A stretch of DNA of 63,773 nucleotides, filler included, from Cercozoa sp. M6MM (Eukaryota; Protista; Endomyxa: Ascetosporea), in NCBI GenBank assembly GCA_040357565.1. It is 12 parts of 12 records of this genome, joined end to end, with 100 filler letters (N's around TTAATTAATTAA, not from the genome) between each part and the next. Parts side by side here need not be neighbours in the genome. Positions count along the whole stretch, not along the records: positions 13,800 to 16,882 come from JBDODJ010001618.1; positions 16,983 to 18,595 come from JBDODJ010001974.1; 10 more parts are not named here. One strand, written 5' to 3'. How positions within the stretch are numbered: the stretch's first letter is position 1; each line of letters opens with the position of its first letter. Both the position numbers and the translations under genes were made by a program. The notes beneath the pieces are model-generated. The model saw nothing but the letters and a program-made list of their open reading frames with translations. It was not told the origin of the DNA and made no database searches. Shown here in pieces: positions 1 to 63,773 of the stretch.

Positions 1-44
<44 letters not shown>
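1..44. repeat. (GT)n microsatellite at contig start
   Basis: Direct dinucleotide run. Confidence 0.97.
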
Positions 45-1799
45 CAATGAATACAGTCTGGACTCAACACTTGGCACGTCTCGGCATCTTCTGTTCCCGG
101 GACAGACAACTGCTCACAGGCCTCACAGCTTGTCAGACAATCACTTTACAACTGTTGCCCAAATTCTGTACCTTTACAACGCAGTTGTTATCTTTGTTGT
201 GGCTAAACATACACAAATACCATAAGTGTCTTAAGAACTGTGGTAGACATACAAAGGAGACTGCGACGGCATGTTGAAGAGCAGGGTAGTTTTCGTGGAC
301 ACAGTCGTCGCTACTGTCGTTAACCACACCACGCCGTTGGACCGGGAACGAGCTGGAAGGAAGACACAGAGTTATACAGTACGATTTCAAACAGTATAGA
401 CATGAACTGCAGCGGTACTGTGGCTACTGGCGTCTGACACGAAGATGGGAAAGACACGAGGTGCTACAGCAATCGTCAAGAGATATTGTATCAATTTAGA
501 CTCTTCCCGTCAAAGCTCACGTTTAGTTTACCGAAGCGAAGTGTGTCTTTGGCGGCGACCACTCGATCAACAAAGGGATGAGTGAACACGGTTACGTCTC
601 GTCTGTTCAGACTCGCTTGTGACATCCCAATTTGAGCACAATTAAATTAAGAATATCATGTACGCAACATTCGGCGCGAGGGCCGTGAAAACCGCCGCTT
701 CTGTTGCTTTCGGCTGCTCGGGCACCGTGTCCTGCACAGTGATATCGATGTCTCACTTATATCAACGACGGCAGGAGTTTAATACAATAGGTACAGACGG
801 ATCTAAATTTAAATTTACCTTCATTGAAAGTGCCTGTAGCATCATGAACTGGGACTACACACGTGACAAGGGTAATACTTGTGTAAAGTGTCAGCAGGGG
901 GAAAAGAATACTCCTTACTGCAGTGTCATACTCCAACACGATCGGAATCCGCACGACGCCGGCATCGCTGTCTATACTGTCTTCGACCCTAAAAAGAAAC
1001 AAAACGGTGTGATAGATAAAAGACCACCAAACACCTGACTAATTGAAAAGCGCAGGAAATGAGTGCTGGCAATGCGAATGCACTCCTTGTAAAACGCCAC
1101 AGCCTGCAAATCCGCGCGGATGTGCACATCGTTAAACACGATTTGACCTGTTCGCAGTTATTGTGTCAGTGTAACACATTGAAAAGCAAAGGAAAGGCAC
1201 TGTCGACGAGACGATGCACTCTGGCGACAATCGGGAACACCTTGATGGATACTGAATCCAAACAGTTGAACTTGATCCAGAAAGAGCACAATTCAAAGGA
1301 AAGACAGGATGTGTTGTACGTTCATTGCCCAACTGTATCAGCGAAACTGGCGGCAAACGTGTGCTGCATTTAGCAATAACGCCGTGTGAATAGCGTAAAA
1401 ACTTACAGTTCAACAATGACTAGCGTACGCATTTGCCAAGCCAAGTGCCGGTGCGCTTTGTGGCACAGCTTTCGAATCTACGAAACAACATCGCACAAGG
1501 TCTAACTGAGGTGTTGAACGTGTATGCTCGAAGAAAGATATCCTACCATCCACAAGCCTCTGCACATGCTTAACGAGGTTAAAGAGTGCTTCCAGGATAT
1601 CTGGAGGTGCTGTGTCCGTCGATTCGGCGCCTACTTATACATTCAGTTAGATACTAAGTTACCTTACCTGGTCGGCTGAAACGAGACATGAACAAAGCGG
1701 ATACAAAAGGTGCTTATAGCTGTAGCCATGTGCGACAGCATGCTTTCGTCCCTGTCGCTCAGCTGCGAGGCACATATGTTGTGCACCTTTAGGAAGGCT

Positions 1800-1800
1800 G

Positions 1801-1854
<54 letters not shown>

Positions 1855-1864
1855 NNNNNNNNNN

Positions 1865-1911
<47 letters not shown>
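1800..1911. repeat. (TG)n microsatellite spanning a 10-N gap
   Basis: Direct dinucleotide run. Confidence 0.97.
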
Positions 1912-1912
<1 letters not shown>

Positions 1913-1954
1913 AATACGTGTTCTGCAAAGCGATAAGCCAGTCGTGCGAGACCG

Positions 1955-4900
1955 TCAAGCGCCATCTGGCGCTGTGTGTGATGTATGCAACGGTACGGAG
2001 AGACACTTCAACAGTGGACGCGATGGCACTACCTCTGCAAAGTCGTTTCCGAGGAGAGGTGACTTTGGAATAACTCCCATCGCCGGCGCAGTCTCGGTGT
2101 CTAACGTCACTGCATAGAGCCACAAGTCTTCGTACTTGACGTGCACGTGACACTTCCCTTTGCACGCGACACTGCCAACAAACGATTCAACAGAAACACT
2201 GCTGACTGGACACAACACAAAGACTGAATGAGAGATGCAAAAATACATGAGATCAGACGACAAGTCGTCAAAGCGCAGGTCTTCTTCGCTGTCCTCGGCG
2301 TTGAACTTGAGCAACTCGCTCAACACCGGCAACGTCGGTGTCAAACGGTATGAGACACCGTCATGCTTCTGCATCAGACAAAACACCCTGTGCGGAACAG
2401 GTCGACAGCTTCACAGGCTAGTGCAGAGGATTGAAAGTACAGCAGGGTGCAGGAAACCAAAGGCCGTTGCAAAGGGCACCGGAACCATCGGGTTGTTGAG
2501 CAGCGTTGTTCCGTCCCGTGTCGTTGCAGTGCACCTCCCGAACGGCATCAGTGCGAGATTCACTGTGACCCAAGCCCCAGCAATTGCAACAAAGAGATGA
2601 AATGCACTTCAGGTTGCTGCTTTAAGTTCAGTTGCGAAACACGTACGAATGAAACGGAACGAAAGCGACTCGTGTTTTAGCAAGACAGAGCGCTGAACGA
2701 GGGTGTCGTGCAGCTTGACTTCGACGTCTTGCATATCGACACCGAGGTCGGTTTTGCTGCCATCAGTGTTGGCGATCGTCATTGAGAGGGCTGCTCGAAT
2801 ATCACGGGATACAATACTCTAATGGCTAGATACAGAGATCATGGCTGAGCTTCAGTTTACATATCTGCAGGGTCAGAGGTCGCTGTCGCTGCAGTATCAT
2901 CTCCTGCAACGAGCCTTGTAGTGCTGTCTCGTAACGAGTCAACATCGCGTGCACCTCCACGATATCTCGGTCCTCGTTGATGGCCTACGGTGGTACAACG
3001 CACTAGGTACTACCTACGAGTGAGTAGTCGAACAAGGTAAACCGCAGTTACCTTGGAGGAAGACACCTTTAGAACCATTGCAGGAAAGTTGTACTTGGCG
3101 TATCCTGTTGCGCAAGCATAAATACACAAGAAGGATAGCTCAACATTCTGTTTAAATACAGTACCTTGGTAAGGCATGTCGAGGTCAACCGCACTCACGC
3201 GCACGTGCACCTCAGGCTAGGTCCGTTCCTTGAGCCGCGTTGACACGACAGCGTTGCGGTACCGGTCTGTTCCAAGAAGGGTAAATCTATACTGATGCAA
3301 CTGCAGGGAAGAGAGAAAGAACCAAGTGTATGTGAGGTGAGCAGCGACCTGTACATTCATGGAGATATTGAAACACTGTCATGGATCATTGAGTACCTTG
3401 TGTTTCTCCAAGCAGCTGCGGTGTCAAGAACCATCGTACGCTGGTGTTGGTCAATATCCACGTTTAGTGGAAGTTTGCTCTGCCGAGACTTGACGAAACG
3501 CATCACATGAACGGGAACATGCACCTCGCCCGCTGTACACAAAGATGTAAATTTACTGTAACACTTTTTTTTGTCTGCTTTCTGTATATCTCTGTGCTTA
3601 CTATCAGGAAGTTTCATCTGTACAAGCGTCTGTTGCCGCAGTTGACTGCTCGCATCCGCAAATGCCGCGACAATTTGAACTGCGCTTTGCATTTTTCCGT
3701 TGGTGTGCAAGGGAAAAGGTCCAAGAGAGGATCCATACGCATGTCGATGATACCAGTCGAAAACGGAGTGTTGCGCAATCGTAGCAGCAGCGTGATTTGC
3801 ACCACTTCGGTGTCTTCCGGCATACGCTCCAGAGGCAGCAGCACCGCTTCTTCCTCGAGACTGAACTCTGCCTGCGCAAACAATCCAAACTTACTGTTGC
3901 CAAAGATACAACCTAAACTTACGGCATGTTTAGATTCCCAATACCTTCACGATGCCGGACCGGATATTCTGAGGAGCTGTTGCTGAGCCAAAGCCAATGT
4001 AGACGTCGTAGTTGTTTGTTCGGGAGCAAGCAAACTCGTTGAGCGGCAGAATCAGTTTCTTGCTTCCAGTCCCCCTATGCGCACACTCACTCACTTTTGC
4101 TGAGGAAAGAAGTTTTAGCGTGAAAGTACGAAAACAAGAAGTCATGCTCAAAGTGCCAGTCAGTCCCGCCGACATAGAGCGGGTAACGCATGACCTCGCC
4201 CTGAGACAGTGCTTGTGACAGAGAAGTCGAAAGCAAAGAATCGGCATTGGTACCCCGTTTAAAGACGACGTCAGCAACGGCAACCCTTGCAAGAAACCTC
4301 GCAGCAGTACGTGGGTTGTCTTGGTTTCAGCAGGAGAGCTTGGGTCTTTTTCCGACACAGCGTGATCCCGAAGGTGCGCGGGAGTCGTGTGGAGGAAGTG
4401 AATGACCACCTGCTCCTGCAAGGCAGCCTGTGAAATTTCTGACTGACGTTTCCACATGTCAGTGTTGCGTTTGCGACGGCGTTTGTTCTGACCAACAAGC
4501 AAGCACGGTCGGGCAGACATGCGCATTAAAAGAAAAAAAACTCACATGATGCGCAACCAGTCTTTCTCGCAGACGCTCTTCAGTGTTTTCGCTGCAATAA
4601 ACCACAGGAAATGCCAAGTTCAAAGTTGAAAGGTACTTAAACTGAGGGCTTACAGAGATGTTGCATTCACACGAAGCAGCCACGTCGACGAGTCGGCAAT
4701 GTCGGTGACTCGGAGGCACAGGCGACTCGTGTCCACGAATGGGTAGCTTTCAGGTGGAACCGCCATCCAGAAGTCATGAGCATGAGGATGCCTGTCATTT
4801 AAGGCAAAGAGGTAAGTGGACTATAAGAAGGGGTTCATACAGCCAACGACAGAAAAACACACGAAGGGAACGTTTTCTGCTCGGAAACGAAAATGCGCGG

Positions 4901-6653
4901 CACGTGCTTGCACTTTGCAGTCGTCTCCTGCAAAGTTGCGTGCTCCGGGGCCTCTTCAAGAAGACACAACTGCCAAACGGCAGATGCAGGCAAGCGTGGT
5001 CGGTCGGGGTCCCAGTCGCGTACAAAACCTGGAACACTGGCGTCGACCCGTTCAACTTGCAACTGAGCATCCGTGTTTGTCGACCTCGTTTTGGCTCTGG
5101 TTGTCTTGCTTTGCACCGCTCGGTGTTCTGTGGGCGGTGCCTTCCATGTGCTATGTTCTCGAGACCACGCCTCGTTCTGTTGCTTCTGTTCATTGGGTGA
5201 TTTATGTCCAAGTGCACTGCAACTTGATTAATGGAACCTGTCAACAGCAACAAAGGCAGGGTCACCTGGTGATCCAATTCGCGCTTCCTTGCCTGGAGTT
5301 CCTCGAGTTGCGTTTGCTGTTCGGTGAGAGACTGTTCGTGCTGCGTCTTCCATTGTGTGATTTGGACTTCTTGCTGTCGTGTCTTTTCTTGCAACTGACC
5401 GGAGGCATAACTTTGTGAAAGAAAGAAAGCCGAGTCCGCAGACTGTACAGTAGCTTACCTTCATCTCGCGCTCTCCTAGCGTTCTCTCTTGTGACTTGAG
5501 TCGCTCTTCCTGAGCCTTTGCTTTCCTCTCCCGTTCTTCCAGACGCGATTCCTTCCGTGTCAGTTTTTCACCCCGTTGCTTTTGTTGCTTTGCTTCATCT
5601 TCAAAGCGTTGTTTCTGAACATATGCAAAAATTCGCTTTGTTGTCTTAATTTTATGACAGGTTTGCTGTTGTTTTACCTCCGCATCGAATTCGCGTTGCT
5701 GTTGTTGAAACTTGAGAGACTCTGCGTTACTTTGGCGTTGTATCTGTTGGAGACGAGTCTCTCGATCTATAATCGTAAAAGATACTCGGCCGGTGGAAAC
5801 CAGTTCCTCCTGAACTGTACCTTTTAGCGATTGAGTTGCATCTTCCTGTTGTCGAACTGCATCTGTCTGTTGCTGTTCGAGCTGCTGTTGCTGCGTCTGC
5901 AACTCGGTCTCTCGTTGCGCCTGCCTTGCTTTTTGCATCTCGAGTTGTTCCTTCAATTGCTGCGATGCACTCTATTCAAAACAAGGGGAGCGACAGGATA
6001 AATTTATCTATACTTCTAAGGCAGCGCCGTCTGCTTCTGCCTGGAATGGAGGCGGAACGGCGTTTCTCAACACCACTTGTCCTTGTCGGTACTGCCATCG
6101 ACGGTAGGTGGCACTGTACATTGCCCACGAGGGCGACAGCACTGCATCGCCGATCTGTAGAGTTTCTGGCACGTCACCCGTCTTGTGGTATGCGTCGCTG
6201 CAGCAAATTTCCACTAAACTTGAGAGTGGAAATGCACTGGGTAAACGCTGATTTTGCATAGTACCACGCAAGGCGAGCAAGACTAAGGGCAACGTTGAAG
6301 TTGCTCTCAAACACCAGCACGAAAGTTCCCACCTGACAAAAGTGTGACAGCACAAGCGGAAGTGGGTCTTGCTCGGTGTCACCAAAGTTGCTTTCGGTCA
6401 GTCCGCGCGATCGGTGAAAGCGGAAAGCACTGGGAGCTGCCGAGTGTGCAGTCGCCAACATCGTAAACAATAGACTTCCTGTCATGATGACATCGCTCGT
6501 CATTTCTGGATCTCCCAGCGGTCCAGACTGTCCAGTGTCTCTACTGGGCCAACTGAGGTCAGGAGGGCCAGTGTATGACCGTTCAAGTGCTTCGACTTCA
6601 GACCGCAGCTGAATCACCCGCGATAACAGAGAGCTCAGTGCGTAGCCCAACAA
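1955..6653 (-). CDS. Large multi-exon hypothetical protein with Q/E/K-rich coiled coil and unidentified C-terminal region; could be more than one gene
   Basis: Consecutive minus-strand coding segments bounded by GT/AG: KEQLEMQKARQAQRETELQTQQQQLEQ, AINEDRDIVEVHAMLTRYETALQGSLQEMIL, VLSELLKFNAEDSEEDLRFDDLSSDL. No family recognised and boundaries uncertain. Confidence 0.5.
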
Positions 6654-7227
6654 ATCCTACAAGGTCAGGATATGATTCCATGCTAACTCACTATTTAAAA
6701 AAGGACGTCTGTACCGTGCTTTGAGTCGCCGAAACAAGCGAGTGCACGACGACGAAGAAACCCGCCCAAAAAGCCCACATTCTTGAGTCGCTTGCTGCTT
6801 CTTGGGCTTTCACTAGACTTGCTGGTATGTGTGCCACTGTTCGGTGCTCCGGTACTCCATTAAGCTATAATAGTGCTTCGGCATCTCGAGTCTTCGGGCT
6901 TTGCTGGCACGTGACTCGACGTGAGTCCGAGTTAAACTTATCGTCCTGGACATGCGATCATGAGAATTACGATGCGGTTTTCCTGACTTGGGAGACTACA
7001 ATGGGCTTGACTTCGGACCAACAGCGGCGACAGAAAATCGCGGCATTGTGGCCGGCTGCGTTCGCATTGAACCCAATGGGTACCACACGAACTCTCCTGT
7101 CGACAATTTGAAAAAGATCTGGCAGAAGCGAATGCATGGTGAAAGTCCTTGAGCAACACCTGGCTGCCGTACAGTCACGGTCATATGCATGCCGAGTGTA
7201 TACCTTTACTGCAGGAAACCGGGACTC

Positions 7228-7662
7228 ATGATGTGACGCCAGCTCTAATTCACTGTGATTACAAGCCAAATTCGATGTGGCGAGTGCTTAAACTCCATAT
7301 GGCGACAGCTCAAACTCCGTGTGCCGACAACTAAAATTCGCTGAAGTCAAATTCGGTGTGACGACAGCTCACATTCTGAAGATACCCTCACGTATCATGT
7401 GCCTGACGCCAAACTCAGTATGAACTGACGTCAAATCTAATACGTGAGCTGGCGTCACCGTCGTTGTGAACTGAGGTCAACTACACTTACTGTACCCCAA
7501 TGTGAGCTGAAGTCACATTCGATGTGAACTGACAGCACTTTTATGTGCACTGAGAGCCATCGCATATTGATGTAACCTGACCTGAGAGCATTTTGATGTG
7601 ACGGCACCGGCTTCATTATTGTGACGCAACATCTTGAGCGGATGTGATCCCAGCTCATGTTG
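7228..7662. repeat. Degenerate array of ~22-bp quasi-palindromic units (TGTGA-N7-TCACA type) in both orientations
   Basis: Units such as gatgtgacgccagctctaattc, ggtgtgacgacagctcacattc, aatgtgagctgaagtcacattc, gatgtgatcccagctcatgtt. Confidence 0.7.
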
Positions 7663-7673
7663 TCATTTACCAT

Positions 7674-7751
7674 TTACTTGTTTTTAACTCCCATGAGTCC
7701 CAGACGTCTCGAAACCGGTCGTGAGGAACGGCGAGAACTAATGCAAATTTC

Positions 7752-7806
<55 letters not shown>

Positions 7807-10330
7807 GCAGATAAGAGAGCTCAATTTAGTGTTCACCTTTGAAGAGTGGTGTCATTTCGACTGTCGATGCTGCGGCAACACAGAAGCGCCAGGTATCGCT
7901 GAATTCCTTTGACGCGTGCCCTGGGTTGAAGAAACACGGCAAATGATATTCTTGTTCTCATGACTGTATTTACCATCACAACGTAAAAAGTAAACTACGG
8001 TTTCAGCGCGACGGTGCTCTGTGCCCACATAAACGCTCGCTGTACTTCCGTTGCACCGACGCGTTGATTTGACATGTCGTAAACCTGGGTATAATTTATT
8101 TCGTACTTCGTTGTTGCAAGCGTTCACAGAAATCAGTCTGAATTTTACCTGCTGTAAAAGCTGGTACATTATGTCCCCGGGAAATGACAGGATTGTGTCC
8201 GTCCATTTCAACTGTGCATACCCAAACTGAAGTCAGTTTGGTTTCAATCGATAATGATAGGGTTAAATACGGCACGTGCAGCTTCCTGTGATTCAGATGA
8301 CTCGAGAAAACGGTCTAGTTCTGGCAACAATCTCTCTGCCAGGTAGTCCTCTGCTACTGAAAGCTCGTGCAGTAACCTACCCTCATCAACCACACTCAAG
8401 AGACACGGCACTGTCCTCTTCTTGACATCCAAGCGATCCAACAAAACTCAAGTTTTTTTTACAATTCCACGCTCTCAGCAACTCGAAGAGTCTTTCTTTG
8501 TCGTGGCATCTCGAAGATTCGCATCTTGCTGTGTAATTTTAGCAGAGGGAACAGCTACAACATAGCGAAACACTGTGTAAATTTAAATTTTACCGAACTG
8601 CGTTGTAGCATTTTCGTATGGCATATAGCGCACGCCTTCGACTATTCATCATGATGTCGCGCATTTCTTTCGACGCGGTGCGCAATTTACGGTGCAAATT
8701 CCCTGTTGTGTCACACACCAGGTAAAGCTATAGAAAATCCTTTTAGGTAACTTAGAAACACGAACGGATTGTTTTCAATTCAAAAGGCAAGAAGTGCGTT
8801 TTACGTAGGTCAAGCGTCATCACGGCTACCTCGTGGACTCTGTTTTTACTAACCTGAAAACCACAACGTATTGAATCACAGGGACGTGTACACTCATGAT
8901 CACCGGAAACAAGAGCAGCAAGTTTACTTTGATTCTCAACCGCGTATTTCTCACACTTTCCCATAGATCGATGGAGTCTTGAACAATCTGAGGTCACATA
9001 CGATGATGTACTTTGGCCTACCCGGCCAGGGTGTAAAGATAAACTCGTAAATACCTTCATTTCAAGCACCTGCTGTCTTTTCAAATAATCAGCGAAAGCT
9101 CGGTAGAGAACTGGGTCGGAAATTAACAAGCTGAACTGCTGTCGTCTTCCCTGAGATTAGCCCGAAAGGCAAGCTTTGCTTATTCAACGACAGCAGCACG
9201 TTCTCAGTTGGGTACTATCGCATTGCTTTACCATGTCCAGCGTGAAATCGCTTCCTTTCGAGCGAATCACGGAGGCAAGTGCGGTATGCGAAACTTCGCT
9301 TGCGCCTACGAATCATCAAACTATGAGTACGTTCGAAGCGCGAAACTAGCAAAGCAGATTTACGCAACTGGCGCCGTTCGTCAGTCAAAGTACTCTCAAA
9401 TTCGTTCTCTAGGTCTTCTTCGCGTTGCTCGCCGTGCAACGTCACCATTGTCACCAAGTCTGTTCGCGACCGCGGACTCACGGGACGCGTTCCGAGCAGT
9501 GTTGAGGCTGTAAAACCATTTTAAACCAAACCAACATATAGTTCGAGCTTACCGCGTCGTCGTGCATCACGCAGTTCCGGGAGCATAACCGTCAATAGCA
9601 ACAAGACTTGCAAAAAAATCAGGGCGCCGACTTGAAACCTTGAGTGCGTGTAATGCATTGCTAAACGCAAGGACATCAGCACCAGGAGCATGCACAGAAG
9701 CGCTAAAGATGCGAATTGAAGTTGGACAACACGACTCGCCGTCGCGATAGCCGATGTGACCGGCGTGCCAGCTTTGAAGGACGTGTCAGAAACAACAACA
9801 AACACTCATTCAAAGTGGCTCAGAAGTACCTTCAGCAAGAGCCGAGACGGTCCACAGCGAAGCGCACCATGCAGTGATGAATGGTGTTAGATGAAGAACG
9901 TGTGTGAGTGATTTGGCTTCGCACGCCTATCACAAGCTTTTTTAGTAAGTCCAGCGCGCGTTTTACTGTCATGGAGTACCGGGACAGCGACAGAAACAGG
10001 ATGTGAAAAAGATGGTAGGTTAACGCTTTTGCCCTCAGTACTCATCTGCCCTGCAATAGGTGTGAAGAGAAGAGTATTCTTAACTAAGTAACGCACAGCA
10101 AGTGCGCAAGGATACTTAGCGGTGTAAAATTTAAAAGAAAGGTAATTTAGCGGTGTTGTAATTTACACAGTGGTATGCATGCACATGCGGTGACAAAGAC
10201 GCCGAAAAAAACGAAAAGCACAACATTATAGCGCCTATGCCACTTGCGGTTAAGAACCAGCAGGCCTTTTAACCTGTGCTAGCCGGACAGAAATCGCCAC
10301 TTTGGAGCGAACATCAATGAGTTATCTAGG
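7674..10330 (-). CDS. Multipass transmembrane protein with C-terminal RGS-like domain (TM-RGS), 5' end probably beyond contig end
   Basis: Hand-spliced. Hydrophobic segments YNVVLFVFFGVFVTACACIPL, FITAWCASLWTVSALA, FASLALLCMLLVLMSL, VGALIFLQVLLLLTVMLP. Then FSLLISDPVLYRAFADYLKRQQ..DSIDLWESV and AEDYLAERLLPELDRFLESSE, matching RGS helices 1-4 and 7-8. Some middle junctions are uncertain. Confidence 0.6.
7757..7801. repeat. (CA)n microsatellite, intronic in the TM-RGS gene
   Basis: Direct run. Confidence 0.95.
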
Positions 10331-10482
10331 TACTGTACCTTTCAAAGCACTCGCGAAGTTCTGAACACACACACACGCGCGCGCGCGCGCACACATGCAT
10401 AAATACACACTTGCTTTTGTACACTTGCAACACACACATGCGTATATACACACATGCATATATATATATATACTGCATATAT

Positions 10483-10533
<51 letters not shown>

Positions 10534-10633
10534 NNNNNNNNNNNNNNNNNNNNNNNNNNNNNNNNNNNNNNNNNNNNTTAATTAATTAANNNNNNNNNNN
10601 NNNNNNNNNNNNNNNNNNNNNNNNNNNNNNNNN
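10534..10633. other. Artificial contig-join spacer N44-TTAATTAATTAA-N44; also at 13700-13799, 16883-16982, 18596-18695, 28429-28528, 31183-31282, 46235-46334, 52875-52974, 55995-56094, 57569-57668, 62226-62325
   Basis: Identical 12-mer with stops in all six frames embedded in Ns, 11 times. Genes are truncated at these points. Confidence 0.98.
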
Positions 10634-10649
10634 GGGGGGGGGGTAAACT

Positions 10650-10775
10650 ACCAGCCACAGGAATGCCGGCGAACTGGAGCGCCGATTGACGCGCCGCGTA
10701 CTGCCGCGCTCGCTGCTGTGCCTCTTCGCCTGTGTCAGGTGGGAGAGGGGGTAAATGGGTGTGTGTGTGTGTGCG

Positions 10776-10813
<38 letters not shown>

Positions 10814-13699
10814 GGGGGGGGGGGTAAAACTACCGAGCAGCGACTCGAGCGGCGGAGCGAGCGGAATTTTCGGTCGTGCCGGCGCTGCGGCCGCGGCCAT
10901 TGGCACCGCCGTCGACGGTATCCTTTGCTCGTCGATCTTGGTACATTCTACAGTCTGCCTGGACTCAAGCCCAGGCTCCTCCGACTCACTCTGTTCCGAC
11001 TCAGAGTGCTCGGACTCAGCGTCTTCCGGCTCAGGCTCGGCGCGTTTCCTTCGCGCTTCGTCGAGCTGCTGCTGGAGGAGCGCCACCTGCAGCAAAAGTT
11101 ATATTCTCTCTTTACCCCCCCGGGCAGTCAGCGTAATAACTACCTCAGCTTCGGCGGCAAGTCGCTCTTGCTCAAGTCGCTTCGCTTCAGCTTCGGCGGC
11201 AGCTTCGCTTTCGATTTCGGAGCGACGCTTGGCTTCGATCTCGGCTTCAAGCAAAGCTTCGGCTTCTGCCTGTCGCTGTGCTTCGGCCTCTTCGTCATCA
11301 AGCTTGGCCTCTTCGTCATCAAGCTTGGCCTCTTCGACTTCATCTTCAGCTTCGAGTTTCGCTTGTGCTTCGGCTTCGGTTTCAAGTTTAGCTTGCGCTT
11401 CGGCTTCGGTTTCAAGTTTCGCTTGTGCTTCGGCTTCGGCTTCAGCTTCGAGTTTCGCTTGTGCTTCGGCTTCAACCTCGGCTTGTGCTTTGGCAGCAAG
11501 TTCAGCTTCACGCTTCGCTTGTGCTTCGGCCTTGGCCTGTGCTTCGGCTTCAAGTGTCTCGTGTTCGGCTTCGAGTTTCGCCTGTGCTTCAGCGTCAGCT
11601 TCGAGTTTCGCCTGNNNNNNNNNNAGTTTCGCCTGTGCTTCAGCGTCAGCTTCGAGTTTCGCCTGTGCTTCGGCTTCAAGTTTCGCCTGTGCTTCGGCTT
11701 CGGCTTCAAGTTTTGCCTGTGCTTCGGCTTCGGCTTCGAGTTTCGCCTGTGCTTCGGCTTCGGCAGCAAGTTCAGCCTCGCGTTTCGCTTGTGCTTCGGC
11801 TTCAAGTTTCGCTTGAGCTTCGGCAGCAGCAATTTCAGCTTCAAGTTTCGCTTGTTCGACAGCTTCGGCTTCGGCTCGACGTTGCGCTTCGGCAGCTTCG
11901 AGTTTCGCTTGTGCTTCGGCGGCAGCAAGTTCAGCTTCAAGTTTCGCTTGCGCTTCGGCGGCCTCTAGTTTCGCTTGCGCTTCGGCTTCGATTTTCGCTT
12001 GCGCTTCGGCTTCGAGTTTCGCTTGTGCTTCGGCTTCGAGTTTCGCTTGTGCTTCGGCTTCAAGTCTCGCTTGTTCAGCTTCGCGTTCTCGTACTTCGGC
12101 TGCCTGCGCTTCGGCTTCGGCTTCGAGTTTCGCCTGCGCTTCGGCTTCGGCTTCGAGTTTTGCTTGAGCTTCGGCTTCGGCTTCGAGTTTCGCCTGCGCT
12201 TGAGCTTCAGCTTCGAGTTTCGCTTGAGCTTCGGCTTCGGCTTCGAGTTTCGCTTGAGCTTTAGCGGCGAGTCGAGCTTCCTCTTCCTTCTTGGCTTCTT
12301 CTTCGGCGATGGCCTGGGCCTGCGAAAGCGTGTGGACAAAAATAGATAGAAAAAAGAAAGCGAACGGTCAAAGGAACCTGCGACAGAAGCGAAGCACGCG
12401 AACTGCGCAGCTTGAGCGTCACCTTGCCCGCCGAAAGCGACGCAGCAGGACGACGCACCTGCACACACACACACAAGTCAAATCAACATGTAACACCTCT
12501 AGCATACTGATAGTGAAAACACTACCTTAAAGTTTAACACAGGTGCCGGCAACTTCGATGCCGTTTGAATCGCGTCCGCGCGGAGGACTAGCAAAACGAA
12601 AATAAATTAATAAAATAAACACACAATAATAGCAGAAATAATACTGGCATCGCAAACGTCAGCAAACTCCGCAGCAATCACGGATGTTCGCATCTCGAGT
12701 GCTACCATGGTCTCCTCGTCGTGCATCACCAGAGTGACCTGAGCACAGACACAAAGCAAAGCAACTCAAAGTGAAACAAAGCGAAAGCAAGAGCGAAACG
12801 AAGCGAAAGCAAAGCGAAACGAAGCGAAAGCAAAGCGAAACGAAGCGAAAAAGCAAAGCGAAAGCTACGCAGCGCGACGGCTTGAGCGACTTGGCGTTGG
12901 GATGCGTCCAGCCGCGCGGATGCTGTCCGCGCAGACAGCGCGCGACGCACGCGAAGCGCAGGCCCGAGCACAGCGAGAGCGTCTGCTTGAGCGCCGCCTC
13001 GCTCTGCGCCAACTTGGGCGACGTCCAGCGCAGACGCGCGCCCGCGTGCGCCAGCGCGTCGAACTCGAAGAGCAGCGGCTTGCGCTTGCCGCGCGCGTTG
13101 CTGAAAACAAAGCCATCGAAGAGTCGCGACTCGGCGCCACTCAGCGTCGCTGCGTCGGCACTGCGCTGCGCTTCCGCCGCTTCCGCGAGCTGTCGCTCTT
13201 CTTGCGCGAGCTTGCGCTGCTCGGCCTCGAGTTCGCGTTGCTTTGCTTCGAGTTGGCGCTGCTGCTCCACTTGGGCCAAGCGCTTTCGCTCTGCTTGCTC
13301 GAGTTGTCGCTGTGCTTCTTGGCGCTTTCGCTCGTCTTCGCGAAGCTTTCGCTCTGCTTGCTCGAGTCGTCGCTGCTGCTCGGCTTGCGCTTCGAGTTTT
13401 CGCTGCTGCTCACGCTGCTGCTCACGAAGCTTTCGCTCTTCTTGGGCTTGTGCTTCGAGTTTTCGCTCTTCGAGTTTTCGTTCTTCGAGTTTTCGCTGTG
13501 CTTCGGCTTGTGCTTCGAGTTTTCGCTGTGCTTCGATTTGTCGCTGCTGCTCGATTTTCGCTTCGAGTCGCCGCTGCTGCTCGAGTTGCTGCTCGAGTTT
13601 GCGCTTGCGCTCGGCGGCGTCGACGTCGATGCGGAGGGTCTTCTTGTCGCCGGCGACGCTGCTGACTTGCGTCGGCGTCGGTGGTGGGTCCATCTGGGC
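10650..13699 (-). CDS. Partial gene: E/Q/R/K coiled coil, PLC-type PH-like domain, long AEAQAKLE(AE) repeat helix and Pro-rich segment
   Basis: Spliced RLFDGFVFSNARGKRKPLLF..LRWTSPK..VARCLRGQH..RC|VTLVMHDEETMVALEMRTSVIAAEFADVCDAIL resembles a PH fold. Repeat exon about 11143-12320. Truncated by spacers at both ends. Confidence 0.7.
11340..12262 (-). repeat. Coding tandem repeat of 24-30 bp units encoding AEAQAKLE(AE)
   Basis: Plus-strand unit ttcgagtttcgc(t/c)tgtgcttcggc repeated many times, with a 10-N gap inside. Confidence 0.92.
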
Positions 13700-13799
13700 N
13701 NNNNNNNNNNNNNNNNNNNNNNNNNNNNNNNNNNNNNNNNNNNTTAATTAATTAANNNNNNNNNNNNNNNNNNNNNNNNNNNNNNNNNNNNNNNNNNNN

Positions 13800-14137
<338 letters not shown>

Positions 14138-14195
14138 CTGAGTGACTGACGGTTGGTGACACGTATGATCACTGCTAACACGTGTGTGGTTCCAG

Positions 14196-16788
14196 AGGAC
14201 GACGTCGAGACACACATGCGACTCATCGTGTCGCCCTTTGGTACATGTGCTGTTTTATCCCTTCCTTGACTCAGTCTACTCTTCTTACCCCCCTCCCCGT
14301 TAGACGTGGTGATGGCGGTGCCTCGCGACGCGGACGACCACATCGATTGGCTGCTGCGGCAGCAGCACTTTAAGAAGGTACCCTTTTGAGTCCATTTACC
14401 ATTGGATGGTCCTTCCATTTGTACCGTATGCGTGTGTCCATTTGAACCGTCCATTTGTTGTGTGTGTGCACAGGCCATGCTGGCCGCCAAGACCTACGAG
14501 AAGGAACTCGAGCGACACACCCTCTGGGGTACCTCTTTCCTGTCTGTACTCTTGTGTGTACAACCACTCGTACACACTGTACCTCTGTGTGTGTTCAAAC
14601 TGTACCTGTGTGAGTGTGTGTCCAAACTATGCGTCCAAACTGTGTGTCCGAACTGTGCAGGCGTGAGTCAGCGCTACCTGACGCACCTGCTGGAGCGACG
14701 TGAGTACGCGCGCTTCGTCGCCATCTGTCCCTCGCTCTTTGACAAGGTACGTGGTCTGCACCGACAGTCCGTACGGACAGTACATATGGACGGTCTGTAT
14801 GGTCTGAACTAGCGGTAGAAATGTGTTGTGGACAGAACGAGGACCGATGGGCTGCTTGGATTGCGAAACTCATCACGATGCGACTGGTAACACGCATGTG
14901 GTCACGTGGGTCAGTCTGAGTGGTCATATGGTCACTGTGAGTGGTCACATGGGTCACGTGTGCACAGGTGCACCTGGTGGTGCCGGTGATTCCGCTGGAG
15001 GATCCAACGCTCTCCGAAGACACCTACAAGAGCGTGTTGGAGAACCTGCTGAATCACCACAGGTTTGTCCCCCCCCCCCCCACCCTCTTCCCCCTACCCC
15101 CTACTCCCTCTTACCCTCTCCACTTGTCTTCCTGCAGTGACCAGGGCGTATTGTTCTTGGAAACGGTGCGGCGGTGGCCGAGGTAGCATCTACTGCCCAC
15201 TCAATTGATGCCCGTATGGGACGGTTTTTGAGACTGTATGTGGGTTTGTAGCCATCTGTATCATCTCGAGGACATCATCGACGCCGTGCGTGAGTCCCTG
15301 GTGCCTTACCCTCCCATTTGCCCAATTTGCCCTCTTTACCCGCCCCCCCCCCCCGCCACCGCCAACAGAAGAAGGTCTCGTTCGCGCCGATCGTCGACGC
15401 GTTGGGCGAGTTGTACGCCATGAGTGGCCGCTACGCTGAGGTGCAGTTTACCCCCTCCCACCCACCCACACACACATATTCCCTTTACCCCCTACCCCTT
15501 TACTTCCTACCTTCTGGTACGACAGGCCGTCGGAGTGCTGCTGAAAGTGCGGCGGCATAACGCCTTCTCGCTCATCCAGCAGGTGTTTACCTCCGCAGTT
15601 ACCCCGTTTACCCCCCCCCCCCCCCCCCGGTTCCCCCCCCCCCCCCCTTCCCCCCCAGTTTACCCCCCCCCCCGTGAGCAGCACAACCTGGTGGCGCAGA
15701 TCTCGCCGAACCTGGCGCGTCTGTTGTCGCTGGACGTCGAGCGAACGGCGTCGCTGGTGCTGCGCTACTCGCACGAACTCGACGTTGACGGTGTGATCAC
15801 TCTCTGTCTGTGTGATCATTGGGTGGTCAGTGAGTGATCACTGGGTCACTGGGTGGGTCACTGGGTCACTGGGTGGGTCACTGGGTCACTGGGTGGGTCA
15901 TGGGTGACACGTGTGAGCAGAACTAGTGACGTCGCTGATGCGACAGGTGCCATGCGACGACGTTGTCGTGCTGCCGGCTAGCAAGGTCAAGACCGACCTG
16001 GACCCGCGGGTATCTCCCGTCTCTTACCCTCTCCTTTACCCTCCCTTACCCCTATTTATCCCCTATTTATCCTCTTTACCGTTCTACCCCTCTCCCCCGG
16101 ATTTAGATGGGCACGCTGCGCGTCAACGATCGCGGCGATTTGACGCTGTGCATGCCGCGCGCCGACTTTGACCGGCGTCTGTGGCACCTCTTGGTACGGA
16201 CACACTGGTTTGTATGGACCTACTTGTACATGTGTACATGTGTACATGTGTGCATGTGTGTACAGAGAGCCGTGTTCCGGAGTGCCGAGGCCAAGTTGCC
16301 GGCGCATCTCGGCGATCTGACTGTCCACTTGTGCGGACGCTGTGCCGAGGGTGCCTTTACCCCCTCTTTACTCCCTCTTTACTCCCCTATTTACTCCCCT
16401 CTTATCCCCCTCTTTACCTTTATACCCCCCTTAGACGACCCGGTGAGCGGCATGTCGAAACAGGACCAGCTGAAGCAGTACCTTTGGACAATACTAGCAC
16501 CTGTGTGCGCGTGTGTGAACAAGGTTGTTTGGGGGGCAGACTGCTGCGCGCACTGCACTCGTACCGACTGGACGCGGCGTTGCAGATGTGTCAGGACAGG
16601 AGTCTCACCTCGTGCGTCGTCTTCCTGCTGGGCCGTATGGGGTACCTGCCTGCCTTGTTTGTGTACTGTCTTGCCTGCCTTGTTTGTTGGGTGATGGGAG
16701 GTACTTGTACAGCAACACACTGGACGCGTTGAAACTGATGGTGACCGATCTCGGCGATGTGGCCCAAGCCGTCGCTTTCATTACTGAG
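14196..16788 (+). CDS. VPS41: Vacuolar protein sorting 41 (HOPS subunit), internal fragment, 17 exons
   Basis: Spliced IVSPFDVVMAVPRDADDHIDWLLRQQHFKKAMLAA and YRLDAALQMCQDRSLTSCVVFLLGRMGNTLDALKLMVTDLGDVAQAVAFITE match VPS41 signature regions. All 16 introns are GT-AG with frame preserved. Confidence 0.93.
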
Positions 16789-17008
16789 GTAATTTCTTAT
16801 CCCCATCTTACCCCCATCTTACCCCCATCTTACCCCCATCTTACCCCCATCTTACCCCCATCTTACCCCCATCTTACCCCCCNNNNNNNNNNNNNNNNNN
16901 NNNNNNNNNNNNNNNNNNNNNNNNNNTTAATTAATTAANNNNNNNNNNNNNNNNNNNNNNNNNNNNNNNNNNNNNNNNNNNNGCTTGTGTAGGGGGGGGG
17001 GGTACATA

Positions 17009-17137
17009 TGCTCGTTCTGTAGGCACCCAATGTGACTTCTGAAGAGATACAAGATCGGGAGAACTGCGCGGGCGCGGCAAACAAGCTGCGGAAGCGGCGG
17101 CTGCTATCTTAATGATGTCTGTGAAGCGCATTCTCAT
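17009..17137 (-). CDS. 5' exon of an unidentified gene, truncated, divergent from the lipase-like gene
   Basis: MRMRFTDIIKIAAAASAACLPRPRSS.. followed by a GT donor and a C-rich intron. Confidence 0.35.
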
Positions 17138-17273
17138 GTTACATGTTAATTTAAGTCAAGTCCGAACGCATATTAGACACGCACCGGCATATACGATCGT
17201 GCCGTGCCGAGCACTCTAAGTTTTAGTTGCCGCGCACTCGACTCAGTAGCAGCTTGAGCGTCTTTTCAGTTCG

Positions 17274-18482
17274 ATGTGCACATTGGCAGTGTTCCTGGCA
17301 GCACTAACTGTGCCCCGTGTGCTGGCGATTGAGTGCCTGTTTTTGCACGGGTTCGGCGTGCCACATCACGAGCATGCAGTCGTGTCGTCGGAGCCCCCAA
17401 CGATACCAGAACTGAGTGCGCTTAAGATCAAGTACTACTCGCCTGATATTGGCGATGCCGCGGGCTGCACTTCAACTTCTTTCTTGCATGCGGAGACACG
17501 CGATATCGGGTGGACCGAACCGTCACTGCAACGAGAGACTTACGAGCACTCGCTCCGCGTGTATCAGAGGGGAGGCGTCGTTTTTGCGCACTCTATGGCA
17601 GGTCTTGTGCTTTCTGCGGCATGTTTGCAGCAAAACTTGTGCTCCGTACGGTGGTACAACATGCAGTCACCTGGTACCGGTTGCTGCACGTATTCTTGCG
17701 CCTCCTTCAATCCAGACCCCTTCTTGACTGCAGCGAGTGGCGTTGCGAGTGCCTCACATCTCATTGACATGGTACATCACTCGTTTCCCTGGCTTCCAAA
17801 CTGGCTGGACACGCATCGCGCGCTGTACACATTGGCCACCCCGGACGACGACTTCACAGGCAAAACAGTCATAGACAAAACCGGCGACGTCACTGAACGC
17901 AACGGCAATCAATCGTTGATGATAAAAGCAAGTGCGAATGCCTTGAAACTAGGTACGAATAGTACCCAATTGCCTTTCATCGGTGGCCCACATTTTTGAT
18001 ATCGGTGTTCAGGTCTACTGGAAGGAGCTCTTTGCGGTTTTTCCGCAGACTACGGGCAGCAACGTGGCCTCTTTGCGACTTTGCAGACCTACGTCTCCTC
18101 ACTGTTGTCACAGGGCAGCGTCGGAGATGGCTTGTTGCGGTACATGCTAGTTTACCGATCGATATCGCAGGTGCTGGAACACGAGTCGAGTTGTCGTTCA
18201 TAGTTTGATGCTTATGCACTGTAGGTACTCGGAATGTGCAACCACGTTCGTCAATGGCGGCCGCGTCTTTGTTGGATGGTTTACGACGGTACCTGGCAGC
18301 CGATGATATTTTCTTGCAACCAGATCGTACTGCGAGCACAAAGTTGACAGTTTCATTGTGTATGCAGAAGCCAGACAGTCCGTTTTACGTCGCATCACTA
18401 CCTCATTCCATCATGCAGTTTGGCGGGCGAATGCAGCAACACAACGACCTGTTGCTACAGTGGCTTCGAGCGGCTGTCTCGC
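17274..18482 (+). CDS. Secreted alpha/beta-hydrolase (lipase-like), 3' end possibly truncated
   Basis: Signal peptide, CLFLHG oxyanion motif, AHSMAG nucleophile elbow, GALCG, GDGLL (Asp) and SPFYVASLPH (His) after splicing. Confidence 0.8.
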
Positions 18483-18506
18483 GGTGCAGTTTTTTGTTTC
18501 GCTTGA

Positions 18507-18582
<76 letters not shown>

Positions 18583-18759
18583 CACACACACACACNNNNN
18601 NNNNNNNNNNNNNNNNNNNNNNNNNNNNNNNNNNNNNNNTTAATTAATTAANNNNNNNNNNNNNNNNNNNNNNNNNNNNNNNNNNNNNNNNNNNNTGGTA
18701 TGTACAGTAGGGTATCTGGTATATAGGGGATGTGGGCGGGTATGGGCTGTTTGTTGCAG

Positions 18760-20239
18760 AGGCTGTGGTGGCCGACAGCGAGTGCTTCGAACTGTGGCGA
18801 CGCGACGATCACCGCGCGCTGCTGGGCAAGATCGATCAGCGGCAGTTCACGCGGTAGCTGGGGCTATACCCCCTCCCCGTTACCCCTTACCCCTCCCCCG
18901 AGTAGGCACGGCGGCGCCTACCGCAGTGTGCTGCCGAATGTGGACGATCGAACCATCAAGCGACTCGGTGGGTCGGCCAGGTAGTCCCTCCTCCCTCTTT
19001 ACCCCTGCACATCTCTCCTTTACCCCCTTCCACCTCCCAGGCACTACCGCGACCTGGCGCTGGAAGAAACGGAGCGACGCGATTTCGACGACTGGCTGTG
19101 CGCGCAGCCGCGGGCCAGGGTAGCTTCGTTTTAGCCCCCTCACCACCTTACCCCTCCCTCCTCGTTACCGCCCATCTATATCCACTTACCCCCCCTTACC
19201 CCCTCTTTACCCGTGGTGTGTGCGCAGATCCTGGGTCTGATGGCGACGGTGCCGCACACGATGCGACAGCGTGCGCACCCGCGACTGTTCGATGAGGAGG
19301 CGCTGGAGGACGTTATGCTGATCCGCAAGGAGGCGCAGCAGCTTTTGGTGACGGATCATCGCGCCTTTGAGGTGCTGCCGACCGGTGCGTTTTGCCCTTG
19401 CCCCCTGCCCCCATTTTGCCCTCTATTTACCTCCCTTCCAACGTAGGACGACGTCGGCAGATCCGGCGAATGTCGCGTCGGACGCCGTGGCGTTCCCTCG
19501 GGTAGGCTGGAAGTTTACTTATCCCCTTTACCCCCTTCCATCTACCCTCTATCCCCCCCCCCCCCCCCTGGGCAGCGTGGTGCCGCGGTGTTCGTCGGTT
19601 GATGAGAAACGGATATTGCGCAACGATCAGCGGTATACCACCCCGTACCTCTGCCCGTTTTACTTCCTCTTACCCCCCCCCCAGGCCGCACCTGTGCCGA
19701 CGTGCGTTGGCCAAGGTGACGCTGCAGCCGCATCTGCGACGAGTGCAGTTGTGCGGCGTGTGGATTCCTGTCGGTACTTTACCCCCCCTTCTCCCCTTTC
19801 GCCTTCTTACCTTTGACCCCCCTCGGACAGGTCACTCGGTGGCGATGCAGCGCTTCAATCAGCGTCGATGTTTGGCGCGTCTCGTGGCCGTCGGCGCCGA
19901 CCAAATCACGGTGCGCTGGCTCTTTACCCCTCCCCTCTTTAACCCATCTCTCCCTCCGCAGGTGCAAAGAGAAGGCGACGCACGGTACGAACACGTGTCG
20001 CTGGTCGACCTGCTCACTGGAGGTGCCCTCTGTGGTCTTTACCCCTCCCCATTCAGCTCCTTTACCTCCCTAATGCATAGAGGTCACACTGCACGAGCCG
20101 GCCGCCAAGACGCGCGAGCGACGCGAGGAGCCGGCGCACGGACTCTGGGTCGTACCAGAGATTGTGGCCAATGCAGACATCTTCGAGGACGCGCAGCGCG
20201 ACTTGGTACCCTCTTCTTACCTTCTCTTACCCCTCTTAC

Positions 20240-20288
<49 letters not shown>

Positions 20289-20298
20289 NNNNNNNNNN

Positions 20299-20348
<50 letters not shown>

Positions 20349-20445
20349 CTCCTCTTTACCCCCACCTATTTACCCCACCTCCTCGCAGCACGAAAGCTCG
20401 GCTTACGGTCAGCGCAATCACGTCGCTTCAGACGCGCGGTACTAG
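18760..20445 (+). CDS. Sds3/BRMS1-like (Sin3-HDAC complex) protein, 3' part
   Basis: Spliced LFDEEALEDVMLIRK and LARLVAVGADQITVQREGDARYEHVSLVDLLTGEVTL resemble, from memory, SUDS3 LQEIDILEDLRTLNK and C-terminal VISSVGANEIWVRKTSD..IYLGQLQRG. Ends at TAG 20443-20445. Confidence 0.6.
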
Positions 20446-20586
20446 CCCTCGCCCCCACGTCCACACTAGTCCAATACAGTGGTTTGTTTGCGATCGGGAG
20501 CGAGAGTTAGGGTAGACGAGACTACCCAAGTCAAAAATGATCGTCTTGCTTTTTCCTCAGTTGTTGTCTTAGAGAGTTTTAAGACG

Positions 20587-22362
<1,776 letters not shown>

Positions 22363-22790
22363 TTACGGACAACTCAAGTTAAATGGTCTGAAAGGCCGTT
22401 TGCTCAGTTAAATGGCCACATGCATCCTGGGAAGTACTAGACCGAGTCGAGTCTTGATGTGCTCGATCGCACACGACAGTGCCGGGCCTAACAGGCAGTC
22501 GAGATGGACTACAGAACTTCTAAATTTGACGCCATTCTAACTGACGGGTTACTTCCTTTCTGTAGTCGTCTTCACTACCTTAGTTACTGCTTTCCATACC
22601 GCAACAACTGACGATTTACTTCCTTTATTTTAGTCGTCTTCAATACCGTAACACAACGCAAGCGAAGCAAAAATTAACGTAAACGCACGGGCGGCACTCA
22701 ACTATCCACGCCAGGTGGCCATGCGATGGCATGGATAAAACGCGACGGAAAACGCGACGGAAAACGCGACGGGTCGTCGCATGCGTCACT

Positions 22791-23338
22791 TCATAATCGT
22801 TGCAACACTGTCGCGAAAGCGTCCTTTAGTTGCCGGCGACGCTCGGCTCGTTCCTGCTTCAATCTGCCAGAACACAGCACAGCATTCACAATCCATCAGG
22901 CAAGTATGTGAAAAGAGAGCAAAACGCACTGTTTGAGGATCTGCTGCTGTTGCTGCTCAAATCGCTGCTGCTGCTGCTCAAATCGCTGCTCGAAGTGTCG
23001 CCGCTGCTGCTCAAGTTGCTGCTCAAGGAGGCGCTTCTGCTGCTCAAGCGCGCAAACTATCCTTTTCAACGCAATGTCGCTGCTTTCGTTTTTCTGCTCA
23101 AGTTCGCTCGGTTGATCCCTTTCGCTTTCGTTTCTGTGTTCGCTTTCGTTTCTGTTCTGTTCGCTGTCGTTGATGCCGTCGTTGTTGTCGAAAGCGTGCC
23201 GGCTTTCGCTGTCGCTTTTGGTTCTGTCGCCGTCGTCCTTCTCGCTTTCACTCTCGAGAACGACGACTTCACGGTCATCTGCAACGGTCCTGGCCGACTG
23301 AGACTCAGTGATTGCAGGAGTGTTCGGAGTGGTGTTTC

Positions 23339-23371
<33 letters not shown>

Positions 23372-26300
23372 CATCGCCGACGTCATTGTCGGTGGCGTCT
23401 GAGTCGGACTGCGTGGCGTCGGCATCAAAGTCTTCGTCTTCCTCAAGCCGTAGCTCTGTGTGTTGTTGCTGTCGCTCTGTGTGTTGTTGTTGCTGCTGCT
23501 GTTGCTGTTGTGGCTGCTGCTGTTGTGGCTGTTGCTCTGTGTGTTGTTGCTGTTGCTCCCGAGTGGTGTCGGAGAGACTGCAGACACTCGGATGCTTCGG
23601 CGAGGTGTTGCCACTGGGTGTACCACTGGTCAACTGGACAGACCTATCACCGAACACAAGACTGCCGGGCACAGGACTGCCGGGCACAACACTGGCCACG
23701 TTGCTGTCATTGGGCGAGCCTGGCGATACAGCCGACTCCTCGGACAGCGACTCGGTGGCGGAGGGCGCTTTTCGCTGTCGACGGGGATGCGTAACGCGAC
23801 TCTGCGCCAGCGAGCGACTGTAAGTTCTCGGCTTTTTCGTCAGTGCTGCAGCACAGCAGTGTACAAGCACAGAAGAACAAAGGGAAAAACAAACGGTCAA
23901 GACATGGAAACAAAAGAAGAATGGAAGAAAAACAACGATGAAAGAAAGGTACGCTCGTCATCGCCGGAACTTTCGTCGTCGCTCGAGTCCGACGCAGCCG
24001 TCGAAATCGAAGCCGAAGACGCCGCAAAAGCTGAAGACGACGACGGCGCCGAAAATGCCGACGCCGACGCTGCCGAGGTTCTGCCAAAAAGCACCACCAA
24101 CCAATGAATGAACTCACATAGAACAAGCATACAGCAAAAGTACGAGCGCGTGTTGTGCCGACGAAGTCGCTTGGTGGCCAGTCGCGTCTTGCCGCCTGCG
24201 CCAACACAGCCCAGGTGTGCCAAACAAAGACATTCACCCTTGAAGGTGCAAGAGACAAAAGTACGAGGCTCTGTTTTATTAGACAGACAGCGCTGCAGCG
24301 AACGGTGCAGTTGTGGAAAGTACACGCCGCTTTGCTTCTCCAGCAGCTCCAGCAACCTGTGCAAACGTGAAAAACAAGCATACTCGCTACAAAAACTAAC
24401 ACACCTCAGACGCAGCTTGGTGCCAACATGTTCAAGCTGCTCCTGTGGCACACAAACAAAGATCAAACCAAACGGTCCAGCTCAGGGATCAAAGAGCGAG
24501 AAAGTACCCACGCGGTGAACCATCTCGACTGTGTCATGTCAACATTCGGCAAATCTTGGATCTGCTCGCACACAAAGTCGACAACTTTCGCATCAGTCAA
24601 AGCAAGGCTTACGAACTGAAGAACGAAAGGGCCACAGTCCGAGGTGTTTGTCTGCTCTGGCACCTTGATGTTTTTTAGCGGCAACGTTTTGGCCTGGAAA
24701 CACCCACGTCACGAAGCGCCAAAAAAAAAACAAGAAAAAAGTGCAAGCTAAATCTACCGAGACTTCGAACGTGACATTCTCGGCGTGGAACAGCTTTGAA
24801 ACAGTTGAGCGCAGGTTCTTCATTAACGTGCCTTTCCGCGAGGATTTCCTGCAAAACAAGGAAATACAAAGAAAAGACTCAACAAAGATTGTACCCCAGC
24901 GAATCGAGGTAGTAGATGACAGGTTCGCCCCTGTCTTCACCTGCCAAAGAGCAAATCACCCAAGTGTGTATCCGGCGCTTAAAGCCGTTTGTTTAAGAGA
25001 CGAAGCGAGAAAAAAACTAAAAACCTTCGTCCTCCATTTCGCCCTTTCGGACCATGGTCTGCACGTTAGCCACGACAAGGAGGAACCAGTGTCTGTGAGA
25101 GTGCAGCCAAGGTCAAGATATAATATAAGACAGCAGAAAAAGAGTGAACCGAAAGATGTAGTACTTTTTCTCGCAGTGCGGGATGACCCAGGACTCGGCC
25201 TCCAGCAGTTCCTTTCGTTTGCTTTCTTTTGCTTTCTACATATACACACAGGCGAAAATGTTCAATAGGCACAAGGAGTGAAAGATAAACTACGCCCGCA
25301 GACTGTAGGAAGAAGGAGTCGCAGATGAAGAAACCATTCGCGCTTTTTCGCCACTGATTCAAAAAAATCGAAAATACAAATGTACTGACTGATGTGTTGA
25401 GCAAACTGACCTGCTCGGACAGGTGCATCGTGTAGGCATTCACAAGGTTGTCGTTGAGCCACCTGACACACACATGCATACCTCAAACCTTAAATGATAC
25501 AGACAGACACCAGATCAATAGAGTGTTCAGTTATTGTACTTGCCAGGCAGCAGCATAGAGAACTCCTGCAACAGCAAGCAGTAATTTTTGTTTTAAGGGC
25601 GTGAAAAAAAGAGAAACCATACGCGAATGTCAAAGTCGCCGAGTTTGCGGTGATGAAACACACGCATGCGTTTTTCGAACGGCAGCACGGCGACGTTCTT
25701 GACGCGCGAGTCATCGCTGCCGGTACCGACAGCACGCACGACCGACTTCGCGATCCTGTGTGCAAACCGTTCAGTCAGATCAATGGGATCAATAGGACCA
25801 GTAGGTGATCCCTGGGATCAATGGCACCACTGAGGGATCAATGTGCTGGTGTGAGTGAGTGAGTGAGTGTGTACTTGTTGTCAGACAAATAGTCGGCCAG
25901 TGCGAGCAGTTCGTTGTGCGAGAGTTCGCACGGCAGAGCGGCCTGCTGCAGTGGCTGGACGACGCTGCCGTCTGGTGTCACTCCCTGTCAAGCAAGTAGT
26001 GCACACATACATATGCACACACACATGCACACACACACACACACATGCACACACACACATACACACACACGCACAAGCACTGCCTTCAGGGAAAGCTACC
26101 AGAACAGTTGAAGCCTCTGCCTTGTCCAGGTAGACGCGAGGCAAAGCTTCGCCCGGGCTGCCCAAGTCGTCGGTGAGGTCGACCACGTTGCCAGTGTCGG
26201 CACTCACGAGATGCTTGCGCACGCCGTTGCACCGGATGGCAGTCGCTCGAACTGACCGGTTCGGCAACTTCTGCTTCTGTCATTACACACACATACACAC

Positions 26301-26596
26301 ACACACACACACACACGCACACACACACGCACACACACACACGCACACACACACAGACACACACAGACACACACACACACACACGCTGCATAGACAGCAC
26401 ACACTGGTACAAACGTTAGTACCAGTTCATTCACGTCCTTGTCCTTCGCGAAGAAACGCGTACGCCTGCACAAACACCCGTGTTTCCGACTATAAGAAAC
26501 ACTCACATACAACAGAACCTACTCTAAGCGAGCCCGCACGAATTGATGCACGAGTTCCTTCTCCTCGTCCGTCCATTTTGTGGGCTTTTTTGGCAT
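22791..26596 (-). CDS. Ulp1/SENP-family SUMO protease (peptidase C48) with low-complexity and coiled-coil C-terminal tail
   Basis: Spliced WLNDNLVNAY, FFICDSFF, WVIPHCEK..HWFLLVV, IYYLDSLG, VPEQTNTSDCGPFVLQF give the His-Asp-Cys triad. Starts MPKKPTKWTDEEKELV and ends LKDAFATVLQRL*. Confidence 0.88.
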
Positions 26597-27003
26597 ACTT
26601 AATTGATTTTGACACACACAAGGCCAAGCGCCGATTTGTACTCGCCAAGCGAGCACAGCGGTCCCTATCACACAGACACACCGAGATACCTCGCGGTTTG
26701 ACACGTCCGGCTGGAACAGATCCCTGTGGAGTGCCCGGAGCCAATTTGGTTAAAAATGTCTCTCCAGGTTCCAGCTCTCCGATTTCGGGCTTTGGAAGTG
26801 CGTCGGTTAGTGTCGTCGGTTCTGACGGTTTTTAACCGGCCTTTTTAGTTCGATCGGTTTTGTTGCCCTCAGTTCAGTTGTGCCTGTAATGTGGCGTGTG
26901 GGCCATGCCAAACGGCAACAAACTACCGATGCCGGCAGCAAAAATTAGGCAGCCAAAAGAGTCAGTGGCACAGCAGGTCAAAGCGAACGAAAGTCCAGAA
27001 GAG

Positions 27004-27942
27004 ATGCGAGTTCTGACTCTAGTGCTTCTTGCGGTTGCCACCGGTGTCACGGCAGTCTATGACAACTACAGCGTTGCGTGCTGCATGCCGTACCACTTTA
27101 GCCAGCATGCTGCCCCAGTGCTTCGTGTTATGCAGACCTACCAGCCAGCACTGCGTACGCAGACTGCTGTAAATTCGACAGTCTTTTGTTTTTGTTTTTG
27201 CCAAACGACAAAAAAACAAAACTGAACTCAAGTGCCAGAGTCCTCAAACTGTAGGATGCGCCGGCGTTCATGCACCAAGTCACCAGCACGGGCTTTGCCG
27301 GGCCCAAACGCACTTTCATTGGCGGGTATTTCAACCCACTGTGGCCGGATTTTTATCAATCTGATCTTGATCACCAACTGCAACTCTGTGCACAGCCAGG
27401 ACAAGGACGCAGGCAACGCGCGTTTGTTCCAGAAAACTTCATCTGTTTCCCAGTCGGGCGGTTCGTTTAACTACTAAAATACAATCAATAGATAATGGAA
27501 ACGAATAGCCGATTTACTGAACTGTCATATACTGTAGACAAGGCGAGTCGGCAGGGTGGGGCCGTGACACGTGCCGCCCAACTGCGCGTGCAGTACCAGC
27601 AGCTGCTGGCCGAGACCGGGCATGGTGATACACCGTCCTCGCGCAAGCATGCCAACCTCCTGTACCCAGAACTAGACCAGTTGCCCCCTTAATTAAACAC
27701 TCAATGTTGTCTGTCTCTGCAGTGCCCAGCGCCTCGTGGGCTACTCTCTGGCCAACAAGGAACTCTTGGTGCCGTCGCAGCAGCCCAACGCCACGCTGCG
27801 CCAGGAAGCCCGTTTGTTTGAGTATGTCATCTTCAGTTCACTTCAGTTGAGGGTGATTCGATCGATATTGCACCTGACTGCTGGAAGGGAGACTGTGCGT
27901 CAGGCCAAGCTGCGCCTCAAGTCGCAAAACAAGAGCTTCTAG
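27004..27942 (+). CDS. Secreted hypothetical protein, 6 exons
   Basis: Signal peptide MRVLTLVLLAVATGVTA; five GT-AG introns give an open frame to TAG at 27942. Confidence 0.7.
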
Positions 27943-28157
27943 TACAGCGGTCAGTTCACTTAATTAGGTCAGCGCAGTAATTGAATCGTATCACGAATAT
28001 CAGACAGCCTGAAAGATGGTACAGTGAGTGGGTTAGTTCAGCTGAATGAGCACGGCATTCTACTGTCCAGTACAGGTACGATACAATACTTGACGCGACG
28101 TGAGTCAGTTTGATTCAGTACAGACGATAACTTACTCAGTACTAAATCAGTTGAGGA

Positions 28158-28421
28158 TCAAAACGACAGTTCGCACAGCGACTCGGCGAACTGCACGGCG
28201 CAGAGTGCTCGCTGCGGGGGGGGGGGGGGTAAAACTAAGGGTAAGGAGGTAAGGGGTAAAGGGCGGTAAAACAAACCTCAGGCGACACGAAGCACGCCTA
28301 CCAGCGCACGCACACAAATACAAAAATAATACTCGAGGCTGCGTGCAACTCCGAAAACTACCGTGGTGCCGCGCATGTGCAGTCGAACGAAGCTGTCGCT
28401 GGTGGTCCCGAATCTCGATCT
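28158..28421 (-). CDS. 3' end of an unidentified gene including a 21-nt exon
   Basis: RSRFGTTSDSFVRLHMRGTT|ACFVSPE|RALCAVQFAESLCELSF* with GT-AG introns. Confidence 0.45.
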
Positions 28422-28585
28422 CTATGTANNNNNNNNNNNNNNNNNNNNNNNNNNNNNNNNNNNNNNNNNNNNTTAATTAATTAANNNNNNNNNNNNNNNN
28501 NNNNNNNNNNNNNNNNNNNNNNNNNNNNAACCCCCCCTCCGTTTACCCCTGTGTACCCTCCCTGTTAACCCCACTCCTGTCGCAG

Positions 28586-28721
28586 GGAGAGATACATGAA
28601 CATTGAGAAAGCTGCCACGATTAACGCGATTGAGCGACACGAGGTACTTGCGTGTTCTTATATTAGCATATATATATAAATGTCTGTATCAAATACGGTT
28701 TCAACATATTTATATATATAT

Positions 28722-28772
<51 letters not shown>

Positions 28773-29385
28773 AATACGGTTTCAACATGTCTATGTTTTG
28801 TCTATACGTGTATATGTATATACATTCTATGCGCGTACATGTATAATATACGTTACATAAATATGTAAATGGATATATAACCCAGGCCGTGTTCGGCGCA
28901 AACGGTCTCAACGGCACGGCACTGCAGCTCACCAAGCCGCGCGAGGCCGCGTTATTCTTCGTACGCTGTCCCCTTAATTCTTGCGCTCCCTTGATTGCCC
29001 TAAATTGTCCCTAACCCTAAAGTTCCCTTTAACTCCCCTTTAACTCCCCTTTAACTCGCCTTTAACTCCCCTTTAACCACTCCTTTGCTATCCCTGAATC
29101 ACTGTATTCCCTCCCGAATTAAACAGCCGGATTTCGACCCGGATGCCACCGAGCCCTTCGTGCGCGCTTTCGTGGGCGGTGGCGTCGCGCCGGACCGCGT
29201 TGACGATGAGACGATCAACGACCCAGAAGCGTATCGCCTCTCTTCACCCCATTTACCCCCCCCCCCCCCATTAACCCCCGGCTGCAAGCAGACCGCAGCC
29301 GGACGACTACTTCCTGCGTGTGCGACCGGCTCTTTTGGAGGAATCGCTCGACTCCCTGATCGCCAAGTCGTACCATACCGAGTAA
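28586..29385 (+). CDS. 3' part of a hypothetical protein
   Basis: ERYMNIEKAATINAIERHE|AVFGANGLNGTALQLTKPREAALFF|PDFDPDATEPFVRAF..|PQPDDYFLRVRPALLEESLDSLIAKSYHTE*. Confidence 0.65.
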
Positions 29386-29643
29386 CTCGACTGCCGTACT
29401 ATCAGCTCCGTCAAACAGCCCACATAGCGTAGCATCGTTATATCCAACAAATAAAAAAACTGATCGGCTCGACCACTTCCGAAACCGTGCGGTCTTTGCC
29501 GTGCTATACGTTAAAAGCAATACCAACCTGCAGGTCAGTGTAAGCTGTGCACAGGTAAGCCCGTCAACACCTCGTTTTGTTGTTTGGATTTGGCCGAGCG
29601 AGCCGGTGAGCGTGGTATTCTTGGCTTGGGTTTGGGCAGAACA

Positions 29644-30749
29644 ATGGTCAGCACAGAGAACCTGTCGGGACACGAGGTGCCGCTGACCAGCTTCCCGCAG
29701 CTGAAGACTTGGCTTTTCGACCATTTGCCGGTGGGTTGGCAACAACTTTCTGTCTCTGTTCACTCCAGTCCGCCACCTGTGTTCTGCCTTTTTTTTAGAG
29801 CGATGTGTTGATGCCGCTGGCGAATGCAGACGCTGGCAGTGTGCGCATGCGCCTGTTCAAATTGTAAAACTCTAAATTACTTGCTCAGACTGAAGTGAAT
29901 GAGGCAGAAACGTTGATTGGGATGAAGTCAACTTTAGTTCGGTGGGCCAGTCGAATCCGACCTTTCGAATCGAACTGCGCCACGAGACTGCCGTGGTACA
30001 AAGAGTCGCGCTCACGGGGATGGGGGATGGGAGGTGGGTAGGAGACGAGCGTACTGTTAATCCCTGAGGAGCGCAGGTGCAACTCGTGCTGCGCAAGCAA
30101 CCCGAGGGCAAACTACTGCCAAAGGCGCATGGTACCACTTGTACTATCTTTTTACAGTATTATGTTAATTACAATTTAAATAAATTACATATACAAATAC
30201 AGTAAATTGTATTTAAAAAACTATTAAAAATAAATACAGTCGAGTATGTATGGACAAAGCTAAATAAATCGTATAAACAAATAATAGACCTAAACAAATA
30301 CAAGTAGTAAAGAATAAGCAAATCAAAATAAATGCAGATATGAACTTAAAAGTAGATTAATGAGTTAGAATAAAAACTAAAAAAGACTTAAGGTTTAAAT
30401 AAAAATATATAAATTAAGTTGAAGCAAATAAACTGAATAAATCACTGCCAAGATGAATACTGATGATCAGATGTGGCGCGCGAGTTTCGCATCATGACAG
30501 CTTTGTTACGCACCAATGTACCCGTGCCGCGGCCGCTTCTCCTGTGCCAGGGTGGGCTTTCTCTTTCCCGGGGGGTAGGGGTAAAGAGGGGGGTAAACTG
30601 CAGACACCGACGTGATCGGCACGGAGTTCTTCGTGTCGGAGTTTGTGCCGGGCCGCGTGCTGACCGAGCGCGACCTGGCCTCGGTGACGCCGCTGCAGCG
30701 ACGTGCCTGGTTCGACGAAATCGCGCGCGTGCTCGCCGCCATTCACTCG
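29644..30749 (+). CDS. ACAD10/ACAD11-like APH phosphotransferase domain, 5' part
   Basis: Spliced FSVGQSNPTF, LVLRKQPEGKLLPKAHDVAREFRIMTAL, VPVPRPLLLCQDTDVIGTEFFVSEFVPGRV. Confidence 0.92.
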
Positions 30750-31182
30750 GTGCCTCTGTTTACTCCCCTGTTTACTCCCCTGTTTACTCTCCTGTTTACT
30801 CCCATGTTTACTCCTCTGTTTGCCCCCTCTTTTGCCCCTCTTTTACCCACCTGTTTACCCTTCTTTTAACCCCTTTATACCTCCCTATTTATCCCCTTTA
30901 TACCTCCATATTTATTCCCCTGTTTACCCCTCTATTTAACCCCTGTTTACCCCCTGCTTACCCCCTGTATCACCCCTTATACTCCCTATTTAACCCCTTG
31001 TTCAACCCCCTGTTAATCCTCCTGTTTATTGCCTATTAAAACCCGCCTTGTGTTCCCTTTTAACCTACCTGTTTATCTCCCTATTAGACCCCCTATTAGA
31101 GCCCCTATTAGACCCCCTATTAAACCCCCTACTAACCCCTGTTTACCCCCTGTTCACCCCCCCCCCCTGTTTAACCCCCTGC
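30750..31182 (+). repeat. Long intronic C-rich degenerate repeat (TTTACTCCCCTG / TTTACCCC / TTAACCCC)
   Basis: More than 430 bp starting at a GT donor and running to the contig end. Confidence 0.9.
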
Positions 31183-31282
31183 NNNNNNNNNNNNNNNNNN
31201 NNNNNNNNNNNNNNNNNNNNNNNNNNTTAATTAATTAANNNNNNNNNNNNNNNNNNNNNNNNNNNNNNNNNNNNNNNNNNNN

Positions 31283-31377
<95 letters not shown>

Positions 31378-31430
31378 GCACACGCACACGCACGCACATC
31401 CTCTCTTCACCCTCACCCCTACCCCCCCAG

Positions 31431-32793
31431 TGGCCCATCGGCCGACTTGACATACAAGACGAAAACGATCGGTGAGTCGCTCGACACGCTGCAGCAGGTC
31501 GTCCAGGTACACAGCGTTTATTTTTGTCCATCTGGGATGGTTGGATCGGAGAAATGGACTGTACCAATATACTGGACTGGTGGACAGGGCGAGCATCGCT
31601 ACAGTGCAGTGTTCCGTCGCGCAGAGCGACCGATTGTAGCCCGTCTTTCTCTTTTGTTGCCCCCCCCCCCCCNNNNNNNNNNNNNNNNNNNNNNNNNNNN
31701 NNNNNNNNNNNNNNNNNNNNNNNNNNNNNNNNNNNNNNNNNNNNNNNNNNNNNNNNNNNNNNNNNNNNNNNNCCCCTGTACTTACTTCATGTTGCTTTGT
31801 GGTAGGGCGCGTCGGCGCTGCTGTCGCAGCTGAGAGAAGTGAACCCGCGGGCGCAGGTGTGTGTGCTGCACAAGGACGCCAGCACGGTGGCAGCTTTGGA
31901 CGTGGGCTTCGTGCCGGGTGTTAACAGCGCGCCCTTGAGCAAGGCCAAGACGGGTATACCTGTACATTAAGGGTGCGTTGTAGTCCTACATTCAAGGGCA
32001 TGGTATGTAGTCGTGCTGCTGGGCTGCGACGACGAGAAGACGCTAGCGCAGCTGCCGGCCGATGCCACGGTGGTGTACATTGGCAGTCACGGCGACGCCG
32101 GTGCCGCGCGTGCCGACGTTGTGCTGCCTGCCGCTGCCTACACCGAGAAGGCCGGTACCTACGTCAACACGGCGGGTCGTGTGCAGCGCACTGCGGTAAT
32201 TCTATCCCCCCCTCTACCCCCCCCCCCCTCTATCCCACCCTCTCTTTATCTCTGCCCTAAAATAATCCTCTGTAGCCGGCCACGACGTCGCCAGGTGAGG
32301 TGCGAGCCGACTGGTCCATCCTGCGTGCCTTGTCCGAGTTCTGCGACTGTGACACGCTGCCTTACGACAGCGCTGAGCAGGTAGTACCCTCCACCCTCTG
32401 TATTTACCTATCTTTTGTTGTTCTTGTTTATCTGGCGGTGTAGGTGCACGAACGTCTCGCCGAGGTGTCGCCCGCGTTCGCTCAGTACGACTCGGTGCAG
32501 ACTGGTGCTTTCACCTTCGCTGAGTCTACGCATTCTGCCTCTGACTGTATCTGTGTTTGTCTTGCTTTAGTTTCGGTCAAGACGCCGGTCCAGGAAGGTA
32601 GCAACATCTTGTTCTGACTCTTGCTCGATCGATTCATGCGTTTCTCTGTGCAGACACGGTCGACCTGCAAAAGCCGCTGCAGCCGTCGATGTCGAACTAC
32701 TGGCTCAGCAACGCCATCGCCCGTGCCAGCAAGGTCATGGCGCAGTCTTCGCAAGAGTTGCCGACGGCCGCAAACTCGTACACGCCGCAGTAG
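31431..32793 (+). CDS. NDUFS1: NADH:ubiquinone oxidoreductase 75 kDa subunit (Nad11), C-terminal half, nuclear-encoded
   Basis: GPSADLTY, VAALDVGF, VVYIGSHGDAGAARADVVLPAAAYTEKAGTYVNTAGRVQ, DWSILRALSE, NYWLSNAIARASKVMA; TAG at 32791-32793. Confidence 0.96.
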
Positions 32794-33118
32794 GTAACGC
32801 CAGCGCCGACTTTCGTCCCACTGTGTCAAAACGACTTCGTTTTTTCGTTTCTTGAAATTTACTTTTTTTGCAATTCTGGCATATTCGCGTTTAAGGTGCC
32901 TAGTCGTTGATCTGCCGTACGATACCCTGCTTGGCATAGTGGAATTAGGCAGCCCAAGGCAAGATTACTACTGTAGCCACCGCCTTTTTTTAACTCGGTG
33001 CCGCGATCTCAGAGAGTCTTAGCCTGCGCTGTGGTGTTACAAAGCAGTGTGCAGTCCGTTAAACGCATTTCAGAGGCTCTAGACTCAGCCGACCAGCAAG
33101 TGCACTTTTTGGCAAGCA

Positions 33119-33876
33119 ATGTTCACGGACGACAACGGCGGGGGAGGTGTTTGACTTTTGTTGTTGTTGTTATTGGTATGCTGAGGGCATCGAAACACGT
33201 ACGAATTGACTGTGCAGGTTTTCTCGTTGACAATGGCATGGAAGGCGCCGGCGGCACTGTGCAGGAGGGCGAGCGCGCTCTCCGGCCAGTGACAGTGAAG
33301 CAGGTGCTGGCGGCCGAAGGACAGGATGAGAACCTCATGCTCAACGGTACTCGATTCTGTGTGCGTTTCTGCAATCAAAATTTAGCCCTTAATATTGCGT
33401 GCTTAGGACGCAGACTAGAGATGGTCAAGTTGGTCGGAATCATCTCCAGTGCGTTTCAGTCTGAACACACATACCAATCAACGTTCAGTTTAACTGAATT
33501 TGGAGTGCAGGTGAAGAGACTTCGGGCAGTCGCAGCAACTACAACATTCTGGTACTCTTTTGCCGCTTGAAATCGTTAAAATTGCTCAAAATGACGGGCA
33601 CGAAATTTAAAAGGACACGACGGGCGAAATCGGTGTCACGCGCTTCTGGGTCGAGAACCGCGACGGCGAGGAGCAGGAGGAGATCGATCAGGAGACTCTC
33701 GAGTTGCAGAACCGTTCGTTGTTTTGCATTTTCATTCTTATTTTAGTGTGTTTACTGTACAATTTACTCTGGTTTCTGCAGAGTGCAAGCAAGGCGCCGT
33801 TGTCGCCGTTTTTGGCTTTGTGAAGCAGTTCAACCAGACTCGCACCATCACGGCTAATCAGGTTTCGTGACCTTTC

Positions 33877-33972
<96 letters not shown>

Positions 33973-34591
33973 AGTTACTGCGTTCTTGTGCAGATGCGTC
34001 CCGTGGAGCCGAACGAGTTGGCTTTCCACTTTTTGGAGGTGAGTGGTTTCAGTTGGTTTTGTTGCATGTAGTCACAGTCAGAAATATCTGTACTGCCGAA
34101 GGTTATGGACGCGACGCGCTATCTTTCGCAAGCGAAGAGTGCCAACGCAGGCATGGGTGGTCTGAGTGGCACGATGGGCGGCATGCAGACCACTTTCGGC
34201 GGTTCGGATCCATTCGCGAACTCGGCGAATTTCGGCTCGTCAAACGTCGGTGCTTTTATCCTTCCTCCAACTGTTCTGTGTTCGTGTAATTGTTTCACTG
34301 TATCTCCCTGAGTGCGCAGCAGGTGCCAACGGCAGCAATGTCACTGAGATCATCCTCAACGTGCTGCGCGAGCGTGACGACGAAGACATGGGCATCGAGC
34401 GTGCCGACCTCCACTGTACCCCACCAGCTGTCTCTTTGTGTGTGCACTTTGTAGATGTGCATGTTTAATGCACAGTGGCGCTGCAAGGCAAGGCTTCGTC
34501 GGCGGAGGTGGACAAGGCGCTCGCCATGCTCATGGACGAGGGAGACGTTTTCACCGTGTTCGACACGGAACACTTTAAGATCACGCATTAG
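33119..34591 (+). CDS. RPA2: Replication protein A 32 kDa subunit
   Basis: GGGFL N-terminus, ALRPVTVKQV, VKLVGII, DTTGEI, VFGFVKQF, MRPVEPNELAFHFLEV (OB fold) and C-terminal winged helix LAMLMDEGDVFTVFDTEHFK. Confidence 0.94.
33882..33970. repeat. (CT)n microsatellite in an RPA2 intron
   Basis: Direct run. Confidence 0.97.
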
Positions 34592-34904
34592 GGATCACCA
34601 CACGTGCGGTAGCATAGCATGCACCGCAGACGGGAGATCTAGCGCAATTATTTTTACGTAGCATCCGATCTGTGGACGTATCGATTCTTATGTTTAGGTC
34701 ACATCAAATCGATTCAACCCACATGCATGCATCCACAAAATTAAGATAGAAAATACGTCAAAAGGGGAGTTGTATGGTCCTACCCTAAGCGGGCGGTAGA
34801 CACGGCCATGCTCTTCTAGAAGACTCAACTAACTAAGATAGAAAATAACTGAACGGACAAGAATCGAGTGACGTCGACTTCAAGTTGATCGAGTGTCATC
34901 TTCG

Positions 34905-36506
34905 TCAGATTTCATGCGGCAATGGGGCACGCAGTAGTCGCCGCACAAAGTCGTCGTTCTCACCGAACTGCAACTCGTGGATCACAGGCCACCGTTTACC
35001 CTGGGAGTGAGAGAAAACAAACTAAACATCAACTGACTCGGACAAGTTTGTTCTAAGAGAGATCAAGATCAAAGCTACAGTGACCAGAATTCGACCGCGA
35101 GTGTCGATGGCGATACCGTTGAGCACCTTGTCGTGCGTACGAGTGCTGATACCAGACGGGAACAGATCGCGGCACTCAAGCCACGCGATCACTTTGCCCG
35201 TTGCTGGAGCAAGAACAAACACGTTTGTTTTGAGTGAAACAACAAGTTGCTTGAACAAACAAAGGTGTTTTGAAGGAGAAAAAAGAAAGTACCAGGATGC
35301 ACAACAGCGATGCGAGTGTCAAACCAAACGTTGCTCAACAGAAGAGAGTTGTGGGTGCTTTCGATTTCGTTGAGTCGTGAGATCTTGCGTTTCTTGCCTT
35401 CAACGTTCACTTCGAAGACTGCCTGTTGCTTTCTCACTGGAGAAGGGAGGTTAAACACGTTTGACACTTTAAACACTGCTTGTTGAAAAGTTGTACACTC
35501 CCAAGGCGACAAAGAGTAGGTAAACAAGAGATGCGATCCATCGGTCAAGATCACATGTGAAGAGTCATTCGAGAGTTGCGAGATGCCCCAACCTGTCTCA
35601 AAAAACAATGCAAGGAGAAACAAAGGAAGAAGTAAAAGCAAGAATCAAAAAGGAAAAAGCAAAAACCTTGACCCGGAATTTTGTGTTGCTTGACGAGCGA
35701 AAGCGAATGAGAAACCTGTCCAGTTTTTTCGCTCTTGTGAGACATCACCTCATATTGAAACACGTCGCCCGACTGCCAGGTGAGCCAATACGCGAATCGA
35801 CGACCATCGCTGTCGCGAAGCAGCGTGACACCTTCGCCAAAGTACTTCTGCGGCAGCGTGGCAAGCTCTCGCTCCGACTCCACTTGGCCTGCCTCCGTGA
35901 GTCGATGTGTCGCGATCTCTGACCTGCCGTTCAGTCCAGTCGAGTGCCACACCAGCTCGCTGTCCTCATCGTCGAACTCGAATCCTGCACACGACATTTC
36001 GAAACAAAGCAACTCAATTTTGAAGCAAACAAACGCTGATTTAAAACAAAGCTTACAATTTCGAAACAAAGCTCAGCAATTTCGAAACAAAGCTCAACAA
36101 TTCGAAACAAAGCTCAACAAGTTCGAAACAATGCAAAAAATGCACCCTGAGTAAACATCTCGGAGGGACGGTTCCACGAACGAGCACTGGTGGCACGGAA
36201 GGTGAGAGTTGGGAACTTGGGATCCAGCAGGTCACTCCAGTCGAACTGATCGCGATTGTTCACATCGAAAGCTCCGTCGCTCGAACCGAGTGCTTCCCAC
36301 CGAACCAGCCAGGCCAGCACAGCGAGTGCGCCTCCGACAAACAACAGCAAGGCAACAGAGGCAAGTTTGGTGCCGGAGGAGCGTGCTGGCGGCTCGCGAG
36401 CTTCCGAGGACTCGCGCGACAGAAAAGGCGTTGATTCGCTCGCGTCGTTTTCGCGTGATCTGGATGCATTTGAGTGTCTAACCTTCCTCCTGCCTCGTCT
36501 AGCCAT
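34905..36506 (-). CDS. Glutaminyl-peptide cyclotransferase, plant/bacterial beta-propeller type, with N-terminal membrane anchor
   Basis: FTQGFEF, STGLNGRS, YFGEGVT, WLTWQ, GWGI, TDGS, RLNEIE, SNVWF, VLNGIA, VTGKRWP. Confidence 0.95.
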
Positions 36507-36653
36507 TGGACACTAAATATAAAGACCAGATTAGACGCCCACAGCTCTAATCAGCTTCAATTGTTTGTTTCGGTGGTTGCTCAGGTCGGACTCGGGATTG
36601 TCCGCTATCGGTACAGTATTTACAATTACCGTACTGTAAGTGAATAGATCGTG

Positions 36654-37900
36654 TCACACAGGGAATGCGACCTGTGGCTTAGTTTTGGTCTTCGAGGGTG
36701 GCGAAGTTGGTTCCTCTATGTGCCAAGACAGGAGCACCGACGAGCGGCCGGACACGCCGTAGGCTCTCCTGGGCTGTGAGCACGAGTGCAAGCACGCCGA
36801 AAGACAACACAACAGAGCATTGTACCTTGCCGCCGATCCAGACTTTTCCGTAGTCAGCGCACGCTCCAACAATCTAATCAAACAAGTGAACTGAAAGCAA
36901 CAAGTATTAGTGGTTTACCATAGCTTTCGGTGGATTGCATTTCTCGAGATTCGCCGTGGGAAACACAAACCGAAAGGGCATTTCCTCTCTCGTGTCTAGG
37001 GATACAGGTGACCGTGTGCACAAACTGTTCAGCGCAAAAAGAGAAAGCACCATCGACAATCGAGGCAGGTCGTGTGAAGAAACGCCACAAAAAATGTGGT
37101 GGCTTTCGCAATCGCAGGCCCCAGCACCGCACTAGAGACAAAGGAAATTGCTTTTGGTGAAGTAGTGAAAAAAGAACATACAGCCATCGGCGTCAATGAT
37201 TGAAACGCCAAGGAAGAGGGACACACGGTCTCGCGACAATCGCCGTTGCAAGTCGTCGTCAGTCTATCAAACCAAGGGTAGTTTCAGCTTTGATTACAGT
37301 GTACAGAACGTGTCTTACTTGGTGTAGCTCAAGAAATTCGAGAGGTGATCGATGAAAGTACTTCTCCCACGTTGATGGACTCTACACATGGTACTGGTAC
37401 ATACTCAATCCTGCAACCAAAAAGCAGAAGATACGATGAAGAAATATTCTTTTCGCAAGTCAAACCAGTTCTTGCTGAGTTCGCCCTGCGCGCATTAAAG
37501 TGCATTTTTCGCAAAGTGCCAGTTCGAACCGAATCGTACCGCTTTTAAAAGTTTGGATCCTCTGGATTTTAACGACCGCATCCGGATGACCTGCACAACG
37601 CTTTCAGTTGCTGGTCCCTGTGGCCTGCACATGAAAGAAGCGGTACCTCATTGGCATCAACAACCAATGGTGTTTCCACTACTGGTCGCGCGTGCCAAAC
37701 GAGCACCTGCATTCATTCAAACCACTCATTCAAAAATCTGTCTCTGAAACGGAAATATTTTCGCACTGGGGTTGTGGCTAGTCCCGCGATCAGGCAGATG
37801 CGCTTTAGCCTGCCCATTGGAGCAAAACACCGAAAAAGTGATTCTCACTCTGTTTTAGCGCATCTGTACTTGCAGAAACACAGATCGGGCCTTACTGGGA
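36654..37900 (-). CDS. Multi-exon hypothetical protein, start uncertain
   Basis: Spliced 3' part ..EEMPFRFVFPTANLEKCNPPKAM|IVGACADYGKVWIGGK|PRRAYGVSGRSSVLLSWHIE..*. Confidence 0.4.
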
Positions 37901-38075
37901 AATAAGCCCTTAAAAAATCCGGGGCATTTTCGGAGCTTACAAAGCACAGCGACTGTGTGCAGTGGCAATGTCGGCCCTAAGTTTAACTGATCTGGGTGTG
38001 TCAGATGACAACTTGATTGGGGAGGTGCGTTCTGAAGTTTAGTTCGCAATGGGACCAGGTCTTCATTGTGTACAG

Positions 38076-38960
38076 GTGTCAGTCTCAGAGGACAGCTCCG
38101 TTTCATGTAGCGTCTACGACTGTGATAGTACGCACATGTATGTGTTGTCGGACCCTTCCGCGCGGAGGCTGGTCATGAGCTGCCCGAAGCAGCCTGATGC
38201 CAGTGATGAAAGCGGAGTGCCAATGTGGCCGTGTTCGGTGCTGCAGTCAGTCACCGTGCTTGCAGAACACAGCAGTGAACCGCTTGGTTCATTTGTTCTT
38301 GTGGTTGACTCTCAGTGTGATAGTCTGAAAGGCGTTTCTCTCACATCACTGGACGAAAATGTCACACGAGTGATCCCGCTTCTCGAAGATGCTGAATTTG
38401 CAGCCGCGGTGTTGCAGCAGTCCACTGTGTTTACAAACTGGCCGCTGACATGGGTAGATCCAGACTGTTTGATACACTGCGCGCGTGTGTGTGCGTGTGC
38501 TACTTTTAGTTTTGCTTGGTTAGGGCTACGTAGAGATGCAAGGACTCCAGGACGAAAATGTTGCTGCAGTGCGCCTGTGCGACGCAGTGTGCGAGTTGCT
38601 TCAAAGTGATGCTGTGAAACAACAAATTTGCGAAAGCGAAGTGCGTTTGTGCGATCCGAACGGTTATACGATTTCGCTTACGACCGTGGCGAACGCGCGC
38701 GACTTTTTGACCGAACTGGGCGTCCCCGATCTGCCCCATGGTGTTGCTGACGAAGGCAACCACTTGCGTCTGTTCTTTGCCGATGCGGACCACGTTGCGC
38801 TCTTTGCTTCGTCGCTGGCAGAAGGTGCTGCTTGCTTTCTTGGTTTATATCTGGTTGTTCACTGGTTGGATCTTGTCTTGTAGCCCAAGAGGAAAAGAAT
38901 ACTCTCCACACGAGCGGTGCTTTTGACGACTTACTGGTCGAAATCGCGTCGCTGTCTTGA
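38076..38960 (+). CDS. Hypothetical protein
   Basis: Two long exons joined in frame (PLTW|GYVEMQ) plus a terminal exon AQEEKNTLHTSGAFDDLLVEIASLS*. Confidence 0.55.
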
Positions 38961-39209
38961 ACAAATTTTCTGTGTTGCGTTGACGTGATACGCGACGGAC
39001 AGTACAACGTTGGGTGTCCTGAACCGCATATATCGTATATGCCGCGCATCATTGCATCGCATGTTTCGTTTCAACTTTACGTTAATTTCCGTTCCTTCGC
39101 ACGGCAACTGTGCTGAGAGTTCGCCACGCCTTGAAGTCAGTCAGAACTTTTAGAACGAGCGACGCGACGGTTACTCAGCCGAGCGCCGCTCCAATTTCGT
39201 TTGATCCAC

Positions 39210-40610
39210 ATGACAGAAACTGAATTGGATTGCCCTGCCAGTGAACTGTAAGGGTTCGTTCCTCAAACAGTTCAATGCTAGTGCTACGTCAGGCGAGCAC
39301 TATTTGCGAGTGTGGTCGGAGGCTCGGACTTTTATTTGGCCACCCGGTCGCCGACCGGCACGTGCTCGCCATGTGTACGCAGCGGACAGGCACGCCAACT
39401 TGGCCTGGCATGGCCAGTCGGCGCAGCTCATTGAGCGCGTGCATGTCTGCGCTCAGTACAGTCTCCTGTCTTCCACCATACGGTAGTGCTGTGCATTGCA
39501 GAGCAGTTTCGCGTACAGCACCCACGTGGCTGAAAACGACTGTGTGCTCCCGTTCATCCAGCGCACGTGAGTCTGAGCCAAAATGAAGCTGCTTCTTCTG
39601 CAAAGTCTCGTCGCGATGCTTTCATTCGGTGCCTTTGTGTCGGCGACGAGTGCTCGTAGCGAAAGTTCTGCCTCCGAGTCGCGTGCCGACTCTTTAAATT
39701 TCGAACTGCTACGGCAGTATCCGCCCTGTGCTCGGGTTTCTTGTTCGCCATTCGCACTTGATGGCACCCTTGATTACTTCTTTGCCGTGGTCTTCAGGTC
39801 GTGTTTTCCCGGAAGCCAAGATCCTTGCCAGTCCAAAATTCGGAAGGCTGAAGGTAAATTTTCCGGGAAAAGCTGGTAGTGTCGGCGCAGCTTCATTTAT
39901 ACCCTCTACTTGCTTCAGAGTGGAAGCCGGGCAAGATCAATCGTCAACGTGGACAGCCGACGCCTTACGGTCCGTCCTTGCTTCTTCTCTGCGCTGCCGT
40001 TATTGGTGTCTGACACTCTGCGCAGACTTACGGCAGAAACTGAAAGAAGCGGTCACGCCGGCAGACACCGAAGCGAGCAAGGCGCCTCTACCTCCCCCGT
40101 TTGGAATGACTGCGCCTCAAATGACCACCGTGACCGAAGAAACGCCTAATCGCACCGGCATTGTATGTTAAATAGCAGGGTTTTCTACCGGGTAGCCAAG
40201 TGCCGTTACTGTACACTGTCAAACTATCGTAGGGCAGCGACCGTGACGCCCGAGTGCTCGACAACTGGAGCATCGCCGTCGAAGCAGAAGAGCGAGAAGA
40301 AGACAATCTTGAAGAAGAGGAACTCGAGGAGGAAAGCAAAGAATGGGTTGCTCAGACTCACTCTGCTCCTGTGCCGATGCCTCTTGCCGCCAGTGCTATT
40401 GCACCTCTCGGATCCGTCAACAGCGAGCTCGAACCTAACTCGGAGTCGGAGTGTACTACGGGTGTGCCCGTGACATGGTACGCGCTGGCTCGGCAACAGT
40501 ACGGCGAGGTCTCCAACGAGGCACTGCTTTCCTCGCTGGGTGAGAACAAGGACACTCCTCGCAGCGGCGCTAGTGGAATCGATGTCCCGTCCGAGTTAGA
40601 CTCCTCGTAA
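39210..40610 (+). CDS. Hypothetical multi-exon protein with acidic C-terminus
   Basis: Coding-like segments flanked by GT/AG; last exon VLDNWSIAVEAEEREEDNLEEEELEEE..LDSS*. Confidence 0.5.
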
Positions 40611-41250
40611 CGTTGCGTTTTGGCTTTTCAAGCTGTACGTATCGACAAAATACACGGCCATCGCATGCCCGGACTGGTTAACTAAGTTTAATTAACTAAA
40701 CCAACTACAGTAAACTTATGTACGCGGTACGGTAGTCGTTCCATGACTTTGAACAGAATACCATCGCGACCATGCAGCGCAGTTATTCGCGTGAAGGATT
40801 AAATTGTTGCTCGACGAACTGCTGCAGTGTCGAAGCATACTTCGACGGGTTGAGCGGGACCCGCGGAGCAACGGTTGAGACAAAGGCAGGCGTGTGAGTA
40901 TGCAGCTGCCAAAACAAAACAGAAATTATGACACACCGAACCCTCACGAAGCACACATACACCAGAAGTTTAAGACCCTATACCGTGCTGGCAACCCACA
41001 AATAGTCGATCAGGGTCATGCTGCAGAGTGTCAATTGGGTCTCCGGTTGCAACTGCATGTTGGTGTTTCTTCCGAACACGAGCAGCAAGGAGTAGTCCGT
41101 CTGCATAGCGAAGAAACAGTATACAGCAGTATAGTGAAATCATGAGACACTGTCAGTACCGCGTATAGCGTTGAACTAAAGAACGTCCTGCAAGTAAAGA
41201 CCACGTACATCAATACTTGCTTTCGCCATATTGTTGATACAGCAGTGGAT

Positions 41251-44200
41251 TTACAAATCAGCTTTCAGAATATCGAGAAGGTTTCCAATGGTATGCTGGG
41301 TTGGGATCGTTTGAGTCGCGCCTTGTCGAGAAGGAGTGGTCAGTGGCGTGTGGAAGAGACCTGTTGCACCAACACACATGATTGTCCACTCTGAACAAAC
41401 TTGTTGGGTACCAGACTCTGATGGCAACACAAGCGAATGCGGCAGTCGCACGCGCGAGACGTCGATTGGCCGACGTGTAAACTGCAGAAGTTCCAAGAGA
41501 CCCGGCTCACGTTGCATGGTCGTGAATGGTGATGCGTGCCGTTCCTGACAGGGCAGTATATCATAGTCGCCGAATTTTATTGGCTGCATAGAGTTTACCA
41601 TCAAAGAAACTTGCAACTGCCCAGGGTTGCCCTTGATGTCGAAGACTTCGCCGTGACTGCACTCGGCCGTCTAACAAGGAGGGGGGGGGGGGGGCCCGCC
41701 CCGCAACACAAGTAATGGTCAAATAGCAAGTCTTTTCACATTCGGTGTCAGCAAAGCAAACTACTGTACCTGCACGGTTCCTTTCAATTGTACGGTGACA
41801 AACAAAGGAGTTCCTCTGGCGTCGACTTCGAGAACCGCTGTTTGGGAGGAAATCAAACGTATTTGGAGAAAACTGCCTACCGTTTAGTTGAGATTAAATC
41901 TTAAACCAAGGATTGGTGCTATCATTGTTGGCTTTGCCACCGGCTTGCCGCGGGTTTCCACCAAATGATCAACGAACGCAGTGAGCATGCCTTCGTTTAA
42001 AAACATGCTATGATCGCGTCTTTTCATCATCTGAACAAAACACAGCGTGTGTTTCGTTACCTTCCTTCCCAGGTGAATTGAGAAGGTACCGTTTTGACAA
42101 CAAAGTGCTCGGTGAAAGCAAAACGCTCGCCTCTGTTGGCAAGTTCATGGTCAAGGTGGGCAAGAACGAACGGACAGGTTTCCAACCAAGGATCTTAGTG
42201 CAGGAATTTTCTTACGAAAGAGAGGCGGCACCGCCTCCTCCAAAGCCAGCCTGTTGAAGCTCTTCAATGATCTTCTCTTCCGTCACGTTGTACCTGCGTG
42301 TCACATCACAAAAGAACACAATATTACAGCTCATTCATGGTAATGCAGGCACTGTACGCTTGCCGAATGGGATTCAATAACACGTGCGCTCTTTCAAATT
42401 TGTCTGTTGTTGAAACGTCAAGGCGTTGAAGGTCTCTCACTGCAACAACACAAGGGTCGTAGAATGTCAAGCCTGCAATGCCTGAGACCGAACTGAATAG
42501 ATACATCGACGAACGACGAGACACGTCAGATCGCACTCTGGTGTGGCAGGTGCTAGTCGAGGTGTGGCAAGTGGAGCCGGGCGCCTTTCCGCGGCCGTGC
42601 GGTTGTGCTGGACAAGCAGTTGCGCAGCTGCCTTGGTCAGACCTTGCAACTTCGACATCACGGTTTCTTGGTTCGTCACGGTGACTTGTGTTAACTTCGG
42701 GAAGACTGCACACTTTAACTCTGTGTCCTGCACCGAATAAACTGCTCCGTTGGCAAAATGAAACAGTCGATTGTGACGCAGCGACTGCGGGACTTGCACT
42801 CCTGCCAGCATGGCCACAGCGTAGCTCACCGAAACTCGAGAGTTTCTGAACTGTCTCGATGTGCGCCCAGAGCACTCGACCAAGTTAACGGAGATGTCTC
42901 TGTCCTGCGGCGATGGCTCTTGGATAGAGAACAAGTTCATCACGCATGGCGCGGTCGCAGTGCACTGACGCAGTTGGCCTATCAAGTCAAGTCAGCGGTG
43001 CATATGTCGAAGAACAGAAGAATGGATGCACACTACCCGGACTGTTGAAGCACCCGAAGAAGACTTGCACATCGACAGGATCGCTTGGTTCAGGAGTCTC
43101 TGGGTACGCAAACAGTTTGCACTCGACACCACGACGACCTTGTTCCTCCAGGGCCGCCTCAAACTCGACCTTGAACCTGCCAAGTCGCGCATCCCACTGT
43201 GTCAGACGCGCCGCCTTGTTGTTCCAGACATCTGAGCCAGAGTTTGCCGCCTTGAGTCTGTCCAAAAAGTCAAAGATCAACACCATGACAAGAAGAAAAT
43301 CCACAAATTTAGCACCTCTCAGCGACAGCGAGAAGAGCGACCTCGAACAAAGGCGCTTCCCTGGCTCGGAACACGGCAGGCAGTGTCACGTCATCGATCG
43401 GCGGAAGTTCCACCAGTAAACGCAACAAATCTGCGTCAGCTGCGGGTCGACTTTCGCGGAGGTCAGACAGATCTTCCGCACTGCGAAAGCTGACAGCTTT
43501 CTTCTGCAGCATCATGTCCATCGCCGTAGATGTGCTGGCAACACGTAAGACCTGTGCGGCGGGAGGAAGACACCGCAAAAACAGGTCGCTGGCTTCGCTC
43601 GACAAACGATTCATCCAATGCTGATATTCTGCTCCAAGTTGTGTGATGTGCGACCCGCAAATCTCACGGTACGGACTTGACCAGCTTGATGGATGATTGG
43701 CACTTTTGCGAAGGCTGATACACGTCTGGTCTGGCAGCCCTAGGTAGCGAGCAGAAGTCGCGATCATTCGATGCAGGACGCGGTAGGAAACGTGAGCTGT
43801 GCAGACAGAATGTTGTGTTGGAACCTGTGAAGTTTGAAGCAGTGAACTTACACCAGCGCGACACCGGACTGCCCAGTAGTTCCGGTAAATGTTCCTCTTG
43901 CAAAAGCTCGTTCACAGACTGCACTCGCAGCCATGGTGTCTGGCATACTTCTTCGACTGGTTTCCGAACAACAGCTGGCTGCAGACACGAACACAAACAA
44001 ACTTGTGAAAGAAAGCAAAGCTGTCCAATGGGAGCAACAAAACTTTAGAAAGAAAGGAAAGCGAACCTCGGCACCGCGATCGTCTTGCTCAAACATGTAA
44101 CAATCTTCGAACAGCTGCTCCATCGTTGTACCCCCAAGTCTGCTGACGTACGCAGGCAGTGTGCCCAGGAACAAGGCCACAGATTGCACACGCATCGGCG

Positions 44201-44900
44201 GCAAGTCAGAAAAGCTTGCATTCAGGGCGGCGTACACGGTTCGCACGTAGTTCAACAGTTTGTTTCGCGTGCTTTTGTCGCGTTTCAACACGTCCAGGTC
44301 AAAGTAAACGCTTCCGACAAAGTCCACCAGGCAATTTGTTGACTCGCTGTCGTATCTTGCTACAAGAAAGCCATAAAGCTTAAACATGCCAGAAGATTAC
44401 AGACGGAAGTTATGATTGACATTAAACTTAGTAGATCTACGAGACATAGGATAGGTGTATTTAACTATCTATCAAAAATCGAAAGTCTTACCCATGACTA
44501 GCGCGTCTTCGCCGGTGTCCGGGAGAAGCAACTTCTCTCCACGGGCATATGCGTATCGACGAGCGTTGACACGACGTAACAGATGTGCGGCGTTTACTAT
44601 TGTACACGGTAACGATATTGTTCACCGACTGAAGTTTCGGCTTTACACAGAGACTGTACCTTTCTTTCCGCGTTTCTCGATGACATATTCCCTCGCACAA
44701 GCAGGAGGCAGACCACTCAGAACAGCGACCGTCCAGTCGTCGATAGCATCCGAAGGAAAGACACTCAACAGGAACTCTCCCCTAAAATTAAAATCACACG
44801 CAATACAAAGCATAACCCACGAGAGAAACTCGGCAAACTCACCACTTCCCGAGCGCAAGCGCATCAAGTCCAAAGAAGGAAGGACTGACAGCTTCAGCAC
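41251..44900 (-). CDS. Large hypothetical protein with long exons and plain introns
   Basis: Chain of minus-strand ORFs (44643-44900, 43848-44387, 43309-43767, 42987-43304, 42467-42985, 41251-41616) with GT-AG boundaries. No family recognised and ends uncertain. Confidence 0.6.
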
Positions 44901-45586
44901 CCGAGCACAGACTTAAGAAGTCAACATCTCCTGTTGTTAGAGTTGATGCAAAACTCTGGGGGCTTTGGGCAGCTCTCACTGCGCCACACAGTGGCGCCAC
45001 GAGACACAAAATTGCCTGAAACCAGCATGATAATTTACAATCTTGGCAAACTGACAGACCTATGGTTCAGCTAGGGTGACTAAGCCATACCATGGCAAGG
45101 CGCGTCATTTTGGAGGCCGTGAAAATAGACTAACACTGCGTGTCTAACTTTAAATCAATTCTGCCGAGTATCGACCGAAGTACGCACGTGCCAAACGAAA
45201 CTCCGAGCATTGCTGCTGGGCGCATTGCTCCAGCAATCACCAAGGCCAAGTCTGTGTCTAACTAAATAGTAGTAGCACAAGTCTGAACTACACACGTGAA
45301 CTAAGTGCTCATCCGCGCGTGCTTGGTGTTTGAGCCGGAGCCAGTTATTTTTCGAGGCTGACCCTCAAGAACTGCAGCTGGTGCACCCCCAGACACTCTG
45401 CCGTTGCCTCGTTAGTGCCAGGAATCTCGGACTAGGTGTAACAGTGTACTGGCAGCATCAGGCAGTAGAGAGCGGGCTCCCGGTGGCCCTTCCCCAAAAA
45501 GATCAATCGCATCGCCGTGTGCTGACAAAGTTCCCGCAGACGGCAGACGCTGAAGAGTCGGCTTAGGGCGTGTTGGAGACTTCGCC

Positions 45587-46196
45587 ATGCTCGACGACGA
45601 ACCTTTGGTCGAAAGTGGCGGTGCGTGGCTCTCTTTCAAAGCAAATGTGTTCCATCCAGCTTTGCGAGGGTGCTTTGCTTAATTTAAACAGCGATGCGCG
45701 AGATTCGCGACGCCGTGAGCGTGATCGCGCGCGAGTTTGCGAAATTCGACGAAGAACGAGCGACTTGGTATGAAAACCTGCACATAAAAGCACCTGAAGC
45801 TGTTCAGTTTTGCTCGGGTGTGCGCAGGGAGATGCAGCGGCGTGCTTTACGCGCTAGAGTGCGCGAGCTCGAGCAGGAACTCGAGCGACGACGCGAAACG
45901 ATGCGCGAAGTGGTCGAACGCAACACGAAACTCGAGCACCGCGTGGAGCAGCTGCTCGCAGGAGGCGCATCCGCTGAAGAGGTGAGCTTTACAGCTTTTT
46001 TACAGCTTTGAATAGCTTTTGAAGCTTTCAAAAGCTTTTGAAGCTCTTGAAGCTCTTGAAGCTTCCGAAGCCTTTCGAGTGAAAGCTGTCGCTTTAACCG
46101 GTGTCTGTGCATGCGACTGTGCAGGGACACGAAGATGCGCGACTGGAAGCTATGGCGGCTCGTGCGCGGCAGCGCAAATCGCAGCGAAGGCAGCAG
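45587..46196 (+). CDS. Striatin-family N-terminal coiled coil (STRIPAK), truncated
   Basis: Spliced IAREFAKFDEERATWEMQRRALRARVRELEQE..VERNTKLEHRVEQ parallels striatin LQHEWARFEVERAQWEVERAELQAQIAFLQGE..RRIKMLEYALKQ. Confidence 0.72.
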
Positions 46197-46482
46197 GTGC
46201 AGTTGGCTGTGTGTGGGCGTTTTACCCCCCCCCCNNNNNNNNNNNNNNNNNNNNNNNNNNNNNNNNNNNNNNNNNNNNTTAATTAATTAANNNNNNNNNN
46301 NNNNNNNNNNNNNNNNNNNNNNNNNNNNNNNNNNGGGTTAAGCAGGGGGAAACAGCGAGGGGGTAAACGGGGGGGGGGGGGGNNNNNNNNNNNNNNNNNN
46401 NNNNNNNNNNNNNNNNNNNNNNNNNNNNNNNNNNNNNNNNNNNNNNNNNNNNNNNNNNNNNNNNNNNNNNNNNNNNNNNNNN

Positions 46483-46524
<42 letters not shown>

Positions 46525-46536
46525 CTAAAGAAGAAC

Positions 46537-47306
46537 CTTGTGACCGGCGCTCTCGACCGACGTGAAAGTGTCGTACTCGGTGCTGCTGCCTTCGTCGGCA
46601 CTCCTCAGTTTGACCTGATCGATCACCAACAATCATGATCGATCACAGTCGATCACAATCGATCACAACCGTCCAGTCCAAGGTACCGAGACTGGCGTGA
46701 CATCCATGTTGCTGAACGACATCGACTGACCCCAGACGCCGAGTCCTGTCATACACACAAATACAACACACAAACATTGTCCGCGCGGACACTGTGTACC
46801 GCCTACGATCGGTGCCGACACTGAGCGCCACATGCGTACCTACTCAGGTACACACGCATACAAGAACAAGCCAGTCCAGACACACGTCAGTGCAAGGCAG
46901 TACAAAGTCATCGCCCAACAGGCGCCGCAGTCGCTTCAGCGTGCCCCAGGACTGGTCGTCCTCAATCCAGCCCCAGCGGTACAATTTGCCTCTGTGAGTA
47001 CCAACGGACATCATTGTGGACATCTACAAATACTTAAGGGCACGAGAAACGCACTGCTCAGTCAAGGCGTAGGACTGCGCCCACGAGGCCTTGACTTGCA
47101 CGACCTTGTCGTCCTCCTCCGTTGCCAGAACCGGGACTTGCGTCGGCTGCGACACCTTGTCGAACTGCCCAGTGCCCAGCACGCCCAGCAGGCCGTCTCC
47201 CCAGGCCCACACACGCGTCTGTGTCAATGTGCACATCATTGACTAACACATAAATCACGATGCGCATGCATACCTTTCCTACTACACGCTCTCCTGTGCG
47301 TAACAT
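46537..47306 (-). CDS. RCC1-repeat protein, 5' part
   Basis: VWAWGDGLLGVLGTG..PTQVP..VVQVKASWAQSYALTEQ.GKLYRWG. Confidence 0.85.
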
Positions 47307-47475
47307 GGTAAATCAACGCTATCTTAGCCGTCTCTATCTCTAGTCACGATCCCGCGCAAAGCTGGCTACAACCGTGCGAGCAGTCCTCTCGTAAACTCCA
47401 AATTTAGAGCGATTCGTACACATTGCAGGTTTAATTTAACGTATAGAAGGCATCTAAAGGCGCTAAAAGGTCACA

Positions 47476-49045
47476 ATGTGGCCATTTTCGTCTCCTGAGG
47501 AGAAAATCAGCAAGGAACAGCAAAGTCCCACAGTCGAAGTCGAGGTTTGGCGCCTTTTTCCTCTTTTGTCTCGAAATTCGAGTTTGTGGAAGTGCAGGAA
47601 CCACATCCGAGGATAGTCGAGGTGGATGAGCTCGTTGAATCACTTGATCGCATGCGACTCGACCTAATTCGAGCCGTTGAGGTAGGGGACGGTACCTGTA
47701 TCATGTGGGACTATTAATACTGCTCGTGCCTGCAGGACAGCAAGACCCGAAGGTATCGCGGCAGTGTTCGAGTCGCGCGACAGATAACCATGCAACAGAG
47801 GTACATGGCGGCAGTTTTGTTCTGTATGGACACCTATTCGAAGTGCACTGCATGTGTAGTGCCGTCTCAGTCGAAGCAGCGAAAGTTCAAGCCGAGTTTG
47901 TGCGTGTTTTGAGGTATAATAATATTGCTTTGTTTTTTCTGATATGTTTTGAGAAGTTTTGCGTTATAGTGATACATCCGAATTCTCGCCGAAGAGTATC
48001 CAATACCTGAACGCCTCACTGGTGCGTGCTTTGTGTTCTTTGCCGTTCCGCCTTTTTGACTGAACTTTTTGACTGAACTTTTGACTGAACTCAATACCTA
48101 GGGTCGATTCGAACGTATCGTTCGGTCGCTTCGCAACGATTTTGGCGTACGGTACGAAGTCATGCATGCTTCTCTGAATCTGGGTACCATGACGTACACA
48201 AGGGATAAAGAGATGGGTTCTAATTTATGCATTGATTGAGTGACGTAGCCAGCGAAGAGTCGCCGCCTGTCAACAGTCTCGTGCATGCTCTGATGCGGCT
48301 GCGAGTGCAGCAGAACGACGCAACCGATCGAGTCGGAAATGCCACTCAGATTGAGGAAGAAGTGGCTGCTTTGGCCAGTCTGCTGAGGTACTTTTTGCAC
48401 ACATAGTTTTTGAAGGAAATATCTACGGAATACCTTTGCCGTAGGGAAGCACGTGAACTCGTCGAAAGTCAGCAGAGGGATGTGCAGGTACCAAGACAGT
48501 CTACTTCCCGTTCTTCTTGATTCCATTTAATGCTTCTACCTGCGCCATGTGTTTTAGAACCTCAACGAGAATGCGCACAGTATTCGCGAACGAACACTCC
48601 AGGCCGAGCACGAAGTCAATGCGGCCGCGCAACTGCAGGCCAAGGTTCGTGTTGCTCTCATCTTTCCCGAAATGGGATGTTTCAAGTCTTTCTCCTGATA
48701 GGCCATGGTGCCACGTCTCATGGCAGCAGGTGCCTTGTTGGGCGCCCTTGTGGCCGCTCCTGTTGGCGTCGTTGCCCTCGGTCTCGGCATGAAGGCCACT
48801 GTTGTAGCAAGCATATCCTATTTTAACATGAAACGGGTGGGGTTGTTGGGCTTTTCTTACATGATGGATGATACTCACAGGCACTCAGTGGAGCTGCCTC
48901 GGTGGCAGGCAGCGTGGCAGCCAAGAGCGTCGTCTCCCGTCGCAGCCGCAGTCGCAGTCGCAGCGAGCACAGCAGCAATGAATCTCCTGAGGACTCGGAT
49001 GAAGCTGTCGAGTTGATGCAGTCGCACTCCCTGTGCCGACTCTGA
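47476..49045 (+). CDS. Syntaxin-17-like SNARE, 11 exons
   Basis: SNARE heptads QIEEEVAALASLLREARELVESQQRDVQNLNENAHSIRERTLQAEHEVNAAAQLQ, then Gly-rich hairpin AAGALLGALVAAPVGVVALGLGMKATVALSGAASVAG with a central Lys and a cytosolic tail. Confidence 0.75.
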
Positions 49046-49429
49046 CACTGACGCGCCGTCATAATTACAATGTCAAAGAACGCGCGGATTGCTATCCGAT
49101 CGTATGGCTACTGCGCCGACCTACCGTATATAGTGCCGCGACTGTCGTGTTTGTTGGATGATCGATCGGCTGAAATTGGATTTCAGTCCATTCAATTCTG
49201 CGTACTGTCAGTTACGCGCGTTAGCAGTTGTTTATTCTGGGTACGACTGACGGACGGAAGAAATGAAACCGACCGATTTAATTCCCCTCGCCTGTCTCAG
49301 TGTGGACCGTTGCACGGCCGCAGCAACGAACGTGAACGGAATACTGGTACGCCAGCCTAGCTACCTACTGGCTACTGGCTCGGCCATTAATCAAATGCAA
49401 CTCAAACCTACGTAAAGAGAACGCTGAGG

Positions 49430-49858
49430 CTACCGCTGTCGGTGCGAGTCGACGGCACGCCAGGACAGCAACAGGTAGCGAATCTGCTCGAGCAGACAGA
49501 GCGTCAGACCAGCGCCGGGTCCCTGGAAGGCCATGCGCGCCGTGACGCCTTTGAACAGCGCAGCGACTCCCTCCTGCCGCACGATCTCGCTCATGCCGTG
49601 CAGCACGTGCCTGTAGTGGTACCCAAACGGGTTCTCTTCCTGCGGAAGGGGGCATGTCTGACACATCATAGACACTCTGAGGGGCCAGTTACCATCTTCT
49701 GCGCGCGCGCTCGTCGTTGCACCTGGATGCGCAGTTTTGCCATGTCGATTGGGTTGGTCACGGCGCTGGCCAGACAGCCCGAAGCACAGCCACAGACGAA
49801 GTTGACACTGGCCAGTCGCAGACTGCGACACACACGCACACACACGCACACATACACA

Positions 49859-49897
<39 letters not shown>

Positions 49898-50454
49898 ATT
49901 TGTATCAATGCCTCAATTTTATTTATACTTCTATATATATATATATATCATAGGTACGTGCGCCTGTATACATATAGACATATATGCATATATAGACATA
50001 TAAATAGATACACATATAGTAGTAAAAGCAACCTGTCCTTGCCAAAGAAGCGTTCGCACAGCAGCTTGCTCTGCTCGTAGAAGCTCAGGTAGCACGCCGA
50101 GAAGGGTCCGAAACTCGCCACCGTGGCTCCTACTCAATACCGGCATAGAGGAGAATAAGGGAAGGGGGCAGAGTACCATAGCCGCGGTAGATGCCGCGGA
50201 GACCCTCGATTCGCGCGACCTGTCGCAGCGCGTCCCAGCTGCCGCCGTAGTGCATGTGCGCCGGCAGTTTCCGCACCGATCGCTGCGTCTGCAGGCGCTC
50301 CTTGATCACATCGATCGGCACCCAGAACACACAGGACACTGAACACATCAATATATATACATACCAGTACACATCTTTCAGTCTTTATACAATCAGTTCA
50401 CAGTGCATTACAATATACATATATATTTTTAAACGCTCATTAACTGTACATATG

Positions 50455-50486
<32 letters not shown>

Positions 50487-50661
50487 CAACCCACCAGCCT
50501 CGGCAGCCAGGCCACTGGCAAAGTGCTGCGCGAAGGTAGGCACGCCGGCCGACGACAACGGTGCCAGCACGCGCTTGGACACCTCGTAGGCACTGAAGTA
50601 TAGGCAGGCAGCTGCACACACACACACACACACACACACAGACGTACTTACATACACACAT

Positions 50662-50698
<37 letters not shown>

Positions 50699-51191
50699 CT
50701 AGTACCCGGGGCAGAGCCGAGTGCGGTGATGCCAATGCCGGAGAAGAGACCACGCACACCCTCGACACGCAGCGTCGTGGCCAGCACGTCGGCGAAACCG
50801 GCATAGTTGCGCGCTGGCAGACTCTCGCCCATCCCTAAACAACAGGGTGCAAACTGACATTATGACAGGTACAAGAGCAGGAGAAGTACCCCTCCACAGA
50901 GTCGAAGGTTGGCGCAACTGTGACCTGATCTGCTGCACACTCTGCCGTAGCGGTATCTTACTTGCTTCGCCCTCGGCCAGCTGCACCTGCATCTTGGCCT
51001 TGATCTACGCACATCAGAACAAATATAGACTTAATTTATATGACCACACAGACTTCATTTATATGTACACACTGTACCGTATCGAGCGGGTGCAGCGGCA
51101 GTCGCGCCAGCAGTCCGGCGGCCGCGCTACTCAGCATCGTGGCGACCAGGGGCACCTCATTGGTGCCAGAATCATCTGAACCTGCTCCCAT
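49430..51191 (-). CDS. Mitochondrial carrier family (SLC25) protein
   Basis: Three signature motifs HPLDTIKAKMQ, VPIDVIKERLQ, NPIDMAKLRIQ with EGVRGLFSG, EGLRGIYRG, EGVAALFKG. Confidence 0.96.
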
Positions 51192-51372
51192 TCGCGCAGC
51201 TAGCTGACCAGTGCACTGGCGTGCGTGCTAGTCTAAAAATCGAATAGCACGACGCGAATGACAAACTAGTGCAGTCTGAGCCCAGCAGCGTGATCTTTAT
51301 TTTTGCCCAATGGCAACGCGACCAGATTAAAAAACACACACACACACGCACTGGATGTCCTGTATCGTAAAA

Positions 51373-52858
51373 TTAGAAGGTGAAGGCGGCTGTGTCCACA
51401 ACGCGCACCACGGTGGTGGAGGTGTGCAGTGTGCGCAGCAGTGTCTGCACATAATCACAGGTTGTTGGGACCGAGAGGGGAGTGGGGGAGGGGGGGGGGG
51501 GGGGCATACCTGCTGCATCTCGTCGGACAGGTCGTCGCGCAGCATGATGGCAGTGCGTGCCACTCGCAGTGCCAGTTCGGGTGTCCACCAGCAGGGTGAC
51601 ATGCTGCCGGTGTTGTTGTTGTTGGTGCCGACGGACAGGAAGTGCGACGCGAAGAGCTGCACGTGCGAGTGCGGCGACTTGGCCTGCAGCAGCGTCGCCG
51701 CCGACAGCAGCATGTCGAAGCCCTTGCTCTGCAGCATCGAGAGCCACTCGTCCTGCATGTCTGTTCAACACACGTCAGGTAGTACAGTGCAGACAGTACA
51801 GGTAGTATACCGACAGTACACAGGTAGTATACCGACAGTACACAGGTAGTACAGTACACAGGTAGTACAGTACACAGGTAGTACAGTACACAGATAGTAC
51901 AGCATAGACAGATGGTACAGACAGACCGTACAGACAGACTGTACAGACAGACAGTACGTACCAAAGACAGGCTCATCGGCCGAGGCATCGTCGCCAAAGC
52001 TGAGGCAGCGGCGGCAGTAGTCGCCGAGTGCGGCACAGTGCCGCCGCAGCAGCTCGCTCACCACGACGCAGTGCCGCGGAATGCCCTTGCTGGCTACAAA
52101 CACAGCCACCAATCAACGCAGCTTTAATTAAACTGCACTTATATACCATACCAACATCATATATATATATATATACAAGTATATAATATCTATAAACATA
52201 GATATATATATATATATATACAGATATGTAATAGAAAAAATAGATAGTAGAAATACCGTAGCCTTAAGAAATACACTCACAGCATCCTTAATCTAAACAC
52301 TCCTTTAAACAAATTGTGTACCACCCGGAAACTGTTGTCGGAGCGCCTGTGCCACGCGACCCTTGCCGTCGATCGAGCGCAGAAAATCCGCGCTCAGAAA
52401 GTCGCTCGATGTTGGCTACAGACGGGAGGGAGGGGGGTAAAAGGGGTAAAAGGGGTAAAAATGGGTACAAAGGGGCAAAGAGGGCTTCAAAAGGGAGGTA
52501 AAGAGGGGGTAAATAGGGGGGTAAATAGGGGTGTTAAAAGGGAGGTAAATAGGAGGGTAAATAGGGAGTGAAGAGGGTGCTAAAAGGGAGGTAAATAGGA
52601 GGGTAAATAGGGAGTGAAGAGGGAGGGAAAAGGGAGTAAATAGGGCGTAAAAAGGGAGGTAAATAGGGGGTAGATAGGGGGTAAGGAGGGAGGAAAAAGG
52701 GGGTAAATAGGGTGTAGAGAGGAGGGTAAAGAGGGGGTGAAAACCGGGTACACTTGAGGCACGCGCACGCAGTTTGGCGAAGCGTCGCGGCGACGTAACT
52801 GACTCAGTCGCCAACGACTCCGCCAACACTGCCTCCGACACACGACTCGACCGCTCTG
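51373..52858 (-). CDS. 3' part of a hypothetical helical protein
   Basis: GC-rich exons (DMQDEWLSMLQSKGFDMLLSAATLLQAK..) separated by repeat-filled GT-AG introns. Confidence 0.6.
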
Positions 52859-53020
52859 GGGGGGGGGGGGGGGGNNNNNNNNNNNNNNNNNNNNNNNNNN
52901 NNNNNNNNNNNNNNNNNNTTAATTAATTAANNNNNNNNNNNNNNNNNNNNNNNNNNNNNNNNNNNNNNNNNNNNCCCCCCCCCCCCCTGTTTCCCCCGTT
53001 AATTTCCTTGGATTGGATAG

Positions 53021-53652
53021 CAATTGGAGCCGAAGATTCCACAACGTCTGCACGCGTTGCGACTGTTTGCATCGGCTGGCAGGGTATCCGCGCGTATGAG
53101 TGACCACATGCACTGAGTGACCACTGGCTGAGTGACCATCAACACTGAGCGATCACACACGTGTTTCTGTCCAGGTGCGACTGAAGCGCTACCACTACGC
53201 CGACGCCTACGAGGTTTGTGTCTCGGGGAGTGGGGGGGGGGTTAAAGGGGATAAAAGGAGGGGTATGAGGGAGAAGGGGGGTAAAGAGGGGGGTAAGACT
53301 CTAACTCGCGAGCAGATGCACGTGGGCACACTGATCGTCGGCGACGACAACACGCTGGGTCGCGCACGTGACGTACGCACCGTCTCTGTCCAGTCATGAT
53401 GTGACTGATCACTGACATCACTCAGTCACGTGATCGATCATCCAGTCAGTCAGTCGGACTGACACGTGTGTGTGCGCAGGGTACCAAGCAGTCGATGACG
53501 GTGTCGACAGAGTGCTCGCAGTACTACTCGCACCAGCCAGGTACACTTGGACCTGTACACTTGGACCTGTACACTTGGACCTGTACACTTGGACTGTACA
53601 CTTGGACTGTCCATTTGGACTGTACACTTGGACTCGAGTACAGGCTCGGAAC
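53021..53652 (+). CDS. 3' fragment of a hypothetical gene
   Basis: Exons bounded by AG/GT, e.g. VRLKRYHYADAYE|MHVGTLIVGDDNTLGRARD|GTKQSMTVSTECSQYYSHQP; end uncertain. Confidence 0.5.
53541..53634 (+). repeat. Intronic tandem array GTACACTTGGAC(C)T x7
   Basis: 3 x 14 bp plus 4 x 13 bp; the first unit starts at the donor GT. Confidence 0.93.
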
Positions 53653-54280
53653 TGAACTTCACGGGATAAAAATGATTTTAAAAAAACTGAAAAACTGAAC
53701 AGGGAACCGGATTCAAATGGCAAAAGAGGGCAAATGGGGTAAGAGCGTAAAGTGACTGCAATACGGCAAATGAACGATCGTGTCCTGCTCCAAGAAACAG
53801 CATTGTTAGTTTTTTTCTGTATTCGTCTGTCCACCCAACTCCGAAATGAAGAGTCACACCAACTGATCCGCAAGTCGACGTTTCGCCCAATCTGACGCTA
53901 CCGTTGGGTGTTGCACTATACCAGAATGGCACAAACTGAGCTCAACAACGCCAGAAACTCAACTGCTTTGTACCTGACACAACCAACGGCAACTCGACTG
54001 AAAAAAGCAAACTTTACACTCTTAGTTTTGCAGCAAATAAACGCCCAAACTACGCAAGATCGAGCACGTGCGTGCTGTTTCCAGTGTTTCTCCGCTTAGC
54101 TCCACCATCTGCACCCATCGCTCGCCTGCGAAACTGACCAGGCGAGCCAGTTTTTAGTTGTCGGCTGTCTAATAGTCGTCCATTTGTCCTTTATCGCCAC
54201 AATTTAAAAAGCCTAAAACCACGCCACACAGAGCGCCGGCCCGCTTCATTGCACTGTAGTTAGTGCATCCGTGCCTCACA

Positions 54281-55834
54281 ATGGGACGCAAGGTGCGTTT
54301 GTCTCTAAAATGAAAATCACAATGATCCGTGGGGGCGCACGTAACCCGAGCGTGTATATTCGTGTGTTGGCAGAAACAAAAGAAGAGTGAGGTAACGGCG
54401 CACCTGAAGGCCATGCGCGCGCGCGAGTCGCGCAAGGTTGCACAGAAGCAGCGCGAGGCGGCCCAGCAGGAACCCGAGGAGATTCCGCAGGTAGGGCAGC
54501 CTCGTACGCCCCTTACAGTGTTTGTACCACACACTACTTGTGTAGACGAATATTTCGCGGCGTGCCAAGAAAAAACTGGCGCAAATCGCGGCGAAAAAAG
54601 AGGCGCAGAAGCGACGTAACGAGGTACTTTTATTATCCTTTTTTCTTTCAACCTTCGTTTAAGGGGCGTTTTTGACAGATTTATGAGCAACTGCGTCAAC
54701 ACCAAGCCACAGCTGAAGAGTTGAAACTCATGCACGTATCGTCGCCTTTAATTCTGCCCCTTTACTCTTGTACCCTTAATCAATGTGCCTCTTTAATAGT
54801 CGGCCACGCATGTGTCGAAAAAGGCCACTAAGCGCGAGCAGTTGCGGCGTGACATGCTGCACCACAAAAAGGTGCCTCATTTTCCTCCTTTCCTATGCCC
54901 CTCTCCTTACCCCCCCCCCGTAGGGCATCCTGGACGAAGATGGCGAGAAACGGCTTTTCACGGAGCGAAAGCTGAAATCGCCAGAGCCGGAACAGAACTC
55001 AACTGAGCCGGAAAGAACCGAGCCGGAAGTGACTACAACTGAGCCATCCTATGAGTACACGGGCGGACGCGTTCTCGGTGTTCGCAAGCGTCGCAGGCGT
55101 ACTCTTAACTGTTCCTGTATTGTTTGCATTTTCTGTATTGTGACGACGGTTTCGCAGGCAAAGTGGTCACCCTGTCCGACGTGGTCAGCAACACCGACGT
55201 CGACAACCTGCTTGTACCGTCTGTTTGGACTGTCCAAATGTAGCCAGTGTATTCCAATGATGCAGGATGACGTTGAAAACGCGGACACCAATGAAAAGGT
55301 CGTTGTTGCCGAGGATGATCGCAGTGACGGTGCCACCGATCAGAGTGATCGCACCACTGATGTCATGCGTGACGGTGACTCTGACGGTGACGCTGACGGT
55401 GACTCTGACAGCGAGGAAGAAACGCAGCGCGTGGTACCGTTTGTGTGTGTCTTTCTGCAGGTTGGGAAAGTCTATTAAATATTGCTCTTTTTTGTAGCCG
55501 CGGTACATTGTGCGACTGCGTCGTAGCCAGGAGTACCTTTCCTATTTTCCCTATTCTCCCTCCCGTGACTTCCATTTCCCCTATTCTCCCTCGCAGGATC
55601 CAAGACACACGAGCAGAGTTGCCGGTGGTTGCTGAGGAGGTATCTGAGTCTGTCCCGCCTGAGCTACCCTCCACACACACCCTTGCGTACAGAGCAGGAT
55701 CGTTTCGGCCATCCGGGAGAACTTGGTCACGGTGGTGTGCGGTGCCACCGGTTCCGGCAAGACGACGCAGGTGCCGCAGTTCCTCTACGAGCACGGCTTT
55801 GCGCATGGTCAGGTCGGACGACACTACGCCGACG
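54281..55834 (+). CDS. DHX37: DEAH-box RNA helicase DHX37/Dhr1, 5' part
   Basis: Basic and acidic N-terminus, then [50 protein letters not shown]. Confidence 0.9.
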
Positions 55835-55861
55835 GTCGCGTGCCGGTGTCGCCCCTGTTCC

Positions 55862-55978
55862 TTTTACCCCTTACCCCCTACCCCTTACCCCCTTACCCCC
55901 TAACCCCTACCCCTTACCCCTTACCCCTTACCCCCTAACCCCTACCCCTTACCCTCTTTCCCTATCCACTTCCCCTTA
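55862..55978 (+). repeat. Telomere-like TTACCCC/TAACCCC/TACCCC intronic array
   Basis: About 15 units; similar arrays at 56429-56560 and 60893-60955. Confidence 0.9.
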
Positions 55979-56144
55979 TGATCTATGTCGACACNNNNNN
56001 NNNNNNNNNNNNNNNNNNNNNNNNNNNNNNNNNNNNNNTTAATTAATTAANNNNNNNNNNNNNNNNNNNNNNNNNNNNNNNNNNNNNNNNNNNNTACTTC
56101 CTTACCCATTTTACCCCCCTATCTTTTTACCCCCCTCCCGTCAG

Positions 56145-57554
56145 GCTGCTCGTGAGGCTGCTCGTCAGGCCAATGTTGCTTCTCAGGTAGTTTTTTACCC
56201 CCTATCCCTTTCCCTTTACCCCCTATCCTTTCCCTTTACCCCCTCCCCCCGAGTAGGCGCAGACGGCGCACGAGGTGCTGCAGCAGACGGTGCAGAAGCG
56301 ACTGTCGCATTGCGAGCACCAGAACCAGACGCTGTTCCACGACCCGGTGCCCAAGGCGGCCGACCTGGAGGACGTGCTGTCAACACATCGTACCACTGTC
56401 AAGGACGACCTGCCTTTCGAGCTGCCTGTAGGCTTACCCCCTACCCCTACCCTACCCCTTACTTTACCTCCCTTAACCATCTACCCCTTAACCCTCTACC
56501 CCTTAACCCTCTACCCCTTAGCCCTCTACCCCTTAACCCCTACCCCTACCCCTTAACCCCGCCAGGCGATGACGGAGGACCCGTTCGCGCGACTGGTGCC
56601 GCCGGCGGTGCGCGCGCACGCTCGTCGTCTCGTTGAGCAGGTAGACGAACGGTGCGTTTCTCCCACGTGGTCACTCTGACTGACTGACTGACTGACTGAC
56701 TGGGTGACTGGGGGTGTCTGTGACTCAGAGTGCGCGACGCCCGCGCGGAAGCCGACGCTGCGCAGGACCAGTGGCGGCAGTTCCTGTGAGCTTTACCCCC
56801 CCCCCCCCACTTTACTCCCTTACCCCTTACCCCCCGGGCAGGACGGAACAAGACTTGCCGTCGAGTCTGCTGGCAGTGCTGAGCGGCGAGAAACGCGATG
56901 CGTCGGATCAGGAGGTTTGTACCCCTGTCCTGTCCGTGTGTCTGTGTCCATTTGTACCGTACCTTATGTGTGTGTCCATTTGGACAGGACACGGTGCCCA
57001 AGGATCTGTGGCAGCAGCTCGAAAAATTGCGACAGCAGGGCGGTGTGCAGAACGTCCTGTCGCTGGTTTTACCCCCCTGTTTACCCCCCCTGTTTACCCC
57101 CCTGTTACCCCCCTGTTTACCCCTTCCCAGGTGGACAAGGTGGGCCAACTGGTACGTCAAACGAGCACGTCGATCGAGACGGCTCGCGGCATGCTGGACG
57201 ACGAGGTCACTCCCTTACCCCCCTCTTTACCCCCCTCCCCTACCCCTCTCCTCCTGTCGCAGGCACGTGCGGACGCAGCGATGCGGTCGCAGTTCGGCGC
57301 GCGTTGGGATGCAGGTATTATATATATGTATATGTATATGTGTATATGTTATATGTATATGTATATATATATATATTTGTGTGTATTTATGTATGTACCG
57401 TCCATATGTACCGTCCATATGTACCGTCCATATGTGTCCAGTGCCGAGTTCGGACCTGCCGCAGCGACGTGACTACCTGACGCAGTTGAACTCGCTGCAC
57501 GAGTCTGTCAACGATGCCTTCCTCACCAAGGAGGCCGTCGGCTCCGATCAGCAG
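56145..57554 (+). CDS. ALIX/BRO1-family protein (end of Bro1 domain plus V domain), fragment
   Basis: EHQNQTLFHDPVP, DPFARLVPPAV, DLPSSL, VPKDLWQ..QQGG, MLDDEARADAAMRSQFGARW..PSS. Confidence 0.9.
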
Positions 57555-57686
57555 GTTTACCCCCCCCCNNNNNNNNNNNNNNNNNNNNNNNNNNNNNNNN
57601 NNNNNNNNNNNNTTAATTAATTAANNNNNNNNNNNNNNNNNNNNNNNNNNNNNNNNNNNNNNNNNNNNGGGGGGGGGGTAAAGCAC

Positions 57687-59530
57687 CTCAATCTGCCGGC
57701 GGCGCTCGAGCTCGTCGCGCGCGGCCTCCTCGACAGCATACATCGCCTGCGCCAACTGGCCGTGCCGATCGTTCATCGAGTGGTCCACCAGGTGCGCACC
57801 TTTAATCACACACAACGGTCCAGATGTACCCCGTCCATTTGTACCACTTGTACCACACACGAGAATAAAAAAATACCATCCGAGATGAGTCGCTTGTCCA
57901 GCGAGATCATGTGACCGCGGTTGTTCTTCCTGTTGCCAAACGCAGCCTTAATTGACACCCCCACACACACATCGGTCGGTCCAAATGGACCGAGAGTCAG
58001 CTCGCGTACCACTTCGAGATGCAGGGCGGAATGCGCCAGTTCTCCATGTCCTCCTTGGTCAGCTTGCGCGCCGGCGAGCGCAGCACTGGCACCTGGGGAG
58101 GGGGGAGGGGGGTATTGGGGGGAGGGGCATGGGGGAGGGGTATGGGGGGAGGGTAGGGGGGGTATAAGGGTGTACCGGCGGCGACGCCGGCTGCTGCGGC
58201 AGCTTGTTGTGCTTGAAGCGCGACGGTTCCTGTGCACAGTGTCTCACGTGAGTCACCGGCCTACCTACTGCCTGGAGACACTGCAGCAGCCAAGCAGGAC
58301 TACCATGGGATCGCGCTGCAGTTCCTGCACTTGCACCACGCGCGTCTGTGCGTCACTGCGACACCAGGGGTAAGGGGGGGGTAAGGGTAGGGGGGTAAAG
58401 GCGCGCCAGTACTTGCCGAGACGACTGTGCGGCGTGTAGCGCAGAAACTCCGACTGCAGCTGCGCACGTGTCAAACAGTACCAGTTCCAGTACCATATAA
58501 ACAGTACCAGTACCACATATTGGGTCAGAGTGAACAAACCTGTCCGTTGGCAGCTGACGTGTCATACACGCGTTCGCGCGGATCGGCAGCGGCGCGTTTC
58601 TTGGACAGTGCCTGCTCGAGTGCCTTGCGCGTGGCCTCCACCGTCTCCTTCTCCTTGTCGTCGGCTAAGCACACAGTCAGTTTTACCCCCCCCCTTTACC
58701 CCCCCCCAAGACAGGCTACCAGGCCGAACGAGCGACTCGCGATCGACGCGTTTCTCCACCATGTCCTCGTAGCGCGTGTAGGCCACCTGTACACAGACCA
58801 GAGTCCAATTGGACCTTGACATGTGGCCCCTTAAATAGGCTACAGTAGCCAACATTGGCTCCCTTAAACATACCTGATCGGGACGCATGCGCTGACGCAC
58901 AATGGCGCTGGACAGGTCGGCCTCACCGACCTCAGTGCCCGACGACGTCGACGACACCACCAGCGCGTTCGACGTGCCTGTCTTGCGCGCCGACTTGCGA
59001 CCCATTCCGCGCGGATACTACGCGTATGCACAAATACCAGAAATGTACCCGAGTGACCCAAGTGACCCTTGACCCAAGTGAGAGTACCTGACGGAAGTGC
59101 AGCTCTGGGAAGGCGCCGCCGTTGCCGAAATCGGCCGGTCGAATCGGACGGAAGCCCTTGCGACGGCTACACAAGTACACTCGTCTCTGGCTACACAAAT
59201 CAATAGGCTAAGGCTGCTGTTACCCATAGGACGGAATACGCTTGGCCTGCACCGGCTTCACCTCCTCGACACCGGCACGAGCTGGTTCAACAAACACTCC
59301 CTTAACCACTCACACCACACTCACTCGGAGACACTGGAGCAGCTACCTCCGCCGCCAAGAACGGCGTAGTCGTGCTTCGGCTTTGGCAAGATTCTGCACA
59401 GCAAAAACAAGCGCGATTTTTGAGGCTGTTTGGCGACAAATGTCAACAACAAACAAACAAACAAAAAAAAACCACATCAAAAAATCACTCGCCCTCACAA
59501 ACAACGAGCCTACGCGTTAAGGGAAGCCAT
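57687..59530 (-). CDS. SNW1: SNW1/SKIP/Prp45 spliceosomal protein, 5' part
   Basis: MASLNAILPKPKH, IPSYGSRRKGFRP, DFGNGGAFPELHFRQYPRGMG, FLRYTP, DPMEPSRFK, SPPVPVLRSPARK, WRIPPCISKWKNNRGHMISLDKRL. Confidence 0.96.
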
Positions 59531-59801
59531 CGTGAGCTAACGCTAAGCCACAGCCAACAAACGACACACACCGGAGTGTTATGAACACGTTCACCCCCCG
59601 TCCAGGGAAGCTACAATAGCCAGTGTATTTTTGGACCGTCCGTTTATACTGGCTTGTTCCCGACTGGACACGTGACAATCACCAGGCTGCAGGTCCGCGT
59701 TGACGGCATCCAGTGTATTGAAAGGGTGCTTGAGATCGAGATCTTGGGCCTCGGACGGTCGTAGGCATCTCTAGCGCGAGAGAGCGAGAAAATCTTGTCC
59801 C

Positions 59802-61300
59802 ATGGCGGCGTCTTGGGGATCGCTGCTCGGCGACTCGCAGCTGCAGAACAAGCTACAGCAACGCAAGGCCACTATCTCTGGTGTAGGCTTAACTTTCGAG
59901 CGTTTGTGACCTACATTTTTGTGGTCAACTCGACCGTGTTGTGTTTTGGGACGACAGGAGCGACCGACGCCACAGGCTCCGCCGCGGAAGCCAACACCAC
60001 CGGTAGCGTTACTTTGTGCTTTATGTGTGTCCGTGTGTAGTCTATCTTGTTGTGCAGGGCCGTAAGCCACTACCGCCTCCTCGAAAGAAGCCGATTCCTG
60101 TACCTATATTTTATAAATCTCTTTATTATGTATCGTCCAAGTAACCTTCTCTGTGTGTGTCCAGACGCCTGTGCGTACCGATTTGGCCAACGCTCCTCCG
60201 CAGCAGAGCAGTGTAAGCGCCAGTTCGAGTGCCGTGTCCACTCCCGAGACTGACAGTGGTCCCGTGCATGCCCAGTCAGGTAGCTTGTCGATCTACTTGC
60301 CCTGGTTCTGTCTAGAGTTAGCCCGTCCTGTTGCACAGAGAACCGCTGGAGCCGCACTGCGCGCACCTATCGCGAGGCCAAGCGCGAGATCGAAAAGTGG
60401 CTGGAATACATGGGTAGAACGGCGTACCCCCTGGGGGTGGCTTTGTATGATAGTGCCTTATGATGTAGACATGCGCAACTGGCTCGACACTCTGGTGGAC
60501 AACGGCTACGACGACCTGGACTCGATCATTCAGATGAACGTGGAGGAACTCGACGAGCTTAAGTCGCTGTTCTCGTCCTACGGTCAGAAGCAGGACATCC
60601 AGACCCTGCATGACGAGCTGGTCAAAGTTGGTACTACGCCGCGGGGGCCGGCCGCTGGTCACTCTGTGGATCCCCTGTCTGTCTGGGCCCAGGTCTTGAC
60701 CAGTTCCGCGAGGAAGGTTTCACTGGCGCTGTCTGGCAACGCAACCAGGGTAGGCCCTGTCCCCTCCCTACTGCCTTATCGTTTGGGTACACTTGAGAGT
60801 ACCCAATGCAGAGGAGACACAAGACCAGTCGGTGCAGCAGGAGCGCACCAACGAGCGTTTGCGCATCGAGACTTTGGTAGCCTCCTTTTCCTATTCTACC
60901 CTCTTACCCTCCTTACCCCTTACCCTTTACCCCTTACCCTTTACCCTTCCCCCCGTTCTACAGTTGGCCGGTGAGCACGCCAAGATGCTCGACCCTTCCA
61001 AGAAGAAGTGGTACATTTGTACCTATCTGGACGGGACTGGACTGGACTGGACTGGACGGGATTGTACCTATGTGTGCAGGAAGAAGGTGTTTGTGTGGGC
61101 CACGCCGAATCTCGATCGACTGGTCTGGTCGACTCCGAAGGACAAGCACGTCATCGAAGGCTTCGTCTTCACGGTCGATATCTTCGAGGTATTTGAGAAG
61201 GTGGTCGATTGGGAAGGGGGGTAAAACTGTACCATGCCGACTGTACCACAGGTCAGCGAAAGCAGCACGAACGACGACAAGCCTGTACACTTGCACATCA

Positions 61301-61351
<51 letters not shown>

Positions 61352-61361
61352 NNNNNNNNNN

Positions 61362-61410
<49 letters not shown>

Positions 61411-62166
61411 TGAAAGTGATCATGCTGACTGATGATCATGCTGACTGATGATCATGCTGCAGGCCGAGCGTATGACCATCATGGGCACCGACGCCAACCT
61501 GGACCTCGAGTTCGCTGACACCACTGTTATGAAGACCTGGGTCGACGCCGTCAAGTGGTACAGTCACCTACCTCCCCCCCCCCCCCCGCACCCCCCTTCC
61601 CCCCCCCCCCTGCTCACAGGGTGGTCGACAAGCACGCCGAAATCGATCGCGAGAAGCGTGTGCGCGAGAAGGAGCGCAGTGACCTCGGCTTCCGTGCCGA
61701 CCGTCCCAAGTCGTGCGATCGGTATCTCTTACCCCTTTACCCCCCCCCCCCCCGCACCCACTCCCTTTTACCCCTGACTGTAGCGAGGACAACCGCGACC
61801 TGTTGGTGCACGGCGGCATGTTCTTCAAGTACAAGAGAGGACGCAACCGTCAGACGCGTCGTCTGCGTTTCACGGGTGCTTGCTGGCCTGCTCCTGCTTG
61901 ACTGCAAGGGCACTGTGTTATGGTTAACGTACTGGTGTGGCACAGAGGACCTGTCGCGACTCGAGTGGGTCGACGAGGAGAAGAAGGTCGTGCGCGGCTA
62001 CATTGAGAGCAGGGACATTGTGCACGTGTACTCGCCGGCGGCACGCAAGTACGAGGGCTACTTTGTCGTGTGCTGCATCGGCCGCTCGCTCGAGTTGGAG
62101 GCCGTTGACGACAAGAAGATGCGGCAGTGGATCGAGCTCTTCTCGCTCTTCATCGACGATCGACAG
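59802..62166 (+). CDS. SAM domain plus two PLC-type PH domains, 3' truncated
   Basis: WLDTLVDNGYDDLDSIIQMNVEELDEL (SAM); VFVWATPNLDRLVWS..LDLEFADTTVMKTWVDAV; LLVHGGMFFKYKRG..LEWV..RSLELEAVDDKKMRQWIELF. Confidence 0.85.
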
Positions 62167-62181
62167 GTAGGCTTGCTCCGT

Positions 62182-62225
<44 letters not shown>

Positions 62226-62325
62226 NNNNNNNNNNNNNNNNNNNNNNNNNNNNNNNNNNNNNNNNNNNNTTAATTAATTAANNNNNNNNNNNNNNNNNNN
62301 NNNNNNNNNNNNNNNNNNNNNNNNN

Positions 62326-63650
62326 GTTGGATTGTGCCAAGTTGCTGGTATGCACCCTTTTACCCCCCCCCCTTAACTGCGACATATCCACATCCAGGTG
62401 CAACACGGAGCGAATATCAATGCAACAGATGTGCCGTTTGGTGGTATGTTGTACTTCTTACCCCTCCCCCTATTTTATTACCCTCTCTGGTAGGTCCCTT
62501 GTACAAGGCTGCGTGCAGCAATCACGTCGACGTCGTTACGTGGTACCTTTATTTACCCTATCTTACCCTTCTTNNNNNNNNNNNNNNNNNNNNNNNNNNN
62601 NNNNNNNNNNNNNNNNNNNNNNNNNNNNNNNNNNNNNNNNNNNNNNNNNNNNNNNNNNNNNNNNNNNNNNNNNTCCCACCCCCCCCCCCCCCCTAGGCAC
62701 TGTACGGCGCGGCCAGCAAGGGTGCCGGCGACGTAGTGCAGGTGCTGTTGCAGCACGGCGCCTGTGCGTGCGATCAGCACAACGGCAAGTCGGCGCTGTT
62801 CGCCGCCGCCGCCAAGGGCAGCGTGCGTTGTGTCGAGCTCTTGCTTAAGTACATCCTCCAAACGATCAGTGATCGATCAGTGATCTTGTACGGATCATTC
62901 CACAGCAACGGTGCTGCCGAGATGATCGACAGAGCGTACAACGGCCAGACGCCTCGCGATGTACTTTACCTGCTTTCTTTACCTCCTCTTGTCTCATTTT
63001 TATCCTCCCTAGATCGCGGTGGAGAAGTCGCACATTGCCGTGCGTGATCTCATTGATCGCTTTGTGGCCTCGCCGCCGCCGGTGGCCATGGTATCGTCGT
63101 GGTTTTGCTTTACCCCCCCCCCCCCCCTATTTCCTTTTATCTCTCTTGAACAGCAGCCGCAAGTGCCAGCGATTGCTGCAACGCCTCACGCCGTCGCGCC
63201 TGCTCCTGTGGTACTTTTCTTTAAGGAGGCGTTTCTTGATAGTTTCTTGATCTAATCTTTGATATGGAACTCTTTTGCCTTTTAGCTCGACACGGACGCG
63301 CTGGTCGCCGCGATCGACGCTAAGATCGCCGCTGCTATCGAAAAGGTCGTCGTGCCTCGTAACTTTTTTTCTGCCCAGTTTTGTTCAGCCAGACTCAGGC
63401 AGTTGTGATCGGACACCATGTGTGTGTTTAGAGCCCGCTCCCGTGAATCTGGAGCTACCTGGCGAGTTCCCAGGCGAGCTTGAGCGCATCTTCCAGGAGC
63501 GTCTGGACGCTGCCTTGCAGCGCATGGAGCAGCGCTTTGGTGTGTCCCCGTTTCCTCTTAATGTGATATGCTTGCATAACATTTTCTGGTGCAGAACAAC
63601 GCATGCAGGAGCTGCAGCCGAAGGAAGAGGGCGGCTGCCGCATTATGTAG
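62326..63650 (+). CDS. Ankyrin-repeat protein with C-terminal CaaX motif, 5' truncated
   Basis: HGANINATD, PLYKAAC, ALYGAASKG..VQVLLQHGA, GKSALFAAAAKGSVRCVELLL, GQTPRDIA; ends EEGGCRIM*. Confidence 0.9.
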
Positions 63651-63773
63651 ACTAGTCACGCACACTGACCGGCCAGGTGCCTAGCCAGGAACCGAAACGA
63701 GCTGCATGAAAGCGACTTGCCGTAGATGTTACCGCAGCCCTCTCAGATAGGGATCAGGCCTTGGTAAATTAAG

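Follow-up and report, generated by a model that had tools for sequence, protein, structure and literature searches.

Repeat-rich introns of two strand-specific compositional classes in a VPS41 gene fragment of Cercozoa sp. M6MM

Results

A VPS41 fragment with short exons and short introns

We analyzed a 63,773-nt window of DNA from Cercozoa sp. M6MM, a marine amoeba that has been renamed Lemnamoeba sinaloensis (PMC13746701). Positions 13800-16882 of the window are a 3,083-nt NCBI contig encoding MHM6MM_008887. The encoded gene is a fragment of VPS41 (TPR-like region) with 17 exons of mean length 72 nt and 17 GT-AG introns of mean length 86 nt (Table 1). The GT-AG exon model was made by hand, and its phases were checked by arithmetic. 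The corresponding database protein, P0001 (= MHM6MM_008887), shows 98% identity (phmmer), and the 16 junctions of its NCBI model are the same as those of the hand model. The public annotation of this genome was trained on RNA-seq (PMC11069148). P0001 was the only spliced protein used; exons were otherwise searched singly, and were pooled for base counts only.

The identification of the gene as VPS41, made in the initial annotation, is borne out. P0001 matches the Pfam family PF23556 (TPR_Vps41) at 5e-51 across its junctions and can be aligned with yeast Vps41 (7zu0_F), while individual exons, each searched singly, match the Vps41 profile in colinear order. The exons have a period of 3, contain no tandem arrays, and have no C/G skew. 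Donors are GT in 17 of 17 introns and acceptors are AG in all 16 closed introns; that these introns are spliced is predicted from the gene model and homology. Lengths divisible by three were found in 9 of 16 introns (p=0.05), an excess too weak for interpretation. At intron 8, an alternative donor at 15286 would likewise preserve the reading frame, and the database model takes 15301. Upstream of exon 1 is the open 3' part of a further intron, which ends with a branch-point-like CTAAC word and a CAG acceptor (14193-14195).

A single public DNA run contains the locus, with 81% of sampled 31-mers present, and no RNA run matched the stretch in a search of public sequencing runs. No relative was found among the metagenome contigs searched with P0001. 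No Rfam match was found in 14096-16224.

Table 1. Exons and introns of the VPS41 fragment, in window coordinates.
Feature	Position	Strand	Description
VPS41 coding fragment, exons 1-9	14196-14240, 14304-14377, 14474-14528, 14661-14746, 14836-14886, 14968-15062, 15138-15182, 15252-15300, 15369-15440	+	Hand GT-AG model
VPS41 coding fragment, exons 10-17	15526-15582, 15682-15790, 15921-16009, 16107-16193, 16266-16350, 16435-16477, 16540-16641, 16713-16788	+	Hand GT-AG model
Upstream intron, open 3' part	13800-14195	+	(AC)97.5 at 13800-13994, N gap, (TG)21 at 14095-14136, then G/T-rich
Intron 1	14241-14303	+	63 nt, C/T class; internal repeat absent; TTACCCCCC, its A 17 nt from 3' splice site
Intron 2	14378-14473	+	96 nt, G/T class; GTCCATTT-like units; about 4 (G)TCCATTTG units, then (TG) run; end GTGTGCACAG
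Intron 3	14529-14660	+	132 nt, G/T class; units of TGTG, GTAC and GTCCAAAC; donor word GTACCTCT recurs exactly inside; TGTGCGTCCAAAC x3.4
Intron 4	14747-14835	+	89 nt, G/T class; weak period-13 array (GACAGTCCGTACG); 51-nt exon next
Intron 5	14887-14967	+	81 nt, G/T class; GGTCAC units (period 21) span almost all; end GTGTGCACAG as in intron 2
Intron 6	15063-15137	+	75 nt, C/T class; C13 + CCCCCTA units; CTTAC, its A 25 nt from 3' splice site
Intron 7	15183-15251	+	69 nt; non-repetitive; G/T-richness only mild
Intron 8	15301-15368	+	68 nt, C/T class; TTACCC, ATTTGCCC x2, C12
Intron 9	15441-15525	+	85 nt, C/T class; TTTACCCCC units (period 15) + short (CA) run
Intron 10	15583-15681	+	99 nt, C/T class; TTTAC then C-runs up to 18; 61% C
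Intron 11	15791-15920	+	130 nt, G/T class; TCACTGGGTCACTGGGTGGG x3.5; TCACTGGG units, period 8/12/20, 97% match; donor word GTGTGATC recurs exactly
Intron 12	16010-16106	+	97 nt, C/T class; CTTACCCTCC + CCCCTATTTAT units, period 10-12
Intron 13	16194-16265	+	72 nt, G/T class; TGTACATG x4.4, ends in acceptor GTGTACAG
Intron 14	16351-16434	+	84 nt, C/T class; CTTTACTCCCCT x5.5 from 4 nt past donor to near acceptor CTTAG
Intron 15	16478-16539	+	62 nt, G/T class; only short TGTG runs + G6; donor GTACCTTT
Intron 16	16642-16712	+	71 nt, G/T class; TGCCTGCCTTGTTTGT x2
Intron 17	16789-16882	+	Open at contig end, C/T class; TCTTACCCCCA x7.9 (98% match), starts 7 nt past donor

Tandem arrays lie within introns

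We find that tandem repeats occupy the introns and spare the exons. Arrays identified by Tandem Repeats Finder (TRF) cover 588 of 1467 intron nt (40%) and 0 of 1220 exon nt. They are present in 11 of the 17 introns, and their unit, of 7-23 nt, differs in every array. 6-mers that recur within their own segment make up a share of 0.33 in introns vs 0.03 in exons (Mann-Whitney p=2e-4), and 6-mer self-repeat is above mononucleotide shuffles (z of at least 1.9) in 13 of 16 evaluable introns. Positions 16225-16265, within intron 13, were masked in the scripted statistics, and that intron is described from its sequence and TRF. All intron statistics refer to one gene on one 3-kb contig, in which the array pattern exceeds chance. 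Three introns (14241-14303, 15183-15251, and 16478-16539) are internally non-repetitive.

These results uphold much of what the initial annotation had said about the introns of this gene. It had paired seven of them with example motifs; all seven pairs are confirmed at the positions given. The seven introns are real, but the list was short of the total of 17: the first (14241-14303) and nine further closed introns were missing from it. The assertion that the fill stays strictly between GT and AG while the exons stay clean agrees with the array counts. That every intron carries a motif of its own is true of the arrays, each with a different unit, but not of the three non-repetitive introns.

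Introns fall into two strand-specific classes

The introns form two compositional classes. Eight (introns 1, 6, 8, 9, 10, 12, 14, and 17) are C/T-rich, with a core of TTAC followed by a C-run, and nine (introns 2, 3, 4, 5, 7, 11, 13, 15, and 16) are G/T-rich, with the words TGTG, GTAC, and GGTCAC. The two are set apart in GC skew, with no intron between -0.48 and -0.08. The balance of C and G counts varies from intron to intron (chi2=203, df 16, p=2e-34), no such variation is seen across exons (chi2=7.2, p=0.97), and overall composition differs sharply between exons and introns.

Both classes are oriented with respect to the gene. T outnumbers A in every one of the 17 introns (p=1.5e-5), and the C-rich introns, all eight of them, have the same orientation (p=0.008). 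Reverse complements of the 25 C/T-type shared 7-mers occur 0 times in any of the 17 introns. Among the shared 7-mers listed, GTGTGTG is the one exception: its complement is found as the (CA) run in intron 9. This strand specificity of the motifs fits some constraint at the RNA level, that is, splicing.

A small vocabulary of motifs, as the initial annotation had it, is real mainly in the form of these two sense-strand compositional classes. Within the C/T introns, TTAC(CC) was observed 27 times vs 3.6 expected (z=12.6), and TTACCC has 20 occurrences. Sharing of 6-mers from intron to intron, in contrast, exceeds what composition predicts only modestly (458 vs 379+-28, z=2.8). The helical period of 11 in the C/T class is mostly due to intron 17; when this intron is left out, a broad hump at lags 8-12 is seen.

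Splice-signal words and predicted RNA structure

In 7 of 7 closed C/T introns, the distance from the A of TTAC to the 3' splice site is 17-31 nt, inside the 15-40 nt in which a branch-point-like yUnAy word, followed by a pyrimidine tract, is expected. In G/T-class introns yUnAy is depleted (2 vs 11 expected), with looser UnAy or GAAC words only. Thus, reading the units as splice signals works for only half of the introns. A splicing-related role for the motifs, raised in the initial annotation, accords with their strand specificity, but the fit of TTAC to a branch point is limited to the C/T class.

Some donor sites resemble the repeats that follow them. Donor 8-mers reappear inside the introns that they open more often than in any of 300 shuffles, and do so exactly in introns 3 and 11. 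The same check of junction words in these introns found acceptor words not to be part of the repeats. Three C/T introns end in TTAG, which is one change away from the TTAC unit.

Predicted RNA structure also follows the two classes. No structure is predicted for the C/T class, which would be single-stranded, while the G/T class is predicted to fold. The strongest predicted fold, at -54 kcal/mol (z=-2.2), is that of intron 11, the only intron predicted to fold beyond its composition; the others are within shuffle range. Palindromes are not significantly enriched in G/T introns (14 vs 9.0+-2.8).

Discussion

Published work already covers the wealth of introns and of simple repeats in this genome, but not a link between them. 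Published counts for Lemnamoeba sinaloensis / Cercozoa sp. M6MM are 10-13 introns per gene (PMC11069148, 2024; PMC13746701, 2026). The more recent report gives 13 introns per gene, a mean intron of 82 bp, and 99.5% GT/AG (PMC13746701). It also describes unusually abundant simple repeats, above all (AC)n, which were confirmed by PCR, and short-read contigs that end in simple repeats (PMC13746701). The main texts of both genome papers, supplements excluded, contain no relation between repeats and introns, no two strand-specific classes, no modules of TTAC and a C-run, and no units beyond microsatellites (PMC11069148, PMC13746701). Intron classes of this kind did not turn up in our literature search.

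The introns of the VPS41 fragment are probably ordinary U2-type GT-AG introns with interiors rebuilt by slippage or tandem duplication, the units being filtered by the transcribed strand. Simple repeats are very abundant in this genome, and an intron interrupts its coding sequence roughly every 70-100 nt. An intron of about 80 nt would have an interior that is nearly free to vary. Replication slippage or tandem duplication, acting locally on units of 7-23 nt, would continually rebuild this interior, as the anatomy of the arrays suggests. Each intron would thus end with its own unit. Survival of a unit would be limited by the transcribed strand, probably through strand-specific splicing constraints, given that intron RNA would have to be U-rich and A-poor and retain its splice signals. 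One outcome would be an unstructured C/U-rich tract of "TTAC + C-run" modules, each resembling a branch point plus pyrimidine tract; the other would be a G/U-rich tract of TGTG, GTAC, and GGTCAC words, sometimes with the donor word inside the repeated unit. Purifying selection on the protein would halt the arrays at exon borders. The strand asymmetry could also result from transcription-coupled mutation bias, with no selection involved.

Slippage-type synthesis had been put forward as the source of the fill in the initial annotation, and the structure of the arrays points the same way, with tandem duplication as the natural source. It had also proposed that a genome-wide process rewrites intron interiors and that the introns might belong to an undescribed class. 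Neither follows: the introns are canonical GT-AG introns, the richness in introns and simple repeats was already published (PMC13746701), and a dedicated rewriting system would be unnecessary.

It is possible, though unlikely, that the motifs are instead selected intron-definition signals, with C-rich and GU-rich tracts as binding sites for dedicated proteins, for instance KH poly(C) binders or GU binders of the CELF/TDP-43 type. Such proteins would mark 80-nt introns between 70-nt exons, and the advantage of many redundant sites would preserve the arrays. In favor of this are the strict strand specificity, two discrete classes with no continuum in GC skew, the sharp difference between exon and intron composition, a C/T class predicted to lack pairing altogether, which would leave it accessible, and TTAC at branch-point distance. 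Yet three introns of the same gene model are without any repeat, the unit is different in every intron, and any binding or splicing effect is hypothetical here. The asymmetry of the strands could, moreover, be mutational. We consider it quite improbable that the arrays are the origin of the introns, that is, that they expanded in or were inserted into coding DNA and were intronised via cryptic splice signals in their units. The units would then be ready-made splice modules (a C-tract preceded by a TTAC branch point, or donor words rich in GT), and a possible source would be the contig-end repeat TAA[G]n (reverse complement C(n)TTA), captured at DNA breaks. This repeat stands at five contig ends and also within contigs of the Lemnamoeba genome, for which the mechanism of intron gain was called unknown (PMC13746701). 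Introns 14 and 17 are array from 4-7 nt past the donor almost to the acceptor or contig end, and the TTAG endings of three C/T introns and the donor words within the repeats of introns 3 and 11 also suit such an origin. TTAC(C)n is the reverse-complement core of this candidate telomere repeat, and TTACCC is frequent, but the periods are 10-12, the units have 3-5 extra bases, and strict CCCTTA is found only once (16043-16048). Acceptor words outside the repeats, and the existence of non-repetitive introns, likewise argue against array-born introns.

Two further explanations carry little weight. Repeats in a short-read MAG could have been collapsed or mis-joined, or low-complexity coding sequence could have been called intron, and the short-read contig does end in repeats, has (AC)n and (TG)n on either side of an N gap, and contains C-runs of 12-18 whose exact length is difficult to establish; in five introns whose length is a multiple of three there is also no in-frame stop. 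We nevertheless judge an assembly or annotation artefact very unlikely, since most sampled 31-mers of the locus are in the public DNA run, 16 of 16 introns restore a frame colinear with Vps41 profiles, period 3 is found in exons and not in introns, and the simple repeats of the genome were confirmed by long-read assembly as well as PCR (PMC13746701). Closer still to refuted is the view that the introns are decayed copies of a transposon-derived family (Introners). Intron density is very high, and endings of 8-10 nt are held in common by introns 2 and 5 (GTGTGCACAG) and by introns 10 and 11 (GTGAGCAG). Against this, only low-complexity words are common to the 17 introns, and no family consensus was found among them. 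Terminal inverted repeats are absent (the first 12 nt and the reverse complement of the last 12 match at 1-6 positions), junction words are not duplicated beyond chance, and the genome paper is without an Introner signal (PMC13746701).

The authors of the Lemnamoeba genome, having excluded Introners, leave its exceptional intron number unexplained (PMC13746701). If the VPS41 pattern holds genome-wide, it links two published oddities, the many introns and the many simple repeats, and offers a concrete model, open to testing, of the way in which very short introns stay recognisable, and perhaps of their origin. Should the introns indeed be array-born, this would amount to repeat-driven mass intron gain and would account for a density of 13 introns per gene in a genome of 27 Mb without Introners. 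If the pattern reflects only neutral slippage, in a compact genome with no other non-coding DNA, it adds no more than a descriptive detail to the published genome.

Repeated words and tandem arrays are familiar from introns of other organisms. Intronic splicing elements include G triplets in small vertebrate introns, CA/GU repeats (hnRNP L, TDP-43, and CELF), and C-rich tracts (PCBP). Like the VPS41 motifs, these are short repeated words that are strand-specific at the RNA level and aid intron definition. They are experimentally supported and form part of an intron, whereas the VPS41 words fill most of the intron and have only a putative role. In human, introns were reportedly born from tandem arrays (Zhuo et al., PNAS, 2007): units with cryptic splice signals are said to act as introns, and array expansion to create or lengthen them. 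Those cases are reportedly a few alternatively spliced primate introns, unlike the gene-wide, constitutive introns of 80 nt here. Introns of Emiliania huxleyi reportedly carry C/T-rich tandem repeats of 10-11 nt (Read et al., 2013), which would resemble the period 10-11 C/T-rich units at 16023-16072, 16354-16417, and 16795-16881, although this haptophyte is an unrelated lineage.

A closer relative offers a partial parallel. Amorphochlora amoebiformis is also a very intron-rich rhizarian, with GT-AG introns that lack Introner features and with simple repeats, namely [AT]n, in half of its gained, lineage-specific introns (PMC12730881). Its introns are long, however, the repeat is a single AT dinucleotide, and neither motif classes nor strand bias are described (PMC12730881). 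Introners, which account for explosive intron gain in protists and algae, are short and numerous like the VPS41 introns, but they reportedly have a family consensus, terminal repeats, and target-site duplications (Gozashti et al. 2022, PMC9860276, as cited in PMC13746701), whereas the VPS41 introns have neither a consensus nor terminal inverted repeats.

A motif scan for TTACCCCC-N3, three times over, returned 38 unrelated contigs without (AC)n and without a Lemnamoeba-like architecture; these contigs say nothing about Lemnamoeba. One of them, L025, carries a long prokaryote-type ORF, a candidate ScpB-like gene, and its array lies outside that ORF.

The VPS41 fragment and its introns

Window positions 13800-16882 hold a VPS41 fragment of Lemnamoeba sinaloensis (formerly Cercozoa sp. 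M6MM). A series of short conserved peptides, characteristic of the VPS41 TPR/CHCR region, runs across its three forward frames. Our hand-built GT-AG model, with intron phases verified arithmetically, comprises 17 exons (43-109 nt, mean 72), 16 closed introns (62-132 nt, mean 86), and a further intron that the contig end leaves open; introns are numbered 1-17 from 5' to 3'. When the exons were searched singly against Pfam profiles, their matches to PF23556 (Vps41 TPR-like region) were colinear. With an unspliced in-frame stretch as the query, phmmer returned one database protein, P0001 (417 aa; NCBI 'MHM6MM_008887, partial [Cercozoa sp. M6MM]'), in whose sequence all 16 junctions of our model are identical. 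PF23556 matches P0001 at 5e-51, and P0001 can be aligned to yeast Vps41 in the HOPS structure 7zu0. A search of public sequencing runs turned up no RNA run with this locus.

The annotated start codon of P0001 is an ATG within the upstream intron. Translation of the first 9-10 residues (MITANTCVV...) continues through the acceptor CAG, so these are probably translated intron; the true upstream exon is located beyond the N gap. Residues about 240-355 fall between two conserved Vps41 blocks, outside both the yeast-structure alignment and the best Pfam stretch. The exons coding for them may represent an insert within the TPR region that is lineage-specific or evolves fast. Across the N gap, two arrays of one dinucleotide repeat face each other in opposite orientations; they represent either a genuine inverted pair inside a single long intron or two repeat-ended contigs joined in scaffolding. 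Repeats of this kind are reported at the ends of short-read contigs from this species (PMC13746701).

Features of the VPS41 fragment (window positions)
Feature	Position	Strand
Real sequence	14096-16882	
Facing repeats (AC)97.5 and (TG)21	13800-14136	
Part of upstream intron with P0001 start codon	14167-14195	
Acceptor CAG read through in P0001	14193-14195	
Exons for P0001 residues about 240-355	15921-16477	
Part of intron 13 masked in later script analyses	16225-16265	
G-quadruplex-type motifs, C/T introns	15069-15116, 15321-15354, 15451-15467, 15611-15673, 16039-16063, 16801-16882	template
G-quadruplex-type motif, intron 11	15843-15893	sense
Identical ending GTGTGCACAG, introns 2 and 5	14464-14473, 14958-14967	
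Identical ending GTGAGCAG, introns 10 and 11	15674-15681, 15913-15920	
Tandem GTGCAC(A/C) pair	14961-14976	
Introns of 3n length without in-frame stop	14529-14660, 15063-15137, 15583-15681, 16194-16265, 16351-16434	

M6MM, a fish-gill amoeba (Apofilosa, Rhizaria), was annotated with RNA-seq-trained funannotate (PMC11069148). It was named L. sinaloensis in October 2026, when a long-read assembly was added (PMC13746701). The 27-Mb genome has 8704 genes, with 84% of sequence in genes and 6% intergenic, and 13 introns per gene (mean 82 bp, 99.5% GT/AG) (PMC13746701). By these published values (13 introns x 82 nt x 8704 genes), introns would make up roughly one third of the genome. The VPS41 architecture, at ~13 introns per coding kb and a mean intron length of 86 nt, is typical for this species.

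Tandem repeats are confined to introns and differ between them

All intron and exon statistics come from this one 3-kb piece and one gene. The initial annotation had proposed that introns are filled with motifs from a small shared vocabulary while exons stay clean. All seven of its examples are present, and the exons are indeed clean: TRF arrays cover 588 of 1467 intron nt versus 0 of 1220 exon nt. Arrays approach splice sites to 2-17 nt, and none extends into an exon. No two arrays have the same unit, and their periods range from 7 to 28. The fraction of positions in repeated 6-mers within a segment is 0.33 in introns versus 0.03 in exons (p=2e-4). Self-repetition exceeds mononucleotide shuffles in 13 of the 16 evaluable introns and dinucleotide-type shuffles in 10; introns 1, 7, and 15 show no repetitiveness by 6-mer self-repeat. 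A period of 3, as expected for coding sequence, is found in exons and is absent from introns.

We find that introns on the sense strand split into two compositional classes. Eight (introns 1, 6, 8, 9, 10, 12, 14, and 17) are rich in C and T (GC skew -0.48 to -0.96), and the other nine are G/T-rich or neutral (-0.08 to +0.39). Counts of C versus G show extreme heterogeneity among introns (χ2=203, p=2e-34) and none among exons (p=0.97). The C/T class is enriched in TTAC (27 observed, 3.6 expected) and TTACCC (20, 0.9), with a TTACC context around A in 23 of 80 cases; the G/T class is enriched in TGTG (32, 6.5), GTAC (17, 2.5), and GGTCA (13, 0.8). Sharing of 6-mers between introns exceeds that expected from composition only modestly (458 versus 379+-28). 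Thus, the proposed vocabulary amounts largely to two base compositions and a small set of words.

These classes are strand-asymmetric. Every one of the 17 introns contains more T than A (p=1.5e-5), and the eight C-rich introns all share the same orientation (p=0.008). Reverse complements of the 25 C/T-type shared 7-mers occur in none of the 17 introns; among the shared 7-mers listed, only GTGTGTG has its reverse complement among the introns, in intron 9.

Splice signals and predicted RNA structure

A TTAC-type yUnAy word precedes a C/T tract in all seven closed C/T introns, with its A 17-31 nt away from the acceptor. This is the usual distance of a branch point. The repeated unit therefore resembles a branch point joined to a pyrimidine tract, with several redundant copies. 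Three closed C/T introns end in TTAG, one change from TTAC. Donor 8-mers recur within their own intron above all 300 shuffles (exactly in introns 3 and 11); the same test found no recurrence of acceptor words. Two pairs of introns have identical endings, and a tandem pair straddles the acceptor of intron 5, reaching into the next exon.

RNA folding predicts no structure for the C/T introns (0 to -5 kcal/mol). The G/T introns have predicted folds of -16 to -54 kcal/mol, beyond shuffles only in intron 11 (z=-2.2). G-quadruplex-type motifs (four G3+ runs) occur in seven introns and no exons, as a result of base composition. Nine of 16 introns have 3n length (p=0.05). Retention of the five that also lack an in-frame stop would add a low-complexity, often proline-rich peptide instead of triggering decay; the removal of stop codons from introns is attributable to their A-poor composition.

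Origin of the intron fill

The simplest account, which we consider likely, is that these are canonical introns of a compact, slippage-prone genome where introns are the main non-coding DNA and their turnover is constrained. Local tandem duplication would turn over intron interiors, giving each intron its private unit. Only U-rich, A-poor units would be permitted, through strand-specific constraints or transcription-linked mutation bias, and units bearing splice signals would be harmless or helpful and so persist. The repeat structure, its restriction to introns, the two classes, the strand asymmetry, and the TTAC position are observed in this gene; we infer that slippage generates the units, that selection filters them, and that the pattern is general across the genome.

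Selected intron-definition signals bound by dedicated proteins are an unlikely explanation of the fill. A birth of introns from arrays is more doubtful still. Their possible source is TAA[G]n, a candidate chromosome-end repeat found at five contig ends and in contig interiors (PMC13746701). Its reverse complement is C(n)TTA. A telomere-like origin is weak because the units here have additional bases and a strict CCCTTA is seen just once in the piece. An artefact is very improbable; simple repeats are strikingly frequent in L. sinaloensis, with (AC)n as the main type (~2% of the genome), and PCR has confirmed them (PMC13746701). We give least credence to decayed Introners, and the introns examined have no terminal inverted repeats.

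Intron richness and simple-repeat richness are already published for this species; the main text of PMC13746701 contains no repeat-intron relation. Our literature search found no description of a repeat-intron link in Lemnamoeba, of two strand-specific intron classes, or of branch-point-like modules. We therefore file these as canonical introns with tandem-repeat fill, rather than as a new intron class. Similar 10-11-nt intron repeats are reportedly found in Emiliania huxleyi. Simple repeats have been reported in gained introns of Amorphochlora (PMC12730881).

Arrays in metagenomes

Two scans of metagenome contigs, with P0001 and with the repeat motif, found nothing related to the Lemnamoeba locus. 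Seven contigs from the motif scan (L001, L006, L011, L016, L017, L024, and L034) are near-identical loci of one family (GC about 0.62), with CCCCTAATTA-type arrays between copies of a ~45-nt conserved word, at 2.5-5.5 tandem arrays per kb. This family is unrelated to Lemnamoeba. Three GC-rich contigs from one metagenome (L037, L031, and L027; Ga0307489) have many period-11 arrays (GGGTACTGAGG, AATGAGGGGGT, and CCTATGTACCC), ACCCTAA/AGGGTTT telomere-like runs, and GGC-type coding repeats. Their source may be a eukaryotic alga with a similar tendency to 11-nt arrays.
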